Shown piece after piece: positions 1 to 64,000 of a DNA stretch of 64,000 nucleotides. The notes below the pieces were generated by a model. That model had not been told where the DNA came from. It searched no databases and worked only from the letters and a program-made list of their open reading frames with translations. A program made the translations under genes and the position numbers. The stretch lies in NCBI GenBank assembly GCA_047495785.1, contig JBLDXI010000015.1, positions 2,666,001 to 2,730,000 of the forward strand, read 5' to 3'. The DNA is from Lepidodermella squamata. Its lineage: Eukaryota > Animalia > Gastrotricha. Positions within the stretch are counted from its first letter, which is position 1; each line of letters starts with the position of its first letter.

Positions 1-37
1 CGCCCAGTAGGGCAAAGGTGAGAACAACCTTCAGCAT
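1..37 (-). CDS. 5' end (signal peptide) of a third CCP/sushi-repeat paralog running off the left edge
   Basis: Minus strand reads MLKVVLTFALLG, nearly identical to the N-termini starting at 15733 and 19172; upstream DNA is also homologous. Confidence 0.85.
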   Translation of the reverse strand, partial: MLKVVLTFALLG

Positions 38-320
38 TTTTTGGAAAAGAACGAAAACTGACTGGATTCCGTTATATACAGCCAGAATCTGCGCGAAAGC
101 GGACGTTATTGCTCAAAACCCTAAAAATAATGTCTAAAATGAATTACTCTATATAGTCAACAGCTACTTCTCTCCGCTTAAAACCACGGCGGCAGAACGC
201 CAATGCACCATCGTGCCCGCTGCGGTTAAAACGTGGCGAGCTTTTTTTACCATATGAGCAGCGCTTTTTCGATCCCGTTTATTCGTTTGTTAAAATGTGG
301 AAGGTCGTACATCCGCAATT
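38..320 (-). promoter_or_regulatory. Conserved upstream block of the sushi genes with TATA-like box
   Basis: ~280 bp alignable with ~15734-16035 and ~19173-19490; minus-strand TATATAA at ~72-78, ~15782-15788 and ~19222-19228. Confidence 0.6.
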
Positions 321-1471
321 ACTGTATATCTACTAATTTTCGGTTTTAGAGATTTCGGACCTATACTATACATTTAATTTCTGTGGATTTGAATTCGGTT
401 TGAGGGAAGTTCCTGAGAAAAAAATCGAGATTAATCAGTTGCAGCAGGCTGTGATCTTGGATCCTGGAGCTGCCAGGGAGGGAAATTTTGTTTGCTGTAT
501 TTGCCAGCTGTATTTGCTGTATCCAACCAAAAACCGAGCGAAGCGAGAAAATTTTGAATTTTGAAGAATTAAAACTAAAACACGCCCCAAAACCTTTCAA
601 AATTAAGGGGGGATGATTCGCCCATCCCCTGAAAGCCGCACACTGACTTTCAGTGTTTCAGTTTCGCGTTCTATAACGCTATGAGTAGGTACCGTGGCGT
701 GGGGTAACTTGGCCGGAAATACGGTTTTTGGATCCTATTACGTCTCCGGTAACTTGTTTCGCTCTAAATTTTATACCAAAAAATCTCCGTTCAATTCTCA
801 ATTGATTGGTAGAATCGACGACCGATAAAATCAATCGATTCTGTGGAGGTTGAATAACATTTCATCACATTCCATGTATGCAAGGTGGGTACATAGCACA
901 TGGAGACAGGGCACAATCACAACCAGTGGCAGGCGATTGGTCAATGTGGCAAAGCCCACCAGCCGGAGCAGTGATCCGGCATGTACACTGGGATTAGGCA
1001 ATTGAGAGTGTCCGGCCAGGGTCCCTCACAGTGTTGTCGGCAGTGCCATGTCCGGAAAACAGCAAACAGTCAAGTGGTACCACCACGTCAAGGTTCCAGT
1101 GTATTATATTTGAATTCAGGAAAGCAAAATCGAAACGACCTTTATTATACAGGAGACAGGAGCCAATGGATTTTGTTGATAACAGTTTATGAAGTCAAAC
1201 GCAGATAGGCCATTAGGTAGAAAATGTTATCAAACCTGTAACCAGTTCTGAAAAAATTTCTGGACCAAATTTGGTACCTAAAAATCCGCCGTTTTCAAGG
1301 TTTGAATGACTCGACGCGCGGCTTGGCACCTGCAATCGATGCATAAATGCAATTGTAGCTTTTCAGCTTTTCCCCCCAGGACACTGAGTTAATCCCCTAC
1401 CATCGGGTGCCCATAGCGTTCCACCCTCTTAGCTGCGAGTGAGCACTCTCGTCTCATTTACGTCGCATCTA

Positions 1472-2158
1472 AGTTGCGTTTTTTATGGTGTCCGGAAAGC
1501 TATTGTTCGACGTTGTGATCAATTCTTCGAACACAGAAACACACAGAAACAACAATCCGCAACACAGAAATAACAATCAAGTAATTAGCCTCGAGCTGTC
1601 CGAGCTCGAGAGGCGGGCAGAGGTGCGTTTTTTATGGTGTCCGCGGGCTAATTGTGGCAATTAAGACCAGATGACACACATAACTTAGCTTATGCTTTTC
1701 AAAGCAATCGTTCAACTTTAAATTCAGAAATATTGAACTATGGATTTTTTGGCAAGTTTGGATTCAAAATAATCGTCAATTGACAGTTAAAATTGAGAAT
1801 TTTCGGTAATTTTCGAAAAATTTCAAAAAATCAATATTTCTCTCGATTTTCGCGAATCTTGCCAACAAAATGAAAAAGGCTTCGCCACGACGTTTGGCTA
1901 AAAATTGGCCGTATGGCACGTCGTGAGAAGTTAACGAGGGTCAGATGGCGCTTTGTAGTAAATTAATTACAACCATGTCTCGATTTGTCAAGGTCTAATC
2001 TAATCAAGTCGGAGGGTGATTAGTCTTAACTGTTTGCCTCTCGAGCTCGGACAGCTCCAGTCTAATTACTTAATTGTTATTTCTGTGTTGCGGAGGTGCC
2101 CGAAAAATTGATCACAGCGTCGAACAATTGCTTTCCGGACACCATAAAAAACGCAACT
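1472..2158. mobile_element. MITE with ~130 bp terminal inverted repeats
   Basis: AGTTGCGTTTTTTATGGTGTCCGGAAAGC (1472-~1615) is the imperfect reverse complement of ~2036-2158. Confidence 0.7.
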
Positions 2159-2228
2159 ACGAGCTACGTCGTAATTATCGATGTTAATTACTTCGGCTGT
2201 TGCGTCATCATTTTTACTTTAACTCAAA

Positions 2229-2955
2229 AGGTGGGTTCACAGACTCGGCGACAGGGCGACACGACAGGGTGGCGACGCGACATTTTAAATGTCGCGCGCG
2301 ATTATCGCAAGGGTGTTCACAGACTCGACGGTGTCGCGTGAGTCGCGCGTGTCGCATCAGCGTAGCTGGCGACTTATCGCGAGGGTGTTCACAGACTGGG
2401 CGATCTGTCGCGCGCTCTAACAATAGCGTTGCGTAACAGCTGGCGACGTCGAAAACAATGGATGTTGTCGCTTGTCGCAGCAACTGGCTCGAAAATAGGG
2501 GATTTTCGACCTCGCGACGCGACAAGGCGACAAGGCGACAAGGTGTGCGACCAAAGTATCCGGTTAATTATATTTGCTTTAATCCTAATCCTCACTCAAA
2601 GTCCCGATAAACAACCGCACTGTTTTAAATTTATCTCGGTTACCTCGAGATTTTGCTGTTGACTTAGGCGCTACATTAGCTTATTGGTTTGTTAGCGTGG
2701 GCGAAGTTCCGTAGCAGAATGAAAAAAGCATTTTATTATAATAAAGAAATGAAGTACTACGACGAGGAGCAATAAAATAAGGCTGCTCCCATTACCATTT
2801 CTTATTATTTCGCACAATGGGTTTGTCGCGCGACAGCGTGTCTCAACCATGACTATCTATGTGTGTCGCTCGGCTGTTTCAGCGCGACAAGTGCGCGACA
2901 GTCGCGATGTCGCGCGCGACAGTGTCGCCGTGTCGCCGAGTCTGTGAACCCACCT
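2229..2955. mobile_element. PIF/Harbinger-like MITE
   Basis: TIR AGGTGGGTTCACAGACTCGGCGACA at both ends, 3 bp AAA on both flanks, internal GCGACA-rich repeats. Confidence 0.75.
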
Positions 2956-3487
2956 AAACGAGCGCTGTTTTTATTTTGGTGAGAAATTTTTGCGGGCGCT
3001 GCTAACAACTCACTGCAGGGCGGTTTAAAACTCAAATTTTGCGGTATAATCGCAATTTAGCGATCACATCGTCGGCTGGCACGTAATCTAAACAATTCTC
3101 CTGCTGGTGAATCGAAATGATCGATTTCGTGATTATAAAAATTCTTAAATGTTGCCAAAATCCTTCTAAATTGAATTCTGCAAGGAATCGCGTCACTGCG
3201 GCAGTTTCAAGCCACCCTATATTCTATATTGCAGAACGGAAAATACTTCAGCCTTCAGCAAATTCAAAAATCTGAAAATGTCGATAGACTCGAGGTATTT
3301 TTCATGATTCTCGAGCGATTCCGAGTATTAGAGTGTTGTAGTCCTAATAGCCCTAATCATTGGCCTAATTTTAATGTGAGACAATTCTTCCTAAAATATG
3401 ACACTAACTAGGTAAATATGACAATTACCTAAATTACCTAAATCCGCAATTTAGACTTAGATATCAAAATTTTGATTTTGAATTTTA

Positions 3488-3854
3488 CCGGCGTAAGATT
3501 TTCCCGAATTTTATTTTTTCAAACATTTTCTCACTCCTTTTCCTCGGGGAAAATTATCAAAATATTTGAATAATTATCCAAGTTAATTACGCAATTTCTG
3601 TTGCGCAATCATTTTCACGAAAGGCTGAGTGCGTTGTTTTATCAATTTTTAAAACAAATTCGAAAGATTTAGCTAAGGAGCGAGTATGGCTCTTGGAGAA
3701 AAACCTCAAAATTAGCTCGATTGAGGTCTATGGGTGCCTAGTACCTTGCTTTTAGGTTGCTGTGAAAATTATTCAAATATTTTGATAATTTTCTCCGAGG
3801 AAAAGGAGTGAGAAAATTTTTGAAAAAATAAAATTCGGGAAAATCTTACGCCGG
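3488..3854. mobile_element. Tc1/mariner-pogo type MITE
   Basis: ~85 bp TIRs CCGGCGTAAGATTTTCCCG, TA on both flanks. Confidence 0.85.
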
Positions 3855-3905
3855 TACCAAATTTCATTTAATTCAATACCTAACCATTTTATTCGATTTT
3901 CAACT

Positions 3906-3972
3906 GGTTAGGGTTAGGTTAGGGTTAGGTAAGGGTTAGGTTAGGGTTTGGTATAAGGGTTAGGTTAGGGTT
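3906..3972 (+). repeat. Interstitial telomere-like repeat alternating TTAGGG/TTAGG
   Basis: ggttagggttaggttagggttaggtaagggttaggttaggg..., an 11 bp compound unit. Confidence 0.8.
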
Positions 3973-6351
3973 GAAGACTGAGTCTTCGAATTGGGGATTC
4001 GGAACTGTTTGGAAAAATTTAGTGCGAAATTCAATGATGTTTGGTACTGAATTCAATAATTTAGTAATGATTTCACTATATCCCTAAAATTCAAAATCGA
4101 AATTTGATAAGTCTAAATTGCGGATGAAAAGTTAGTTAATGTCATATTTTAGGAAAAGAATTGTCTCACATTCTCGAAAACCTCGAAAAGCCTAAAATCA
4201 CCCCTTTTGGATCTCTTCACATGGGCGGTTTTAAAGGCCGGCCGACACAATAGCTAATCCACAATAGCGAATCCACAATAGCATGCGACTAAATAGCGAG
4301 AATATAGTGATGCCCATAATAGCGAGCGACTATTTAGAAATCCCGGAATAGCGCGCGACACATTAGCGAAATTATCAGTATCACCATAATAGCGAGTGAG
4401 GAAATAGAGAAATTATCCTTATTTAAAAAGTGAACATCAGGTTTTGATCATTATCAACTTGCGTTCATTTTTACAATTTAAGAACGGACGCCTCAAAATT
4501 AAACAGGTAGCACTGGTTTATAGAAATTGCGCCTCTCTATCGCTGAACGATAAAATGTTATCATCGGTTGAGTACCATCATTTTATCAGATGGAAATAGG
4601 TCAGGTTGACCGGCCGGTAAATTGACCGGTCGCTGGTCGGGTATGGGTCGGCTAAATTCCGGTCGGTTGACCAATAAGCTGAACTATTCCCTATTCCAAT
4701 AGCGCGGAGTGCCTATACTTGTGATGCTTTTAGCTGGTAACAATCTAGCCATGTTTATCAACTATGAGATGTTAAGAAGCATGATCATGCTTGGATCTCT
4801 GAGCGATTACCTGCTCTCTACCCATTACTCGAAGCTTAGAAGACTTCTTGGAGAATAAGCGCATGTAAAAGCACTGCGCACCGCTCAATAACCGCAATAA
4901 TGCATTAAATCGCTGATGGTACCAAAAACGTGCGTCCAAGCTCGAATGAACGCGCGAGAGTGAGACATGCGGCGGGCTCCCGCAGCGTGCGCGATACAAA
5001 TCTTGTTAATAGGCGATTACACACCGGATTACACTTCTCTGAGCTAGAGGAGGCGCGTAAGAAGCGGAAAAACCATGTAGCGCACCGCACTCGCTGTGCT
5101 GAGTACTTGAGGATTACCCACAGTCGAGGGCTTTCGCACCTGTTTATAGCCACTTGCTTATTGGTTTATGATAGCTGAAACCTTAATAATTCCAGAGATT
5201 ATGACATTTACTGCGGCAGTTTCAGACCACCATGTACAGTGTGGTCTGATACTAGTGCAGGGGGCGAAGTTCTGATGAATTTCAAGAGTTGCTTTTCCAT
5301 AGAAAAGATCGATGTCGCAATTCATGAAACTCTTCAATATTTCCAAGCTCCTCATTAAAAAGATGAATGAACTTCGCACTCTGCACTACTACATACCAGA
5401 CCACACTGTAGAGAATGATGCACTTGGCCACGGTTTTACAATTTACTGTGGCAGTAACGAATAAAACAATCGGAAAAAAGCCAATTGACTGTCCGGGTCA
5501 AGAATAGGGGTATAATTGAAAAATTTGACCTAAACCTAAACCATGAAAAAATTCACCCTAATTAGGGTTTATACCAGGCTTCCACGTCTCCTATTTTCAA
5601 TATATAATCTGATGTTAACGATATTTCGCACTTCCATTGAGGCCGCCGGTAAAGGAGTGCGCACATACTCGTCATGTAATTTTTTTTGCTAATAAGCAAT
5701 AAGTTTTTTTTGCGGGTCGTATGTGTTTGCAGAAAGAAATCGCATACACCCGCCAGCTCACAAACTGATTTCTTTTTTCCTCGTATGTAATTTCTGATCA
5801 AAGAGGCCACTGAAAAAAATGGCCAACTTTGACGGGGCTCGAACCCTGTCCGCCTGTTGAACAGGCCAACATAATAGCAACTGCACCATGTTGCCATCAC
5901 ATTTTTTTATTACTCTAAACTGGCCGATAATTGGCTGCTAAAGCCATTCGTGCTTTCTGGGTCAAACGCGGGCATGAGTCATGATATTTGACCTAATTGC
6001 TGGCAAGCATCAGGGCATTTTTTGCCTTAAAACCTAATTTATAGGTCACACATTAAGCTTGACGGCTTAGCCAAGTCGATATAATTATCGATGTTTGTGA
6101 GAGCGTCAAGGGTTCGTCTCAACGTGCCGCCATCGCTTTTTTCGACGACTTGACGGAGCAAAAAGAAATTACATAAGAGGAAAAAAGAAATCAAGGTCTC
6201 CGCACAAACTCCGTATCTTTTTTTTTGCTTACGCATACGACCAATCACTTACGCAAACGGCGAAAAACATACGACCACATACGCACCCTATTCACAAACT
6301 CTGCATGCGTATGCGTTATGTCTTTGCTGAACGGCGTTGTCACCTAAAAAA

Positions 6352-6428
6352 CGCTTGCTTTGACCGGGGATCGAACCCGGGTGACTTGTTTGTGAGATCG
6401 GCATAACACCGATTACACTAACAAGACG
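6352..6428 (-). ncRNA. tRNA-like Pol III cassette (degenerate tRNA or SINE head)
   Basis: A box TAGTGTAATCGG, T-arm CCGGGTTCGATCCCCGG, followed by a T run; acceptor and anticodon stems imperfect. Confidence 0.5.
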
Positions 6429-6734
6429 CATGATTTCGAGTTGTAGTAATCAGTACTTGACGGATCACGCATCGTGATACAATTATTAATTAATATAATT
6501 GGTAATTATTTATAGAGCACTTAAAATTTCTTATTTATTTATCCCAAATGACCCCAAAAGGTACAGGGAATTAAAAAAAATTCTTCTGAATTTTTATGAT
6601 TTTTTCCTGAATTTCCATCGAGTTTTTGATAATTATTCAATTAGTCATAATAATTAATATTTTCAACTTCAATGTTCGCAGAGTTGTGATGGTGGCACGA
6701 TTAAAACCGGAGAAATTATCTCACTGTTTGCGTA

Positions 6735-6816
6735 AGTCGTTGTGGCGAGGTTGGTTATTGACTGGCCTCGACGATGGGAGGCTCGGGTTCGAACCCCGCT
6801 CACCACACGACTTTTT
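6735..6816 (+). ncRNA. tRNA-like Pol III cassette (degenerate)
   Basis: TGGCGAGGTTGG A box, GGTTCGAACCC B box, TTTTT terminator. Confidence 0.45.
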
Positions 6817-7261
6817 TAAGCGATCAGGCCTCGTTGCAAAAATACATAACGCTTACGCATTCAGAAGGTTCTCGCACAAACTCGTTTCTATTTTTTTTTC
6901 TTACGCATACGAGGAAAAACATACGCACACAGCGAATCGCATACACCCGCCAGCTCACAAACTGATTTCTTTTTTCCTCGTATGTAATTTCTTTTTGCTC
7001 CGTCAAGTCGTCGAAAAAAGCGATGGCGGCACGTTGAGACGAACCCTTGACGCTCTCACAAACATCGATAATTATATCGACTTGGCTAAGCCGTCAAGCT
7101 TAACGTGTGACCTATAAATTAGGTTTTAAGGCAAAAAATGCCCTGATGCTTGCCAGAAGTTAGGTCAAATATCATGACTCATGCCCGCGTTTGACCCAGA
7201 TAACACGAATGGCGTTCGCAGCCAATTATCGGTCTCTTTAGAGTAATAAAAAAAATGTGAT

Positions 7262-7344
7262 GGCAACATGGTGCAGTTGCTATTATACAGGCCTGTTCAA
7301 CAGGCGGACAGGGTTCGAGCCCCGTCAAAGTTGGCCATTTTTTT
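7262..7344 (+). ncRNA. tRNA-like Pol III cassette (inverted copy at ~5813-5895)
   Basis: TGGTGCAGTTG A-box-like, GGTTCGAGCCC B box, T7 run; acceptor stem does not pair. Confidence 0.45.
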
Positions 7345-8472
7345 CAGTGGCTTCTTTGATCAAAAATTACATACGAGGAAAAAAGAAATCAGTTTGTGAG
7401 CTGGCGGGTGTATGCGATTTCTTTCTGCAAACACATACGACCCGTAAAAAAAACTTATTGCTTATTAGCAAAAAAAATTACATGACGAGTATGTGCGCAC
7501 TCCTAGAGTTTGTGAATTGGTCGTATGTGATATGTTTTTCTTAAAACATGCGAGCGAGGCAAAAAACTTAACGCAAAACTTGTCTACTTATTTCATGCAG
7601 AGTTTGTGCGGAGACCTTCAGTTTGTGAGCTGGCGGGTGTATGCGATTCGCTGTGTGCATATGTTTTTCCTCGTATGCGTAAGAAAAAAAAATAGAAACG
7701 AGTTTGTGCGAGAACCTTAATATTCGCCATATTGTCGCTTTCTATTGTGTCGCAGCCAGATATTTCGCTATTATGTCGCGTGCTATTCTGGGCAAGATAA
7801 ATTTTCGCTATTAAGTCGCTTTCTATTTTGTGCCTCGCTATTTTGGGGCTCCTCGCTATTATGTCGCATTCTATTGTGTCGCCCGGCCGTTTTAAATAGA
7901 ATTTTCATACCAAAAAGAAAGTTGGCGATCAGCTGGTAACAATTAAGGTGAGAGCAGTAAATTTTAAAGAGCCAGTTCCAGGTAAATTACCTGCAAAGTA
8001 TCGATTTTGGAGGTTTTGAAAACTCCTCAGTACGATTTGTAAAGCTCAACTTGAAATACTTTTTAATTGATTTTCAAATGGCACTCCGACGGAAACTGTC
8101 TCATCTAGATAATTCTATAATTTTTTCCCCCAATTCTAGACCCGCTCATCTATTCTTGGTGAAGTTTCGAAGCAATACCTTGAAAACATCGATTTTTCCT
8201 GATTTTCCAGAGAGCTTATTCTTGAAAAATTGTGTCCAAAATAACTGCTATATCACGGTATCTGCTGGTATCTAAAAATTGATAAGGATTCACTACAAGT
8301 CTATAGGCTTTTTTATTGTTATATTTAATGATGATTATTAAAAAATTTTAAATATAGGATTATTATTAGGTTATTAAAGAGGGCCTTCAATCGAAATTTG
8401 CACGAAATATTGCAATTTATTAAAGAAATTAAACACCGAAATTCAAATTTCGAACTACAAACTTTCCATATA

Positions 8473-8958
8473 CCGTATTTTCCGTAATAGCTTCAGGGGG
8501 CATTGTAATTTCAAAGCTTCGAAAAAGGGGGTTGTAAACGGGACGTGTTACAATTGCGAGCATGCGACTTTATTGTTTCAAAGCAAGTTTTCAAGTGTTA
8601 AAGTTGAGTAAAAATTAGAATACGTTGATCATTTTTTAACTGAAGTCAACAACTTTTTATCAAAATCGAGAACTTGGTCGATAGCAAGTTTTCAGCCATA
8701 TTTATGCAAATTTTTGGAAATTGAAAATTTAAGATTTTTCAAGCGATGGATGCTAGGGAATCGATAGCTACTTTGGCAATTTTCGTTGCTTAAATTCCCT
8801 CACTCACTCAGCTATGTTTCGCCATTTTCTATCAAACATGCTCATCAAACGCCTCAGAGATGTATTTATATAAATTGTGGGCAATTATTTTGTATTTCGA
8901 TTTTCGAAGTTTGATTTAAAATTACGGAAGTATTTTGAAGCTATTACGGAATATACGG
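8473..8958. mobile_element. pogo/Tigger-like MITE
   Basis: TIR CCGTATTTTCCGTAATAGCTTC, TA TSD. Confidence 0.85.
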
Positions 8959-9889
8959 TACATGTCCACGTAAGGAACAACACTGATCACTTGCTTTGTT
9001 GCTCCAATATTTTTGTGCTTCTTGACTTGTGCATTTTCACGGATGCCGTTTCTTATCGGACATAGGTGATGCAGCAAAGAGCCTTGGTCATCTTTACTCG
9101 TATTGCCCGGTTTTATGTAAACCTATCCCTACCAGGATCACCAAAGCCGTGGTTTAAACCGGGTTTAGCGGAAAAAACCTTCGAAAAAACACAAATTTGC
9201 TCTCATTCGATCATAGGTCAATCATAGGCCCCACAGTATGAAAACTTTACTCAACTATCGGCAATAAGTTTTCCAAACTTTAAGCCGAAATCGTTAAATT
9301 TGTATTCTGAATTTGAGGAAAAAAGGGAACTCTCTGAATTGGTCAAGACTCAAGACTATCCAGGAAAAACTCATTTTAACCACATGATGGAACTTGTTAT
9401 CAAAATTGCTTCCATTCCTAGAAACTTTATTTTCATTCATTTGCTAACATACGACAGGGGAATCAGCGAGAGCTTTTATGAAAATAAGTTGGCTCGTTAT
9501 AGCGGATTGGATCCTGCTCCTCCCTTCGGTCATAGTTTTTATTTCTGAGATTGATTTTTGCGATCTTTTATTTTGATTAATGAGTTTGCAGAACTCGGAC
9601 ACCCGCAAAATATAGGTATTTTGGACAGCCAAAACTGCATTCTACTCACTTCTTCTTATTTTGCAATAGTGAATTAAGCATAAAAAGTTGTATAAGATGC
9701 ATACCTAACATATGTCTACCCACCCCTTCATCTAAGCATCGTCCTTACCGGATAAGCATCGGATAATAAAATGGGGCAAATTTTCACTTGTCAACGGTCA
9801 TCTAATAATCGACTGAAATCGTCAGAATACCTCGGTACGTGGTACTTGGTATTAAAGCAAGCTGAAAACGGGGAGCAAGTAGGGGAGCA

Positions 9890-10215
9890 ACTGCCAATTT
9901 AACAAATTTCAACGAATTCCGCTCCACTGCACACGGGCCGGACGAGGTGTCGGCCCGAGCACGGCGGAGAACAATGGGAACCAGAGCTATTGTTAGGCGC
10001 TCGCGCGCGCCGGGCTCGGGCCGCCGGGTTTGGGCTGGGACTTAATGAAGTTATCGGGTAGTGCGTTGGTTGTAGAATGACCCGAGCCCGGCGTCCCGCG
10101 TGCGGCGCTGAACAATAGCGCTGATTCCCATTGTTCTGTGCCGGGCTCGGGCCAACACCTTAGCTGGCCCGTGTGCGGTGGAGCGTGGTTCTTTCGAATT
10201 TGTTAAATTTACAGT
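9890..10215. repeat. GC-rich imperfect palindrome (MITE-like)
   Basis: ~9890-10022 is the reverse complement of ~10080-10215. Confidence 0.7.
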
Positions 10216-10545
10216 AAACGTCGCATACGGGCATGCTCTAAAGCGGCCGGAGCGCGGAGCGGCAAATCAATGTTACCCGTCTGCGTACGGGCCGGCCAGA
10301 GCGCGTACGGGCCGAATTCGGACTCGGGCCCCAACACGCACACGGCATTTTATTGAAGGTGTGCGGATCAAGTCAACCAGAAAACTTCGACCAGAAAACA
10401 TTCGTCCGAATCCTGGCGGCGACATATTCCCGATGGCGAATAACTTCAGTCAGCGCGGTTGAATTCGCCAGTTTCGCCTCAAGAACTTCGACAAAATCTT
10501 GAAACTTGATAAAAGTTCATAAATTATAGCTCGAAAAAATTAATA

Positions 10546-10958
10546 CCGTATGTTACGAGTTATTAAGCAGGACCCAATTATAGGGCAGAACCGGTATAAA
10601 TTGCAGAGGGTAATGGTCATTTGAAATAATAAAGGGCAGAACCTTATTAATAGGCAGGGCCTTGTATGAAGTGGCTTACATGAGCGCCTGCTGCGTAAAT
10701 GGTTAAGGTTGGATAGGTTGCGATTTTTCGTCAGTAAGTGCACTAATCGTCCTTTATCCACCTTAATCTACTTGAGTACACACTTCACGCGTGTAGTCAC
10801 AGGTGGAAGGCAGTAGCTATAGGGGTTATTCGGCAGTTTTAATTGTTGATATAGGTGCTTTTCAGGTGACTGATTATGTTCGAAAAATTATAGGGCAGAG
10901 CCGAATTAAAGGGCAGACCCTAAATACAGGGCAGGGTCTTATAATTCGTAAAATACGG
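10546..10958. mobile_element. pogo/Tigger-like MITE in an intron of the APN pseudogene
   Basis: TIRs CCGTATGTTACGA / TCGTAAAATACGG, TA TSD, internal TAGGGCAG repeats. Confidence 0.8.
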
Positions 10959-11256
10959 TATTCGAGATTTACTTCGTCATACAGCAACGGGGTGTTGAAA
11001 TAACTGGCAACGTCTTAAACCCAGGTGACAAATTGTTCGGACCTCGCCGGCTGGGAGAACATATCGGAAAGCCGGTCGAAATGTTCCAGAACCAATTGCC
11101 ACACAAAATTACGACTCGAGGCGCTGTAGCACCCGAATGAGCCGAGATACAAGAAATCGTCCGAACTTATCGAATTATCCAAAATTTTCACAAATTCTCT
11201 GTGAAAAAATAAGAAAAAAATTGATAAGAAACATTTTTGATTGATTTTCTTGCCTA

Positions 11257-11443
11257 GTGGAACCAAAACCGGGTCTGGCCAAAGCCGGGGCAAATCCGTG
11301 TCATTTTTCGCACGAGACCCGTTCTGTAAGGTGAGACTATCTGAACCGGGACGCCCGGCTTTCGATCGCTATACGTAACGGGTATCGTGCGAAAAATGAC
11401 GCGGGTTTGCCCCGGCTTTGGCCAGACCCGGTTTTGGTTCCAC
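11257..11443. mobile_element. Short near-perfect hairpin MITE
   Basis: ~67 bp arms GTGGAACCAAAACCGGGTCTGGCCAAAGCCGGGGCAAA inverted at 11377-11443. Confidence 0.75.
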
Positions 11444-13920
11444 CATCCACCATTCCGGTTTTCACCCCGATTTTCGTGTCCTTTCATCTTTTTCATCTTT
11501 AAATCATTTCCAACTTGGAACTTCATCTTAGTCTCGATTTGCAGAGTCAAAGTCTGTAACATATGCACATATTAATGTTTCGCGCCGCTTGGTTGCGCGC
11601 CCGTCTCGGAGTGGCGCGCACGCTATAATTGTACAGTGTTATGATTGGCTAGGAACGTTCTGGAAACATCTATACCCTTGTTCTAGTATATTCGATTCCC
11701 GCCATGTAACCATATATAAAGTCAATGATTTGTCGAAATAAACAAGACTGAAGTTTGCTCACAAGTCTTGGGTTTAAACTGATGGAAACATTGTTGATTA
11801 AACCGATGCAGTGTCGTGTGGGCCGTACGACATTTTGACTGTCAAGAGGTCCAGTGCTAAATAAAACCAGAAAATGCACACAAAAAAATAAACAAGATTA
11901 AAGTTTGCTCGCTAGTCATGTGTTTGACTCTTACAAGTCCACATATTTTTTGCTTCGTGATCACGAGGTCGATGGTCATGATGATGGCCACGATGATGCC
12001 GTGGGTGATGCTGTTGTTGATGGCGAGGAAGATGACGAGGACGATGACCAGGATGATGGTGAGAGCGATGACGAGGACGATGCTGATGAGCAACATGAGC
12101 CAATTAGTGAACCAATCGAGCCGGCCCAATCGACTAAATCCAATAGAGCAGCTTCACGTGATATACGCAAGAAGAGCGGTAAATCAGACAATTCGTTTGC
12201 TCCAGGATCGTTGTTCTTCAGCGTCCCTGACAGCGACCGAGTCGATCTGGATTCAAGTTATGCTTTCAAAATGTCATGGAACCATATACAAAATGTGGCG
12301 AGCAGCTATTCAAATTGTAAGCCTTTGCTTTGCTGTGTAAATAGTGTAAAATAGTGTTTAATCTCACAGCTAAATCAACCAAGAGCCGAACCGAGTAGAG
12401 TCCCGATGAAAGAAATCGTATTCGGCATTGTTTCGCCTATGTTGTCAGGTCTGGGAAGAAATTTGAAAGTGTTACAGCTAAAATGATCGAATTTTGGATG
12501 GCAAAGACACCATAAGACCTCGATAAAGAGTTGGGTAGAACAACTGGCGCCGTTGCCCGTTAAATACCTATGATCCACCGCCTTATAAGAGCGGGCATGT
12601 TTCGTTTTCAGTGGGTCGCTAAGGACAAGTTCCGTTTGTTCTATAATGCTGATCGTGATTGTTATGAAGTTGACAAGTAAAGGTTACGCTGTGATCTTTT
12701 GCCTCTTGCCTATGATAAATCAAAGTTGTGCCTGAAAACAAAATGGTGTAGAAGGCACGCGACCGCACTTTCCTACGTTGACAAGACTTTTTATTTTCAC
12801 TGTAAATGCGTTGAGATGAAAATAGCGGGAAATAATTTGAATCGAGTTTGGATGACGTCATCACTTTCTTGGCACCATATGCGCATTTTTTCAAAATTTC
12901 AAGAAAAGCTCCGAGTTCTGCAAGCATCTTGACGATTATGAATATGCTTATGAGGTTCCAAATTTACCCATAAGTGTCCAAATTTAGCCTAACCACGCAC
13001 CATTTTTATAAAATCAAGGTAACATGGGAAAACTTCCAAATTTTGCACAAAGATGGGAAGTGGGTCCCCTAAACAGTATTTGACCGGAAACAAGTGAAAA
13101 GTGGGGCTTAGCGAAATTTTGGGCACCGTGAGAATTTTAGGCTACTTTCAAGATCAACCTGCAAAAAGGCAGTCGAAAGTTATCAGCAGGATTGATAGTG
13201 ATAAGATGGTGATATTCAGCAGGATTGCAGAGAAAAGGGGTCTCAAAGTTTACGAGCGAAAAATGCTAATTCTAACTGGAGCTCGCTTGAAGAAATTGCA
13301 ATTAATTTGAATTAATTTTCAATTGAAATTGAATTGCAATTAATTAAAAAACTGTGTAAGAACATCTTGGGATCCAAGAATCGTCCCAAATCAAGAGAGC
13401 AAACTTTTTGTGATTTGCTGGAAGATACAGAGAGTTCGCCCACCTTCAATTTTCACTTGTTACCGGTCAATTGTAAGCTGAAAGATTCAAAACCCAACCT
13501 AAAGTTAAACATTGTAACCCCCGATTGATAATCGAACCTCCAATAAAACTCCCTATCTGGACCTTGGAAGCCGATCCATCAAGAGAAGTAATAAAATGTT
13601 GTGTAAAATGTGCACTGGATAAAAACTGAATAAAAAGGTATATAAAAATAATGCTTTCCCGGTCTTCAGACAGAAAGTCTCAAAAATTGCTTTAAAGCTA
13701 TTCTTGATTCTTGCGATAACGAAATAGATAAATAAAATAAAATAAAAAAATAAATATGAGGTTGAATTCGTGATTTCGCTTCAGGACCTTCAACAAAAAT
13801 TTGACCTCTCCAAACTCCGAACCTAACGTTTATGTTTATTCGAACTAAATTTTTCGGAAGAGCTGAAATCACCAGGGGATGAATGCGATTACTGAAAATG
13901 TCAAGATTTCCCATTACAAA

Positions 13921-15733
13921 TTAGCCGCTGATTGCTTGCTGACTGCACGATGGCAAAGCTACATCGTATTTGTTCATGGCAATGCATCTGACCCTGCCGT
14001 TAACGCCGGCTGGGAATTTCTTACCTGCATCGCAAGCGCAAGTGAAAGATTCGCCGACATTGACGAAATCATCTTCGTTTTCACGGCCATCAACCTCGCA
14101 ATATCCGCCTGAGATTTCACTGGGGAAAGCGCAGACAGGTCTTGCGGTAGTCGAGCTGAAGGTGCACGATGGCCTGTTGCCATCCCATATGTTCATGCCC
14201 TTGCAGGTCAGGGTGACAGTTGCACCGTTCTGTCCATTGGTCAAGTAACCTCGGTCACAGCCACAAATAGCCTTCTCTCCAACGTCAAAGTCGGTAGCAC
14301 CATCCTTCGCTGCTGATTCGCAGTAGCCATTAACCAGAGTGTCCAAAGCAGACAGCGTGCAGATAGGTTTCAGGGTAGTGGTGATCTTCATGCACTTTGG
14401 CAGGACGCCTGAAAATGTCCTGGTAGATTGGCACTTGAGAACGCGATCTCCTATGAACCAGTAGTCATCTTCATCGTTGCAGGCGCAGGAAACCTAAGAT
14501 TGAGGACATATTTAGATTTTACGCAGATTAAAAGTTGATAGATTACCGTGCGTCCGATGTCGACATCGTTATCGTCGTCGCCCTCCTCGGCGTGGCAAAC
14601 ACCTCCGACAACCGTTGGAGCTCTGCCGCAGCCGGCAGCACGGGTGGTCGTGGCTATCCTGACGCAGGTTGGATATTTGGACCAGGAGCCATTGGTCTGG
14701 CAAGTAATCGTGGGGTTTCCGGACATTTGGAAGCCAGGATTGCACTGTTGTTGATTTAGGATTATGAAAAGCGAACAATTTCAGCTCATCAGCTTACTGT
14801 AAATGTAACAGCCTCTCCGATTTTGAAGATCTGTTTGTTGTCAGCGCCTCCGATACAGTTGCTTCCATCGCAGCCAGTATTAGGAACGTCCTTTGGTCTT
14901 ACGCATACAGGCGCTACTGGGGTCGTTATTATTGGTTTGCAAGTGGGGACGTTGACGAATCTAAGGGGTAGAAATTTACGATATATTTAAAATTTCTCAA
15001 GAATATCAAAATACCTGTCATTTCCGATGCATCTAACCCTTACGCTCGTTGGCCATAATGCATCACGGCGTTTCCGGCCAGATAAAGTTGCAGTAGCAGC
15101 TATGTAGTATCCGGAATTGCACGAGCAAGAAACTTCCTCATTCACGGCGATGCGTGGATTCGTGGTGTTGATTCTTGTGCAAGTAACGTAAGCGACCAAA
15201 GGCAATTTAGCGCAGCCCGGAACTGGGGGTGTGGTAACGACGATTCGCTTGCAGGTTGGCGGGTTCAGCCAAGTGTTCCACTCTTTACAAGTCGGGTTCA
15301 TCACACCTGTTGAGCGCATGTAGCCAGCTTGACAGGTGCAGTTAGCTTGGTCTCGAACTCGGAAGTATATTCCACTCAATTTGGCACCAGTGCATGAACC
15401 GTAAGCAATAGTTGGTGCTGAGCATATCATCTCGCAAGTTGGGCTCGGAGTCCATGTACCGTTGGACTGGCATGTGACCTGAGTCGGACCAGTGAAAACC
15501 CAGCTGGAGTTGATCGGCTTGTAATAGACAATAGTGTTGGGGTCGTAGAGCTGAAGATCTTTGACTTCGCTAGTTTTAACGATGAACGAAGCAGCGCTTG
15601 AATCAGCCCATTTCTTGGTTGAGCAGTTGCCGCAGAAGACGAAAGGCGGATTACCACACTGACGGCCATCGACTGAACCGAGGAAGAAACAAGCAACGCC
15701 CAGTAGGGCAAGGGAGATAACAACCTTCAGCAT
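13921..15733 (-). CDS. Secreted protein with 7 CCP/sushi domains (~550 aa; exons 15733-15015, 14960-14798, 14744-14547, 14493-13921)
   Basis: Signal peptide; repeated C..P/C..GY/C...W...P.C modules with Thr-rich linkers; GT-AG introns join the ORF pieces in frame. Confidence 0.9.
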
Positions 15734-16506
15734 TGTTTAGAAAAACCAGAAACTGAATTTATGCTTTCTGTACTGCACCCTTTATATAGAGCCGGAATCA
15801 GCGTGAAAGCGGACGTTATTGCTCAAAATCCTACGCATCCTAAAAATAGATAATATGTCTAAAATGAATTACTCTTATATAGTCAACAGCTACGTCTCTC
15901 CGCTTAAAACTTAAAACCGCCAATGCACCATCGTGACCGCTGCGGTTAACGTGGCGAGCTTTTTTACCATATGAGCAGCGCTTTTTCAATCCCTCTTTCC
16001 TTTGTTGAAATGTGGAAGGCCGTACAACCACAATTTTAAGGGAAAAAACGCTTTCCTCAATTAACTGCAAATTTTCCAAGCAGAAATCCAAGAGAAAGCC
16101 GAAATCATTAAAATGAAAACCAGATAAAAAATATGAGAATTCTCAGAATTTTTATTGGTTGGTCGAAGGACTCAAGATTGGGAACCAGGCACCCTTTGAA
16201 GGTACCATGGGTTACCATGGGTGAATATGGACCTACTTCCAACTGCTAAGTGAGACCATCGACCTACTTTATTTGCGCTTACACTTGCTTAAAATCACTG
16301 TAAAAACCGACTTGAAACCTATATACCCCTATTAACCCCTATTGTATAAGCGTGACCAGCTGGTCTAGTGGTCTACTATAGGCCCAGTAAAGCCTAGACT
16401 GGGCCCAAAAAATTCGAGCCCAGCCTGGGCCTAGAAATGAGGAGCCCAGCATAGGCCTAGCCTAAGCCCACAGGGTTTTGACTGGGATGTCTGGCTGACG
16501 CATTAG

Positions 16507-17057
16507 TGGCTTCATTCAGGACTGACCTGGAACGCGGATGACTATGGCGGTATCGAACAACAATGGATCAGGTACGTTTTTCTCGAATTACAACCTCGAT
16601 TTCTGCTTTTCGTCGCCGAAAATCATCTAAAAGACCCGGCTGATTCGATTTATTCCAAACCAGTGCCTGGACGTACAACCGGGTTGAATCTAGGTCACCC
16701 AGTTTAGTCACCCTATCGCCCTCGCTGAAGAATTGTAGCGAGAATAATTCACCGAGGAAGTCGTCGATCAAATGTTCGGCTAAATCTAAGCGAAAACGAG
16801 TTAATTTCGAATCGGATTTACATCGAGCTATTCTGGAGGCCTTGCCAGCTTTTCAGGAGTACTATCATCTGCCCGAGGTGCGTCAAGGCCTGATTTACGT
16901 TCAATACATAGCCGATCGCTTTGAGGCCGCCAATGAAGAGACGAGGATAAAAAATGAATGGCAAGCTGTTTCGCGAGTTATGGATCGATTTTTTTCTGTT
17001 GTTTTCACGGCTGTTTTCATTATTGGGACTCTGGTTATTCTGCTTTCCTCACCTTAA
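16507..17057 (+). pseudogene. Internally deleted nicotinic acetylcholine receptor fragment
   Basis: Exon WLHSGLTWNADDYGGIEQQWI (ECD motif), then MA helix/M4 VQYIADRF..EWQAVSRVMDRFFSVVF; Cys loop and M1-M3 absent. Confidence 0.75.
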
Positions 17058-17344
17058 TCACATCTCGTCATAACCCAATATTTTCAAAATTATTTTCTAT
17101 TCGTGTGCGCAATAGTTGTTCAAAGGGTATCACAACGGATTCAGCTTTCCTCTGGTTCCTTTGGTTCCGCAGTAATTCGGTATAGGTACAAACCAAGAAG
17201 AATGTGTGACATTTTAATGCTGAATCTGAATCTGAATATTTGCACATCTAAAAATTAAGTTATGGCGCTACATATTCTGATTCTTTGCGAGTATGGTTAT
17301 TTGTTTCTGTTTGTCTATAGTGATCAATATCGACCCATTGTAGA

Positions 17345-19172
17345 TTAGCCGCTGATTGCTTGCTGACTGCACGTTGGCAAAGCAACATCGTATTTGTTCA
17401 TGGCGATGCACCTGACCCTGCCGGTAACGCCGGATGGGAATTTCTTGCCAGCATCGCAAGCGCAGGTGAACGACTCGCCGACATTGACAAAGTCATCTTC
17501 GTTTTCACGACCGTCAACCTCGCAATATCCGCCCGAGATGTCACTTGGGAATGCGCAGACAGGTCGCGCGGTGGTCGAGCTGAAGGTGCACGATGGCCTG
17601 CTACCATCCCACGTGTTCATGCCTTTGCAAGTCAGGGTAACAGTGGCACTTTTTTGTCCATTGGTTAGGTACCCTGCGTCACAGCCGCAAATAGCCTTAT
17701 CTCCGATATCGAAATCGGTAGCACCATCGTTCAGTGCTGACTGGCAATATCCATTGGTCAGTGTGTCCAAAGCGGATAGCGTGCAGATAGGTCTCAGGGT
17801 CGTCGTGATCTTAACGCACGTTGGCAGCACACCTGAAAATGTCCTGCTAGCTAGGCACTTGAGAGTTCGATCTCCTGTTAACAGGTAGCCATCTTCATCA
17901 TTGCAAGCGCAGGACACCTTATTGGTTGAGAGCAGAATTTATATGATATTGTTTAAATTGTGAATGAATTTTGAATTACTGTGCGCCCAACGTCAACATC
18001 GTTATCGTCGTCGCCTTCCTCGGCGTGGCAGACGCCTCCGACTACCGTCGGAGCCTTGCCGCAGCCGGCAGCACGGGTGGTCGTGGCGATCCTTGTGCAG
18101 GCTGGATATTTGGACCAGGCGCCATTGGTCTGGCAAGTAATCGTGGGATTTCCAGACATTTGGAAGCCAGGATTGCACTAAAGTTAATTTAGACAATTTA
18201 GACCTCTGAATAATTTCAGCTCATCAGCTTACTGTAAATGTAACAGCCTCTCCGATTTTGAAGATCTGTTTGTTGTCATCACCGCCGATACAGTTGTTTC
18301 CATCGCAACCAGTATTAGGAACTGCATTCGGCCGCCGGCATTGAGGAGCAAAGGTGTATGTAGTTATTGGCTGGCAGGTGGGAACGCCGGTGAATCTAAT
18401 AGGTTAAAATATGGTTAATAAAATCAGTTGCCATACAAATTGTTGCAAGATACTTGTCATTTCCGATGCATCTCGCGCGAGCACTCGTTCGCCAGTCAGT
18501 GTTACGACGTTTACGACCAGACAGTGTTGCTGTTGCGCTGACGTAGTATCCGGAGTTGCACGTGCAAGAAACTTCTTCATTCAGGGCAATGCGTGGATTT
18601 GTAGTGTTTATCCTTGTGCAGGTACCGTATGCCACCAAAGGTAACTTTGCGCAGCCAGGGAAGAGGGTTGTGGTAGTGACAATTGGTTTGCAGGTCGGCG
18701 GGTTCAGCCAGGTGTTCCACTCTTTACACGTCGGATTCAGTACACCTGTTGAGCGCATGTAGCCGGCTTGACAGGAGCAATTGGCTTGGTCTCGAACTCG
18801 GAAGTACTTTCCATTCAATTTGGCACCAGTGCAAGAACCGTAAGGAATAGTTGGTGGCGAGCAGATCATCTCGCATGTTGGGCTCTGAGTCCATGTACCG
18901 TTGGCCTGGCATGTGACCTGAGTTGGACCAGTGAAAACCCAGCTGGAGTTGATCGGCTTGTAATATACAACGGTATTGGGGTCGTAGAGCTGAAGGTCCT
19001 TGACTTCGCTAGTTTTGACAACGTACCCAGGTTCGAATTGACCCACCCATGGCTTGGTTGAGCAGTTGCCACAGTAGACATAGGGCGGATTGCCGCACTG
19101 ACGGCCATCGGCAGAACTGAGGAAGAAGCAAGCAACTCCCAAAAGGGCCAAGGAGAGAACAACCTTCAGCAT
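17345..19172 (-). CDS. Secreted 7xCCP/sushi paralog (exons 19172-18454, 18395-18233, 18177-17980, 17917-17345)
   Basis: Same exon structure as, and high similarity to, 13921-15733. Confidence 0.9.
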
Positions 19173-19605
19173 TGTATAGGAAAAGACAAAAATTGACTGG
19201 ATGGTTTCTATATAGCTCCCGTTATATACAGCCGGAATCAGGATGAAAGCGGACGCTATTGCTCGGAATCCTACGCATCCTGAAAAATAGATGTTATGAC
19301 TGAAATGTGAATCACTCTGTATAATATTCAACAGCTACGTCTCTCGGCTTGAAACCACGGCGGCAGAACGCGAATGCACCATTGTCACCGCTGCGGTTAA
19401 CGTGACGAGCTTTTTTACCATATGACTAGCTCTTTTCGTCAATCCCGCTTTCCTTTGTTGAATTGTGGAAGGTCGTACGTCCGCAATCATATGGAAAAAA
19501 CGCTTTCTTTAACAAAAACTGCAAAATTTGGAAGATCTAAGTTTTGAGCCGAACTCATTCCATTTTCAAATTCAGACGAAAACGTGAATTTTCTCAAGAA
19601 TTTAA

Positions 19606-20007
19606 CCCTTAGCCGCCGAAGACGTGTACGCGCGTTAATTCCGGAGAAAATTCACCGTGGTCGGAGGATTTGGGCTATCGAACCCATTGTTGGGTCATAA
19701 ATTATAATAAATCAATAGCAAGAAACAAGCACTCCCCGAAAATCCAAATTTTCGAAGCCATTCCGACCAGGTCGAAAATAGTGAGAACATGTTTAAATGA
19801 CTTGTTAACACGTCATAAAAACGCGTTAACACGTCATAGCAACGGCAACCCAGGTAAATTTCTTCTGAAAAAGAGGTTCGGCTTTCAATCTAAGGCTAAA
19901 TGTAAGACTTTCTGCCGACTCAGAATTTGATTTTAGCCTCTTCTTGATTTTCTGGGATTTTCTGAAAGGTGCTCGAGTTAACACGTCATTGCGCCGGCGG
20001 CTAAGGG
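19606..20007. mobile_element. piggyBac-like MITE
   Basis: TIR CCCTTAGCCGCCG, TTAA on both flanks. Confidence 0.85.
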
Positions 20008-20090
20008 TTAAACGATTGGTCAAGGCTTCAGGCTACCCAGGGAATCAAAATGTTCCCTTTTTCCATTTATTTTCATTTTTTTGCATCTAG

Positions 20091-23000
20091 CTAACACACG
20101 ACAGGGGAATCAGCGAGAGCTTTTATGAAGTTAAGCTGGCTCGTTATAGCCGATTCAGCTTCCTTTTTGAGGTTTATCGACCAGAAAACATTAGTCCGAA
20201 TCCTGGCGGCGACAAATTCCCGATGGCGAATAACTTCTTTCAATGCGGTTGAATTCGCTAATTTCGCCTCAGCAACTTCGACAAAATCTTGAAACTTTGA
20301 AAAATACAAAAATTATAGATAGAAATAGGTAATATAAGAAGAGGTTTACTTCGTCATACAGCAGTGGGGTGTTGAAATAGCTGGCAATGTCATAAACCCA
20401 GGTGACAAATTGTTCGGACCTCGCCGGCTGGGAGAAAATATCGAAAAGTCGGTCGAAATGTTCCCGAACCAATTGCCACACAAAATTACGACTCGAAGCG
20501 CTGTAGCACGCAAATGAGCCGAGAAACAAAAAATCGTCCAAACTTATCGAATTATCCAGAATTTTCACAAATTCTCTGTGACAAAAATAAGAAAAAAATT
20601 TAAAATTTTTATAATCAAGTTTTCTTACCTAGTCAAAATCCAAGGCTGTTGAGTTTTAGCAACGGCGAATAGTACATCTCGTTTCAGCTGGTTATTTCTC
20701 GTTCGTTCAAACAAATCTAACAACTGATGAACAATTCCTTCATTGTCATTGGCGAGCAATCGCGAGGTGAAAACAACGCGCCGTAGTTGCTTTTTCATCA
20801 CGTCTTTCGAGTCTCGCCTGAAATACTTTGAGTAGCAATCGATTTCTAGGCTATTTCGCAGGTCGACCAGGCTCATTTCAGCGAAAACTTGCAGAATTTT
20901 GAGCCTAGGATCCATTTCTTCGATCGACTCGTTTACCAATGTTTTCATTACGTTTATTCGAGCGGAACGAAGAAGACCTAGTACAAAGGTCTGAAAAATA
21001 ATTAAAAATTTAAAAAATTTTAAATTTTAAAAACTGAAACTGAAATTAAAATTTGTATCAAAATTAGAAGAATAATCGGGAAAAGTCTGAAAAAATGGCA
21101 AAATTGAAATTGGAAAATTAAAAATAATTTAGAGAAATCAATGTTTTTTACCTGAAAAACTCCGAATTGAGAGGAATGAGATAGCATCTGATTTAGGTAA
21201 TTGACATGCTCCCATAATGACCGCCAAGTTCCGGCGTAAGTTTCTTTCGCCATGAAATTAATCAATCGAAAAGCTGTGTGATAACTTAGACGGCCAGCTT
21301 TAGCCAACTCAAACGCATCGTCAACAAAGCTCGCCCGATCTTCAGGTAAAAACATTTCCTATAAAGAAATGTTCAATTGTTGAGATTTTTTCGAATTTCG
21401 GAAAAATACGATGTTTGAAGAAAGAAGTTTTCCGAATTTAACCCAAGTGTCATTAGGGTAGTTGATTCGAGCGAAGGCTAACCGGCCTGAATTGACAATG
21501 ACCGATCCGACAAGCATTTCGTCGTCATTCAAGGTTTTCACCACAAACTCATCCTCGTCTTGAAAAAAATCCAAATTAAAAACGAAATCGTGAAAAAATT
21601 GAAAGATTTACCTGGGTGGAACCAAATTAACGGTGATTTCGACTCTGTGCTACCGGGGGAAGATAGCGCGATTGGGATTGTCCAAACTTGGCCGAAATTA
21701 ACTTCGATACTTGACGAATTACTCTGCCCAGCTGGGTTCCATTGTGGCATTATGAACCTTTCCTGCCTCACGGTAATTTGCCTCGTTTCGGCACATCGAT
21801 ATAGGACTGTTACTAAAGGAATGCCAGGCTGGTCGATCCAGCCTAAAAAATTCTGGCGCTGGTCTTTCATTCCGCCGGTCATCTTAACAAATGAATCATT
21901 AAAATTAAAGAACATTTTATAAATTTAGTTATTACGGTGGAAAATGTGTTGAAAAAATCGTCCAATCGAGCAGCTCGATTTCGGAATTTTTCCAGAAATG
22001 TCCGCAGGGTGTCTCGAAATTTCGGCATGCCAAAGCTCTCGATCATCATCGAAACGATATAACGAGCTTTTTCTCGCGTCATTCTCTGGCTTGAAAAGTA
22101 CGTCGAGACAATGGTTTCACGCGATTTAGCGCTGATTGAGCCGTGGTAGTCTAGCGGCTTAGCCAGCCAGTGATTGCCGTATTCGTATTTTGCGGGACCT
22201 TCCAAATAGGCGGAAACGCCTTCGCGGAGCCAAGAGTCGTGCCAAGTGTTCAGGGTGACTAGTTGGCCGATCCATTGTTTAACCAGTAAATTCGTAATTT
22301 CAGCCTCGAAAGTCAAAATATCTTCAGCGTTGCCGCCCTCAGTACCAAGTAGGACTAAAAATTGACGAAGAAAACAATAATTAAAATCCGCCTTAAAACT
22401 GAAATAACCGGACATTTTTTTTTTAATTTTGTCACAAGTTTTGAAATCGTGGGATCGATTTTAGGAAAAAATTTGGCTTCACAAATTAGAAAAAATTGAA
22501 AAATATCGAATTCCATAAGGTCATAAGGCCATGAATTTGAAAATTAACTAGCGGTTATGGAAAATATTCTAATTTCATTTGAATTTGAATTTCAAAAATG
22601 TCATTATTTTTTAATTATAATTTTAATTATAATCCCTCTTATCCCTCGTAAACGATCACAAAATGCTAGGTAATTAATTCAATATTAATTTTACCTTCTT
22701 CCTTGATGAAAACAATGCCCCAATTAGTTCGGAAACCGTTGTCGCTCGCTTCAGGGTGGACAATAAAATCAAGCTTGGGCAGCGGGTAATTTTGCGCGAA
22801 AAACAGTCGCAGCCACTTCAACTCCCGAACGGCCACATTAACGACCATCCTGGCGCCATTTTCCCAACTTCGAACGCCGACAAAATACTCCGGCATGTAG
22901 ATACAAACCGCTGGTTGCAGGCCGTCTCTAGCAGCTTCAAGACATCTCGAGTTCCAAAATGGCCCGATAGCGAAGGCTAAAGATGCCGGTGGCATTGTTA

Positions 23001-24297
23001 AGGCGGATTTCGCGAATCGGCTAACAACGGAAATTCTTGAATCTCGAGTTGAATCTTTACTCCATGAAGTTTCGTTACTTTCAAGCTCTAGGTTGGCTAA
23101 TACCGCAACCGGAGGCCGGTGCCGAATTGACAAGGTGAACTGAGCTCGAAAACCCGATTCGTCGAAGCATGGGAAAACGTTTCGAACCTTCCGATTTTCG
23201 AAATCAGTCAACATTGAAATATTGCCTGATTTTTGATCGAGAATACCAGCCTTAACTAAACCACCCTCACTAGGCTTTTTAATTAGTCCAGAATACCGCA
23301 TAGCTATTGTTATCGCTTTTCCAGCTTCAATTATCGACGCCATTTCGATGACGAAAAAATCGTTGTCTTCATATCGGAAACAACTCGCGATTTTTTGATC
23401 GATTTGTCCCGGTTCCGGGAAAACTTCCGTGTCCTCAAACGGGGACATTTTACTGTTACCGATTTGATTCGCCCGGCCGCATAAATCGATAAAACCGATC
23501 GAAATAGCCGATATGTTGAGTTCAACAGCGTGAAAAATTAAAAAATTAGTCGGCTGGTAAATTTTAGCTTCAATTATGATTTTGCCATCAAAAACCGGTG
23601 ATGATGATTCATCGTTGTTGTAAAAATACGGCGTTATCTCGATTACGTAATGAAAAGGCTGGACAGAACGAGGTAGACGCCGGGTTAACCATGGTTTAAG
23701 TGGGTCACGGTCTGGTTCCGGTTGAGTGGTGAAAATGATCGGCGCCCGGGTTTTCGGCTCCGGAACCGGGGTGGTTGTCGGCGGGGGGAAACCCGGGAAT
23801 TGAACACCGCGACTCTCGCAATGAGTTTTCGCATTCAAAATTACTGCAATAATACCGGCGATGGTTATAACCGTGGTGCCCACGAGGCTGTAGACTAGCA
23901 GGCAATGACTAGCGATCCCGACTTTACCCGGTTGCTTCAATTTCGCCCCGGCTATGCTTAACCGATGTCGGGACATTGACCTAGCCCTGGTATGCGATGG
24001 TACGTTCTGGATGATTATCCGGCCAGGGCTGATTGAGGGTGACCTGGTTCGGTGGGACCCTGATGGGGTGAGGAGTAGCCGGGTTTGGTTGGCTGATAGC
24101 GACGGTGATCGCATCGATTGGCGCCGTGACGAGTGGTACTTGGCCGCGCTGGGTGATGATACGGCGATCGATTTTCGGGTGACTACGGTCGGGGCGTCGG
24201 ATGGCACGGGCGAGGTAGGTGTGGTGGCGGGCTCTGGGCGCTGCTCTTCAATGGTCACCCTGGGTGAGACAGGCGATCCTCTTAACCCAGGTTTCAT
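20091..24297 (-). CDS. Type II membrane M1 aminopeptidase N-like protein, catalytically inactive (multi-exon)
   Basis: TM anchor, RLPRSVQPFHY, FPCFDE, YPLPKLD, QWIGQLVT..W..SWLREG and an ERAP1_C-like C-terminus across several ORFs; HEXXH and GAMEN degenerate. Confidence 0.85.
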
Positions 24298-24899
24298 GCT
24301 TATTCCTCAAATTACACGCTAAAATCTAAAAAGAAATTAAAAATTAATTAAAAAAATTGAAGCGTATTTAGAAAATAAATTATATCATGTCTAATCGATA
24401 GATTAGAATGTGAGCCGATTTCGTGCTATCGACGGTCAATTTAGAAGTTGTATTTCAGCCCGCAGAGCGAATATCGATTCCAAGTATCGATTTCACAAAT
24501 CAGTGATTTGTTCCGATATCAGCAGTCAACATAGGGAATTCATCGGGTTCAACCGAGTAAAATACCGAAAATTACCGAAATTATCATTTACCATCGGGTT
24601 TTTCCGGGTTTCCCACCGTAAATACATTTTCTTCGGCTGAAACGCCGATTATAAGGACGAAAAGCTTGATTTTTCGGAAATTCGGGAAAAAATTCGGGAA
24701 ATTCGGAAATTTGCATAATTCAAGGGACAATTTTTTGCATAGATAAAAGGAAGGAAAAAGTTGAAATCGGTATAAAATGGAAATTTTTTATTACTATAAC
24801 CTCAATTTTGGTCGAGCAAATGTTCGAACTCGTTTATGATTTGATTTTACTCAACATTTACAATTCTAAGTTCGTAGTTGGAAATATTGTTGTTATTGT

Positions 24900-26257
24900 T
24901 TATGAATGTATTTCATGCCCATCCTCTTGTAAATCAGGTCTCGATCGGCTATTGCTGTTGCCGCTGCTGCGGCGGCGGTACGTGAACGGAAACAGGTCGG
25001 TTTTGATTTTGCTTTTATTGCCATCCTTTCCGGTTGCCTGTTGGCCGCCGCTGCTGTTAGCCTGCTTCTTGCGATTAAGCAGAAACGCGTTCACGGCGTA
25101 GTACCACGGCACTTTTTCCGGCGGCGCGGCTGCTTCCTGAAGCGTAGCCGCGTCCATCTGCTCGAGAATCGACGTTATCGATGCGTTGCGGGGCAGTTTC
25201 GAATCGAAAAGTATGCCGCGGTAAATTTGCGCCGTCATAAATCGAAACAACTTTGCCCACGCTGAAGCAAAAAAAAAATAAACAAAAAATCTGGTAAAAT
25301 TTTATTTTAATTGGTACCATACCTATTTCAACCTGCTCAGTCCAGTGTATTCGAATTTCCTTCTTCCACACCGACAGAAGAGCCTGAAAAAAATTTGAAA
25401 ATTCAAAATTTAACTTAAAAACTTTGGCCAGATGCCAAGGAATTATTTAAAAAACATACACTTGTAATGTGAGTATCAGCCGTTTGATTAAAAAATTCAG
25501 GCTGGAGAAAAAATTTAAAAAAAAAATTAAAAAAAGCTGAGAATTCCCGGGCTTACAGTTAGTCCGTGTTCTCGGCCATGAGCTTGTCCAAGCTATTAAA
25601 AGAAAAATTCTAAAAAAAATAGAAATAATCATCTGAAATTACCGAGTATAAGAGTAAAGCCATTTTCATCGGCCCACGTTGAAGTTCGAGTTCTTTTGAA
25701 CTATTCTCATCAGCCGTCGAGGCCGTTTCATTGGTCAGATAAACGATTTCTTCCACAATGGCGCCAACACTTTGAATGATTCGACTCGCATGCTCTATTA
25801 AAAACTTTAATTTTCCCAAAAATTATTGAAAAAATGAAAATTACGGCGGTATAACGGTAATTTGTGCAGGCGATCTTGCGGCAGATTTCTAAACGGAAAC
25901 ATAGCCTTGATTTCGGGACATTCCATCATGCGATCCAGGACGCATAGCCCAACTGCTGTGTGATCGGCACTGATCATGTTCCAGGTCGCTGCGACCATGC
26001 GACACTCGCTCAGCGTCAAATCAGGCTTCATATTCTACCTCAAAAAATTATTAAAAAAAAATTAAAAGTTAAGAAAAATTGCTTACGTCAATAGCGAATG
26101 ATTTGCTTTTCGCTCGTTGTAGAGCTGCCTTGTTATTGTAATCTTCTTTGCCTTCAACTGTAGCTAGAATCGCCCCGGCACTAACAGCAGGGTGGACAAC
26201 ATTCGGCCCGTGGCCATCGGGGTTCAAAACGTATGCCTTTTGACATCCGTTGCCCAT
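24900..26257 (-). CDS. Globin with N-terminal MGNGC acylation motif (~7 exons)
   Basis: A-helix W, CPEIKAMFPF (CD1 Phe), distal EHA, proximal QAHG, AWAKLF H helix. Confidence 0.85.
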
Positions 26258-26388
26258 ATCGAGGAGTAAAAATGCAGGTTTATTTGTGTCTGAAAATGTG
26301 GCGAGTTTATCAACTTCAAAACACACTCGAATCGATTAGAATTAAGACAAATTTTCACATGATGAAGCCATATAATTTATTATATTTT

Positions 26389-27272
26389 TCAAGGTTTTTT
26401 ACGCAGCGATCTTTGAGCCTGTTTCCTGCCCATCAATGCAGCGGTCACGGTTGAATAAATGCCCGCAACTGGTTTGCTACTCAGAACCGAGCTGATTTTG
26501 CGTTTGTTCCTTGTCAATTCCGAGTCGAAGACGAGGCCACGGTAAATCTGATTAGCCATAAATCGGAACAATTTAGCCCACGCCAATTCGACAACAGGGT
26601 TCCACAGCTCGCCGAGATCTTCGCGCCAAACGGTCATCAGAGCGTGAACTACGTGGGTGTGAGTGATTTTTAGGAAAAATTCCGGCGTCATGCCGTGAAT
26701 TCGGCCGTGAGCTTGCCCGATTGAATACAAAAGAAGGCCGATTTTCATAGGACCTCTAAAATCTCGTTGTGAATCTGTACTGCAAGCTGACGGTCGACCA
26801 ATATCCATATACCTAGAAAAAAAATTAAAATTAAATTGAATTTGTGAAAAATTTTGAAAATTTTTGAATATTATTTGAATTTTATTTGAAAAATTTCAAC
26901 TCACTCAAGCTCGTCTACAACAGCCGCGACGCATTCAACGACGCGTGTCGAGTGGTCACGGTAGAGTGGGACTTTGTACAGGCAGCTATTCGGGACATTT
27001 TTGAACGGAAAAATCGCTTTAATTTCCGGCGATCGCATGATCAGGTCGAAAATTCGCAGTCCCTTCGAGTTATGTTCATGATTAATCGCTTGCCAACTCG
27101 AGACAATAATTTTACGCTCGTGAGTCGACAAATCTGGTCTCATCATCTGAAAATCTCGAAATATTAAAATTTTGAAATTTGAAATTTCAAAGCCACTCAC
27201 ATCCATGCTATTATGAACCAGAATCGAAGAGGACGAGCTCGAATTTTTTAAAGCTGTGCAACCATTGCCCAT
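26389..27272 (-). CDS. Globin with N-terminal MGNGC motif (exons 27272-27201, 27146-26905, 26812-26389)
   Basis: SSW, SPEIKAIFPF, DHS (E7 His), QAHG (F8 His), AWAKLF. Confidence 0.88.
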
Positions 27273-29645
27273 GATTGAGATATAACTTCGGCATACAAAT
27301 TTGACTGAAATAAAATCAATTTTCTCATTTAAATTGCGGCTTTATAACTGCCGGCTCATGCTGTTGATGAGTGATAGTTCACGTGTTGATACACCCGCGC
27401 GGCATTTTTTTGCGTTTCACCCGCATCGAAGACCCGCATCGCCCGCAATGGCGCACTTCAATTCGCACTCACAGCGTCGATAATCCACCGCGCCCATCTA
27501 ATAAACAGTCAATTAATTTTTGCGGGCGAACAAGATGATGACAACCGCCGCTGAATTTTGTCAATTGAATAGCCTCAAGTTCCGGTGATGCGAGGGCGAA
27601 GCCGGTTCCTAGGGCTATGCATTTTTTTGGGAATCACGTGTTAACAGCGGAAAACATGGAAATTTTCGAACATTCCTATACTATACTGCGTCAGTTCAAC
27701 AAAGAATCGGAAAAATTTCACTCCCTCGTTTACGACTCTTTTGTTGATTCATGTTATTTATTTTTCAAGGTTAACTGCTGAAAAAATAACCGTTTGTAGG
27801 ATTTCTGAGTGATTTTAAACGATTTGTACAGCCAATTTAATCCAGAACGATATTTTGAAAATAATGTATCCCAGAAGTCGCTCAAAAGCTTGGTCAAAAT
27901 AAGGTTTGAAAGGCAATCAAATAATTACCATCAATCAATATCTGGTGTAGAAACTGCCAGTGGCTTCTGTTTATCGTTCTAGTAATTTTGTTTTTCCTCA
28001 ACATCAGTTCATATCTTTTGGAAAGAGTTCCAGATTTCGACCAATTCAATCCGGTTATATCTGATTGCTAATTGATTGATTGATAAATTAAAATTGTTAC
28101 CATTGCCGCCGATCAAGGAAACGCATGATAATTCATTGTTGTAGCGTGGTCTCATTTCGGACAAAAACATGCTTCTCAAGATTAATGAATTTTAGAACGC
28201 ACTTGGCACCTTGGGCCTCTGAACCCCTGTTCGGTTTTCACGTTTTGGTGACATAAATAAGAAGGCTATTTTTTTATTTCGAACGGTAATTTATGCCTAG
28301 GGGGGTTTAGGGTATAAATTCATATTCAAAGCTAAAAATGTCCGGAATGAGATCACGTTATACAGTGCTGAAAATAACAAAGCCAATTCTCTCGCCGGAT
28401 GCGCCGGATATTGCATTCTTTTGAAGTTGAATATTTTTTAGCTGCGGGAATATTCAATCGATTTTTTGGCAGCACCTATAGAGGGGTACGCGCAATTCCC
28501 GGCAATGTGTATATAAACACTGGTCACGCATTGAAAATATGGTCTTGCTGGATAGCAATGGTAGGCGCGGCCATGAATAATGAATGGATGGGACGCTCGT
28601 CTTTCATTCATGCCGAATGGCGTAAATAATACCAAGTGCCAGGTTTTTCAGCCTACTGCAGTCAAACCCCATGGCGAAAATACGAGCGCGCGGTATACTC
28701 GCCACAATTTTCTCCTTTAAAACGTAGCTTTTTCAAAATTGGAAAAGTATTTTGTTCAACGTGCATTTTTTCAACACCAATCTCTTCTCTAATCGCGAAA
28801 TTTTGATTCGTTCATTTTTACGAAATTTTTATATCATTTTTACGAAATGAACCGATATAGGCATGAAATACTCTCGTCGTTGACTAACCCGTTTTAAGCC
28901 TGCTTACGCCATTTTTATGGCAATAGGTGATAGATAAAAAAGTCGCATAAAAACAACGAAAAGCATATAACGAGTTATTCAGCGACATAGTCACCATTAG
29001 CTGTGTTTGCTTTTTTTTACGACACGCGGCTTGACCCAGACTCGACCAGGGCAGTCAACTAGAGAACTCAAGCACTTCAACTCAGGCGTAAAATCGCGAA
29101 AAATATGTTTTAGGTGCCAAAATATATTTGCTGTCGAGCGAAGAGCTTGCTGTTGGGCGAAAAATGGTTTTTTTTGCTATCAATAAAAAGGTTGACCTTA
29201 AAATTTATGTACAGCTTAATTAACCCTTGAATAGCTTGATTAGCAGCGTAACTATCTCATTATCGCATCTCCGTTATCTGGGTTTAAGCTCACTCAGAAA
29301 TTTTAGATTGGGTAAAAGGTAGACAGAACAATCTTATCGCTAAACAAGCTCAAATATCGAATTGATACGTTTTTTTTGTTCATGATAAAGCTTGTTGTTC
29401 CCTCGGTAAAGCTATCGCGAAAATAAACCGAGATTATTTGTTATTAGTAAAAAGTTGCGAAAATATTACATTATATAAAAATCCACCTTAAAAAACGTCA
29501 TTTTATTCAATTATCTGAATTTATTTCGCTACCTTTTATTTTTTTGATTCACCCTATTCTTCTGATTTAATTTCCACTTTTCATGCATTTTAGGATGACA
29601 GAGTAAATTAGTTAACTGAATTGCACAGCGGAATGGTTAAATTTC

Positions 29646-32600
29646 ATGAATTTCACTAGAATTTTTCGGTGCTGTCGCCATTTTCCTTACCTGCGTTTCA
29701 TCCTAACCGTGTCTGTTCTATGCAATCTATGGGCACTTTACGCATTTCTTCGTCCGAACCGAAAATTCAACCTGATTTTAAGCGGTAAACCGCCTAATGG
29801 TTCACCTCGAAATTCTACCTCAATCGCCTGGCTAGATAATCTCATCGATGCAAGCCCTGCAGGGTCGTTGCAGGTCTATCTGCCAGAAAATCGCGCCTTC
29901 ACGCTGCCGCCAGATGAAAAATGTCAACTAGTCACAGGAAAACGAATCGTGGCGACCTACGCCTCACACGGCCGTTACGTCGCAAGTGCCCAAATTCAGT
30001 GCCAAAATGCTGTGGCAATTCGTGGCATCGATGCTTGTCTCGTGGTAATGCCGAAATTTATGGATGAGGCGTTTTACAAGCGGAATATCGCGAAAATACT
30101 GTCTATCGAACGAGGTGCTGGGCTTTGGTTGTGGAAGCCTTATGTTATTTTGAAAATTATGCTCGAAATGACCAAGGATGATGTTTTGCTCTATATGGAT
30201 GCTGATAAATACCTGGTATACAACCTCGAGGAATATGTCTGTCTACAGGTGAATTTTCATTTATTATTTATTAGCTAAATTAGATACTCTAAATTGAGGC
30301 TTCAACTTTAGATTTTCCCAGTATATAGGTTTTTTGAAATTATAGTTCTTTATTTATTAATTTTTTAACTGATAGAGGGCGTTCCTGATCTAGCAACTTA
30401 TTTCACCCAACCGTGCACTCGCTCAATTTCTTCGCCCAATTTCCCATCCGCCCAGCCAATTCACTTACCACTACAATTTAAATTTCACACACACATACAA
30501 GACGCACCTTAATCTTCGTAGCCCCAGGGGACGGTGGTGATATTCTATTTTCCGATACTATTGATTGCGGCTCCAATCCAGGTAAACTAAGGAGCGAGGT
30601 TCCGGCGAAGCGACGGGTGCGCTGATAGGGCCATTTGACGCCGCGAAAGAGTGCGTTATGAAAGCAAGCTGAGCCGGACGGCTTCTCGGTCAACAGTTTA
30701 TTCTTCGGCGGCCTACCGTGTTTACTACCGCGTTCTACCACTTCATACTATCTGTTTGCATAGCGGCGGTACAGTTACAATGAGTAGCAATTAAACGCGC
30801 GGAAATATTAAGGTGGGTTAATAAGGTATGGCTTTTTTAATGGCCGCAATGTTTTTTGTCACATTAAAAAGGTGGGCAATAAAAATCACTTTTGGCAAAT
30901 TTTTTTTTGCAATCTTTGCGAACCTAGCTTATATTTCATTTCAACAGTAAGCAATTTTTCAACCGATATTAATCTGATGAACACCAACATCAGCAACATC
31001 AACAAGAAAATAAACAGTTCATCGCGTGCGCGTGCAAACAATTTCTAATTTAATTTAATAAGTAGGTTGGGCGAATTGAAAGTTGGGCGATTAAGCTGAA
31101 CGAGTGCGCGGTTGGGTGAATCATGTTGAACGGGAATCACCCAACTGAGAGTACGAGGTAGGTTACCGTAAATTGGGGCAAAATGGCCGCGGGAAAAAAA
31201 TGACCCCTTGTTTTTTTCGCATTTTTACACGTTTCAAAGGGTCCTGATTCCGATTTTATAGGAAGCTCATTTTGCCCCAGGTTTGGGGCAAATTGGACAG
31301 GTGTTTTGGGGCTAATTGGCCATCCTTATCCTTATAATGGGTTTTTAATATTTGATGATTGTGAGGGTTGAATGGTCGAGTGGTAGTAATCTGCAGTATA
31401 TGCGTGTCTGAGTCATATGGATGGCGATGGTTCGAGTCCTGCGGCGGCGGCATTTTTTTTACTCTGCTAAATTTTTTTGTAATTTATTATTATTTATGGA
31501 TCTTTTATCAGCATTTTGTCGATGTAATGTCAGTCATTTCCGCTCCCGTGACTGTATCGCTCGATGAAGACATGATTTATATTTGATCCTTTTGTATTGA
31601 ATATTGAAATATTAAGATTTTAACAAACTTTTCGTAAGATCTTTATTATTACTCTTCAACTGCCAACAAACGAGAGAAAAATATATGAATTGCCAACAAT
31701 TAGGCCAACAAGAATTGCATAGGAGTAGATATCACATGTTTTCAATGGAATCTGATCGTAGTTATCACAAGCCGTGTAAATCAGCTAGAAAGACGACGGA
31801 GATTTCATGAAGGTCGATATCGATGCAGAACGCCATCGATAACATTGACGCGAAAATTAGGCGGAGGTCCCTTGAACGGCAACCCTCGCTGAATCACAGA
31901 ATAATAATGATCGGAACCATTATAGGCTAGGTGAAGCTGACGATCCGTAGTTAGGCGGCTACCAAACGCCGGAAATACGCAAGAGGACGAATAGTTGTGA
32001 ACTATTACGTCGACTTGATATAATCGAGCGAAGGCGACCAAAGTGTCGTTGTCGCCCCATGTTTCGGCATTACTGGCATCAAAGCCATTGGACAGGGATA
32101 GAACTGCAAATTAAAGAAGAAATAGCCATATTAAGATCATTTTGTAACCCAAGTTTAGGAGGCTTCTTACCTCTTTCAGTTAAAGTGGCTAATTTATCTT
32201 CTTCCACGCCGGTTAAGACATCGATGAATAATAGCGGATTGTCCAAAATATACGACACAACATTTGACAATATCTCGTCAGTCTGTTCAAAGTTGCCTCG
32301 CAGCTGATGATTGAGGGCGTGAAATTGGCACCCACTGTAATGACATTTAAAATTATTACTGAAAAATTACATTATGATCGGCGTTTACCCGTCAGCCGGA
32401 ACGTTGACGAGAATCAAATCAAATGGTCTGAGGCGCTTTTTCAACAGCGTCAATCGTTTATCAGCGCCGGGCACTAACTTCACTTTTGGACCGGGTTTCT
32501 TCTTTGATGGGCGGCCGCGAGATTTCGACGGGGTGGCGGAAGATTTGATGGGTAATTCGTCAACAATTAAATTGGATTCGTTGTTATTTTCGTCGTCGAT

Positions 32601-35600
32601 TTCTGGCAGCTCTGATGTTACCGATGGCGGCTGAACGATATCTTCAATTGTCGAGGACGCTTTTCGTTTACGCTTTCGACTAGCTTTACGCGAAACAATG
32701 GTAACGTTGTCATCGTCGTCTAATTCAATTGTTGACGAGCGACGATTCCTTTCTGTCTCTTTGCGCTCCCTGATTTTAGCCAGATCCTCGACGGATATGC
32801 TCGTTCCAGGCTCCAAGCGGTGCTGACAATCCTTTTTCTTCTTTGTCACAACGCTTTTCTTCATATTTTCCTGCAGAAGTTTCAATATCGATTGACCGAT
32901 ATCAGTTTCCATCAGCTCTACTTTCGACTTTGGCATGTCATACGTCATCGTGATAGCGACCTTGCCATTAGAAGCATCAACCTTGACCTCCGGTAACAAC
33001 ACGGCGACATTTTCTAGGCCTTTATCCGCTTCAGGAATAATTGAATCTTCAAGTGCCTTGACCGGCAGGCGTGACAATCCTCGCTCCATGTCTACTGGCC
33101 AGATTCCGCAAGCTTCAAAACCGGCGATAATGTTGTGCAACTTGCTGCATGCCATGTTCCTTGTTCGTTTTCCCGCGGTTTTGACGCAGGTTATTTCATC
33201 GATGAGCTTCGTAAGCAGCGCCGGAAATGCTGATTTAGGTAAAGTCGTTTGATCGCGATGTGATTCCTTCCATTTTCGAAGGATCTTACGCCAGGCCTTT
33301 TTTAGTGGCCCAAAAAACGCCACATCGAGAGGCTGGCAGACGGAGGTTGCGTTAGGTGGAAGCAGTACGAATGAAATATCATGCTTCTCGCATAACTCGA
33401 GCACTTTGAATGACAAATGACTCGTCAAGTTATCGCCTATGACACACTTTTTGCCTTGGCCTTTCTTTAGATACGGAACGGCAATATTTACGAACCAGTC
33501 TTCAAATGTCGCCATTTCAAACCAGCCGCTTTTCGATATAGAAAATCTAGTCTTTGCCGGAGCTCCGTCGACCCAACTCTCTCGTAGCATTTTCTTAGAG
33601 CGGTAGCAAACGTAGGTAGGCAACATTGTACCGTCAGCGGCACCGCAAAACATAAGAGAAATGCTGGCTTTCGTTGAATTTAAGATACGTCCTGGACGTT
33701 TGGACTTGCGGCGAAAGACGAATTTCTTGCGTTTTCCTGGATCGTCAGTGACGTTAGTTTCATCATAGTTCACTATGAACCTAGGGTCCGCATTCTTCAG
33801 AGTTTGGCGAAGATTGGTATAAAAGACACTGAGTTTCTCTCTTGACAGTTCGGCCTTGGCTGTAGAAATATTTTGCCCAAACTTCTCGCCAATCTCCTTG
33901 TTATGGCGTTCCAGAAACCCGTAGTACCAGTCGACCCCTGGCAAATTGTCTTTAAAACGCACGACTCTTAATCCTTTACCGTCAAGATAAGATTTGACCA
34001 GCAAGCGGACGCCTTCGCCATCGAGAGGGAACCCGAAATCGGCTAGCATGCCTAAATATTTCATAACGGTACGTTCCACTTCATTAGAAAGTGCACACGG
34101 ACGACCCGATCCGACGAGTTCTGATTTCTTTGCTAAACGCTTCAAAGTGGAGCGGGGAAGTTTCATTTGGCCAGCAACTAGTGTAGCCGACTCACCATCT
34201 TGTACGCGCTTGATAGCAATTCGGAGGTCTTCATCGGTGTAGTTCCGGTAGCAGCGGCCACGCTTGGGGTTATACTTTCTAACCATCTAAATCTAAAGAC
34301 AGTAATAAGAATTGAATGCCACACGCCACCGGGGTTTAACATTAAAGATTGTAGATTGAGGAGATTCTCTTTCTCTTCTTTTGATCTGCTCAGCTTCAAC
34401 GTCGTCTTCAATTGACAATAACTTTGAGGTTGGCAACAACGCCGGTTCCATGGCCAGGGTTGTAACGTTGACCATCGACAATTGCGACCAGCCGATGTCC
34501 TGTGGCCCATAACGAATACAGTAACTGTGTTTGATTTTTTTTTACATGCCCGAGACAAGCGCGGTCTGAGCTGCGAATTACCTAACAAAATCCTACAGTT
34601 AGATAACAATGAGCCAATGTAAAGCGGACATGTATCACCTTGATAGCATTGCTGTCGTGGACGTTTGAAGGCTCACAGACGAATTCACAGATATCACCCG
34701 GAAAGCATTTCGCGTTATCAGCAATATGTTGACCAACAAGTAAAACAAAAATCATATCTGAAGGAACCTCGGTCTTAATCATTTTAGATCAGGACTTGAT
34801 CAGCGCAATCAAATTCTCCTGTTAAACAAATGAAATCAGGTGTGTAACCTATAACAAATACCAAAATATGAGCGTCACTCAAATACGTTCGAAACAAGGA
34901 GGGAATAACGGTACAATCAATGTTTTATTTATAATATTAAGACCAGGGCGTTGTGCGGCACGCAGCACACGCTTCGCAAGTCGATCTATTGAAGCGCGTC
35001 TCGCTCTTACGCTAACGTACGCACATTTCTTTATAGCGCCCAACTAATAGTTCAAGAGCAAATAATTATTGATAATTATTAAATGTTAATAATGTTTGGT
35101 TAACAAAACATTAGTTTTAATAATTTACTATAAATTACAAATGCTTTGATGTTAAATTGCCGCAGTATGGGCTCAAATTGCCCCCGTGTTTGAATTTTGC
35201 ATGGGGTAATTTGGCCACGATTACCTGGTCATACCTGTACCATCGCCCCGAGTCGTGCTTTTTTTTCCCGTAATCACAGAAGGCAACGACAGTCGGAAAA
35301 AATAACCTCTGTAGCCCTAGTCTTCGCGTTGGCTCCAGCTAATTCAATTAAAAGGGGTCATTTTTACCTGCCAAAACTCACCTCTGTGCAACAACATGCC
35401 GTGACCTCATTTCGGGACATACCTGGCTGAAAATTAGCAGGCTTGTAAAAGGCTTGTTGATAATTGTCCCCGTAAATTTTTGTAAAGTATTACCTTGTAG
35501 TTGTTGAGCTATCGATAAAAATGTGAAAACCTCAATTTTTGGCCAATTAGCCCCAAAGGTTCATTTTGCCCCAAATGACGGTATATAATATGGGCTCGTC

Positions 35601-36397
35601 GTTATCGATGATGAATATACAAATCGTAAAAAAATTGAGCATGTAACCTCAATTTTTCTTCGAGGAATTGCCGCAATTTTTGAAGTGCGTGTCCCATAAA
35701 TTACTCACTCATGTTGCGTGTCCCATTTAATTTGCGCTACCATTTTCTGAATTTTTCAACTTTTTGCGAATTTTCAAAAAAGTGTATCAGTGTTTTTGCG
35801 AATTTTCATGAATTTTTTTGTTTTCGCTTTTTCTTTAATTTTTGATTATTTAATTTGGATTTTTAATTTCTCTAGGAGCAGCTCAAACAAGACGTTGTAG
35901 TGTTTTACCAAGAATTCAGCGAGCTATCATGGACGAAGGCTGATGCCTATCTGCTGATGAATGTTGAGCATTTGCTGCCCAAGATCGCCACTACAATGCA
36001 GGTGTACGCGAGTTATCTGATGCTGCGAAAGTCTTTCGATTCAATCAGATTCGTCTCTGAATGGTTGACGTATGCTCAAGATGAACGCATCATGAATGAT
36101 GAGCCGAGCAGGTTCAGGCCAGATCTGCCGACTTTCAATCCCGTGAATAACCGGCATGACCAAACTGTGTTGAGTTTGCTGTCGAAGAAATGGAACCTAA
36201 CGGATTGGCCGAGCCCTGAGTGGAATGATGTCGCGCGGTCGCAGAATGGCAGCGATGTCGATGGCATTACAGCTGTCAGCAGCTTCAATCCTTTGAACGT
36301 TGCTGAGCTGAAAAAACTTGGCCTTGTGATACCGACTCGTAAAATCATCAAAAAGGATATAACCGTGAACCTTGGCATTATTGAACTTCCTGTATAA
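29646..36397 (+). CDS. Type II membrane DxD glycosyltransferase-like protein (exons 29646-30248, 35876-36397; 5.6 kb TE-filled intron)
   Basis: N-terminal TM; RGAGLWLWKPYVI, LYMDAD, WTKAD and RHDQTVLSLL motifs; CAG/GT and TAG/G phase-0 junction. Confidence 0.75.
30377..31142. mobile_element. MULE-like MITE
   Basis: Imperfect long TIRs (TTCACCCAACCG motif); 9 bp flanks AACTGATAG / AACTGAGAG. Confidence 0.6.
31365..31460 (+). ncRNA. tRNA-like Pol III cassette inside the pogo element
   Basis: A box TGGTCGAGTGG, B box GGTTCGAGTCC, T8 terminator; no valid cloverleaf. Confidence 0.5.
31805..34286 (-). CDS. pogo transposase (psq HTH, CENP-B HTH, DDE_1) spliced to a C-terminal OTU deubiquitinase domain (exons 34286-32389, 32334-32171, 32103-31805)
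   Basis: NYDET, GDNLTSH and QPLDV with DD35D spacing; spliced product continues VPADGGCQFHAL ... WGDNDTLVAFARLYQVDVIV ... HLAYNGSDHYYSV. Confidence 0.88.
34408..34782 (-). CDS. Stand-alone HIRAN-domain protein encoded by the pogo element (exons 34782-34639, 34581-34408)
   Basis: Spliced ORF of ~105 aa with EPSNVHDSNAIKV..RACLGHVKK, matching the HIRAN consensus EPxNxxDxNAIxV...xGHV. Confidence 0.8.
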
Positions 36398-37690
36398 AAT
36401 GCATCACTTGAGTTTCTTAGTTTTGATACAGTTGAGCGCAATTGAATAAAACAGAATTTTAAACTCTGAATCTTACTTTTTTTCTGGCTATAATAGCTCC
36501 TTATTACAAAGCCTAATCTAAAAATGTAATAGGATCGAAAATGAACGACTCCCCAACAACTTAATTTTATAATCAAGTTCTGAGCTTGAAATTTTAGTCG
36601 CCCGGTAAAAATTACGGTATTAAATTAAAATCGACATTTTTGCGCCCATCTGCGTTTCAAATATTCAAGCAAAACACCCCAAAAGCAAAACGAATTGCGT
36701 GGCGGATGAAATACGCGCGCATTTTCGAAATGAGCAGTTTTCACTACTGTGAAATTTTGAAGTCCAATACATATCAGTGATGAACTGGAAAACTAAAGAA
36801 ATTCGCCGAAAATTCGGCCCCTTTCACTTGTAAACGGTCATTTGTAGTTTTCTTGTTGATAATGAGCAAAAGGTGATCTCAAAACAACACAGTTTTACTA
36901 TTTAGCCCTTCCTTATATTACGGCAAGCTTTGAAACGCGCCACGCGCTGTCATACACGCTATCGCGAAATTTTGGTGAAAAACAATTAACAGCGCGTTTA
37001 TCTTGATTCGGATATTATTGCTCGAAAATATTACTCTCATAACAAGTTGCATATCATCAAGGCGGATAGCAAGCGGGACCTCCGCCCTCGCCTCCGCCAT
37101 GATAATAACAGTAGCGCGCCACGCACCACCACAGCGGAAACAATTGGGACTAGTCTGAAAGAATACCATTTCCATTTAAAGTTGTTTACAAATATGACAT
37201 TATCAGTGAGATAAGATTTTCGAGGCCCGCTTTGTGCGCCCGCGGTAAAGCCGCCAGTAATAAGTATGTTAAACTACCTAACTTGTAAATCCTCAAACGG
37301 AAACCTCAGATCCTCAATCGGCCTTCAAACTATTATAAAAGCCGACGCGTTTTCTCAAAACCCGACTTTCCAGCAGAGGTCTGTCCATTTGCCAGGAATA
37401 TCTCTTAGTTCCTAGTGTTAGCACGAGCAGTTATTCTTGCTTTTGTGACTTTTATTTGTTCAATTACAAATTTAAAAATTAATCTCTAATTTTAATTTGT
37501 TTAACAATTTTTCTCATATACTGAAATCATTGCGAAGAGAAGTACGTCTTTTCTCTATGGCTTTAATAAGTTGGTGTACAATTTGTTACTTGTTCCTAAT
37601 TAGCCATTAGTCATCAGCTAATGCTAGGCTGGTTAATTGCTGTATTCCGAATGGGAATCCGCCATCCTCTCTCTCTTTGACGGTAACCAC

Positions 37691-39162
37691 ATGGCGCTAC
37701 TGGCTGCCATTTTCTTCTTATTCGCTGTATACTCTTATTCGATTAATGAATCCTCATCTACCGAGACAGATAAGCCTCGAATACAATGCCGCAGCTACTC
37801 AGAAGATGCCCTCGTCCCTATGAATGACAGCTTTGCTGAATACCCGCAGATGTATGTGAATGCCACCAAAAATACCATCACCATCAGTTGCTCAACAGCG
37901 TGCTACGTATTATCATTTTCAGTTAAGGTTATTCCGTATTATACTTTTAATTATTTGCCAGAGAAACATTGCGATACGACATTCAGCAATGCCCCTTTTT
38001 TCTGCTAAAATCTCGGAAGGTTGCTTGGATGATTATCGATCTGGACCAAGTTATCAACTCATTAAGAGCGAAAACGAGACAAACATCTCCTGGTTGTGTT
38101 TCTGGGATTGCACTTCACAGAATTCTTACCCGCGCGACTTGGGTGCGAAGATACTTTTTGAAACCATTGATAATAAAACATTGCCCCGGACGCGCACCAA
38201 TTTTTATTGCCATTACGGGGAAGTTCGATTAGGCAATAGTTCACAGCTTGCAACTTATTGCTCGGTAAAATTTATAACAATATTTAAAACAAATTTTCGA
38301 AGAATTCCTTTCAGGCCACATATTTTCCAGTGAGTCGCCGAATTAAGTAAGTAATTTGATTTATGTGATTAATTTCGAATTTACCCAAAAATTTGAATAA
38401 TTTCGGTAACACAGATTTGATTACGCGGTTCAAGTCGGCTTGGAGGATGGTTTCGTATTCAGAGTTTCCCTATATTCTTCGAGTGGTTTCAATGAACTTC
38501 ATTATCAAGTCGACTGTGCGAAGGGCGACTACTGCGTGAATAAAGCCGATTTCAACGAACTTATAGCTCAGGAAACTCAGGATCCGATGGCAGTCAGCAA
38601 ATCTACGTCAAAACCCAGCTCACTAGCGACCTCCAGCAATTCTGTATCAACATCTAGCTCATTGGCCTACACCTTCATCTTCACCTTCACCACTACAGTA
38701 AGAACCAGAGCGTCGATATTTCCTACTCTCGCTGTAAACGAAACAATAAAGGGAAATTATGATAATTTCACTGAGGAAACGTCTAACTCTGACATTTGGC
38801 ATGCAATTTCATTCTTTATCGTGTTGGTAATAGTAATAATCTTGCTCGGTATCTGGTGCTGGCGGAAATACAAACAAAAACCTCCAAGTTCTGAAGACGC
38901 AGTTACTCAGAGCTTGCTCGAGAAAAATGATTCCGGTAGGTTGGTGCAGTCCTCACAGGTCCCGGTTCCAGGCCTGCGCCGAATCCCAGCTCAATCCCAT
39001 GTCGCGGAGGTCGTTGTCAACCCGTCCTCACAAGACCCGGTTCCAGGCCGAGACCTGCGCCGAATCCCAGCTCAATCCCATGTCGCGGAGGTCGTTGTCA
39101 ACCCGTCCTCACAGGACCCGGTTCCAGGCCGAGACATGCGCCGAGTAGCCTCATCGCCCTAG
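37691..39162 (+). CDS. Single-pass membrane protein: signal peptide, two Ly6/three-finger-like Cys domains, Ser/Thr stalk, TM (copy A; exons 37691-37906, 37962-38264, 38315-38346, 38415-39162)
   Basis: IQCRSY..CSTACY..EGC..CFWDC and FYCHYG..YC..DCAKGDYCVN; splice sites conserved with copy B. Confidence 0.75.
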
Positions 39163-39872
39163 CCTGCAGATGTTCAACGCAGGTCGCCAGCAGAGCTAAA
39201 TCGACGGCGAAGTCAAGGTCGTGAAGTTGATGACGTGAACAACATCCCATCATTTTGCCGCTCGGTGACAGCACGCATCACGAACTCAATCGTAACGCAG
39301 AATAGAATCTTTGAAAGGATGCAGCCCTGCCTGATATCGGAGTTTACCGCAAAGTTCAATCACTCTCTCAAGATCTCTCAAGATGACTCGACACAACACA
39401 ACAAGATGACTCGAGTCGAAGCTTTTAGGCGCTTGACCTCGAAACCTAGGATATATCCTCGATTAACGCCCGAGATTTGTCGGAGATCCAAGGCTAGTTC
39501 TTCCTCCAATCCAGGATACCCTGCAGATTCACTGACGACTCCCTTGAATAGACGCCAAGAAACCTTCGAACCTTCAAAACCTTCAGCCGTGTTGAGTCCG
39601 GGGATCGCCAGTACGCCAGTCACACTTCGCGAGAACTTTGGCCTTACTTCAGGATCCCTCAGCTTGTCAACGGCGATTTTTCGTGCGCAGGGCTTGCCCT
39701 TCGGTGGCGCTAGTTTCAGGCGTACAGAGCCCACAACTAGCATGTGGTCATTGCCTATGTTGGCCCCGCGATGGACGTAAGCATCCTGAAGAGCACTTCG
39801 CCAGCGGCGGTAGACCGTGATGTGGTCGATCTGGTTAGCGTCCTCTTGTCGTGAGCTGGTGAATCTCATCAT
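38940..39872 (-). mobile_element. Degenerate, internally deleted RTE-clade LINE
   Basis: EN end NQIDHI..DHMLV, RT motifs IRQGCILS and LDFAVDLALL, C-terminal VDNDLRDMGLSWDSAQ. Confidence 0.8.
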
Positions 39873-40291
39873 GCGAGACAGCGAAACAGCGAGCCACGAG
39901 CCACCGATTACCTGTTCGTCGGTTGCGAATTTATGACGATTCCGAAATTAGCTCTTAGATATTCTATCACGTAACCAACATTTTTTTAGAACTTGTAAGT
40001 CCAATTGTACCCCCTGCGTGCTTGCATCGGACGGAACTACGATGAGCTGTGTTGAAACTCGGTTCAGATGAAAATAAGAACAAAACCCGTTCGTTGATTA
40101 TTTCAAACTTGTTACTAATTTTATATTCGTTGCAAAAGCTCTGCAATCCACGGGGCGGTTTGCTCTTTCTCTTTAGTTTAATTTGTTTCTGATTCCTCAT
40201 AGATCCAAAAAATTAATACACTATTTTGATATTACGTTTAAAAATAAGAATGCGAGGCCTAAAGCAATTTTTTAATTCTGTAGAATTTTAA

Positions 40292-42163
40292 ATGCGTGAA
40301 TTACCAATGTTCCGATTTTCAATGCTCATTCTACAAATTACAGCCGCTTCCACAGCTCATCTTGATTATGGCACTGCAAAATTGAATCTAATCAACGAGC
40401 TATTGAATACATATCCTGGTGCTAATTCATCCCACCCGGGTCTTGTCGCTCCTGTCAATTTCTTTGATGGCTTTAAGGAATATGTTTCACGTTCTGGAAA
40501 ACTTTTCGAGTTTATAGCGTCGACTCAGGTTGCGCTAAACTTCACAATCCGTCGCTTTCACGAGGTCGGTGATTTGAACGGTGAGTTGACTGTCATCGCT
40601 CTTGTAGAAGCCCGCTGGCGCGATCCGAAACTCGGTGGTCCGTTGTGGGAACGATGGGGAATAGAGAGCACAATCATGCTTCCTGCTTACAAAATTTGGA
40701 TGCCACGCCTTGCTTTGGACGGCCATAGCGACTTCGCCTTCAGCAGGCCCAATGCTCGACTTGGAGACCTCGATTCAGTGGAAGTAACACCGGATGGCTG
40801 GGTTTACTGGGCCTACGAAGGTCCAGTGAATACCAAATGCAGCTATACTTTCGAAGGCTTCCCGCACGACAAATACGTTAGTTTTTCGATGTTAAAATAT
40901 TTACCTTATCATTTTTTCCTCCAGGATTGTAAATTTCTCTTCAAACCAGTCTATGACGCTGATAGGATATTATTTCGTCCAGACAGCAGTGGGACCGTGA
41001 AGTTCACTGGCCTTCCAAATAATTGGAAAGATTTGCGAAAGCAGTACAGTCAGCCTGACTGCTGCAAAACAGACGTGCATTTCCCCAAGCGTTTTGGCGC
41101 TGTCGAGTTCGGCTTTACGCTGTATCGTAATCCGACATGGTTCAACTGGCACTTCAAGTACCCGATCACTTGCTTACTTCTTTCGCTGCTGGCAATAAGC
41201 ATAATTCCACTTTGGAACGCCAACGTTGCCTTAGCAGTTATCGCCTTGCGTGTAACTGTGTATTTAGGCTTCTTTTTTATCTACTCACTCTCAGCAGATG
41301 CTTTGCCGAAAGCTGAGACTGAAATTAGCATTTTTTACGATCTTGCTGTGACTGTTGTTTTCCTCGCGATGACATGTGACATCTTGATATGCGCTCTCTT
41401 CAAACAAGAACACAACCTCCCTGATGATTTGAAACTGTGTGGTGATGTAGAACAGCAATGCGGAAACCCCGCGGAATGTAATAAACGCCGTATGATCCGG
41501 AATGTCATAAGGTATCCGGCCGTACGTGCGTCCCGCGCTGTTATCGTCAGCTTTTTTATTGGTACAATCGCCACTGCCTATTTTAGCCCTGAAAGAATGA
41601 AGTTGTTCATGATACTGGAATATTTTGCATTCTTTTTTTCTGTGATACCTTCCTTGTTTTTTGTTGTTTCGACTATTATCAAGGGCGCCGACGCCGAGTC
41701 AATCCTTAAAATTGCACACCTGAAAAGGGCTCGCGTCGATCTGGCAATTTATGCCATATTGTTCTTGAAATTCTTCTTCCTCTTCGCCCTTCCTTTATTC
41801 CCTGAAATTTCGCAAACTTTTGGCAAGCTGTATGCGAGTTTTTTATCACTGTACACGGAAAGGATGGTAATTATTTTTTCTTCGGTTATTGTCTTGATTT
41901 TTCTGATGTTCAGCTTAAGGTTGCCATTTATCGGACCTATCTTGAGATCATGCATTAAATTCAAATGCTGCGAAAACTGTAAAGAGAAAGCGTGGTACAA
42001 GATGGTCAAACATAAACCTATTCTATTGAGGATTGATAATTCCTCAGCTTCAGGTACAAAAGAAGTAGTAGCCTCCAACCCCGCCTCGATCCAAGGGGAG
42101 CCTAAACACGACCCAAGTCGACTCAAGCCATCCAGTGACTCGGTCCTGAACTTCAATCCGTAA
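40292..42163 (+). CDS. Divergent nAChR-like Cys-loop receptor subunit with extra C-terminal TM helices (copy A; 48 bp intron 40877-40924)
   Basis: Signal peptide, WRDPKL, IWMP, C-x13-C after splicing (CSYTFEGFPHDKYDC), vicinal CC, M1-M4 plus three further hydrophobic segments. Confidence 0.88.
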   Translation: MRELPMFRFSMLILQITAASTAHLDYGTAKLNLINELLNTYPGANSSHPGLVAPVNFFDGFKEYVSRSGKLFEFIASTQVALNFTIRRFHEVGDLNGELTVIALVEARWRDPKLGGPLWERWGIESTIMLPAYKIWMPRLALDGHSDFAFSRPNARLGDLDSVEVTPDGWVYWAYEGPVNTKCSYTFEGFPHDKYVSFSMLKYLPYHFFLQDCKFLFKPVYDADRILFRPDSSGTVKFTGLPNNWKDLRKQYSQPDCCKTDVHFPKRFGAVEFGFTLYRNPTWFNWHFKYPITCLLLSLLAISIIPLWNANVALAVIALRVTVYLGFFFIYSLSADALPKAETEISIFYDLAVTVVFLAMTCDILICALFKQEHNLPDDLKLCGDVEQQCGNPAECNKRRMIRNVIRYPAVRASRAVIVSFFIGTIATAYFSPERMKLFMILEYFAFFFSVIPSLFFVVSTIIKGADAESILKIAHLKRARVDLAIYAILFLKFFFLFALPLFPEISQTFGKLYASFLSLYTERMVIIFSSVIVLIFLMFSLRLPFIGPILRSCIKFKCCENCKEKAWYKMVKHKPILLRIDNSSASGTKEVVASNPASIQGEPKHDPSRLKPSSDSVLNFNP

Positions 42164-43184
42164 AAAAACACGATATCGATGACATATCGTCGACATATCG
42201 CGGCGGTACTTCTGCTCCCTATGGTCCATGAATAACTCGGAATTAAGTTCGTTTATGTCAGTTTCATGGTAACTAGCAATAGCAGGGGCCGGCCGGCCAT
42301 CCTAAGTATAGAACAACCATAAAGAAATCAGATAACTTTCTAACTGTAAATTTATCTGCTCTTGGAGGGAAACGTGTAGTGCCTGAATTTTAATTATCAA
42401 TTTTATGTTATTTAATTTTTATAATTCCCAGAGTTTGTGAGGTAGGTAGGAGGCTAATAGGGAGCTATCAGCCAACCGGTGCCCAGCGCATCCGATTATG
42501 CGCAGCACCAAAATTAGGGTTTGATTATCTTATCACAACTCAGGAATTATGGATAGATTCGGAGAGTTCAACTCATTATACGGTCGCTCATGCTTTTAAA
42601 TTTTTGATGATTTCTTTAATAATTATTAAACTTGAAAATAAAAAAACCTAGCGCTCAATCGCAGTTATCTAATAATTAAAACCATGAGCGACTTTATTTT
42701 GACGCCCTTGGCTCCTGTTGTGTGCGCGCGCGTGTGTGTGTGCGAGAGTATTCCGTATTGTGCGCGAAACACAAAATCGAAATTGTTAACGAAATTAACC
42801 CCCGCGCGCTGATGTCAAAGGGTTACATTAAAGTTTCATGGCGGTTTTCATACCAAAACAAACTATAGACAATTCTCTTTCAAATGAATATGGGTTTCTC
42901 GCGTGAAAAAATCAAAATAAATAAGTTTTACGCGCACAACAAATTTTTAGTTGTACGCGCGCGCGCGTTACGCAACTTGGTGTGCTTCCGGTACTGCTTC
43001 CGGAAAAAGTGTTTTTTTGCTTAAAAGTCTACCCCAACCGAAGCCATTGAATGAGCTTTTATTTTTCTGATAGCTACAATTTTAATATCTATCTAACCAT
43101 CTTTTTATTTTTCCGTTATCCCTCAGCGTTATGAAATAATCCGTACAAACCTCCTTTCCCGAAAACCTTCTCTCTTTAGTATTA

Positions 43185-43211
43185 TAGATAGATAGATAGA
43201 TAGATAGATAG
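43185..43211 (+). repeat. (GATA)n microsatellite
   Basis: tagatagatagatagatagatagatag. Confidence 0.8.
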
Positions 43212-43755
43212 GTAGGTGGCAAGTGTACAGATGTATTTGTTTATGCCTCTTCATTCACTTGAAAAACATGTCACCCATCACCTTGAAACTGACTTAAACC
43301 ATAAGCGAAGTTAAGGTAAGCTAACACGAGCTTCAATCAGTGCTTTTCAACGACGCTAACGATATCACCCTTTTTGGAACCATTGAGAAATGCCCATTTA
43401 TACACAGCTATGTACTGATTACTGATCCCTCCTCATCAATCATTGTAAATATTGTCATTCATTTTTCGGCTTAATAAACCAATCAAGGAATTCAGACAAT
43501 CTTGTAATTAACCATGCAAATTTGTCCGGTGACAACCCGTTCCAAGCGGCACCACACCGACCACCCGGACTGAATTTCGGGCTGAAATTCGTCACTATTC
43601 AATATTCGCAATATATATAGTAATCATGAATGAAAAATGGAAATAAAAAAGTTTCGGAAAAATCAGTAACGTGTCAATAGATGTGTAGGATAAAAGGCAT
43701 TTGACCGTTAGCAAGTGAAAATTGGGTATGGCGTTTCTTCTGTATTTTTCAGCTA

Positions 43756-44126
43756 CCGTACTGCCCGGAACAAAAACCATGACATTTGTTTTTTTCAAAC
43801 GCTGATGAACCCCTGACATTTAAAAGGGACTGACATTTATTTCGGGCCTGACTTTTATTTATTCGAACCAACTAGTAACTTGCCTGGGTACCAAAATGAC
43901 ATATAGTTTCCTGAGATTTTACGTATTTTGACCCAAAAATTGGTCCCTGACGTTTCTATAAGCCAAGAGTAGAAATTATCTCCATTCAGAATGGAGAATA
44001 AGCTATAATGACCTCATTAGTGATAAATGATTGACCTGACATTTATTTCGGGCCTGACTTTATTATTTCGAACGACCTCAACCTCTGACATTTATTTGAG
44101 GCTGGCTTTTTTTTCGGGCAGTACGG
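43756..44126. mobile_element. pogo/Tigger-like MITE
   Basis: TIR CCGTACTGCCCG, TA TSD, internal repeat CTGACATTTATTTCGGGCCTGAC. Confidence 0.85.
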
Positions 44127-45497
44127 TAATCGCGCAAATTGCCGTGAGAAGGCCGATTCTTGAATTGTTCAAAGAGAATTTTACATTTCACTGGAAAAGA
44201 GGAATTTTATTGTCGACGACAAAAATTATGAAAAAATAGGCTAATCAGCGACGAAATATTGATCGAAATACATAGTCAGTTTTATCAAGTTTAGAGCAAT
44301 CGCCAAACATCAGGCTGATCATTAATCCACAAAGTTGAGTGTAAACGACAAATGGTACATTTTTAAGAAATTTTCGGGAAATATTCGTCCTGGCATTTTT
44401 TTGGGTTTCGGCATTTTCTCATACTCATACTCATACTTTATTGCGCAATTCGCCTTTCGACATTCAGCACTTCGATCACATGTCATCACATACAGGAGGC
44501 CTAAGAGTCATCTATACATGAGCCGATTATTGCTGATCGATCCATGGTCCCCAGCAGCGAGGAAAGTAGGCCGACCAACCTGCCAGGGACGCGGTTTATC
44601 TGTAAAAAAAATTGCCGCTCGCTCGCTGTGCTCGCTCGCGAACACCTGTTCTATTATCAATGACCGACAACGCTATTTTGCAGCTTTCACTTTTTCCCAC
44701 AGTTTTTTGCCCCCGATTTGCCTTAAATAGTCATTAAATTGAAGAATTCGAATTTTAATTTCAACTTTGCGAGCGAAGCGATTTTGCGAGCGAGCGAGCT
44801 TTAGTTGAAGCTATTTTTAGAGATTTTGCAGAGGGAATAGCCAGAAAATGCTCAAAATCTCGTACAATTTCAAAAATAAAAACAAAATCGACCTTCAAAT
44901 TTGTTAATTCACCTATAAAAAACTTGAATTTTATCACCTTTCGATGAATAAAAGTTGGTAACGTTGGCTACGTATGAAGTTTTCAATTCAATATTTATGT
45001 TCTACTCGAAAGTCGAGCGCAAATTTCAAGTTAGCAGGCGCTGTGATTATAGCGAGCGAAGCGAGCTTAGAAAGACATTTTGCGGTAAGTAAGGCTGAAA
45101 ATAGCCCTTGCTACACTCATTTTGCGATTCAACTACGCCCTGCCAGCCAACCTACCGGGGATTTCAGCGTCCCTGGCGGGGACACCTTGACCCTCAAACC
45201 TACCAGGTACGCGTCCCTGGTACTACCCTCATCGTCCCTGGCGTCCCTGGTGCTACTTTCCTCGCTGGTCCCCAGGCTTTCGCACGGAGTAGCCATCTCT
45301 TGATTGCCGGTGAATGGAGTCCTACACCGGTAGGAAGAGAGCCGGAATCTCGGAGGAACTGCTTAGGCGGGAATTACCAGCAGCTTTCCCAATCGAGGAT
45401 TGGATCCTTGGCTCCAGTTGGCCGCATGACTCTTCATGGCAGCTTGATTTACGGTCCCAGAACCGCAGAAGAAAGCAGACGTTGTGCGGAGACGCAT

Positions 45498-45689
45498 TGT
45501 AATGTCGCCGCCAAATATTAGATGCAATTTATTACTGCTTATAATAATACTGTTTTATAATGCCGATTATTATTACCGGCGGGTCACGAGCCATGTGCTC
45601 CCGGATAGATGTCGTTTAGGATAAAGGAAAAAGGGGCAGAATAAAGATTTCGGTTTTCAAACAAACTTTGTTTTGGCGAGTACTTTACA
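45498..45689 (+). repeat. 5' LTR
   Basis: TGTAATGTCG...TACTTTACA; contains AATAAA. Confidence 0.95.
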
Positions 45690-46055
45690 TTGGTGACAGC
45701 GTACTTCGTGCCCGCCCTCGACTTTCATCAATTCGTGCGAGATAGCCGCTGCTGTTCGAGTATCCTGTTCGTGTTTCCAGTTCGCGCTATTCGTCGATCG
45801 TGCCGAGCATGCCTCTTTGCAGGGTTTTGGGTAAAATTTTAGCTTAAATTGGTAACAGTAGTTTTTCAATATTTCAAGTGTCAACATTTTACCTTTTAAT
45901 TCTCAATTTACCTTGTTTTCTCTTTGGATTTGATTTCATCTTGCAATCTCAGCTGATTTTCTCTTGCCGTAGATTCTAATTTTACCTTACAAATCCACCT
46001 TAATTTTACCTTCATTCTGTTGATTTTTCGCTATTTTTCTCTTCTACTTTTATCA

Positions 46056-47141
46056 ATGTCTCAAGCCATTGTCGATGACGAAGGCAAATCAACTGCCGAT
46101 GCAGTAGAAATTTTAGCCTCAGCGTTAAAGTCCAAATTAAAGGTCTCTGTACCTACTGTCGTCGCTAACCCATGGCCTGACCCGTATACTTTAGGAGAGG
46201 ATTTCGAGTCTTTTCTCGATCGCTTTGAGGTCGCTTGTAAGTCTCGTGGTGTTACTATGGACGATGAAAAGTTGTCTGCGCTTAAACCTATCTTACCACG
46301 TTCAGCTCATCTTTTCTTATCCTGCCTTCAAGGCACCGCTGATGCCCATCCTTTGACGTATGACGTTGCTCGCTTGAAATTACTAAAACATTTCGGTATT
46401 CAAGGTGATGAATCAAGTTTTGAGGCGAAATTACTCGCGCGTAAACAGTTACAAGGCGAAAGTGTGTTGGATTTTGGTGCTTCTTTGTATGATTTGGCTC
46501 ATAAAGCTTATCCTGATACTGCTTCAGATTACGTTAAATCTCTGCCATTTTGCGCTCTTTTCGTAAATGGTGTCACTGAAGGCGCGATTAAGCGGAAATT
46601 GATTGCCAAAAGAAAGGCTAACTCGTCGCTCACTTTCGCTCAACTCTTAAAAATTGCTGAAGACGAGCAGGATATTGCTATTGCTAGCGGTAGTAAGGCC
46701 GCCGAAACAGGCGTTAACGCGATAACAGCTGAACAGCTGCGCGATGTAATAAATGCTATCGTCGATGAACGTGTTAGTAAAGCGGTGAATTCGGTCAGCA
46801 ACAACAACAATAATAATAACCCGCCGCGCTCTCGCTCTTCTTCGCGAAATCGTCATTTTTATCGCTCTAATTCGCGCAATCGTTCGAGGTCTCGTCAAGT
46901 GTCTTTTGTTGACCAAGGTCGCAGTCGATCGGGTAGTCGCAATAACAATAATCGCAATAATAATAATCGCCGCTCCGACTCTGATGACAATTGTTATAAT
47001 TGTGGCGCTCCAGGTCACTATTCTCGTGATTGCACCCAGCCGCGTTCAAACAATCGCCGCTATAATAGTCGCAATGGTTATAATAACGGCAATCGGAACA
47101 ATTACAACAACCGTTTCAACAATCGTAATAATTTGTTCTGA
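46056..47141 (+). CDS. gag: Gag with CCHC zinc knuckle
   Basis: RKQLQGESVLDF MHR-like motif, CYNCGAPGHYSRDC, RS/N-rich NC region. Confidence 0.9.
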   Translation: MSQAIVDDEGKSTADAVEILASALKSKLKVSVPTVVANPWPDPYTLGEDFESFLDRFEVACKSRGVTMDDEKLSALKPILPRSAHLFLSCLQGTADAHPLTYDVARLKLLKHFGIQGDESSFEAKLLARKQLQGESVLDFGASLYDLAHKAYPDTASDYVKSLPFCALFVNGVTEGAIKRKLIAKRKANSSLTFAQLLKIAEDEQDIAIASGSKAAETGVNAITAEQLRDVINAIVDERVSKAVNSVSNNNNNNNPPRSRSSSRNRHFYRSNSRNRSRSRQVSFVDQGRSRSGSRNNNNRNNNNRRSDSDDNCYNCGAPGHYSRDCTQPRSNNRRYNSRNGYNNGNRNNYNNRFNNRNNLF

Positions 47142-47167
47142 AAAACGCCGACAAAGATCGGGTTGCT

Positions 47168-50100
47168 TTGCCGGCTTGTGGTGATTCTGTTGGAAATGAT
47201 GATAAAAATGACCCGTCGATGAATGTCCCTGGTGTACAGCCTGCTCTTCCTCGTGTTTGTGTCATTCTTCACACCATTTTCTATTATTTGTTCTTTTTCT
47301 CGATTTTTGGTCTATTATTTTCGCTCGCTACGTTTTATTCTTTTGCCTTAATCGCCGCGTTTCTCTGTTTTATTTTCTACCGCTCGTGTGTTCTGATTTT
47401 CTTTCGGACTCTACTTGCTAATTTCAAAGGCTTGATTGCTTTGACTTTTTCGGAACTAATTTCATGCGTCCCTACTCGTTACGTTTCGCGCGTTAAATGT
47501 TGGAATTATTTGTTGCGCAAGTATTTTAGCGAGGCTAAATGCGCGTTGTGTGTTATTTTCGGGAATTTTCGTGCGATTATTTGTCGATTTCAGGCGCGTT
47601 TTCTTAGCCGATCAGTCAATGCTATCTCCAGCGAAGAATTGGCTTTTGTCAATGTTGATATTAATGGTAGACCTTATAACGCTCTTGTTAATTCTGGCTC
47701 TTGCTATTCTTTCGTTAATAAACGCGTAGCCGATGACCATTCGTTCAAGTACTCGATGAGTACTGAGGTCGTTTCGGGTTTTCAAGGTTCAACTGCCTCT
47801 GTCTCAAATCCTTTCTCGGTACCGTTCATTATTGGAAAATTATCTTCGAATTTTGATTTTCGCATCGTCTCTGATTTACAGGTCGATGTTTTATTGGGTC
47901 GCGATTTTCTGTCGAAATTTAAGGGTGACATTTTATATACCTCAAATGAACTTCGCTTCAATAACGAATTTTCTGTTCCTCTTGTATCATATTTTTCTCG
48001 TCGTTTTTCTTTTCCGATTTATTCTGCTTCTAGTGTTGGCATTTCGCCGGGTCGTTCTGGCCAAATTCCGGTGAAATTGCGACATCAGAGCTATTTCCCT
48101 CTTGTCTTTGAGCCTACTCTTTGCCATGATAATTCTTTTCTTTGTCTTTCTCCTGGTCTTTTTCCCGAGAATTTGAGTTCTTTTTATATCGATGCTGGTT
48201 TTTCTTCTACTCACGTCTATGTTCCGAAAAATACTGAACTTGGGACTATGACTGTTGTTTTACCGGACTTTTTAACTTCGGAATTTTCATCTTGTTTTTC
48301 TATTTTACCCTCAAATCCGAATATACCTTCTTCACCTTTTCCGCCTGCTTCGGGAAATCAACCTGAACCGGGAATTCCTAACGATTTTTCTATTGACCGC
48401 TTCAATATCGATGATTCGATATCGCCTTCGGCTCGCGAATCTTTATCCAATCTTTTACGCGAATTTTCCGATATTTTTTCGTTCGATGGTAAACCGGGTC
48501 GAACGGACATTTTGAAACACTCGATCCGAGTTGTTGACGACACCCCGACTCATGTTCCTCCTCGCCGATTAACGCCACCTATGCGAGAGGTAGTTGATAA
48601 ACAAATCGATGATTTTCTTGCCAATGGCATCATTCGCCCCAGCAAATCGCCCTACTCAGCTCCGTTAGTACTCGTTTCAAAGCCCGATGGTTCTACACGC
48701 GCATGTGTTGATTATCGAAAATTAAATTCTATCACCATTCGTGACAGTTATAATTTGCCAAGGGTTGATGATAGTTTAAACTGTCTCGGTTCTGCTCGAA
48801 TTTTTTCATCACTTGATTTGCAATCGGCGTACCATCAATTACCGATGGCTGAAGATTCTATTGAAAAAACCGCTTTCTCTTGTCATCGAGGGCTATTTGA
48901 GTTTGTTACCATGCCATTTGGTCTTATGAATGCTGGCGCTCAATTTCAGCGTTTGATGGACATAGTTTTGGCTGGTTTAATTTGGGTGTTTTGCCTCGTC
49001 TATATGGATGATATTATCTGTTTTAGTTCGAATGAAGATGAACAGATTTCACGTTTGCGTAAAATTTTCGAGCGACTACGTCGTCACGGTCTAAAATTGA
49101 AGCCTTCTAAGTGTTTCTTTTTCCGCCGAAGAATTAAATATTTGGGACATATTGTCTCTGAAAACGGTCTTGAACCTGACCCCGCAAAAGTCTCTGCTAT
49201 TTCTGATTTTCCTCGTCCCTCATGCTTGAAATCTCCACGTCGATTTTTGGGGATGGTTGGCTATTATCGCCGATTAATTGCTAATTTTTCGGACATTGCT
49301 TCGCCTCTTCATCTTGCTTCTTCTCCTTCGGTTCCATTTCAATGGACGCCGGAATGTGAATTGGCTTTTCAACAGTTAAAATCCGCCCTAATTTCGGCAA
49401 CTGTTCTTGCTTTCCCCGATTTTTCTCGTGAATTTTCAATTCACTGTGATGCTAGTGATGTCGCTTTGGGTGCTCAATTAACTCAACGCGATGAAAAGGG
49501 AGTTGAACACCCTGTTTCGTTCGCTAGTCGAATTTTGTCCCCAGTTGAGGCCAAGTGGTCTGCGACTGACCGCGAGGCTCTTGCTCTGTTCTGGTCCGTT
49601 CAACACTTTTTGCCCTACGTTTATAATAGCAAATTTACCGTTGTGACAGATCATCGTTCGCTATTGTGGCTAAGATCCTTGAAAGATCCATCCAAGCGTG
49701 TCGCTCGTTGGATGTTATTACTGGATCCTCTTGATTTTACGGTGGTTCATAAACCTGGCCGCCTTCATACTGTCCCAGATGCTCTTTCTCGTGATCTACA
49801 AACATCTAAAAATGTGGCGATGTCATCTTTTGTTTTTCTGGTTTCATCGGTCTCTCTTTTGAAAAATTTAGAATTATTACCGTCAACAGTGGCTGATGCT
49901 CAATTTTCTGACCCTGATTTTAAACCCATCGTCAATTCGTTGCGTGAAAATCAAAAATTTCCGCCAAAAATTGATTCTCCAACTTTTGTACAAAGTCAGC
50001 TGATACGATTGTACAGTTTTCTCGTTCTTGATTCAAATAATGTTGTTTATTGGTGTCCGAAGGGTACCAAATCTTTTTCTCGTTCGCATTTACTTCTTCT

Positions 50101-51217
50101 ACCTCTCTCTTATCGTCTTGATGTTTTGAAACAGCTTCATAATTCGGCTTTTGCTGGTCATATGGGTCCTGAGAAGACCTATCAAAACCTTTCTTCTCGT
50201 TTTTATTGGCCTGGGATGAAGCGCGATTGTTATAGTTATTGCTATCAGTGCGTGACTTGCGTTGAACATCACATCCGAAATCGCCCTTCTCGTGTGCCAA
50301 TGACTCCTATTTCTGAACCACAACGTCCGTTCACTCATATTGCGATGGATTTTGTCATTCTGCCTAAAGCTGCTGGATCTATCAGGTATATCCTGGTTTG
50401 TAGTGATTATTTCACGAAATGGCCTGAATTTTATTCTCTCTCTTCGATAACTGCCGACAAAATATCCCTTTGCCTCCTCGATTGGATTTCGCACTATGGC
50501 TGTCCTGAAGTCCTAATTACGGACAGGGGTTCTAATTTTACGGGCGAAATTTTTTCTTCTCTCTGCAAACGCTTGGGAATTAAACGTCGAACTACGACGA
50601 GTTGGAGACCCCAATCTGATGGCCTGGTTGAGAGGCTAAATCGTTCATTGAAAAATATGTTATCAAAATTTGTCTCGATTCATCGAACCGATTGGCCGCA
50701 TTATTTACCTTACCTTGCTTTGGCCTATCGTTCAGCTATTCATTCTTCTACGGGTTTTTCACCTTTTTACCTCACTTTCGGACGTTCTCCTACTATGCCT
50801 ATTGACGTGGCTTTTCCTTCATTTTCGCCCACTCAGCCGATTATTCACAAAATTGATTATAATTCATTTGTGAAGGAAAATATCGAAAACGTGAACAAAG
50901 TTCAAGAAATTGTGCGATTAAATATTGAAAAATCACAAAAACGTCAAAAAGCACAATACGATAAAAAATCGGTCGCTCGTTCTTTTAAGGTTGGAGATCT
51001 CGTCCTCCTTAATGATTATCGTGTAAATTCTCCTCTTGGCGTGCCTTCTCTCGTGAAACCAAGAGATGGTCCATTTGAAATTATTGCTATTCCTTCTTTT
51101 TCTTCTAATGACAATCTCTACACTATTCGATCGCTCTCAAATCCTCATTGTACGGACACTGTAAATATTGATAAACTTACCCTGTTTCCATTAAGGGCTT
51201 TTAATAATGCGCTTTAA
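47168..51217 (+). CDS. pol: Pol polyprotein (protease with D>N, RT YMDD, RNase H, integrase)
   Basis: ALVNSGS, YMDD, CDAS, HHCC, D-D-E, GPF; -1 frame relative to gag, open from 47132. Confidence 0.92.
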   Translation: MPACGDSVGNDDKNDPSMNVPGVQPALPRVCVILHTIFYYLFFFSIFGLLFSLATFYSFALIAAFLCFIFYRSCVLIFFRTLLANFKGLIALTFSELISCVPTRYVSRVKCWNYLLRKYFSEAKCALCVIFGNFRAIICRFQARFLSRSVNAISSEELAFVNVDINGRPYNALVNSGSCYSFVNKRVADDHSFKYSMSTEVVSGFQGSTASVSNPFSVPFIIGKLSSNFDFRIVSDLQVDVLLGRDFLSKFKGDILYTSNELRFNNEFSVPLVSYFSRRFSFPIYSASSVGISPGRSGQIPVKLRHQSYFPLVFEPTLCHDNSFLCLSPGLFPENLSSFYIDAGFSSTHVYVPKNTELGTMTVVLPDFLTSEFSSCFSILPSNPNIPSSPFPPASGNQPEPGIPNDFSIDRFNIDDSISPSARESLSNLLREFSDIFSFDGKPGRTDILKHSIRVVDDTPTHVPPRRLTPPMREVVDKQIDDFLANGIIRPSKSPYSAPLVLVSKPDGSTRACVDYRKLNSITIRDSYNLPRVDDSLNCLGSARIFSSLDLQSAYHQLPMAEDSIEKTAFSCHRGLFEFVTMPFGLMNAGAQFQRLMDIVLAGLIWVFCLVYMDDIICFSSNEDEQISRLRKIFERLRRHGLKLKPSKCFFFRRRIKYLGHIVSENGLEPDPAKVSAISDFPRPSCLKSPRRFLGMVGYYRRLIANFSDIASPLHLASSPSVPFQWTPECELAFQQLKSALISATVLAFPDFSREFSIHCDASDVALGAQLTQRDEKGVEHPVSFASRILSPVEAKWSATDREALALFWSVQHFLPYVYNSKFTVVTDHRSLLWLRSLKDPSKRVARWMLLLDPLDFTVVHKPGRLHTVPDALSRDLQTSKNVAMSSFVFLVSSVSLLKNLELLPSTVADAQFSDPDFKPIVNSLRENQKFPPKIDSPTFVQSQLIRLYSFLVLDSNNVVYWCPKGTKSFSRSHLLLLPLSYRLDVLKQLHNSAFAGHMGPEKTYQNLSSRFYWPGMKRDCYSYCYQCVTCVEHHIRNRPSRVPMTPISEPQRPFTHIAMDFVILPKAAGSIRYILVCSDYFTKWPEFYSLSSITADKISLCLLDWISHYGCPEVLITDRGSNFTGEIFSSLCKRLGIKRRTTTSWRPQSDGLVERLNRSLKNMLSKFVSIHRTDWPHYLPYLALAYRSAIHSSTGFSPFYLTFGRSPTMPIDVAFPSFSPTQPIIHKIDYNSFVKENIENVNKVQEIVRLNIEKSQKRQKAQYDKKSVARSFKVGDLVLLNDYRVNSPLGVPSLVKPRDGPFEIIAIPSFSSNDNLYTIRSLSNPHCTDTVNIDKLTLFPLRAFNNAL

Positions 51218-51294
51218 TAGTGCGCTCTCGGCGTCTCCGTGAACTCTAAATTCCGAAATTTGATTTTCAAGTAGTTTTCAAAAGTTGGATGCCA

Positions 51295-51486
51295 TGTAAT
51301 GTCGCCGCCAAATATTAGATGCAATTTATTACTGCTTATAATAATACTGTTTTATAATGCCGATTATTATTACCGGCGGGTCACGAGCCATGTGCTCCCG
51401 GATAGATGTCGTTTAGGATAAAGGAAAAAGGGGCAGAATAAAGATTTCGGTTTTCAAACAAACTTTGTTTTGGCGAGTACTTTACA
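51295..51486 (+). repeat. 3' LTR
   Basis: Identical to the 5' LTR by eye. Confidence 0.95.
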
Positions 51487-51491
51487 CGCAT

Positions 51492-51574
51492 GATTGACGG
51501 GTGCGGTTCTGGGGATTCAACCCGTGCCTCTTCGCTGCAAGTGAGACGCTGTGACCACTCGACTACTCGCTCCC
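51492..51574 (-). mobile_element. tRNA-derived SINE-like head (body possibly continues at ~45100-45492, split by the gypsy insertion)
   Basis: TAGTCGAGTGG A box, CTTGCAG loop, GGTTGAATCCC B-box-like. Confidence 0.5.
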
Positions 51575-52314
51575 CTTTCGTTTTCGTTGTTAGGCATGAT
51601 AACAAAATCATTTGAGATTCTAGTGAATAAGACTAGAAACTGTAAAATCCATATTTAGGGTAAATCTAGCGCTGGAGTGTCAAATTTCAAATTTAATGCT
51701 GGAACCCTAAATTGAGGGTGAGCACGAAAAGATTTAATTTGCGAAATTACATGACTCATTTTGCAACACAAGCGTGAAAATTGGCTGTCCCTTTGTATTC
51801 ACAATATTCACATCAGTGTGCGAAGTAGAACTTTTGAGCTTGGGAGATCATGTGAATTTCACATGATCTCGCCAATTTTCGTTGATATAACCAACAAGTT
51901 TTTCGTTGATATAACCAACATTCATTGCCATAAGGACGAATTCGGAATTCTGACTTTCGCGTTCACAGCTCGGCCAATTTTTCGAATTTCCTCCGTTTGT
52001 ATAGAATACTACATTTGGATGTTGGCTACAAAAAGAAGCTGAAACCCAAATCCCATTATTCTGTTCATTTTCGGAAAGCAATAATTTTCAAATTTTCAAA
52101 CCGAAGGGTGTTTTTTCATTTTTTTCAAACGAGGAAATCGACATCTCAGCAATTTTATCTTACTAGATCTGACTAGATAGCCGTGTCCGGCAGGGTCCCA
52201 ATTGAATAACTATTTCGTTTATATGACTTGATATGGAAAACTGACAAAACATTAGCCTGCCTGACGAGTCGTTTGAATTCATCCCGATGGAATATATGTT
52301 ATAATATATAATTT

Positions 52315-52430
52315 AAACGTTGCTGATCTTAAAACACTTGGCCTTGTTATACCGATGTGTAAAATCATCATAAAGGATATAAGCGTGAACCTTGGCATTA
52401 TTAAACTCCCTATTTAAAATGCATAACTTG
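52315..52430 (+). pseudogene. Remnant of the glycosyltransferase-like gene 3' end
   Basis: Matches ~36295-36410 (NVADLKTLGLVIPMCKIIIKDISVNLGIIKLPI). Confidence 0.8.
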
Positions 52431-53165
52431 AAGCAATTTAACGAGATTGAATAAAACAATAATTTTAAGTTGAGTCTTATTCATTTCTGGCCATAGGCCA
52501 AAGTCGAATACACCTAATTTGAATTTCTATTGTGATTCGGGTTTCCTATTTTTTGTATTGTGTTATCGTCCGGTGGTACAAAATTTATCATTCGAAGGCT
52601 GTTCGATTTCCGAACTGTTGCAGCCATGGTTGCAGCAGGGGCGAGGCTTCTCCGGCTTCGCCTTTCCATGATTGAGATTGAACGGAATCCGATAGTGGAC
52701 TCGAGGTTGGCTCGCTTTCTCGAGCCGAACACCTCTCCGAGTACAATAACCTGCGTTATGGAATCAATTATATACTATTATATTTCCCGTACAAATTTTG
52801 AATTTCTTGAATTTCAATAATGAGTAAAAATAGATGGTTATCCTAATCACCAACCCTCGCTACGCCAAACTTTATAAACGCGACGCACGCTGGCCTCTGA
52901 CTCTATCGCGAGATTTCGTCCAGCAACAAACACTGCGTTTATCTTGTTGTAGAGACGATAGCACTAACTTATATTACTATTATATGATTAATCGCCTCGC
53001 CAGTTCCATATTATCAAGGCGGGTAGGAAGCGGGACACCTCCGCTGCGATGTCAACAAAACGACTTTTAGAGAAAAATCGGAAAAACGTATTTTTCAAAC
53101 TTCGACTATCTCGCAACTTCAACAATACAAGTTTAAAATGTCACCAATGCTGCAGGAGTGGTAAT

Positions 53166-53471
53166 CGACCCCGTTCCTTTCGAATCTTTTTCCTTGTAGA
53201 ATTTGTACTACAGGTAAGCTTTTCTAGTTTTTGGCGTAAAATTAGATGTAGGGTCCCTACATCTACATCCCACATCCTACATCTACATCTACATCTACAT
53301 CTACATCCCTACACTTTTAGCTTTTAGCGACCCCGTTCCTTTCGAATCTTTTTCCTTGTAGAATTTGTACTACAGGTAAGCTTTTCTAGTTTTTGGCGTA
53401 AAATTAGATGTAGGGTCCCTACATCTACATCCCACATCCTACATCTACATCCCTACACTTTTAGCTTTTAG
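53166..53471 (+). repeat. Tandem duplication (~160/145 bp units) with CTACAT microsatellite
   Basis: 53166-53327 repeated at 53328-53471 with fewer CTACAT units. Confidence 0.9.
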
Positions 53472-53841
53472 CGGGAACATAATTTTTTATTGCCGAGAAA
53501 AGTTACGAGTATCATATTATTTGCCCAAATGACTTATTCTTTTTTCGTTTGGGGGAGGGGGAAGGGGGATTGCATCAGAATGATTGACCAAACTACGCCC
53601 ATGTGTGTCCGTTATCACTGGGTCTGCTTATTCATTCTACTTTGCTGGTATTGCTACTGCGCAATTTTGTTATCAATATAAGCGGCCTCACAGCTTTGAA
53701 TGGAAGGATGGATGTTAGTCCCTGCCAGATTTTCTATGACAATCGTATGGGTTACATATAATTTGTCACGAATACAGCCGTAGCGACTCAATTGCGCAAT
53801 TTCCAATTTGTTACAGGTTAGTAAATGGTAATTGCTAAGCC

Positions 53842-54513
53842 CAGTCCTCCGATTTTTTTTTCGTGACCTGACAGTGTCTGCCACTGGAATTTTTTTTCGA
53901 AAAGTGTACGCCAATTTGGAATTTTTTTTATTTTTTCGTTTGTTTCGCTAAGCTTCTGTAGATTGGTTCGAAGTTTGCTAAATTCGCGAAACTAGTTAAT
54001 ACGCGATCACAGATGAAAAATCACAGATGCTATTTCCCAAATCTTAAAGCCTGAAGTCTTCAATGCTGTTCTAGGGGAGTAAGGAGCAAGGTATTTTATA
54101 TTGCCTTTTTCGGCGATTTGCCTCTGAAAATGCGAAAAATGAGCATCTCGAAGCTGGTTTTTTTCTCTGAAGGAAGGAATTTTAGGTGTCTTTCCAACTT
54201 CCTTCGGGACAAACTCCAGATCCCAGATAATTGAACATTGGGTCTAATGAGAATGGGAACTGTTGGCTTAAGAGAATGGAATAAAAGGAAAATGGAAAAT
54301 ATCAGCGAGCGAAGCGAGCAAATTTTTAATATAAAAGTACACAAATTGCGAATTTTCAACTCGAGAAATCCCTAAACCTGGCTGGCTTCATAAGGTCTTA
54401 AAAGTGTACGCCGATTAACTATACCCCTACCCCTTTTCTCAACGGTTTTAATAAGGAATATTTTTTTGTGTCTGCCACTGAGCGTGGTCCAGTGGGCAAA
54501 AATCGGAACACTG
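53842..54513. mobile_element. Non-autonomous hAT element
   Basis: TIRs CAGTCCTCCGATT / AATCGGAACACTG, exact 8 bp TSD GCTAAGCC. Confidence 0.8.
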
Positions 54514-55247
54514 GCTAAGCCGTTCATTTTCCAGATTCATTTTCAATGGGGGTTATTTTCGAAGCTGTCTTTGTCGATAGAGTTAAAGTATCGAATTTAG
54601 CCCGGAAATTAAGTCGACTTTATAACAGGTACGATTCTCGAACATAAAGTCAACTTTGTTTCACTAAAGTCGGCTTTATCTCGCAAACATAATGTACTAC
54701 GGCCGATAAAGTCGACCGGCCCCGACTTCATCGACTTTAACGCCCGAAATCATTTCATACAATCATTACTTTGTATGAATAGACATTCCGATTGCTAAAA
54801 GCGGGCCAACATTACTTTCGTCCGACGCCAAAACGTCATGAAACTTGCTATAGGAAGCCGCGGCTTATAGAAAATTAGAAAAAGCGAACCAGTTTGGGTT
54901 TAGAGCTGGCCACAGGTCTGAGTCATGCCAGCTTGAAATTATTTTCAACGATAGCCGAATGGCACTGGACGACAGTGAATGCGCCGGAATGGTATGCATC
55001 GACCCAAGCAAGGCGTTTGATTCCCTGCCCTATTGAAGGCCTGTATCTGCTCTTCGCTCTGCCGGCCTCGACGACAGGACAATAACTTGGCTTTGTGCTT
55101 ATCTATACAATGTCGTTGTCAGTGAGTGAAAACGCCCACTCGGATATCGCGCCTTATCTCGTACGGCGTCCATCAAGGCTCGATTCTCGGCCCACTGCTT
55201 TTCATCATTTTCATCAATGAGTAACGAGTTCAATGTAAAACAACATC

Positions 55248-55375
55248 GCATCGCTGTTCGCCGACTACACGACGATCATTGCCAGTGGGAAGACGCCTGA
55301 AGAAGTCAAGGCGTAGCTAGAGGCGGACCTTCGCAGTATCGGCGATTCGTTATACGCCAACTGTCGAAATGTAAC
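55248..55375 (+). mobile_element. CR1/L2-like LINE RT fragment
   Basis: SLFADYTTIIASGKTPEEVKA*LEADLRSI resembles the LFADDT region. Confidence 0.5.
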
Positions 55376-56631
55376 TACTGCAACGCCGTCATCGATCAAG
55401 GCTGCAAGTCCCAGCTGGATCGACTTCAACACGCGCAAAGCAAAGCCGCTCGCGCCGTTCTCGTGCGATGCATGAATCTGCAAGGCAAACGACTGGTCCA
55501 CCTGGCTACAACCATGTGGAAATGCAGCAGGGATCTCCGAGGCCCTCTCGTAGCTAGTCAAGCCGATGAACCAACAGCATGACCACAACACTTGAGTCGC
55601 TGTCACCGGGAAGTACGCCAAGCCTTCGTGCTAGCTCGCAACAGCGCAGCGCTCGTTTCTAACCAAGGTCATCCAGTGGTGGAACCAATTACCAGCGAAA
55701 ATCAGGTTGTCTACGTCTTCAAAGGCGTGCCAGCAAGCCACGCTCGACTTCCTGCGCGAACAGGCTAATTGCGCCGCCATTCATCAAGGCGCAGGGCGAG
55801 CGAAAGAAGAAGGAGCTCAACGCCTCTCTTCAGCCGCAGCTCGCGTACTCCAAGGCCGCCTTCGTCTAAAATACTAAATGAGGTTTCCTAAATTAACATT
55901 TCTATTTTTACAAGACTATATTCGACCAACTGTTACTTCTTTCTAGTATAAAAATTTTTTCATTTATGGTTTCGGCATCTAATTATCATATTTGTTGGCT
56001 TCGTGGAATTACCCGTTGTAAATTATCTCAACTCTTGTATATCATTCTCCGGAGTAGTCTTTTAGTAGCTTTCTTGCTACGACGGCGTTTGTAGGCCTCG
56101 ATGAGTGAGTGGAAAAACCACCTGGGTGCTAAGGCCTGGGCCCTGCAGATGAAGTCAGCAATAATTGTAGTACCAGGGGTAGGGACATTAGGTAGCTAGC
56201 AAACCAGACCAAACTTTCCTAGAGCTTAAGCTCGCGATGTTCTCGCTAACTTCGCCTTATGGCGAGGAAAAATCGTTAATTCGCGATCAGGATCATGAAA
56301 GCTTGATTTTTCAATGAGGTCCAAAGTTCAACTCGACCAATGATGAATCATTTCATTACACTTATTGCTCAAGCCTCGTTTTTCGCTTGATATCAAAAAT
56401 GCTTATCGCGGCATCTCTCGCCGATCTTTTTGTCGATCTTATAGTTATTGAGATTCATGACATTAACAATTCGGTAGAAGTTAAGATTTTGAAATTTCCT
56501 CTTAAGCAATAGCAACCAGAATCCGCATACTGTAAAGATAAATAATAATTTTTGAAAATTTAGGGTAAATTATCAATGCTCGGTTAGAATCGGACGAGAT
56601 TCTAACCGTTCGATGAAGTTCTAAATGTTCG

Positions 56632-57750
56632 ATGAAGCTGCTAATTTAGACGTTCCTACTCGCTGCATATTCGATTCATGAATATGCGGCGACACTGTAT
56701 AAGCCACAACTACAGTGTCGAAGCTACACAAGTTCTGCTCTCATAAATGTTAATGACACCATGCTACGTATCAACTGCTCAACAGCATGCTACGTAAGGT
56801 CATTTTCACTTCAGCTCTCTCCGCATATTTCTTTTCCTGTTACAGCAAAATATTGTGATACCCCAATCAACAAACGCGATCTTACGTCTGTCAAAGGTCT
56901 CCGAAGGCTGCTTGTCCGAAAATGGATCTGGATCAAGTTTCCAGCTCATTAAGAGTGAGAATGGAACAGTACAAATCTCACGCTTGTGTTACGAGAATTG
57001 CACTCCGGCGACTTCCAGCGAGGTGTCTGTGAAGGATATTTTTGAAGCCGTCGATAATACGACAATACAGCGAAAGCAAAATGTCTTCTGCTTGTTCGGA
57101 GTGCCGCCACAAAGCAGCACAGAGCCTGGAAATTATTGCTGGGTAAATTTCTTCAATCGTTATACCAATTCTTTCAAAGATTGCTTCTTCTCAGGCCAAA
57201 TATTTTCCAGTAAGTCGCCGAACCGTGTAAGTACTCAGATTTTATCCACAATTAATTTTCTTCGAATTGCTCGCATATTTTTACCAGGTTTGGATATGAG
57301 CATAAGGCTTCCTTGCCTGAAGGTGTCGCGCTTCGAATTACCCGACAATTGTTGAGTGATTCGGAAGGACCTTATTATCAAGTCGAATGCGCGAATGACG
57401 ATTACTGCGTGAACCCATCTGATTTCATTGGCGTATCAGCGACGACGAGCAGCAGTACTACGCAAGCTTTGATGCTGATTAATAATTCAACATCGACGAC
57501 GACCTCGACCAGTACAGTAACCTCCAATACAACAATATCTACTTCTTCCACTTTACCAAATGAAACTTCTGTGTCACCAGAACATTGGCTTCTCTTGATA
57601 ATACCAGTCGGACTGATTATAATCATTGTGCCGGTATGTATCTGCGTTTGTTGTTATTACCACCAGAGAGGCAAAGCAAAATCTTATTTACTTGAGAATG
57701 GAACGGAAAATAATGCTGGTGATCGCGCGGAACGAGAAACCTTTGTTTAG
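56632..57750 (+). CDS. Ly6/three-finger-like single-pass protein, copy B (exons ..56793, 56846-57142, 57195-57226, 57288-57750); in-frame TAG at 56647-56649 in the signal peptide
   Basis: LQCRSY..CSTACY..EGC..CYENC, FCLFG..YC..ECANDDYCVN, Thr/Ser stalk, TM, juxtamembrane Cys. Confidence 0.7.
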
Positions 57751-58222
57751 AATTTTTCCATGTACCTATGAACCTATGAATGTACCATGTACCTATGAAT
57801 TTATTCCGTGAGCGCCTTCACCCTGGATGCTTTTTCGCTTGTTAACGTATCCGAAATACCGTAAATTCCCAAAAACAAGCCCAGTTCATTATCGGCACTT
57901 TCTTTGCAATGCTTCCTGGGCTTGCACTTTTCTATTAGATTGTACACTTGGCCGATCTATTTTAAGTAAGATCTTCTACATGCGTGAATGGCTGATGTTA
58001 TTTTTCGATGAACATTATTTAGTCCTTTCAAATCAAGAACCTTGACTTGACGATTTAGCGTTTAGCAATTCTTTGAAATCCACCGTGCGGCTTGTGTTGT
58101 CCTCTTAAATTAATTTATTTTAAAGTAATCTGCGAGCCGGAAAATAATAAATGAACTTTTATGTTTGAAAACAAGAATGCGAGGCATAACGAAATCTTTT
58201 ATATTTCGTAGAATCACTTTCG

Positions 58223-59974
58223 ATGCGTGACATTGTAACGGGAAGATTCGTGTATGGTCTTTCTATTTTCATTCTGCAAATCACGACAGATGCAACAGCT
58301 TCACTTAGATCGGGCATCGCGAAAATTAATCTTATCAATGAGTTATTGAACAACTATCCTGGTGCCAATTCGACTCAATCGGGTCTCGTTGCTCCCGCAT
58401 ATTTCGAGGAAGATGACGTGTCTTCGATCTATCTAAATTTCACAATCCGTCGATTTCACGAGGTCAGCGATCTAAACGGTGATATGACTGTCATCGCTCT
58501 GGTCGAAGCTCGCTGGCGCGATCCAATCCTCAGCGATCTGATGTTGGAACGTTTTGCATTCAAGGACACTATCATGCTTCCTGCTTCAAAAATTTGGATG
58601 CCACGCATTGCTTTGGACGGTCAAAGCGACTTCAGCTTCAGTAGACCCAATGCTCGAATCGGAGACCTCGATTCAGTGGAAGTAAGACCGGATGGCTGGG
58701 TGTACTGGGCCTACGAAGGTCCTTTGAATGTAAAATGCAGCTACACATTCGAAGGCTTCCCGCAAGACAAATACGTTAGTTTTTCGCCATTGAAATTGTC
58801 AATCTCTATTTATTTTCTCCAGGTTTGTAAATTTGTCTTCAAATCAGTCTACGAGACTGATCGGATCGTTTTTAAAGAGGGTAAATGTAAAGGTATAGTG
58901 AAGTTCACTGGCCTCCCCAATAATTGGAACGATAGGCCAGTACAGTACAGTCGGCCTGGCTGCTGCGAAACTGAAGTTGTCATCAATGCTAGTGCCGTTG
59001 AATTCGGTGTCACCCTGAATCGTAATCCGACATGGTTCAACTGGCACTTCAAGTACCCGATCACTTGCCTACTTCTTTCGCAGCTGGCAATCAGCGCAAT
59101 CCCACTTTGGAAGGCCGACATTGTTCTAGCAATTATCGGCTTGCGTGTAACTGTGTACGGCGTCTTCTTTTTCATCTACTCACTTTCGGCAGACGCTTTG
59201 CCGAAAACTGAGACGGAAATTAGTATTCTATACGATCTTGCTGTGACTGTTGTTTTCTTCGCTATGAATTGCGACATTTTGATATGCGCTTTATTCAAAC
59301 AAGAACACAACCCAGATGATTTCAAAATATGTGGTGATGTGGAACAGCAATGTAAAAGCCCCGATGAATGTAATAAACGCCGTAAGATCCGGGATCTCAT
59401 CAGATATCCGGCTGTACGTGCGTCCCGCGCTCTTATCGTTAGCTTTTTCATAAGTACAATCATCACCGCCTATTTCAGCCCTGAAAGAATGAAGTTGTTG
59501 ATGTTAATTGAATATTTTGTACTCATTGTTGCTGTGCTACCTGCCATGCTGTTGATTCTTATTGCTAATTATGAAAGCATTAAGGCTCAATCGTTCAGTG
59601 AAATAACTCAACCACAGAGCCGGCTTTTAGTCGACGCGGTAATTTTAGCAATAGTGACAGGCGCACTTAGCTGTCTCATCTTTATCCCTATGTTCGCGGG
59701 AAATTTGCAATTTTTTGGCTTGTACACGCAAAAGTTGGTAATTATTGTTGCTGGGGTTGTTGTATTGATTTGTCTTGCGTTGACACGGAGATTGCCCTTT
59801 TTCGGATGCATCTTCAGATTATGCGCAAAATGCTGCTCTAAATGCTGCGTGAGCTGCGAGAAACAAGTGGTCTACGAGATGATCAATCATAAACCTATTT
59901 TTCTGGAGGCTAAAACTCAATCTGCTTCGATTGGAAACGCGCAGACAACTGCGAATGCCTCAACCTCGGTCTAA
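58223..59974 (+). CDS. Divergent Cys-loop receptor subunit with extra TM helices (copy B; 48 bp intron 58775-58822)
   Basis: Paralog of 40292-42163; Cys loop CSYTFEGFPQDKYVC after splicing. Confidence 0.88.
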   Translation: MRDIVTGRFVYGLSIFILQITTDATASLRSGIAKINLINELLNNYPGANSTQSGLVAPAYFEEDDVSSIYLNFTIRRFHEVSDLNGDMTVIALVEARWRDPILSDLMLERFAFKDTIMLPASKIWMPRIALDGQSDFSFSRPNARIGDLDSVEVRPDGWVYWAYEGPLNVKCSYTFEGFPQDKYVSFSPLKLSISIYFLQVCKFVFKSVYETDRIVFKEGKCKGIVKFTGLPNNWNDRPVQYSRPGCCETEVVINASAVEFGVTLNRNPTWFNWHFKYPITCLLLSQLAISAIPLWKADIVLAIIGLRVTVYGVFFFIYSLSADALPKTETEISILYDLAVTVVFFAMNCDILICALFKQEHNPDDFKICGDVEQQCKSPDECNKRRKIRDLIRYPAVRASRALIVSFFISTIITAYFSPERMKLLMLIEYFVLIVAVLPAMLLILIANYESIKAQSFSEITQPQSRLLVDAVILAIVTGALSCLIFIPMFAGNLQFFGLYTQKLVIIVAGVVVLICLALTRRLPFFGCIFRLCAKCCSKCCVSCEKQVVYEMINHKPIFLEAKTQSASIGNAQTTANASTSV

Positions 59975-60298
59975 CTACCTTCAGGTCAGAATCAGGCATA
60001 ATAACCCAAGTTTGGCATAATAATATCTTGTTGAGGCAGTTTCTAACACAATAAGCTCGGAATAAGCTTTGATTTATTATTTCTTGAAAACCCAACATGT
60101 TGAATTTTAATACAGCCTCCAGAATAATCATTGTGCCAGATGATTAATACAGAGTCCGTGAACCTAGCTTTGCTGAAACCAGTCATTTTGTGGCAGTGAC
60201 ACCTTTAATAGCACGTGTCACGCCACGAATTGTTATTTCTGTCTGGCGCGTGCCAGCAATAGCCGCGCCAGAAACCTGATGCCACTCCGCCTATAAAA

Positions 60299-62245
60299 AG
60301 GCCTACTTTGATACGTTTAGATCATCTACCGTTTCGGTGATCATAAAGTAGCTTAGCTCTAGCCTTAATAAAATGCCTTAGTTTCGTACCTTCCGAAGTG
60401 TCTTTTTGCTCAGTCACACTAACATCAAACAAGTCGGGTCGTAGGTCATGATCGCGTGATCGCGAGAACCCGTCTCCGTTACATCAATCGAAGTGTGAAA
60501 ATCGCGCCAAATTAAACTTTGAAATAAAATTACTAACACATCAGCTTTATACTCTCGTATTCGCTATAACTTAGCTATAACTTTCCGTGAAAAATGCCTC
60601 TACAAGCACCACTCGTTTTGATGTCGTTACTGCGTCGCCGTCAAATGGCGCGCATCCGGAATAGCATTATCATGCTAGCCGTTGTCAGCAGCATGGTCAA
60701 TCGATGTCGCTGGTTGGCGCCGAGGTCTACCCACTGGTGGGATTACGTCGTTCCACAGTTCAACGATCGCGAGTTCGTCGATCGATTTCGGTTAACCAAA
60801 CGATTTGCGCCATGATTTTCGAGTCCTCAAGCATTTGCTGCTGCTGCGCGGTGGTGGTTTCAATAATGAACTTAGCTAGGTTTTGCTTAGAACCCCCCGA
60901 GGCGTGGCTATTCCGTTTGGTCTTAACAAAGCCCGGCTTGAATTTTACGATGAATTTTACTCACCCTCCTGCACACCGCTGGAACCCCCGGCATTTTCGA
61001 AGCCCGGATTTAACAGAGGCAGGCCTTGATCCCCATCGGCTCGACCCTGCCTTATCCAGTTCAATTTCGGGGAGTTCCTCATCGCTTACGCTTACAACCT
61101 ACATCTTCGTTGTCGCTCTGATCAGCACCAGCGTCGAAAGAGTTAACGGGGACGCTACCCGGCCGATTGGCCATGAATTTGTGCATCTCCTTATAGTACT
61201 TGAACTTGGCGGCACCCTCACCCGTCTTCTTGAGCCTTTTTGCCTCATCGTTGTAGTCCCGAATCACCCGCTTAACCTTATTCTTACATTGGTCCTCAGT
61301 ACTAAAAATCCCGGATTGCTCTAACTCGACGGAAATTTTGCTAAAATCCCATGTACTTAATTGGGCCCCCTTGCGGTCACGTAATTATGCTGCTCTTCCA
61401 TCAGCGAGATGACGACCAAAGTTTCCAAATCGGACCACCTACCACCAGCACCCCCTTCTTCCTGCCCGTCCTCGACCTGCCTCCCACGCTTAGCCGGCGC
61501 CTTCCTAACGCCACCTTTGATAGCCGCCTTTACAACCTTAGGCGTAGAGTCAAAGGAGCCCTCACCCTCACCCCCACCCCATTCCTCACCACCGGCTGCT
61601 ACAGCCGAAATGCGCCGTTTGCCAGCAAGTTTAGAAGACATTGACGGAATCAACAGCACGAAATATTGAGAAATTGAATTGAGAAATATTTCCGATAGGC
61701 GAGAGGTAGAATGAACGAATGAAAGAAGAAGAAGAAGAACATCTCCTATCTGCACTCATACGCATTTCTCGCGCGCGCAGCAGGTGAACGACTAAAAAAG
61801 TCACAATGCGTGAAAACTCAAGTACGCGCTACCCAGGGCCCATAGCCACAGCTGACAGCCGTAAAGTTACTCATCCGTCAAAATTTCGTCTCTTTCAGTT
61901 AACGATCTGATCACCGCATGTAACGAAGGTCCATTTGAGGAAAGTATAACATTATTCCAAGGTGAGCGAATAACTTTCCAAGGAGAGCGAGACGTAAAAT
62001 TAGTACCGTTAAATAGGCGGGAGTTGAATTTACCGAGATGATAACAAGACGGTTATCATCGAGCAACATGCGAGGAAAAAATTATGATAAACGGAAATTT
62101 CAAACGGAAAAAGTCGCCAACGACGAGGCGCCAACGAGAGCGGGAGCGAAGTAGAGCGAACGAGAGCGAAACCGCTTGTGTAAACGCGCCTAATATGGGC
62201 CCGGAATTGATCTAAAAAATCCTTAGAATGATCAAAACTCAAGCG
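60299..62245. mobile_element. Internally deleted PIF/Harbinger transposon: truncated HARBI1-like transposase (+, from 60594) and Myb/SANT trihelix gene (-, ~61643-61000, disrupted)
   Basis: RSTHWWDYVV..EFVDRFRL; RWSDLETLVVI...EDQCKNKVKRVIRDY..FKYYKEM; right end only approximate. Confidence 0.7.
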
Positions 62246-62849
62246 CTTCTAAAAATGCAGAAAAATTGCGATTTCATAAAAGCGACATAATATCATGATG
62301 AACCATGATGGGGCGCGATTTTAGTTTGCTTGGAAATATTTTTGAGCGCCCTGCATTGTAAGGCATCATTATTTCTCGCCAATATCTTTTTGATTTGTAA
62401 TTTTTTGAAACTTGGTACTAATTGAAAAATGTACTCTTGATGCGCGCGCTTCACATGATTCACTTGTTCACTTCGGGTTGACTGACTTGTGGTTTTCTTG
62501 TGATTTTGCAGCGCGCGCGTAGACAGCTGCAATTATTTGTTGCGCAATAAATGCGCGCAACGTGCGGTTACGCGTGAATTTAACCAACCAATAAGAGCGC
62601 GCGCGCGGAGGAATCACCGGCGGATGGGGAAATGTGCCAAATTATCTATATGAATACAGAGATAACCAAGCGATAACTCGCCAATTCATATTAACTGTTC
62701 CGTTCATCGAGTTCTATGGAAATTAGGCGAATGGAGATAAGGATAATATAGATTCACCTGCTTGACAGTATCATTTTCGTTTCCTGATTTTCGTTTCACC
62801 TAACAGTCTGTTTCCCATTACGCTCTTGGGTCATCGAAAACCATCTCAA

Positions 62850-64000
62850 ATGATATTAAAATCCCAAATATGTCTAACGGCAGTTTTCAGCATAATAGGT
62901 AGATCGGCAGGTATGAACTTTGAACTTAGAATCGTAACACGTCATACTACGATCTGTTCAATTTTAGAAGCTAGCAGCAGTGAATGTTGGTTTATCCCGC
63001 AGCGTAAGGTGAATACAAATGACACGCATCTCGCTCGATTGATCACTTGCCCAAATGGTTGTCAAGTAAGTCTTCGTAAAAGTCATAAATGTACAGTGAT
63101 GTAATATAGCAATTACGCTATAAGCAATTAAGAGAAATGTCCCTCGATGTGTGCTGTGATCCGGTGACGAATTTAACATACCGCCATAGGGATATGGAAT
63201 CTGAAGGCTGCTATGATGGGCCAGATCGTTCATCAATCTCGCAAAAGATATCTGTTCTTAAAAATGGCCTCCGGCAGCCGGTTCGGTATTGCAAAAGCGG
63301 CAAGTGCTTAAATGACGAGGCGTATCCACGCTGGGACAAGTTTCTACATTCTATCGCGAAATTTCATTTCCAGCAGATCCCACAAACCGCTAATAATTCT
63401 TCAAAGTTGCATTGTATGGTTGGCACGGGCCGCAAGAATCATCAGCAGGCGAATTGTCACGCCTGCTCACTAGAATTCCAAATAGACAATGGGAGGTACT
63501 CAAATCGTAGGTAAGTATTAAATTTCAAAGGCGTGTTAAATGTGGTGTCTCATTAAACAAAGTAGATTCAAATGCTTAAGCCCCGGAAATGAAAGCAACA
63601 TCCATTATAAATTCGAAAAGGCTGACAACACTTATCGCGGCGTGTGTTATTATGCTGATTTTTGCTTCAATCTCGAGCTATTCATAGCTTACGCATCGCT
63701 CAGCCACGAGCAGACTTCCACTCTATCGACTGGCTACTACACAGAACCGACTACTACTAAACCGGCAACAATCCCATCAACCAAGTCTGTCGCTACAACT
63801 TCAATTGCTGAAACAACCGAAACAGCCAGTTTAAAGCCGAAGAAAGAAAAGCCTACTTCTGTTCCGCTGAAAACGCCAGACTCGCCTCCTAAGAAATCTT
63901 GGTTCGTAATTATAGCCTGCATTCTTTTCTCAGTGATCGGATTAGCACAGATTGGTTACGCATGTATAAGTTTTTGCGGAGGTGTAACTCGGCCGCATTC
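62850..64000 (+). CDS. Third, more divergent Ly6/three-finger-like single-pass protein (runs off the right edge)
   Basis: Signal peptide, ECW..TCPNGCQ..EGC..YCKSGKCLN, LHCMVG..CHAC..FKC..VCYYADFCFN, Thr-rich stalk, TM SWFVIIACILFSVIGL; intron phases shared with copies A/B. Confidence 0.7.

What the first reader, a model, noticed from the sequence alone, without database searches (positions are those of the whole stretch)
31166..35581. pogo DNA transposon encoding a HIRAN protein and a transposase-OTU deubiquitinase fusion
Seen: TIRs and TA TSD bound two same-strand spliced genes, a ~105 aa HIRAN-like protein (34782-34408) followed about 120 bp later by a DD35D transposase extended by two introns into an OTU domain. 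Both accessory domains are fragmented in the raw ORF track. Known: pogo elements usually encode only a transposase; HIRAN (HLTF/Rad5) binds free 3'-OH ssDNA ends at stalled forks; OTU domains cleave ubiquitin. Inference: the element may recognise 3'-OH ends (its own excised ends or stalled forks) and edit local ubiquitin marks to steer repair, choose targets or escape silencing. I do not know of this combination in a pogo element.
Basis: partly seen in the sequence, partly recalled or inferred. Interest (0 to 1): 0.92.

Follow-up and report, generated by a model that had tools for sequence, protein, structure and literature searches.

The report
Pogo transposon carrying HIRAN and OTU
This is a real, transcribed cut-and-paste pogo transposon whose transposase is spliced to a ubiquitin-removing (OTU) protease domain and which also carries a small gene resembling the DNA-3'-end-binding HIRAN domain, a combination I found in none of the transposon papers I could search.

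Summary
Window 31166-35581 is a 4,416-bp pogo element with 20-bp inverted ends, TA duplications and five inward-facing end motifs.

It carries two minus-strand genes:
- a 105-aa, two-exon small gene;
- a 786-aa, three-exon gene: DD35D transposase, AT-hook linker, OTU domain.

Evidence for the gene models:
- The OTU call is solid. Exon profiles hit solved OTUD3 (E 8e-9) and OTUD5, and the catalytic Cys and His are kept.
- The HIRAN call is probable but below Pfam's cut-off when tested exon by exon.
- Two diverged paralogs in this genome (53-56% transposase identity) and a contig from another sample keep the same exons and intron positions.
- Every exon has pN far below pS.
- Contigs of a run guessed to be RNA show the HIRAN intron and the second OTU intron spliced. 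The first OTU intron rests on comparison only.
- About 50 MITEs of roughly 1 kb share this copy's exact termini.

OTU fused to a transposase is known for Ginger1, and OTU domains occur in Helitrons. I found no report for pogo, and none of HIRAN in a eukaryotic transposon. The proposed function, end binding plus deubiquitination at the break, is inference.

The scan had already noted this architecture on other DNA of this genome (a paralog).

The parts
31164..31165 (.). TA target-site duplication (3' side in gene sense)
   Evidence: All 18 sampled MITE copies and both paralogs are also flanked by TA.
35582..35583 (.). TA target-site duplication (5' side in gene sense)
31166..31185 (.). Terminal inverted repeat, 3' end of the element in gene sense
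   Evidence: pair I1. The termini are identical in 18 of 18 sampled MITEs.
35562..35581 (.). Terminal inverted repeat, 5' end of the element in gene sense
   Evidence: pair I1.
31173..31316 (+). Three copies of the motif TTGGGGC[AT]AA[AT] (31173-31183, 31283-31293, 31306-31316), facing inward. Inferred transposase binding sites.
   Evidence: 5 matches in the 64-kb window, all at the element's ends; 0.23 expected, and 0 of 100 shuffles reach 5.
35546..35574 (-). Two copies of the same motif (35546-35556, 35564-35574), facing inward
35174..35581 (-). 5' non-coding end (element positions 1-408), shared at 80-86% identity (one partial copy 93%) with a family of roughly 1-kb MITEs
34639..34782 (-). 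HIRAN-like gene, exon 1 (48 codons from the ATG). Holds the invariant N-x-H-D-x-x-A-I-K motif.
   Evidence: Pfam HIRAN is the only hit: E 0.0036 on the ORF and 0.061 on the exon, model positions 19-45. Conserved at 61-67% in the paralogs.
34582..34638 (-). Intron of the HIRAN-like gene (57 nt, GT..AG)
   Evidence: A contig of run X1 skips exactly these 57 nt. The position is identical in the C3 and C4 paralogs.
34408..34581 (-). HIRAN-like gene, exon 2 (57 codons plus TGA)
   Evidence: Atlas feature search: best score 0.93, 196 of 256 shared features, 85 of 100 hits in HIRAN clusters. The Pfam HIRAN genome scan spans both exons: 21.7 bits, E 0.013, the only candidate in 121 Mb.
34287..34407 (-). 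121-nt spacer between the two genes, transcribed in X1
   Evidence: X1 contig at 34337-34418 (table 8). An AG lies directly before the ATG.
32389..34286 (-). Transposase exon 1 (632 codons plus 2 nt). N-terminal HTH; DDE_1 at aa 207-349; D175 (33764-33762), D285 (33434-33432), D321 (33326-33324); basic linker with AT hook at aa 590; the last ~20 codons encode the start of the OTU domain, ending in ...VPAD-G.
   Evidence: The tail motif is conserved in four sequences.
32335..32388 (-). Intron 1 of the transposase-OTU gene (54 nt, GT..AG, phase 2). It splits the D-G-x-C motif. If retained, a stop follows at once and gives an OTU-less 633-aa transposase.
   Evidence: Position and phase are conserved in C3, C4 and L026. 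Not seen in the listed RNA joints.
32171..32334 (-). OTU exon 2; catalytic Cys codon 32330-32328
   Evidence: Profile A4 hits OTUD5 (3pfy, E 0.0014) and OTUD1 (4bop, E 0.013). In the printed OTUD5 alignment the Cys aligns with the C of that chain's C-L-F-R-A motif.
32104..32170 (-). Intron 2 of the transposase-OTU gene (67 nt, GT..AG, phase 1)
   Evidence: X1 loose ends at 32105 and 32171 read straight from exon 3 into exon 2. Conserved in C3, C4 and L026.
31805..32103 (-). OTU exon 3 plus TGA; catalytic His codon 31909-31907 (D-H-Y-Y-S-V)
   Evidence: Profile A3 hits OTUD3 (4bou) at E 8.3e-9. It gives 116 hits in 1.84 billion representatives; the six longer ones scanned carry Pfam OTU above the cut-off.
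31166..31477 (-). 3' non-coding end (element positions ~4105-4416), shared at 84-98% identity with the MITE family

Best explanation
This is an autonomous transposon of the pogo superfamily, the cognate partner of a family of about 50 MITEs.

Shown:
- TIRs, TA TSDs and clustered end motifs.
- A DD35D DDE_1 transposase.
- An OTUD3-like OTU domain whose first strand and D-G lie in the transposase exon, so it can only be made as a fusion.
- A separate 105-aa HIRAN-like gene 121 nt upstream.
- The same five exons and three intron positions in three diverged lineages of this genome and, for the OTU part, in a contig from another sample.
- pN far below pS in every exon.
- Transcription, and splicing of two of the three introns.

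Inferred mechanism: the transposase binds the end motifs and cuts and pastes the element at TA. The small HIRAN-like protein holds the free 3'-OH DNA ends that excision and integration create. The OTU domain is tethered to the transpososome through the AT-hook linker. There it removes ubiquitin chains, either from the transposase itself or from break-response factors such as PCNA or chromatin proteins. The complex would then be stabilised and repair steered in the element's favour. Retention of intron 1 would give an OTU-less transposase, a possible regulatory switch.
For: Anatomy.
OTU; Cys and His are invariant.
OTU begins in the transposase exon: tail motif R-L-x-P-F-x-L-...-[DN]-G conserved in the window copy, C3, C4 and L026.
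HIRAN-like.
Same layout in paralogs.
Selection: pN 0.17-0.47 against pS 0.64-1.05 in every exon.
RNA: joint skipping 34582-34638; exon 2-exon 3 junction in loose ends; X1 coverage over the coding part (31758-34865) and the MITE-shared ends, none over the non-coding 31314-31757 and 34866-35309.
Activity: 18 of 18 MITEs have identical 22-bp termini and TA TSDs, median pairwise identity 95.6%, maximum 99.9%; X2 depth at the ends is about 50 times the unique depth.
Precedent: a role of transposon OTU/Ulp1 domains in transposition or repair was proposed in PMC2836005; Helitron-borne VTD deubiquitinase domains (a different DUB class) are active enzymes, but no transposon OTU domain has been assayed (PMC9741609).
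Against: - No biochemical test exists.
- HIRAN is below Pfam's cut-off (21.7 bits against 24.7) and was not found by profile searches of the PDB or in PHROGs.
- Splicing of intron 1 was not seen in RNA.
- X1 is only guessed to be RNA, and each junction rests on 1-3 short contigs.
- Each lineage has a single full-length copy, and the C4 copy has a frameshift in the linker.
- The C3 copy has N instead of D in the D-G-x-C motif.
- No PIP box links the transposase to PCNA.
Confidence: 0.55

Rival explanations
1. The small upstream gene is not a HIRAN domain, or does not bind DNA ends. It would be an unrelated small accessory protein, for instance a regulator or inhibitor of transposition, and the HIRAN resemblance is chance.
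For: Every profile hit is below threshold. PDB profile searches, PHROGs and phage tblastn found nothing. No homologs appeared in the large protein database. The fold of exon 2 alone was poor (pLDDT 67) and matched nothing.
Against: Two different methods on the two different exons point to the same family: Pfam on exon 1 in two paralogs, and language-model features on exon 2 (0.93, 85 of 100 hits). It is the only HIRAN candidate in a 121-Mb six-frame scan, at E 0.013, and that match covers model positions 20-76 across both exons. The invariant residues sit in the motif that Pfam aligns.
Confidence: 0.15
2. The OTU domain does not act on ubiquitin at DNA breaks. It might instead process the fusion protein (as some viral OTU proteases cut polyproteins), cleave another ubiquitin-like modifier, or merely bind ubiquitin.
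For: No activity data exist for any transposon OTU domain (PMC9741609 says none has been tested). The C3 copy has N for D in the D-G-x-C motif. The long basic linker could hold a cleavage site.
Against: Cys and His are invariant in all copies. The nearest relatives are cellular OTUD3-type deubiquitinases.
Confidence: 0.15
3. The modules are passengers or relics: captured host fragments with no role for the element, or the three loci are domesticated host genes and no longer transposons.
For: Each lineage has only one full-length copy. Close relatives are very rare in public data.
Against: pN is far below pS in all accessory exons across three lineages whose synonymous sites are saturated. All three loci keep TIRs and TA TSDs at different places. 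A MITE family with this copy's exact termini has copies up to 99.9% alike.
Confidence: 0.07
4. The gene model is wrong: the OTU exons form a separate gene and are not fused to the transposase.
For: Intron 1 was not seen spliced in the listed RNA joints, and X1 depth is near zero there.
Against: Exon 2 has no start codon. The first part of the OTU domain, up to D-G, lies in the transposase exon and is conserved in four sequences. The frame is restored only by the GT..AG intron, at the same phase in all four.
Confidence: 0.05

Closest known systems
pogo superfamily transposons (Fot-like/Passer end of the range, as surveyed in PMC7386202)
   Same: DDE_1 catalytic domain, DD35D triad, short TIRs, TA TSD, and a 4.4-kb length inside the reported 1.2-5.2 kb range. 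The nearest database transposases carry HTH_psq plus DDE_1.
   Different: That survey reports no OTU, HIRAN or ubiquitin-related domain in any pogo element. None of the 120 best transposase homologs (at most 45% identity) has an OTU domain or the tail motif. I did not build a tree, so the family within pogo is not settled.
Ginger1 transposons with a C-terminal OTU (or Ulp1) domain
   Same: A cut-and-paste DDE transposase with an OTU cysteine-protease domain fused at its C-terminus, often across an intron (PMC2836005).
   Different: The Ginger1 transposase is a Gypsy-integrase relative, not a pogo/IS630 relative. No HIRAN partner is described.
Helitron/Helentron proteins with OTU or VTD deubiquitinase domains
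   Same: A transposon-borne deubiquitinase-type domain. The VTD domains were shown to cleave ubiquitin (PMC9741609).
   Different: These are rolling-circle elements in which the domain is part of a RepHel protein. Their OTU domains have not been tested, and no HIRAN is described.
OTUD3 (solved OTU domain, PDB 4bou)
   Same: Best solved match of exon 3 (E 8.3e-9), with the H-Y-x-S-V catalytic His motif aligned. The database relatives of 250-411 aa that I scanned have a single N-terminal OTU domain, which I take to be the OTUD3 type.
   Different: Here the domain has no protein of its own and hangs on a transposase. The host-like OTU gene at C13:2511523-2511900 has no intron in the domain, whereas the element's has two.
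HIRAN domain of HLTF/Rad5 and stand-alone bacterial HIRAN proteins
   Same: Weak profile match over model positions 20-76, and language-model similarity to small bacterial HIRAN clusters. From my own memory of HLTF, not tested here: the N-x-[YH]-D-x-N-A-I-K-V and G-H-[LV]-K-K stretches look alike, and the conserved Asp would be the one that contacts the 3'-OH.
   Different: A stand-alone 105-aa protein encoded by a eukaryotic transposon, with no SNF2 or RING part. It is paired with a ubiquitin-removing rather than a ubiquitin-adding enzyme.

Membership tests
pogo superfamily (IS630-Tc1-mariner group) | DDE_1-type transposase catalytic domain | tested here: met
   PF03184, E 1.6e-17, 64 bits against a cut-off of 22.
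pogo superfamily (IS630-Tc1-mariner group) | DDD triad with pogo-range spacing (DD29-59D; DD35D in Passer and Fot-like) | tested here: met
   D175, D285, D321, with 35 residues between the last two. The same holds in both paralogs (range from PMC7386202).
pogo superfamily (IS630-Tc1-mariner group) | TIRs and TA target-site duplication | tested here: met
pogo superfamily (IS630-Tc1-mariner group) | N-terminal HTH DNA-binding domain (CENP-B_N, HTH_psq, HTH_Tnp_Tc5 or similar) | tested here: inconclusive
   Only sub-threshold hits in this copy (HTH_7, CENP-B_N, HTH_28; E 0.04-0.12). Most of its nearest relatives carry PF05225 HTH_psq.
OTU cysteine proteases (PF02338) | Significant profile or sequence match to the OTU domain | tested here: met
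   Exon by exon: A3 hits OTUD3 at E 8.3e-9; A4 hits OTUD5 at E 0.0014. The six longer relatives of exon 3 that were scanned are Pfam OTU above the cut-off. Pfam itself gives no hit on single exons. The joined domain was not scanned, by rule.
OTU cysteine proteases (PF02338) | Catalytic Cys in D-G-x-C-x-F-x-A and catalytic His in H-[YF]-x-S-[VI] | tested here: met
   Cys and His are invariant in the three copies and in L026. The Asp of D-G is N in the C3 copy.
OTU cysteine proteases (PF02338) | Deubiquitinase activity | not testable with these tools
   Needs an enzyme assay.
HIRAN domain (PF08797) | Profile match above Pfam's gathering score (24.7 bits) | tested here: inconclusive
   13.6-17.5 bits on exon 1, 14.2 bits on the C3 exon 1, and 21.7 bits read across the intron. 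The joined protein was not scanned, by rule.
HIRAN domain (PF08797) | HIRAN fold | tested here: inconclusive
   Only exon 2 could be folded: pLDDT 67, no meaningful Foldseek match. Language-model features of exon 2 point to HIRAN clusters at 0.93.
HIRAN domain (PF08797) | Binding of free 3'-OH single-stranded DNA ends | not testable with these tools
   Needs a binding assay.
Autonomous, recently active transposon | Open reading frames intact, transcribed, with cognate non-autonomous copies | tested here: met
   Open frames. X1 contigs cover the coding part and show spliced junctions. MITEs have identical termini and reach 99.9% pairwise identity. Actual mobility was not tested.

The most novel reading that the evidence does not exclude
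The element carries a two-part 'reverse Rad5/HLTF' module. The HIRAN protein finds the 3'-OH ends made by excision or integration. The transposase-tethered OTUD3-like enzyme strips the ubiquitin chains that the host's damage-tolerance and break-signalling machinery puts there. The transposon would thus choose its own repair outcome, for example gap filling or copying from the sister chromatid that restores the donor copy, or would escape ubiquitin-dependent removal of the transpososome.
Probability: 0.2. Interest if true: 0.85.

Novelty: new variant of a known kind. Interest (0 to 1): 0.7.

Why it matters
Transposons of several superfamilies have independently picked up ubiquitin- or SUMO-removing proteases, and nobody knows why. 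This is a small, intact, transcribed cut-and-paste element with a ready-made set of MITE substrates. It carries a deubiquitinase-type domain and a probable DNA-end reader together, and both have been kept by selection in three lineages. That makes the question testable: mutate the catalytic Cys or drop the small gene, then measure excision, reintegration, footprints and transposase stability. If the two modules work together at 3' ends, it would be a mobile-element counterpart, of opposite sign, to the HIRAN-plus-ubiquitin-ligase design of Rad5/HLTF. It could also supply a compact end-targeted deubiquitinase as a tool.

Tried and rejected
- Pfam on single OTU exons: no OTU hit. The genome-wide OTU scan did not pick this locus.
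- HIRAN exon profiles against PDB sequences: only chance-level hits.
- PHROGs on six HIRAN exons: nothing.
- tblastn of both HIRAN exons against phages: chance-level only.
- Atlas feature search on exon 1: no usable hit.
- The search for homologous proteins with the exon 1 and exon 2 alignments: no hits. This says nothing about longer proteins.
- AlphaFold of HIRAN exon 2 alone: pLDDT 67, helix 15-26 and strands 31-36 and 51-56. Foldseek against the PDB found nothing below E 1.5. A half domain is not a fair test.
- Metagenome scan with the OTU exon 3 profile: one distant relative only, L028 at 32% identity.
- The 120 best transposase homologs were searched for an OTU motif or the conserved tail: none.
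- PIP box or APIM in the transposase: none.
- Reading the element as a domesticated gene was rejected because of the TIRs, the TSDs and the cognate MITEs.
- Complex prediction was not used. I do not claim a protein-protein contact, and the joined proteins may not be sent.

Full report
**1. What is in the sequence**

The inverted-repeat search finds arms at 31164-31185 and 35562-35583, 22 nt including a flanking TA on each side and 91% complementary.

The motif TTGGGGC[AT]AA[AT] occurs five times in the 64-kb window. All five lie within 150 bp of the two ends and all point inward. Chance expects 0.23, and none of 100 shuffles reaches five. I take them to be transposase binding sites; that is inference.

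**2. Gene models, read on the minus strand**

- Small gene: ATG at 34782, exon 1 to 34639, a 57-nt GT..AG intron (34638-34582), exon 2 to the TGA at 34410-34408. The product is 105 aa.
- Transposase gene: its ATG at 34286 lies 121 nt downstream of that stop. Exon 1 runs to 32389 (632 codons plus 2 nt). A 54-nt intron (32388-32335) follows, then exon 2 (32334-32171), a 67-nt intron (32170-32104) and exon 3 to the TGA at 31807-31805. The three exons add up to 2,361 nt in frame, 786 aa.
- Exon 1 matches Pfam DDE_1 at E 1.6e-17. The triad is D175, D285, D321, with 35 residues between the last two.
- After the catalytic core comes a long basic linker with an AT hook at residue 590. No PIP box is present.

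**3. The OTU domain**

Pfam does not see it on single exons, because the domain is cut in three. Profiles of each exon, built from the three copies in this genome, do find it.

- Exon 3 hits solved OTUD3 (4bou) at E 8.3e-9, with the H-Y-x-S-V motif aligned. OTUD5 and OTU1 follow at chance level (E 0.12 and 1.7).
- Exon 2 hits OTUD5 at E 0.0014 and OTUD1 at E 0.013. In the printed OTUD5 alignment its Cys aligns with the C of that chain's C-L-F-R-A motif, which I take to be the catalytic Cys.
- Against 1.84 billion representative proteins, the exon 3 profile gives 116 hits. The six longer ones I scanned carry Pfam OTU above the cut-off, most as a single N-terminal domain in proteins of 250-411 aa, which I take to be the OTUD3 type.
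- The first part of the domain, R-L-x-P-F-x-L ... [DN]-G, is encoded by the last twenty codons of the transposase exon. Exon 2 has no start codon. The domain can therefore only be made as a fusion.
- If intron 1 is retained, a stop follows at once. An OTU-less transposase is therefore a possible second product; this is inference.

**4. The HIRAN call**

- Exon 1 has HIRAN as its only Pfam hit, at E 0.0036 on the ORF and 0.061 on the exon (model positions 19-45). The same holds for exon 1 of the C3 paralog, at E 0.04.
- A six-frame scan of the whole 121-Mb genome with PF08797 returns a single candidate. It is this gene, read across its intron: model positions 20-76, 21.7 bits, E 0.013, against a cut-off of 24.7.
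- Exon 2 alone has no Pfam hit. A protein-language-model search places it with small HIRAN clusters: 0.93, 196 of 256 shared features, 85 of the 100 best hits.
- Profile searches of PDB sequences, PHROGs, phage tblastn and a fold of exon 2 alone gave nothing.
- From memory, not tested: the invariant N-x-H-D-x-x-A-I-K-V and L-G-H-V-K-K stretches resemble the HLTF HIRAN motifs, including the Asp that contacts the 3'-OH.

I rate HIRAN at about 0.8, but membership stays formally inconclusive. The joined 105-aa and 786-aa proteins were therefore never scanned or folded, and that is the obvious missing test.

**5. Is the layout a family trait?**

Yes. Searching the genome with each exon finds two paralogous elements.

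- C3:1009884-1012833: transposase 53% identical, open.
- C4:1072742-1075698: transposase 56% identical, with a frameshift in the linker.

Both have the same termini (CCGTC.TTTGGGG ...) and TA duplications at unrelated sites. Both have all five exons in the same order and all three introns at the same codon and phase, while intron sequence and length differ.

A 1.2-kb genomic contig from another public sample (L026) has the AT hook, the tail motif and both OTU introns at the same places, at 42-48% identity. A second short contig (L027) holds exon 3.

For every exon and every pair, pN is 0.17-0.47 against pS 0.64-1.05. Synonymous sites are saturated, so dN/dS can only be bounded well below 1. 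Both accessory modules have thus been kept by selection over a long divergence.

**6. Transcription**

One run, X1, which the tool guesses to be RNA, covers the coding part (31758-34865) and the MITE-shared ends, but not the non-coding stretches 31314-31757 and 34866-35309.

- One of its contigs skips exactly the 57-nt HIRAN intron.
- Three loose ends read from 32103 straight into 32171, the exon 2-exon 3 junction.
- The spacer between the genes is covered (34337-34418).
- No listed joint covers intron 1, where depth is near zero.

These are short assembled contigs, so they show presence only.

**7. Activity**

The full-length DNA is unique in the genome, and so are the C3 and C4 elements. The two ends of this copy recur in dozens of elements of 0.9-1.05 kb. 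All 18 that I cut out have its exact 22-bp termini and TA duplications, which the C3 and C4 termini do not match. Their median pairwise identity is 95.6% and the maximum is 99.9%. In a DNA run the ends are about 50 times deeper than the unique part. This copy is therefore the likely driver of a recently amplified MITE family.

**8. What is known**

- OTU (or Ulp1) domains at the C-terminus of a transposase are described for Ginger1. OTU domains are also described in Helitrons, with the suggestion that they act in transposition or repair (PMC2836005).
- Helitron VTD deubiquitinases are active enzymes, but no transposon OTU domain has been assayed (PMC9741609).
- The systematic survey of pogo elements lists DNA-binding and DDE domains only. 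It does not contain the words OTU, HIRAN or ubiquitin (PMC7386202).
- Full-text searches for HIRAN with transposase or transposable element return no eukaryotic transposon.
- None of the 120 best transposase homologs, all at or below 45% identity, carries an OTU domain or the tail motif.
- Repbase and Dfam could not be searched.

Earlier notes of this scan describe the same architecture on another piece of this genome, very likely one of the paralogs, and other OTU- or Ulp1-bearing transposons here. I reached the paralogs independently. This finding is therefore a further copy of something the scan has already reported, not a first sighting.

**9. Verdict**

- It is a new variant of a known kind. 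A pogo transposase fused to an OTUD3-like domain is a new superfamily for a known habit. The companion HIRAN-like gene has no described precedent that I could find in eukaryotic transposons.
- The most likely mechanism is end binding by the small protein and local deubiquitination by the tethered OTU domain, acting during or just after cut-and-paste. I hold this at moderate confidence.

Noticed in passing
window 34427 (run X1): One X1 contig ends at 34427 and continues with 21 A on the + strand, although the genome there is not A-rich. This could be a polyadenylated antisense transcript ending inside HIRAN exon 2, or an assembly artefact.
   Followed up: no
whole genome G000: The Pfam HIRAN scan of all 121 Mb returns only the transposon's gene. 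The host may have no HIRAN protein of its own (no HLTF/Rad5-type gene). The exon-wise first look can miss split domains; it missed both paralogs.
   Followed up: no
L023:3061-4911 (G000:C13, around 4525608-4525742): A 617-aa open frame with no recognised transposase domain ends in the first half of an OTU domain (model positions 2-49, 22.2 bits). An exon 3-like piece lies about 120 bp downstream. This looks like another OTU fusion, with the intron in a different place.
   Followed up: partly
G000:C15:3530692-3530908: Fragments of OTU exon 3 at 69-74% identity to this copy, closer than the C3 and C4 paralogs, about 830 kb away on the same contig, with a stop. Probably a decayed closer relative.
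   Followed up: no
G000:C54:3501134-3501887 (L025); G000:C59:367042-369240 (L024): A heavily degraded copy with ten stops that still shows a transposase piece followed by OTU exon 3. A more distant DDE_1 fragment also has a weak OTU-like piece downstream.
   Followed up: partly
MITE loci L002-L020: In the MITEs, a piece matching element positions ~4105-4274 also occurs in inverted orientation directly after the 408-bp 5' piece. The MITEs therefore carry a long internal inverted duplication of the 3' subterminal region.
   Followed up: no
window 34287-34292 and the same place in L022: An AG (tttag/atttag) lies directly before the transposase ATG, only 121 nt after the upstream gene's stop, and the spacer is transcribed. 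Together with an earlier scan note on operon-like junctions near this window, this suggests a two-gene operon resolved by trans-splicing. Not tested.
   Followed up: no
window 35900-36397 (+): A 165-aa open frame just outside the element has no Pfam match.
   Followed up: partly

What the first reader, a model, noticed from the sequence alone, without database searches (positions are those of the whole stretch)
31805..32400. Intact OTU catalytic residues hidden by an intron splitting the DGxC motif
The transposase ORF appears to stop at VPADG, but GG/GT at 32389/32388 and AG/T at 32335/32334 give VPADGGCQFHAL. A second intron leads to WGD..L.AFARLY and HLAY..DHYYSV. The Asp, Cys and His are all present, so an active DUB is predicted. 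Intron retention would give a transposase without OTU, so two isoforms are possible (inference).
Basis: partly seen in the sequence, partly recalled or inferred. Interest (0 to 1): 0.75.

Follow-up and report, generated by a model that had tools for sequence, protein, structure and literature searches.

The report
Pogo transposase with spliced-on OTU domain
A cut-and-paste "pogo" jumping gene in this small invertebrate genome carries, behind two short introns, a complete deubiquitinase-type (OTU) domain fused to the end of its transposase. This is a new host family for an add-on already known from other transposons, and its enzymatic activity is untested.

Summary
On the minus strand the 633-aa pogo-type transposase ORF (34286-32385) stops at ...VPADG*. 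A GT donor starts at 32388 and an AG acceptor ends at 32335. Removing this 54-nt intron gives D-G-G-C, the OTU Cys-loop.

A second intron (32170-32104, 67 nt) leads to exon 3, which carries WGDNDTLVAFARLY and the His-loop HLAYNGSDHYYSV.

- **Colinear match:** searched exon by exon, the three pieces fall on abutting parts of an OTUD3-like OTU profile: columns 4-28, 29-69 and 82-161. Exon 3 alone hits human OTUD3 at E 5.8e-9.
- **RNA evidence:** contigs of an RNA-like run show intron 2 spliced exactly as predicted. That run has no cover over intron 1.
- **Comparative evidence:** a relative about 45% identical (L001) has both introns at the same codon positions and phases, with unrelated intron sequence, and restores DG|DC.
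- **The element:** it is a real transposon, with TA|CCGT... inverted ends, an intact DDD triad, many copies and deletion derivatives.

OTU domains on transposases are known from Ginger1 and Helitrons. I found no report for pogo.

DUB activity and the "two isoforms" idea remain inference.

The scan found the same family before on another piece of this genome (s1-429988).

The parts
31164..31165 (.). TA target-site duplication, left
   Evidence: TA directly outside the inverted end. Contigs of DNA run X2 diverge before 31164 (table 7).
31166..31185 (+). Terminal inverted repeat, left (CCGTAAATTGGGGCAAAATG)
   Evidence: Only two matches in the window, 0.06 expected by chance.
31642..31647 (-). 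AATAAA, candidate poly(A) signal about 160 nt after the stop
   Evidence: Read. Its function is inferred.
31805..32103 (-). Exon 3: C-terminal half of the OTU domain with the His-loop (His codon 31909-31907) and a conserved tail. Stop at 31807-31805.
   Evidence: OTUD3 structure 4bou_A at E 5.8e-9. hhalign to the OTU profile, columns 82-161, E 2.5e-21. 47% identical to L001 exon 3. Foldseek hits of the half-domain model are nearly all OTU domains, but weak.
32104..32170 (-). Intron 2 (67 nt, GTAAGA..TTTGCAG, phase 1)
   Evidence: Spliced in run X1. The loose end at 32105 (CTTTCAGT) matches 32173-32180, and the last 17 of 20 loose letters at 32171 match the start of exon 3. GC is 0.33 against 0.42-0.48 in the exons. 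L001 has an intron at the same position and phase.
32171..32334 (-). Exon 2: Cys-loop (Cys codon 32330-32328) and the following helices of the OTU domain
   Evidence: Translation. hhalign to profile columns 29-69, starting at the NC of DGNC, E 8.6e-6. 42% identical to L001 exon 2, E 2e-14.
32335..32388 (-). Intron 1 (54 nt, GTAAAC..TTACAG, phase 2) splitting D-G|G-C. It holds two in-frame stops.
   Evidence: Sequence. GC 0.26, and no alignment to the L001 intron above shuffles. L001 has an intron at the same position and phase. No RNA cover.
32389..34286 (-). Exon 1: pogo-type transposase (N-terminal HTH, DDE_1 core with D175, D285, D321), a basic/acidic linker with a GRP (AT-hook-like) motif, and the first strand of the OTU domain ending ..VPAD-G
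   Evidence: Pfam DDE_1 at 1.6e-17. 438 relatives, the best 45% identical, with HTH_psq plus DDE_1. The catalytic D columns and Met1 are invariant. The tail aligns to profile columns 4-28 and to the L001 tail.
34408..34782 (-). Upstream separate small gene (about 105 aa, HIRAN-like) with one 57-nt intron at 34638-34582
   Evidence: The intron appears as an X1 joint, 34579>34637 (cut +2), CT..AC. Pfam HIRAN is only E 0.061 on exon 1. The exon-wise PDB sequence search gave nothing.
35562..35581 (-). Terminal inverted repeat, right (CCGTCATTTGGGGCAAAATG)
35582..35583 (.). TA target-site duplication, right
   Evidence: X2 contigs diverge behind 35583.

Best explanation
The stretch is the 3' part of the transposase gene of an autonomous pogo-family (Tc1/mariner-type, DDD) DNA transposon at 31166-35581.

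**Gene model.** The gene has three exons. Exon 1 encodes the DNA-binding and DDD catalytic core, a charged linker, and the first strand of an OTU domain up to Asp-Gly. Two short spliceosomal introns (54 and 67 nt) interrupt the rest. After splicing, the transposase carries a C-terminal OTUD3-like OTU cysteine-protease domain of about 160 residues. The Cys-loop (D-G-G-C) and the His-loop (..DHY..) are both complete.

**Shown.**
- The exon/intron anatomy.
- OTU homology of each exon.
- Splicing of intron 2.
- Conservation of both intron positions in a distant relative.
- Transposon hallmarks.

**Inferred.**
- Splicing of intron 1.
- That the domain is an active deubiquitinase or ubiquitin-like protease. 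It would act in trans on ubiquitinated transposase or on host repair and chromatin proteins at the excision or integration site. This is the role proposed for the OTU/Ulp1 domains of Ginger1 and for the DUB domains of Helitrons.
For: - **Sequence and translations:**
- **Transposase:** Pfam DDE_1 at 1.6e-17. There are 438 pogo relatives. D175, D285 and D321 are invariant.
- **OTU, exon by exon:** exon 3 against OTUD3 4bou_A gives E 5.8e-9, aligned through the catalytic His. The hhalign matches to a 12-sequence OTU profile are colinear and abut: tail to columns 4-28, exon 2 to 29-69, exon 3 to 82-161, with E 2e-3, 8.6e-6 and 2.5e-21.
- **Full-length hits:** most of the full-length hits tested from the exon-3 search carry Pfam OTU.
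- **RNA:** the X1 contigs join 32103 to 32171. They also remove the 57-nt intron of the neighbouring gene. DNA run X2 keeps the introns.
- **Comparative:** L001 has ..EVAGDG|gtttgt..(59 nt)..ttttag|A GAC TGT (DG|DC) and a second phase-1 intron (62 nt) after ..EER. Exons are 42-47% identical at the protein level. The introns are AT-rich, and intron 1 is unalignable.
- **L002:** its exon-3 homologue starts right after an acceptor. The His is conserved in all three sequences and the Cys in both that cover it.
- **Transposon status:** TA-flanked inverted ends. Copies have different flanks, and internal-deletion joints occur in X2.
- **Precedent:** Ginger1 transposases carry a C-terminal OTU or Ulp1 domain, and Helitrons carry OTU (PMC2836005; PMC11417382; PMC9741609).
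Against: - No RNA contig covers intron 1, so neither the spliced nor the retained form was seen (bin 32342-32490 depth 0).
- Pfam's OTU model did not score either exon on its own.
- The half-domain model is of low confidence (pLDDT 64) and its OTU matches are not significant (best E 0.02).
- The residue two after the catalytic His is Tyr here and in L001, and Met in L002. It is Asp, Asn or Ser in the cellular relatives. [quoted passage not shown]
- Triad-complete OTUs can be inactive in vitro (ALG13 and OTUD6B in PMC3705208). PMC9741609 notes that no transposon OTU has been assayed.
- Only two relatives of this OTU clade exist in the protein collections searched. Both lie on short contigs, so the full architecture is confirmed only in this genome.
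Confidence: 0.8

Rival explanations
1. The OTU domain is expressed as modelled but is catalytically dead. It would serve as a ubiquitin- or protein-binding scaffold, or as a targeting module.
For: - Tyr or Met occupies the position two after the His, where the relatives have Asp, Asn or Ser.
- Triad-complete OTUs can be inactive, and OTUD4 can act as a scaffold (PMC3705208; PMC4654579).
- Other pogo relatives carry a non-enzymatic conserved C-terminal block at the same place.
Against: - Cys, His and the DG Asp are kept in every diverged copy where they can be seen.
- Loss of the Cys is the usual first sign of inactivation in OTUs (PMC4654579), and it has not happened here.
Confidence: 0.25
2. 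The OTU domain works in cis as a processing protease that cuts the fusion protein and releases the transposase. Tymovirus OTU-like PRO/DUB domains process their own polyprotein in this way.
For: - Tymovirus PRO/DUB structures are among the fold matches of the half-domain model.
- A long charged, probably disordered linker of about 190 residues separates the DDD core from the OTU domain.
Against: - The closest relatives by sequence are cellular OTUD3-type deubiquitinases, not viral processing proteases.
- No cleavage-site motif was identified.
Confidence: 0.08
3. Exons 2 and 3 are not joined to the transposase. They would be a captured host OTU fragment that is decaying or separately expressed, and the real product is the 633-aa ORF ending in VPADG.
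For: - There is no RNA evidence for the intron-1 junction.
- None of the 120 best pogo relatives has an OTU domain.
Against: - The last 25 residues of exon 1 are themselves the first strand of the OTU domain, and they end exactly at DG.
- There is no start codon or promoter for a separate OTU gene, and exon 2 begins mid-codon.
- The same split, in the same phase, is kept in L001 at about 45% identity, with open exons and a diverged intron.
- Intron 2 is spliced, so the region is transcribed and processed.
Confidence: 0.05
4. Intron 1 uses the earlier acceptor (AG at 32360-32359). That gives a 30-nt intron and an in-frame 8-residue insertion (NNFKCHYS) between DG and GC, which would distort the Cys-loop.
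For: The alternative junction is also in frame (read).
Against: - A 30-nt intron is far shorter than the two RNA-confirmed introns of this element (57 and 67 nt).
- Neither the 12 profile sequences nor L001 has any insertion between DG and xC.
Confidence: 0.04

Closest known systems
Ginger1 DNA transposons (Bao, Kapitonov and Jurka 2010, PMC2836005)
   Same: A cut-and-paste DDE transposase carries an extra C-terminal OTU (or Ulp1) cysteine-protease domain. The coding region holds a few introns and the element is bounded by TIRs.
   Different: - Ginger1 has a Gypsy-integrase-type core (YPYY, H2C2 zinc finger, GPY/F). Here the core is a pogo-type DDE_1/DDD core with an N-terminal HTH and a TA target duplication.
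- The OTU acquisition is therefore independent.
Helitron / Helentron elements with OTU domains (PMC11417382, PMC9741609)
   Same: The transposon recurrently carries an OTU or another DUB domain. The proposed role is to protect or modify proteins needed for transposition, and it is untested biochemically.
   Different: - Those are rolling-circle RepHel elements with no DDE transposase.
- Their OTU lies upstream of, or within, a giant RepHel ORF.
Human OTUD3 (PDB 4BOU; OTUD subfamily, Mevissen et al. 2013, PMC3705208)
   Same: It is the best solved-structure match of exon 3 (E 5.8e-9). The OTU core is the same small size (about 150 aa), and the Cys-loop DGxC and the His-loop ..AYxxxxHYxSV are shared.
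   Different: - Exon 3 is only about 40% identical to the closest cellular (OTUD3-like) relatives found.
- There is no UBA domain.
- The residue two after the His is Tyr, where OTUD3 has Asp.
- Here the domain is fused to a transposase.
- Linkage preference is unknown.
pogo/Tigger-type transposases (HTH_psq + DDE_1), e.g. the hits
   Same: - The first 410 or so residues are 36-45% identical.
- Met1, the HTH and the DDD residues are all conserved.
- The ends are TA-flanked TIRs.
   Different: The relatives end in a different conserved C-terminal block or in nothing. None of the 120 best hits has Pfam OTU.
Drosophila P element IVS3 retention (from my own knowledge, not checked here)
   Different: No evidence of regulated retention was found here. 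The truncated form would keep the whole transposase and lose only the OTU domain.

Membership tests
OTU cysteine proteases (Pfam PF02338, OTUD subfamily) | Cys-loop D-G-x-C with the nucleophile Cys at the start of a helix | tested here: met
   D-G|G-C is formed across intron 1. The exon-1 tail ends at profile column 28 (the DG) and exon 2 starts at column 29 (the NC). This depends on the intron-1 splice, which rests on comparison and not on RNA.
OTU cysteine proteases (Pfam PF02338, OTUD subfamily) | His-loop with the catalytic His (..AY....HYxSV) | tested here: met
   HLAYNGSDHYYSV aligns to HIAYRYGEHYDSV of OTUD3 and to the invariant His columns of the profile.
OTU cysteine proteases (Pfam PF02338, OTUD subfamily) | Acidic or amide residue that orients the His (Asp/Asn after the His in typical DUBs, PMC9741609) | tested here: inconclusive
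   Position His+2 is Tyr here and in L001, and Met in L002. It is Asp, Asn or Ser in the 12 cellular relatives. The Asp of DGxC, counted as the triad Asp in PMC4654579, is present.
OTU cysteine proteases (Pfam PF02338, OTUD subfamily) | Significant similarity over the whole domain | tested here: met
Exon-wise hhalign gives E 2e-3, 8.6e-6 and 2.5e-21, colinear over columns 4-161 of 171. The Pfam HMM gave no hit on the separate exons.
OTU cysteine proteases (Pfam PF02338, OTUD subfamily) | OTU (papain-like) fold | tested here: inconclusive
   Only exon 3 was folded (pLDDT 64). The first 18 Foldseek hits are OTU or OTU-like proteases with OTUD3 first, but the best E is 0.02.
OTU cysteine proteases (Pfam PF02338, OTUD subfamily) | Isopeptidase activity on ubiquitin or a ubiquitin-like modifier | not testable with these tools
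   Needs a probe or cleavage assay.
pogo family of Tc1/mariner-type DNA transposons | DDE_1 catalytic core with three conserved acidic residues (DDD) | tested here: met
   Pfam DDE_1 at 1.6e-17. D175 (NYDETN), D285 (GDNLTSH) and D321 (QPLDV) are invariant among 9 sequences.
pogo family of Tc1/mariner-type DNA transposons | N-terminal psq/CENP-B-type helix-turn-helix | tested here: inconclusive
   Pfam gives only weak CENP-B_N and HTH hits (E 0.04-0.12). The region does align with relatives that carry PF05225 HTH_psq.
pogo family of Tc1/mariner-type DNA transposons | Terminal inverted repeats flanked by a TA target-site duplication | tested here: met
   TA|CCGTAAATTGGGGCAAAATG ... CATTTTGCCCCAAATGACGG|TA.
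pogo family of Tc1/mariner-type DNA transposons | Several copies with different flanks | tested here: met
In X2, 6 and 4 contigs diverge exactly outside 31164 and 35583. Deletion derivatives are present.
Ginger1 transposons | Gypsy-integrase-like core (H2C2 zinc finger, DDE, GPY/F) | tested here: not met
   Pfam finds DDE_1 and DDE_3 and no integrase family. The relatives are pogo-type. It works like a Ginger1 transposase-OTU fusion but is not a member.

The most novel reading that the evidence does not exclude
A pogo transposon lineage has assembled its own ubiquitin and DNA-damage toolkit: a separate small HIRAN-like (DNA 3'-end binding) protein plus an active OTUD3-like deubiquitinase fused to the transposase. 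The toolkit would steer host repair of the excision break, or stabilise the transposase. Retention of intron 1 would switch the element between OTU-plus and OTU-minus transposase forms, and the second gene may be expressed through the host's spliced-leader trans-splicing.
Probability: 0.15. Interest if true: 0.75.

Novelty: new variant of a known kind. Interest (0 to 1): 0.45.

Why it matters
Protease and deubiquitinase add-ons have been picked up independently by Ginger1, Mutator and Helitron elements. A paper I read (PMC9741609) states that no transposon OTU domain has been tested for activity.

A compact pogo element of about 4.4 kb offers a tractable system to ask what a DUB does for a cut-and-paste transposon. 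It has an apparently intact DDD core, an intact OTU motif set, high-copy deletion derivatives and expressed, spliced RNA.

The case also shows how exon-blind ORF calling hides such domains. Every public relative of this OTU clade is recorded only as an unannotated ORF fragment of about 110 aa.

Tried and rejected
- **Pfam on exons 2 and 3 separately:** no OTU hit. Exon 2 gave only a chance-level FRP match.
- **Word search with exon 3 alone:** nothing. With the three-sequence profile it returned only the two fragments already known.
- **Cluster look-up of P0121 and P0122:** both are singletons on short contigs, so no longer relative could be fetched.
- **Scans for relatives of exon 3:** metagenome and viral contigs gave none. 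A tblastn search against phages gave none.
- **RNA test of intron 1:**
- **Fold of exon 3 alone:** low confidence. The matches are coherent but not significant.
- **HIRAN-like neighbour:** the exon-wise PDB sequence search gave nothing.
- **Other copies:** the window holds no second copy of any of the pieces.
- **Literature:** searches for pogo or mariner with OTU or deubiquitinase found only the Ginger and Helitron papers. The HIRAN-plus-transposon search was swamped by author names.
- **Rejected readings:** a HIRAN-transposase fusion, because Met1 of the transposase is the conserved N-terminus. The 30-nt alternative for intron 1 is also rejected.
Full report
**Observation.** All coordinates here are on the minus strand. 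The 633-aa ORF 34286-32385 ends ...L-V-N-V-P-A-D-G-stop.
- The last Gly codon overlaps a donor, GG|GTAAAC, so exon 1 ends at 32389.
- 54 nt further on lies the acceptor TTACAG|T, so exon 2 starts at 32334.
- Exon 2 ends ..T-E-R plus one base at 32171, at a consensus donor AG|GTAAGA.
- Intron 2 is 32170-32104 (67 nt, acceptor TTTGCAG).
- Exon 3 (32103-31805) reads ..ETWGDNDTLVAFARLYQVDVIVHN...QLHLAYNGSDHYYSV.. and ends at TGA.

The coordinates and peptides in the finding are correct.

**What the first exon is.** Pfam finds DDE_1 (1.6e-17) and weak CENP-B/HTH matches at the N-terminus.
- The word search finds 438 relatives. The best are 45% identical, from insects, a mollusc and unnamed assemblies, and almost all carry HTH_psq plus DDE_1. 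None of the 120 listed carries OTU.
- In an alignment with eight of them, Met1 and the three catalytic Asp (D175 in NYDETN, D285 in GDNLTSH, D321 in QPLDV) are invariant. The transposase looks intact and starts at 34286.
- The relatives share a different conserved C-terminal block where this gene has its linker and OTU exons.

**The element.** It is bounded by TA|CCGTAAATTGGGGCAAAATG (31166-31185) and the inverted copy ending at 35581|TA. This is a pogo/Tc1-mariner-type end with a TA duplication.
- In DNA run X2 a contig covers 31896-34710 with 8 differences.
- Several X2 contigs diverge exactly outside 31164 and 35583.
- The element ends are about 50 times deeper than the inside.
- The joints 31206>35381 and 31269>35393 show internally deleted derivatives.

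So this is a multi-copy transposon family with MITE-like relatives.

Each exon was searched by reference.
- Exon 3 alone matches the solved OTU domain of human OTUD3 (4bou_A, E 5.8e-9). The alignment runs through the His-loop.
- The exhaustive search with exon 3 gave 95 hits. Two are short ORF fragments at 48-51% identity. Most of the other hits tested with Pfam are cellular proteins that carry OTU.
- I built a profile of twelve of these OTU domains (A1). The last 25 residues of exon 1 align to columns 4-28 and end on the DG (E 2e-3, weak alone). Exon 2 aligns to columns 29-69 and starts on the NC (E 8.6e-6). Exon 3 aligns to columns 82-161 (E 2.5e-21).
- The three pieces are colinear and abut exactly at the intron-1 junction. 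This is what a split OTU domain predicts.
- Pfam's own OTU model did not score the separate exons.
- A model of exon 3 alone was of low confidence (pLDDT 64). Its first 18 Foldseek matches in the PDB are OTU or OTU-like proteases, led by OTUD3, but none is significant.

**Are the introns real?**
- *RNA.* The one RNA-like public run (X1, stored as contigs and labelled only as a guess) has contigs that run to 32105 and continue with CTTTCAGT, which is 32173-32180. Another enters 32171 from ..ATTGGACAGGGATAGAA, which is the start of exon 3. This is the 32103|32171 junction, allowing for the two shared letters.
- The same run removes a 57-nt GT..AG intron (34638-34582) from the upstream gene, while DNA run X2 keeps all introns. 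X1 therefore behaves as RNA.
- X1 has no cover at all on 32342-32490, so intron 1 is untested by RNA, in both its spliced and retained form.
- *Comparison.* The best fragment hit lies on a 1.2-kb assembly contig (L001). It reads ..RLKLIQKRLDPFGLKLYEVAGDG with donor GG|GTTTGT, then a 59-nt AT-rich intron, then the acceptor TTTTAG|A GAC TGT CAA TTT CAC. This restores D-G|D-C-Q-F-H-A.
- L001 has a second intron (62 nt, phase 1) after ..E-E-R, and then an exon-3 homologue.
- Protein identity between the window and L001 is 43% for the tail, 42% for exon 2 and 47% for exon 3.
- At the DNA level the exon alignments score z 3.6-8.7 above shuffles, but intron 1 does not (z -0.6). Intron GC is 0.19-0.33 against 0.42-0.50 in the exons.
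- A third sequence (L002) begins inside the equivalent of intron 2 and has its exon-3 homologue right after an acceptor.

Conserved position and phase, combined with unrelated intron sequence, is strong evidence that intron 1 is a genuine intron and that the fused reading frame is under selection. The only other in-frame acceptor (32360-32359) would give a 30-nt intron and an insertion in the Cys-loop that no relative has.

**Catalytic residues.**
- The Asp and Gly of DGxC come from exon 1 and the split codon.
- The Cys is the second full codon of exon 2.
- The His of ..DHY.. is in exon 3. It aligns to the catalytic His of OTUD3, which follows the His-loop R178-Y-G-E (PMC3705208).

One caveat applies. 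[quoted passage not shown] Two residues after the His, the cellular relatives have Asp, Asn or Ser, while this clade has Tyr or Met.

PMC4654579 counts the DGxC Asp as the triad Asp. It also shows that an OTU can stay inactive even with the Cys restored. PMC3705208 found ALG13 and OTUD6B inactive in vitro despite complete triads. "Intact motifs" is therefore shown, and "active DUB" is a reasonable prediction only.

**Isoforms.** Unspliced intron 1 puts a TAA right after the donor, so a 633-aa OTU-less transposase is possible in principle. The same holds for almost any retained intron, and L001 also has an early stop in its intron.

No data bear on this idea. From general knowledge I note that a stop followed by a spliced intron 2 would, in many animals, mark the RNA for nonsense-mediated decay.

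**Mechanism.** Most likely (inferred) the transposase brings a ubiquitin or ubiquitin-like isopeptidase to its own complex.
- It could remove ubiquitin from the transposase or from host repair and chromatin factors. This was proposed for Ginger1 OTU/Ulp1 domains (PMC2836005) and for Helitron DUB domains (PMC9741609).
- Rival readings are a dead scaffold domain, a cis-acting processing protease, an unjoined captured fragment, and the 30-nt splice variant.

**Comparison and novelty.** Transposase-OTU fusions are known in Ginger1, and OTU domains are known in Helitrons. The transposase core here is pogo-type, not integrase-type and not RepHel, so the domain was acquired independently.

I found no paper that reports OTU on a pogo or Tc1/mariner transposase. 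That is absence within a limited library, not proof. In the protein collections this OTU clade has only two other members, both unannotated fragments.

The scan itself had already noted and followed up another copy of the same family on another piece of this genome (s1-429988), and the whole element in this window (s1-391705). Other notes take the genome for a gastrotrich with spliced-leader trans-splicing. I did not test that.

**Verdict.** It is a new variant of a known kind. Activity and isoforms remain open.

Noticed in passing
window 34408-34782 (minus strand): A separate small gene lies upstream of the transposase: ATG at 34782, exon 1 ending ..EPSNVHDSNAIK, a 57-nt intron 34638-34582 removed in run X1, and a stop at 34410-34408. 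It looks HIRAN-like (Pfam HIRAN E 0.061 on exon 1 only). The exon-wise PDB sequence search found nothing.
   Followed up: partly
window 34287-34298 (minus strand): The transposase ATG is directly preceded by ..ctttagatttag|ATG. This is an unpaired TAG acceptor 120 nt after the stop of the upstream gene. Other notes of this scan report spliced-leader trans-splicing at such sites in this genome, so the element may express its two genes as an operon-like pair.
   Followed up: no
window 34427 (run X1): One contig ends at 34427 and runs on, towards higher coordinates, into 21 untemplated A's. That would fit an antisense (+ strand) polyadenylated RNA, with AATAAC at 34415-34420 on the + strand, or a contig artefact.
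   Followed up: no
window 31166-31450 and 35240-35581: The element ends are about 50 times deeper than its inside in DNA run X2. Joints 31206>35381 and 31269>35393 show internally deleted, MITE-like derivatives. Subterminal TTTGGGGC(A/T)AATTGG repeats occur at both ends.
   Followed up: partly
alignment A3, last ~130 columns: Six of the eight pogo relatives aligned with this transposase share a conserved C-terminal block (..FVLV..Y....K..FVAQI...F.RKS.K..Y.FP..D..V...I..L.P..RRG..F) with no Pfam name. This element has the OTU exons in its place, which suggests a module swap.
   Followed up: no
L001 1130-1214: The relative's contig ends in repeats of GTCGCCCCAAATTGG / GGGGCGACTTT. These resemble the AATTGGGGC core of the window's inverted ends, so L001 is probably the 3' end of a related transposon in another organism.
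   Followed up: no
window 30394-30457 and 31065-31128: A 64-nt inverted repeat pair (78% complementary, 607 nt apart) lies just left of the element. It may be another small inverted-repeat element.
   Followed up: no
window 29646-30278 and 35900-36397 (plus strand): Two same-strand ORFs flank the transposon (210 and 165 aa, no Pfam family). They may be exons of one host gene with the element sitting in its intron.
   Followed up: partly
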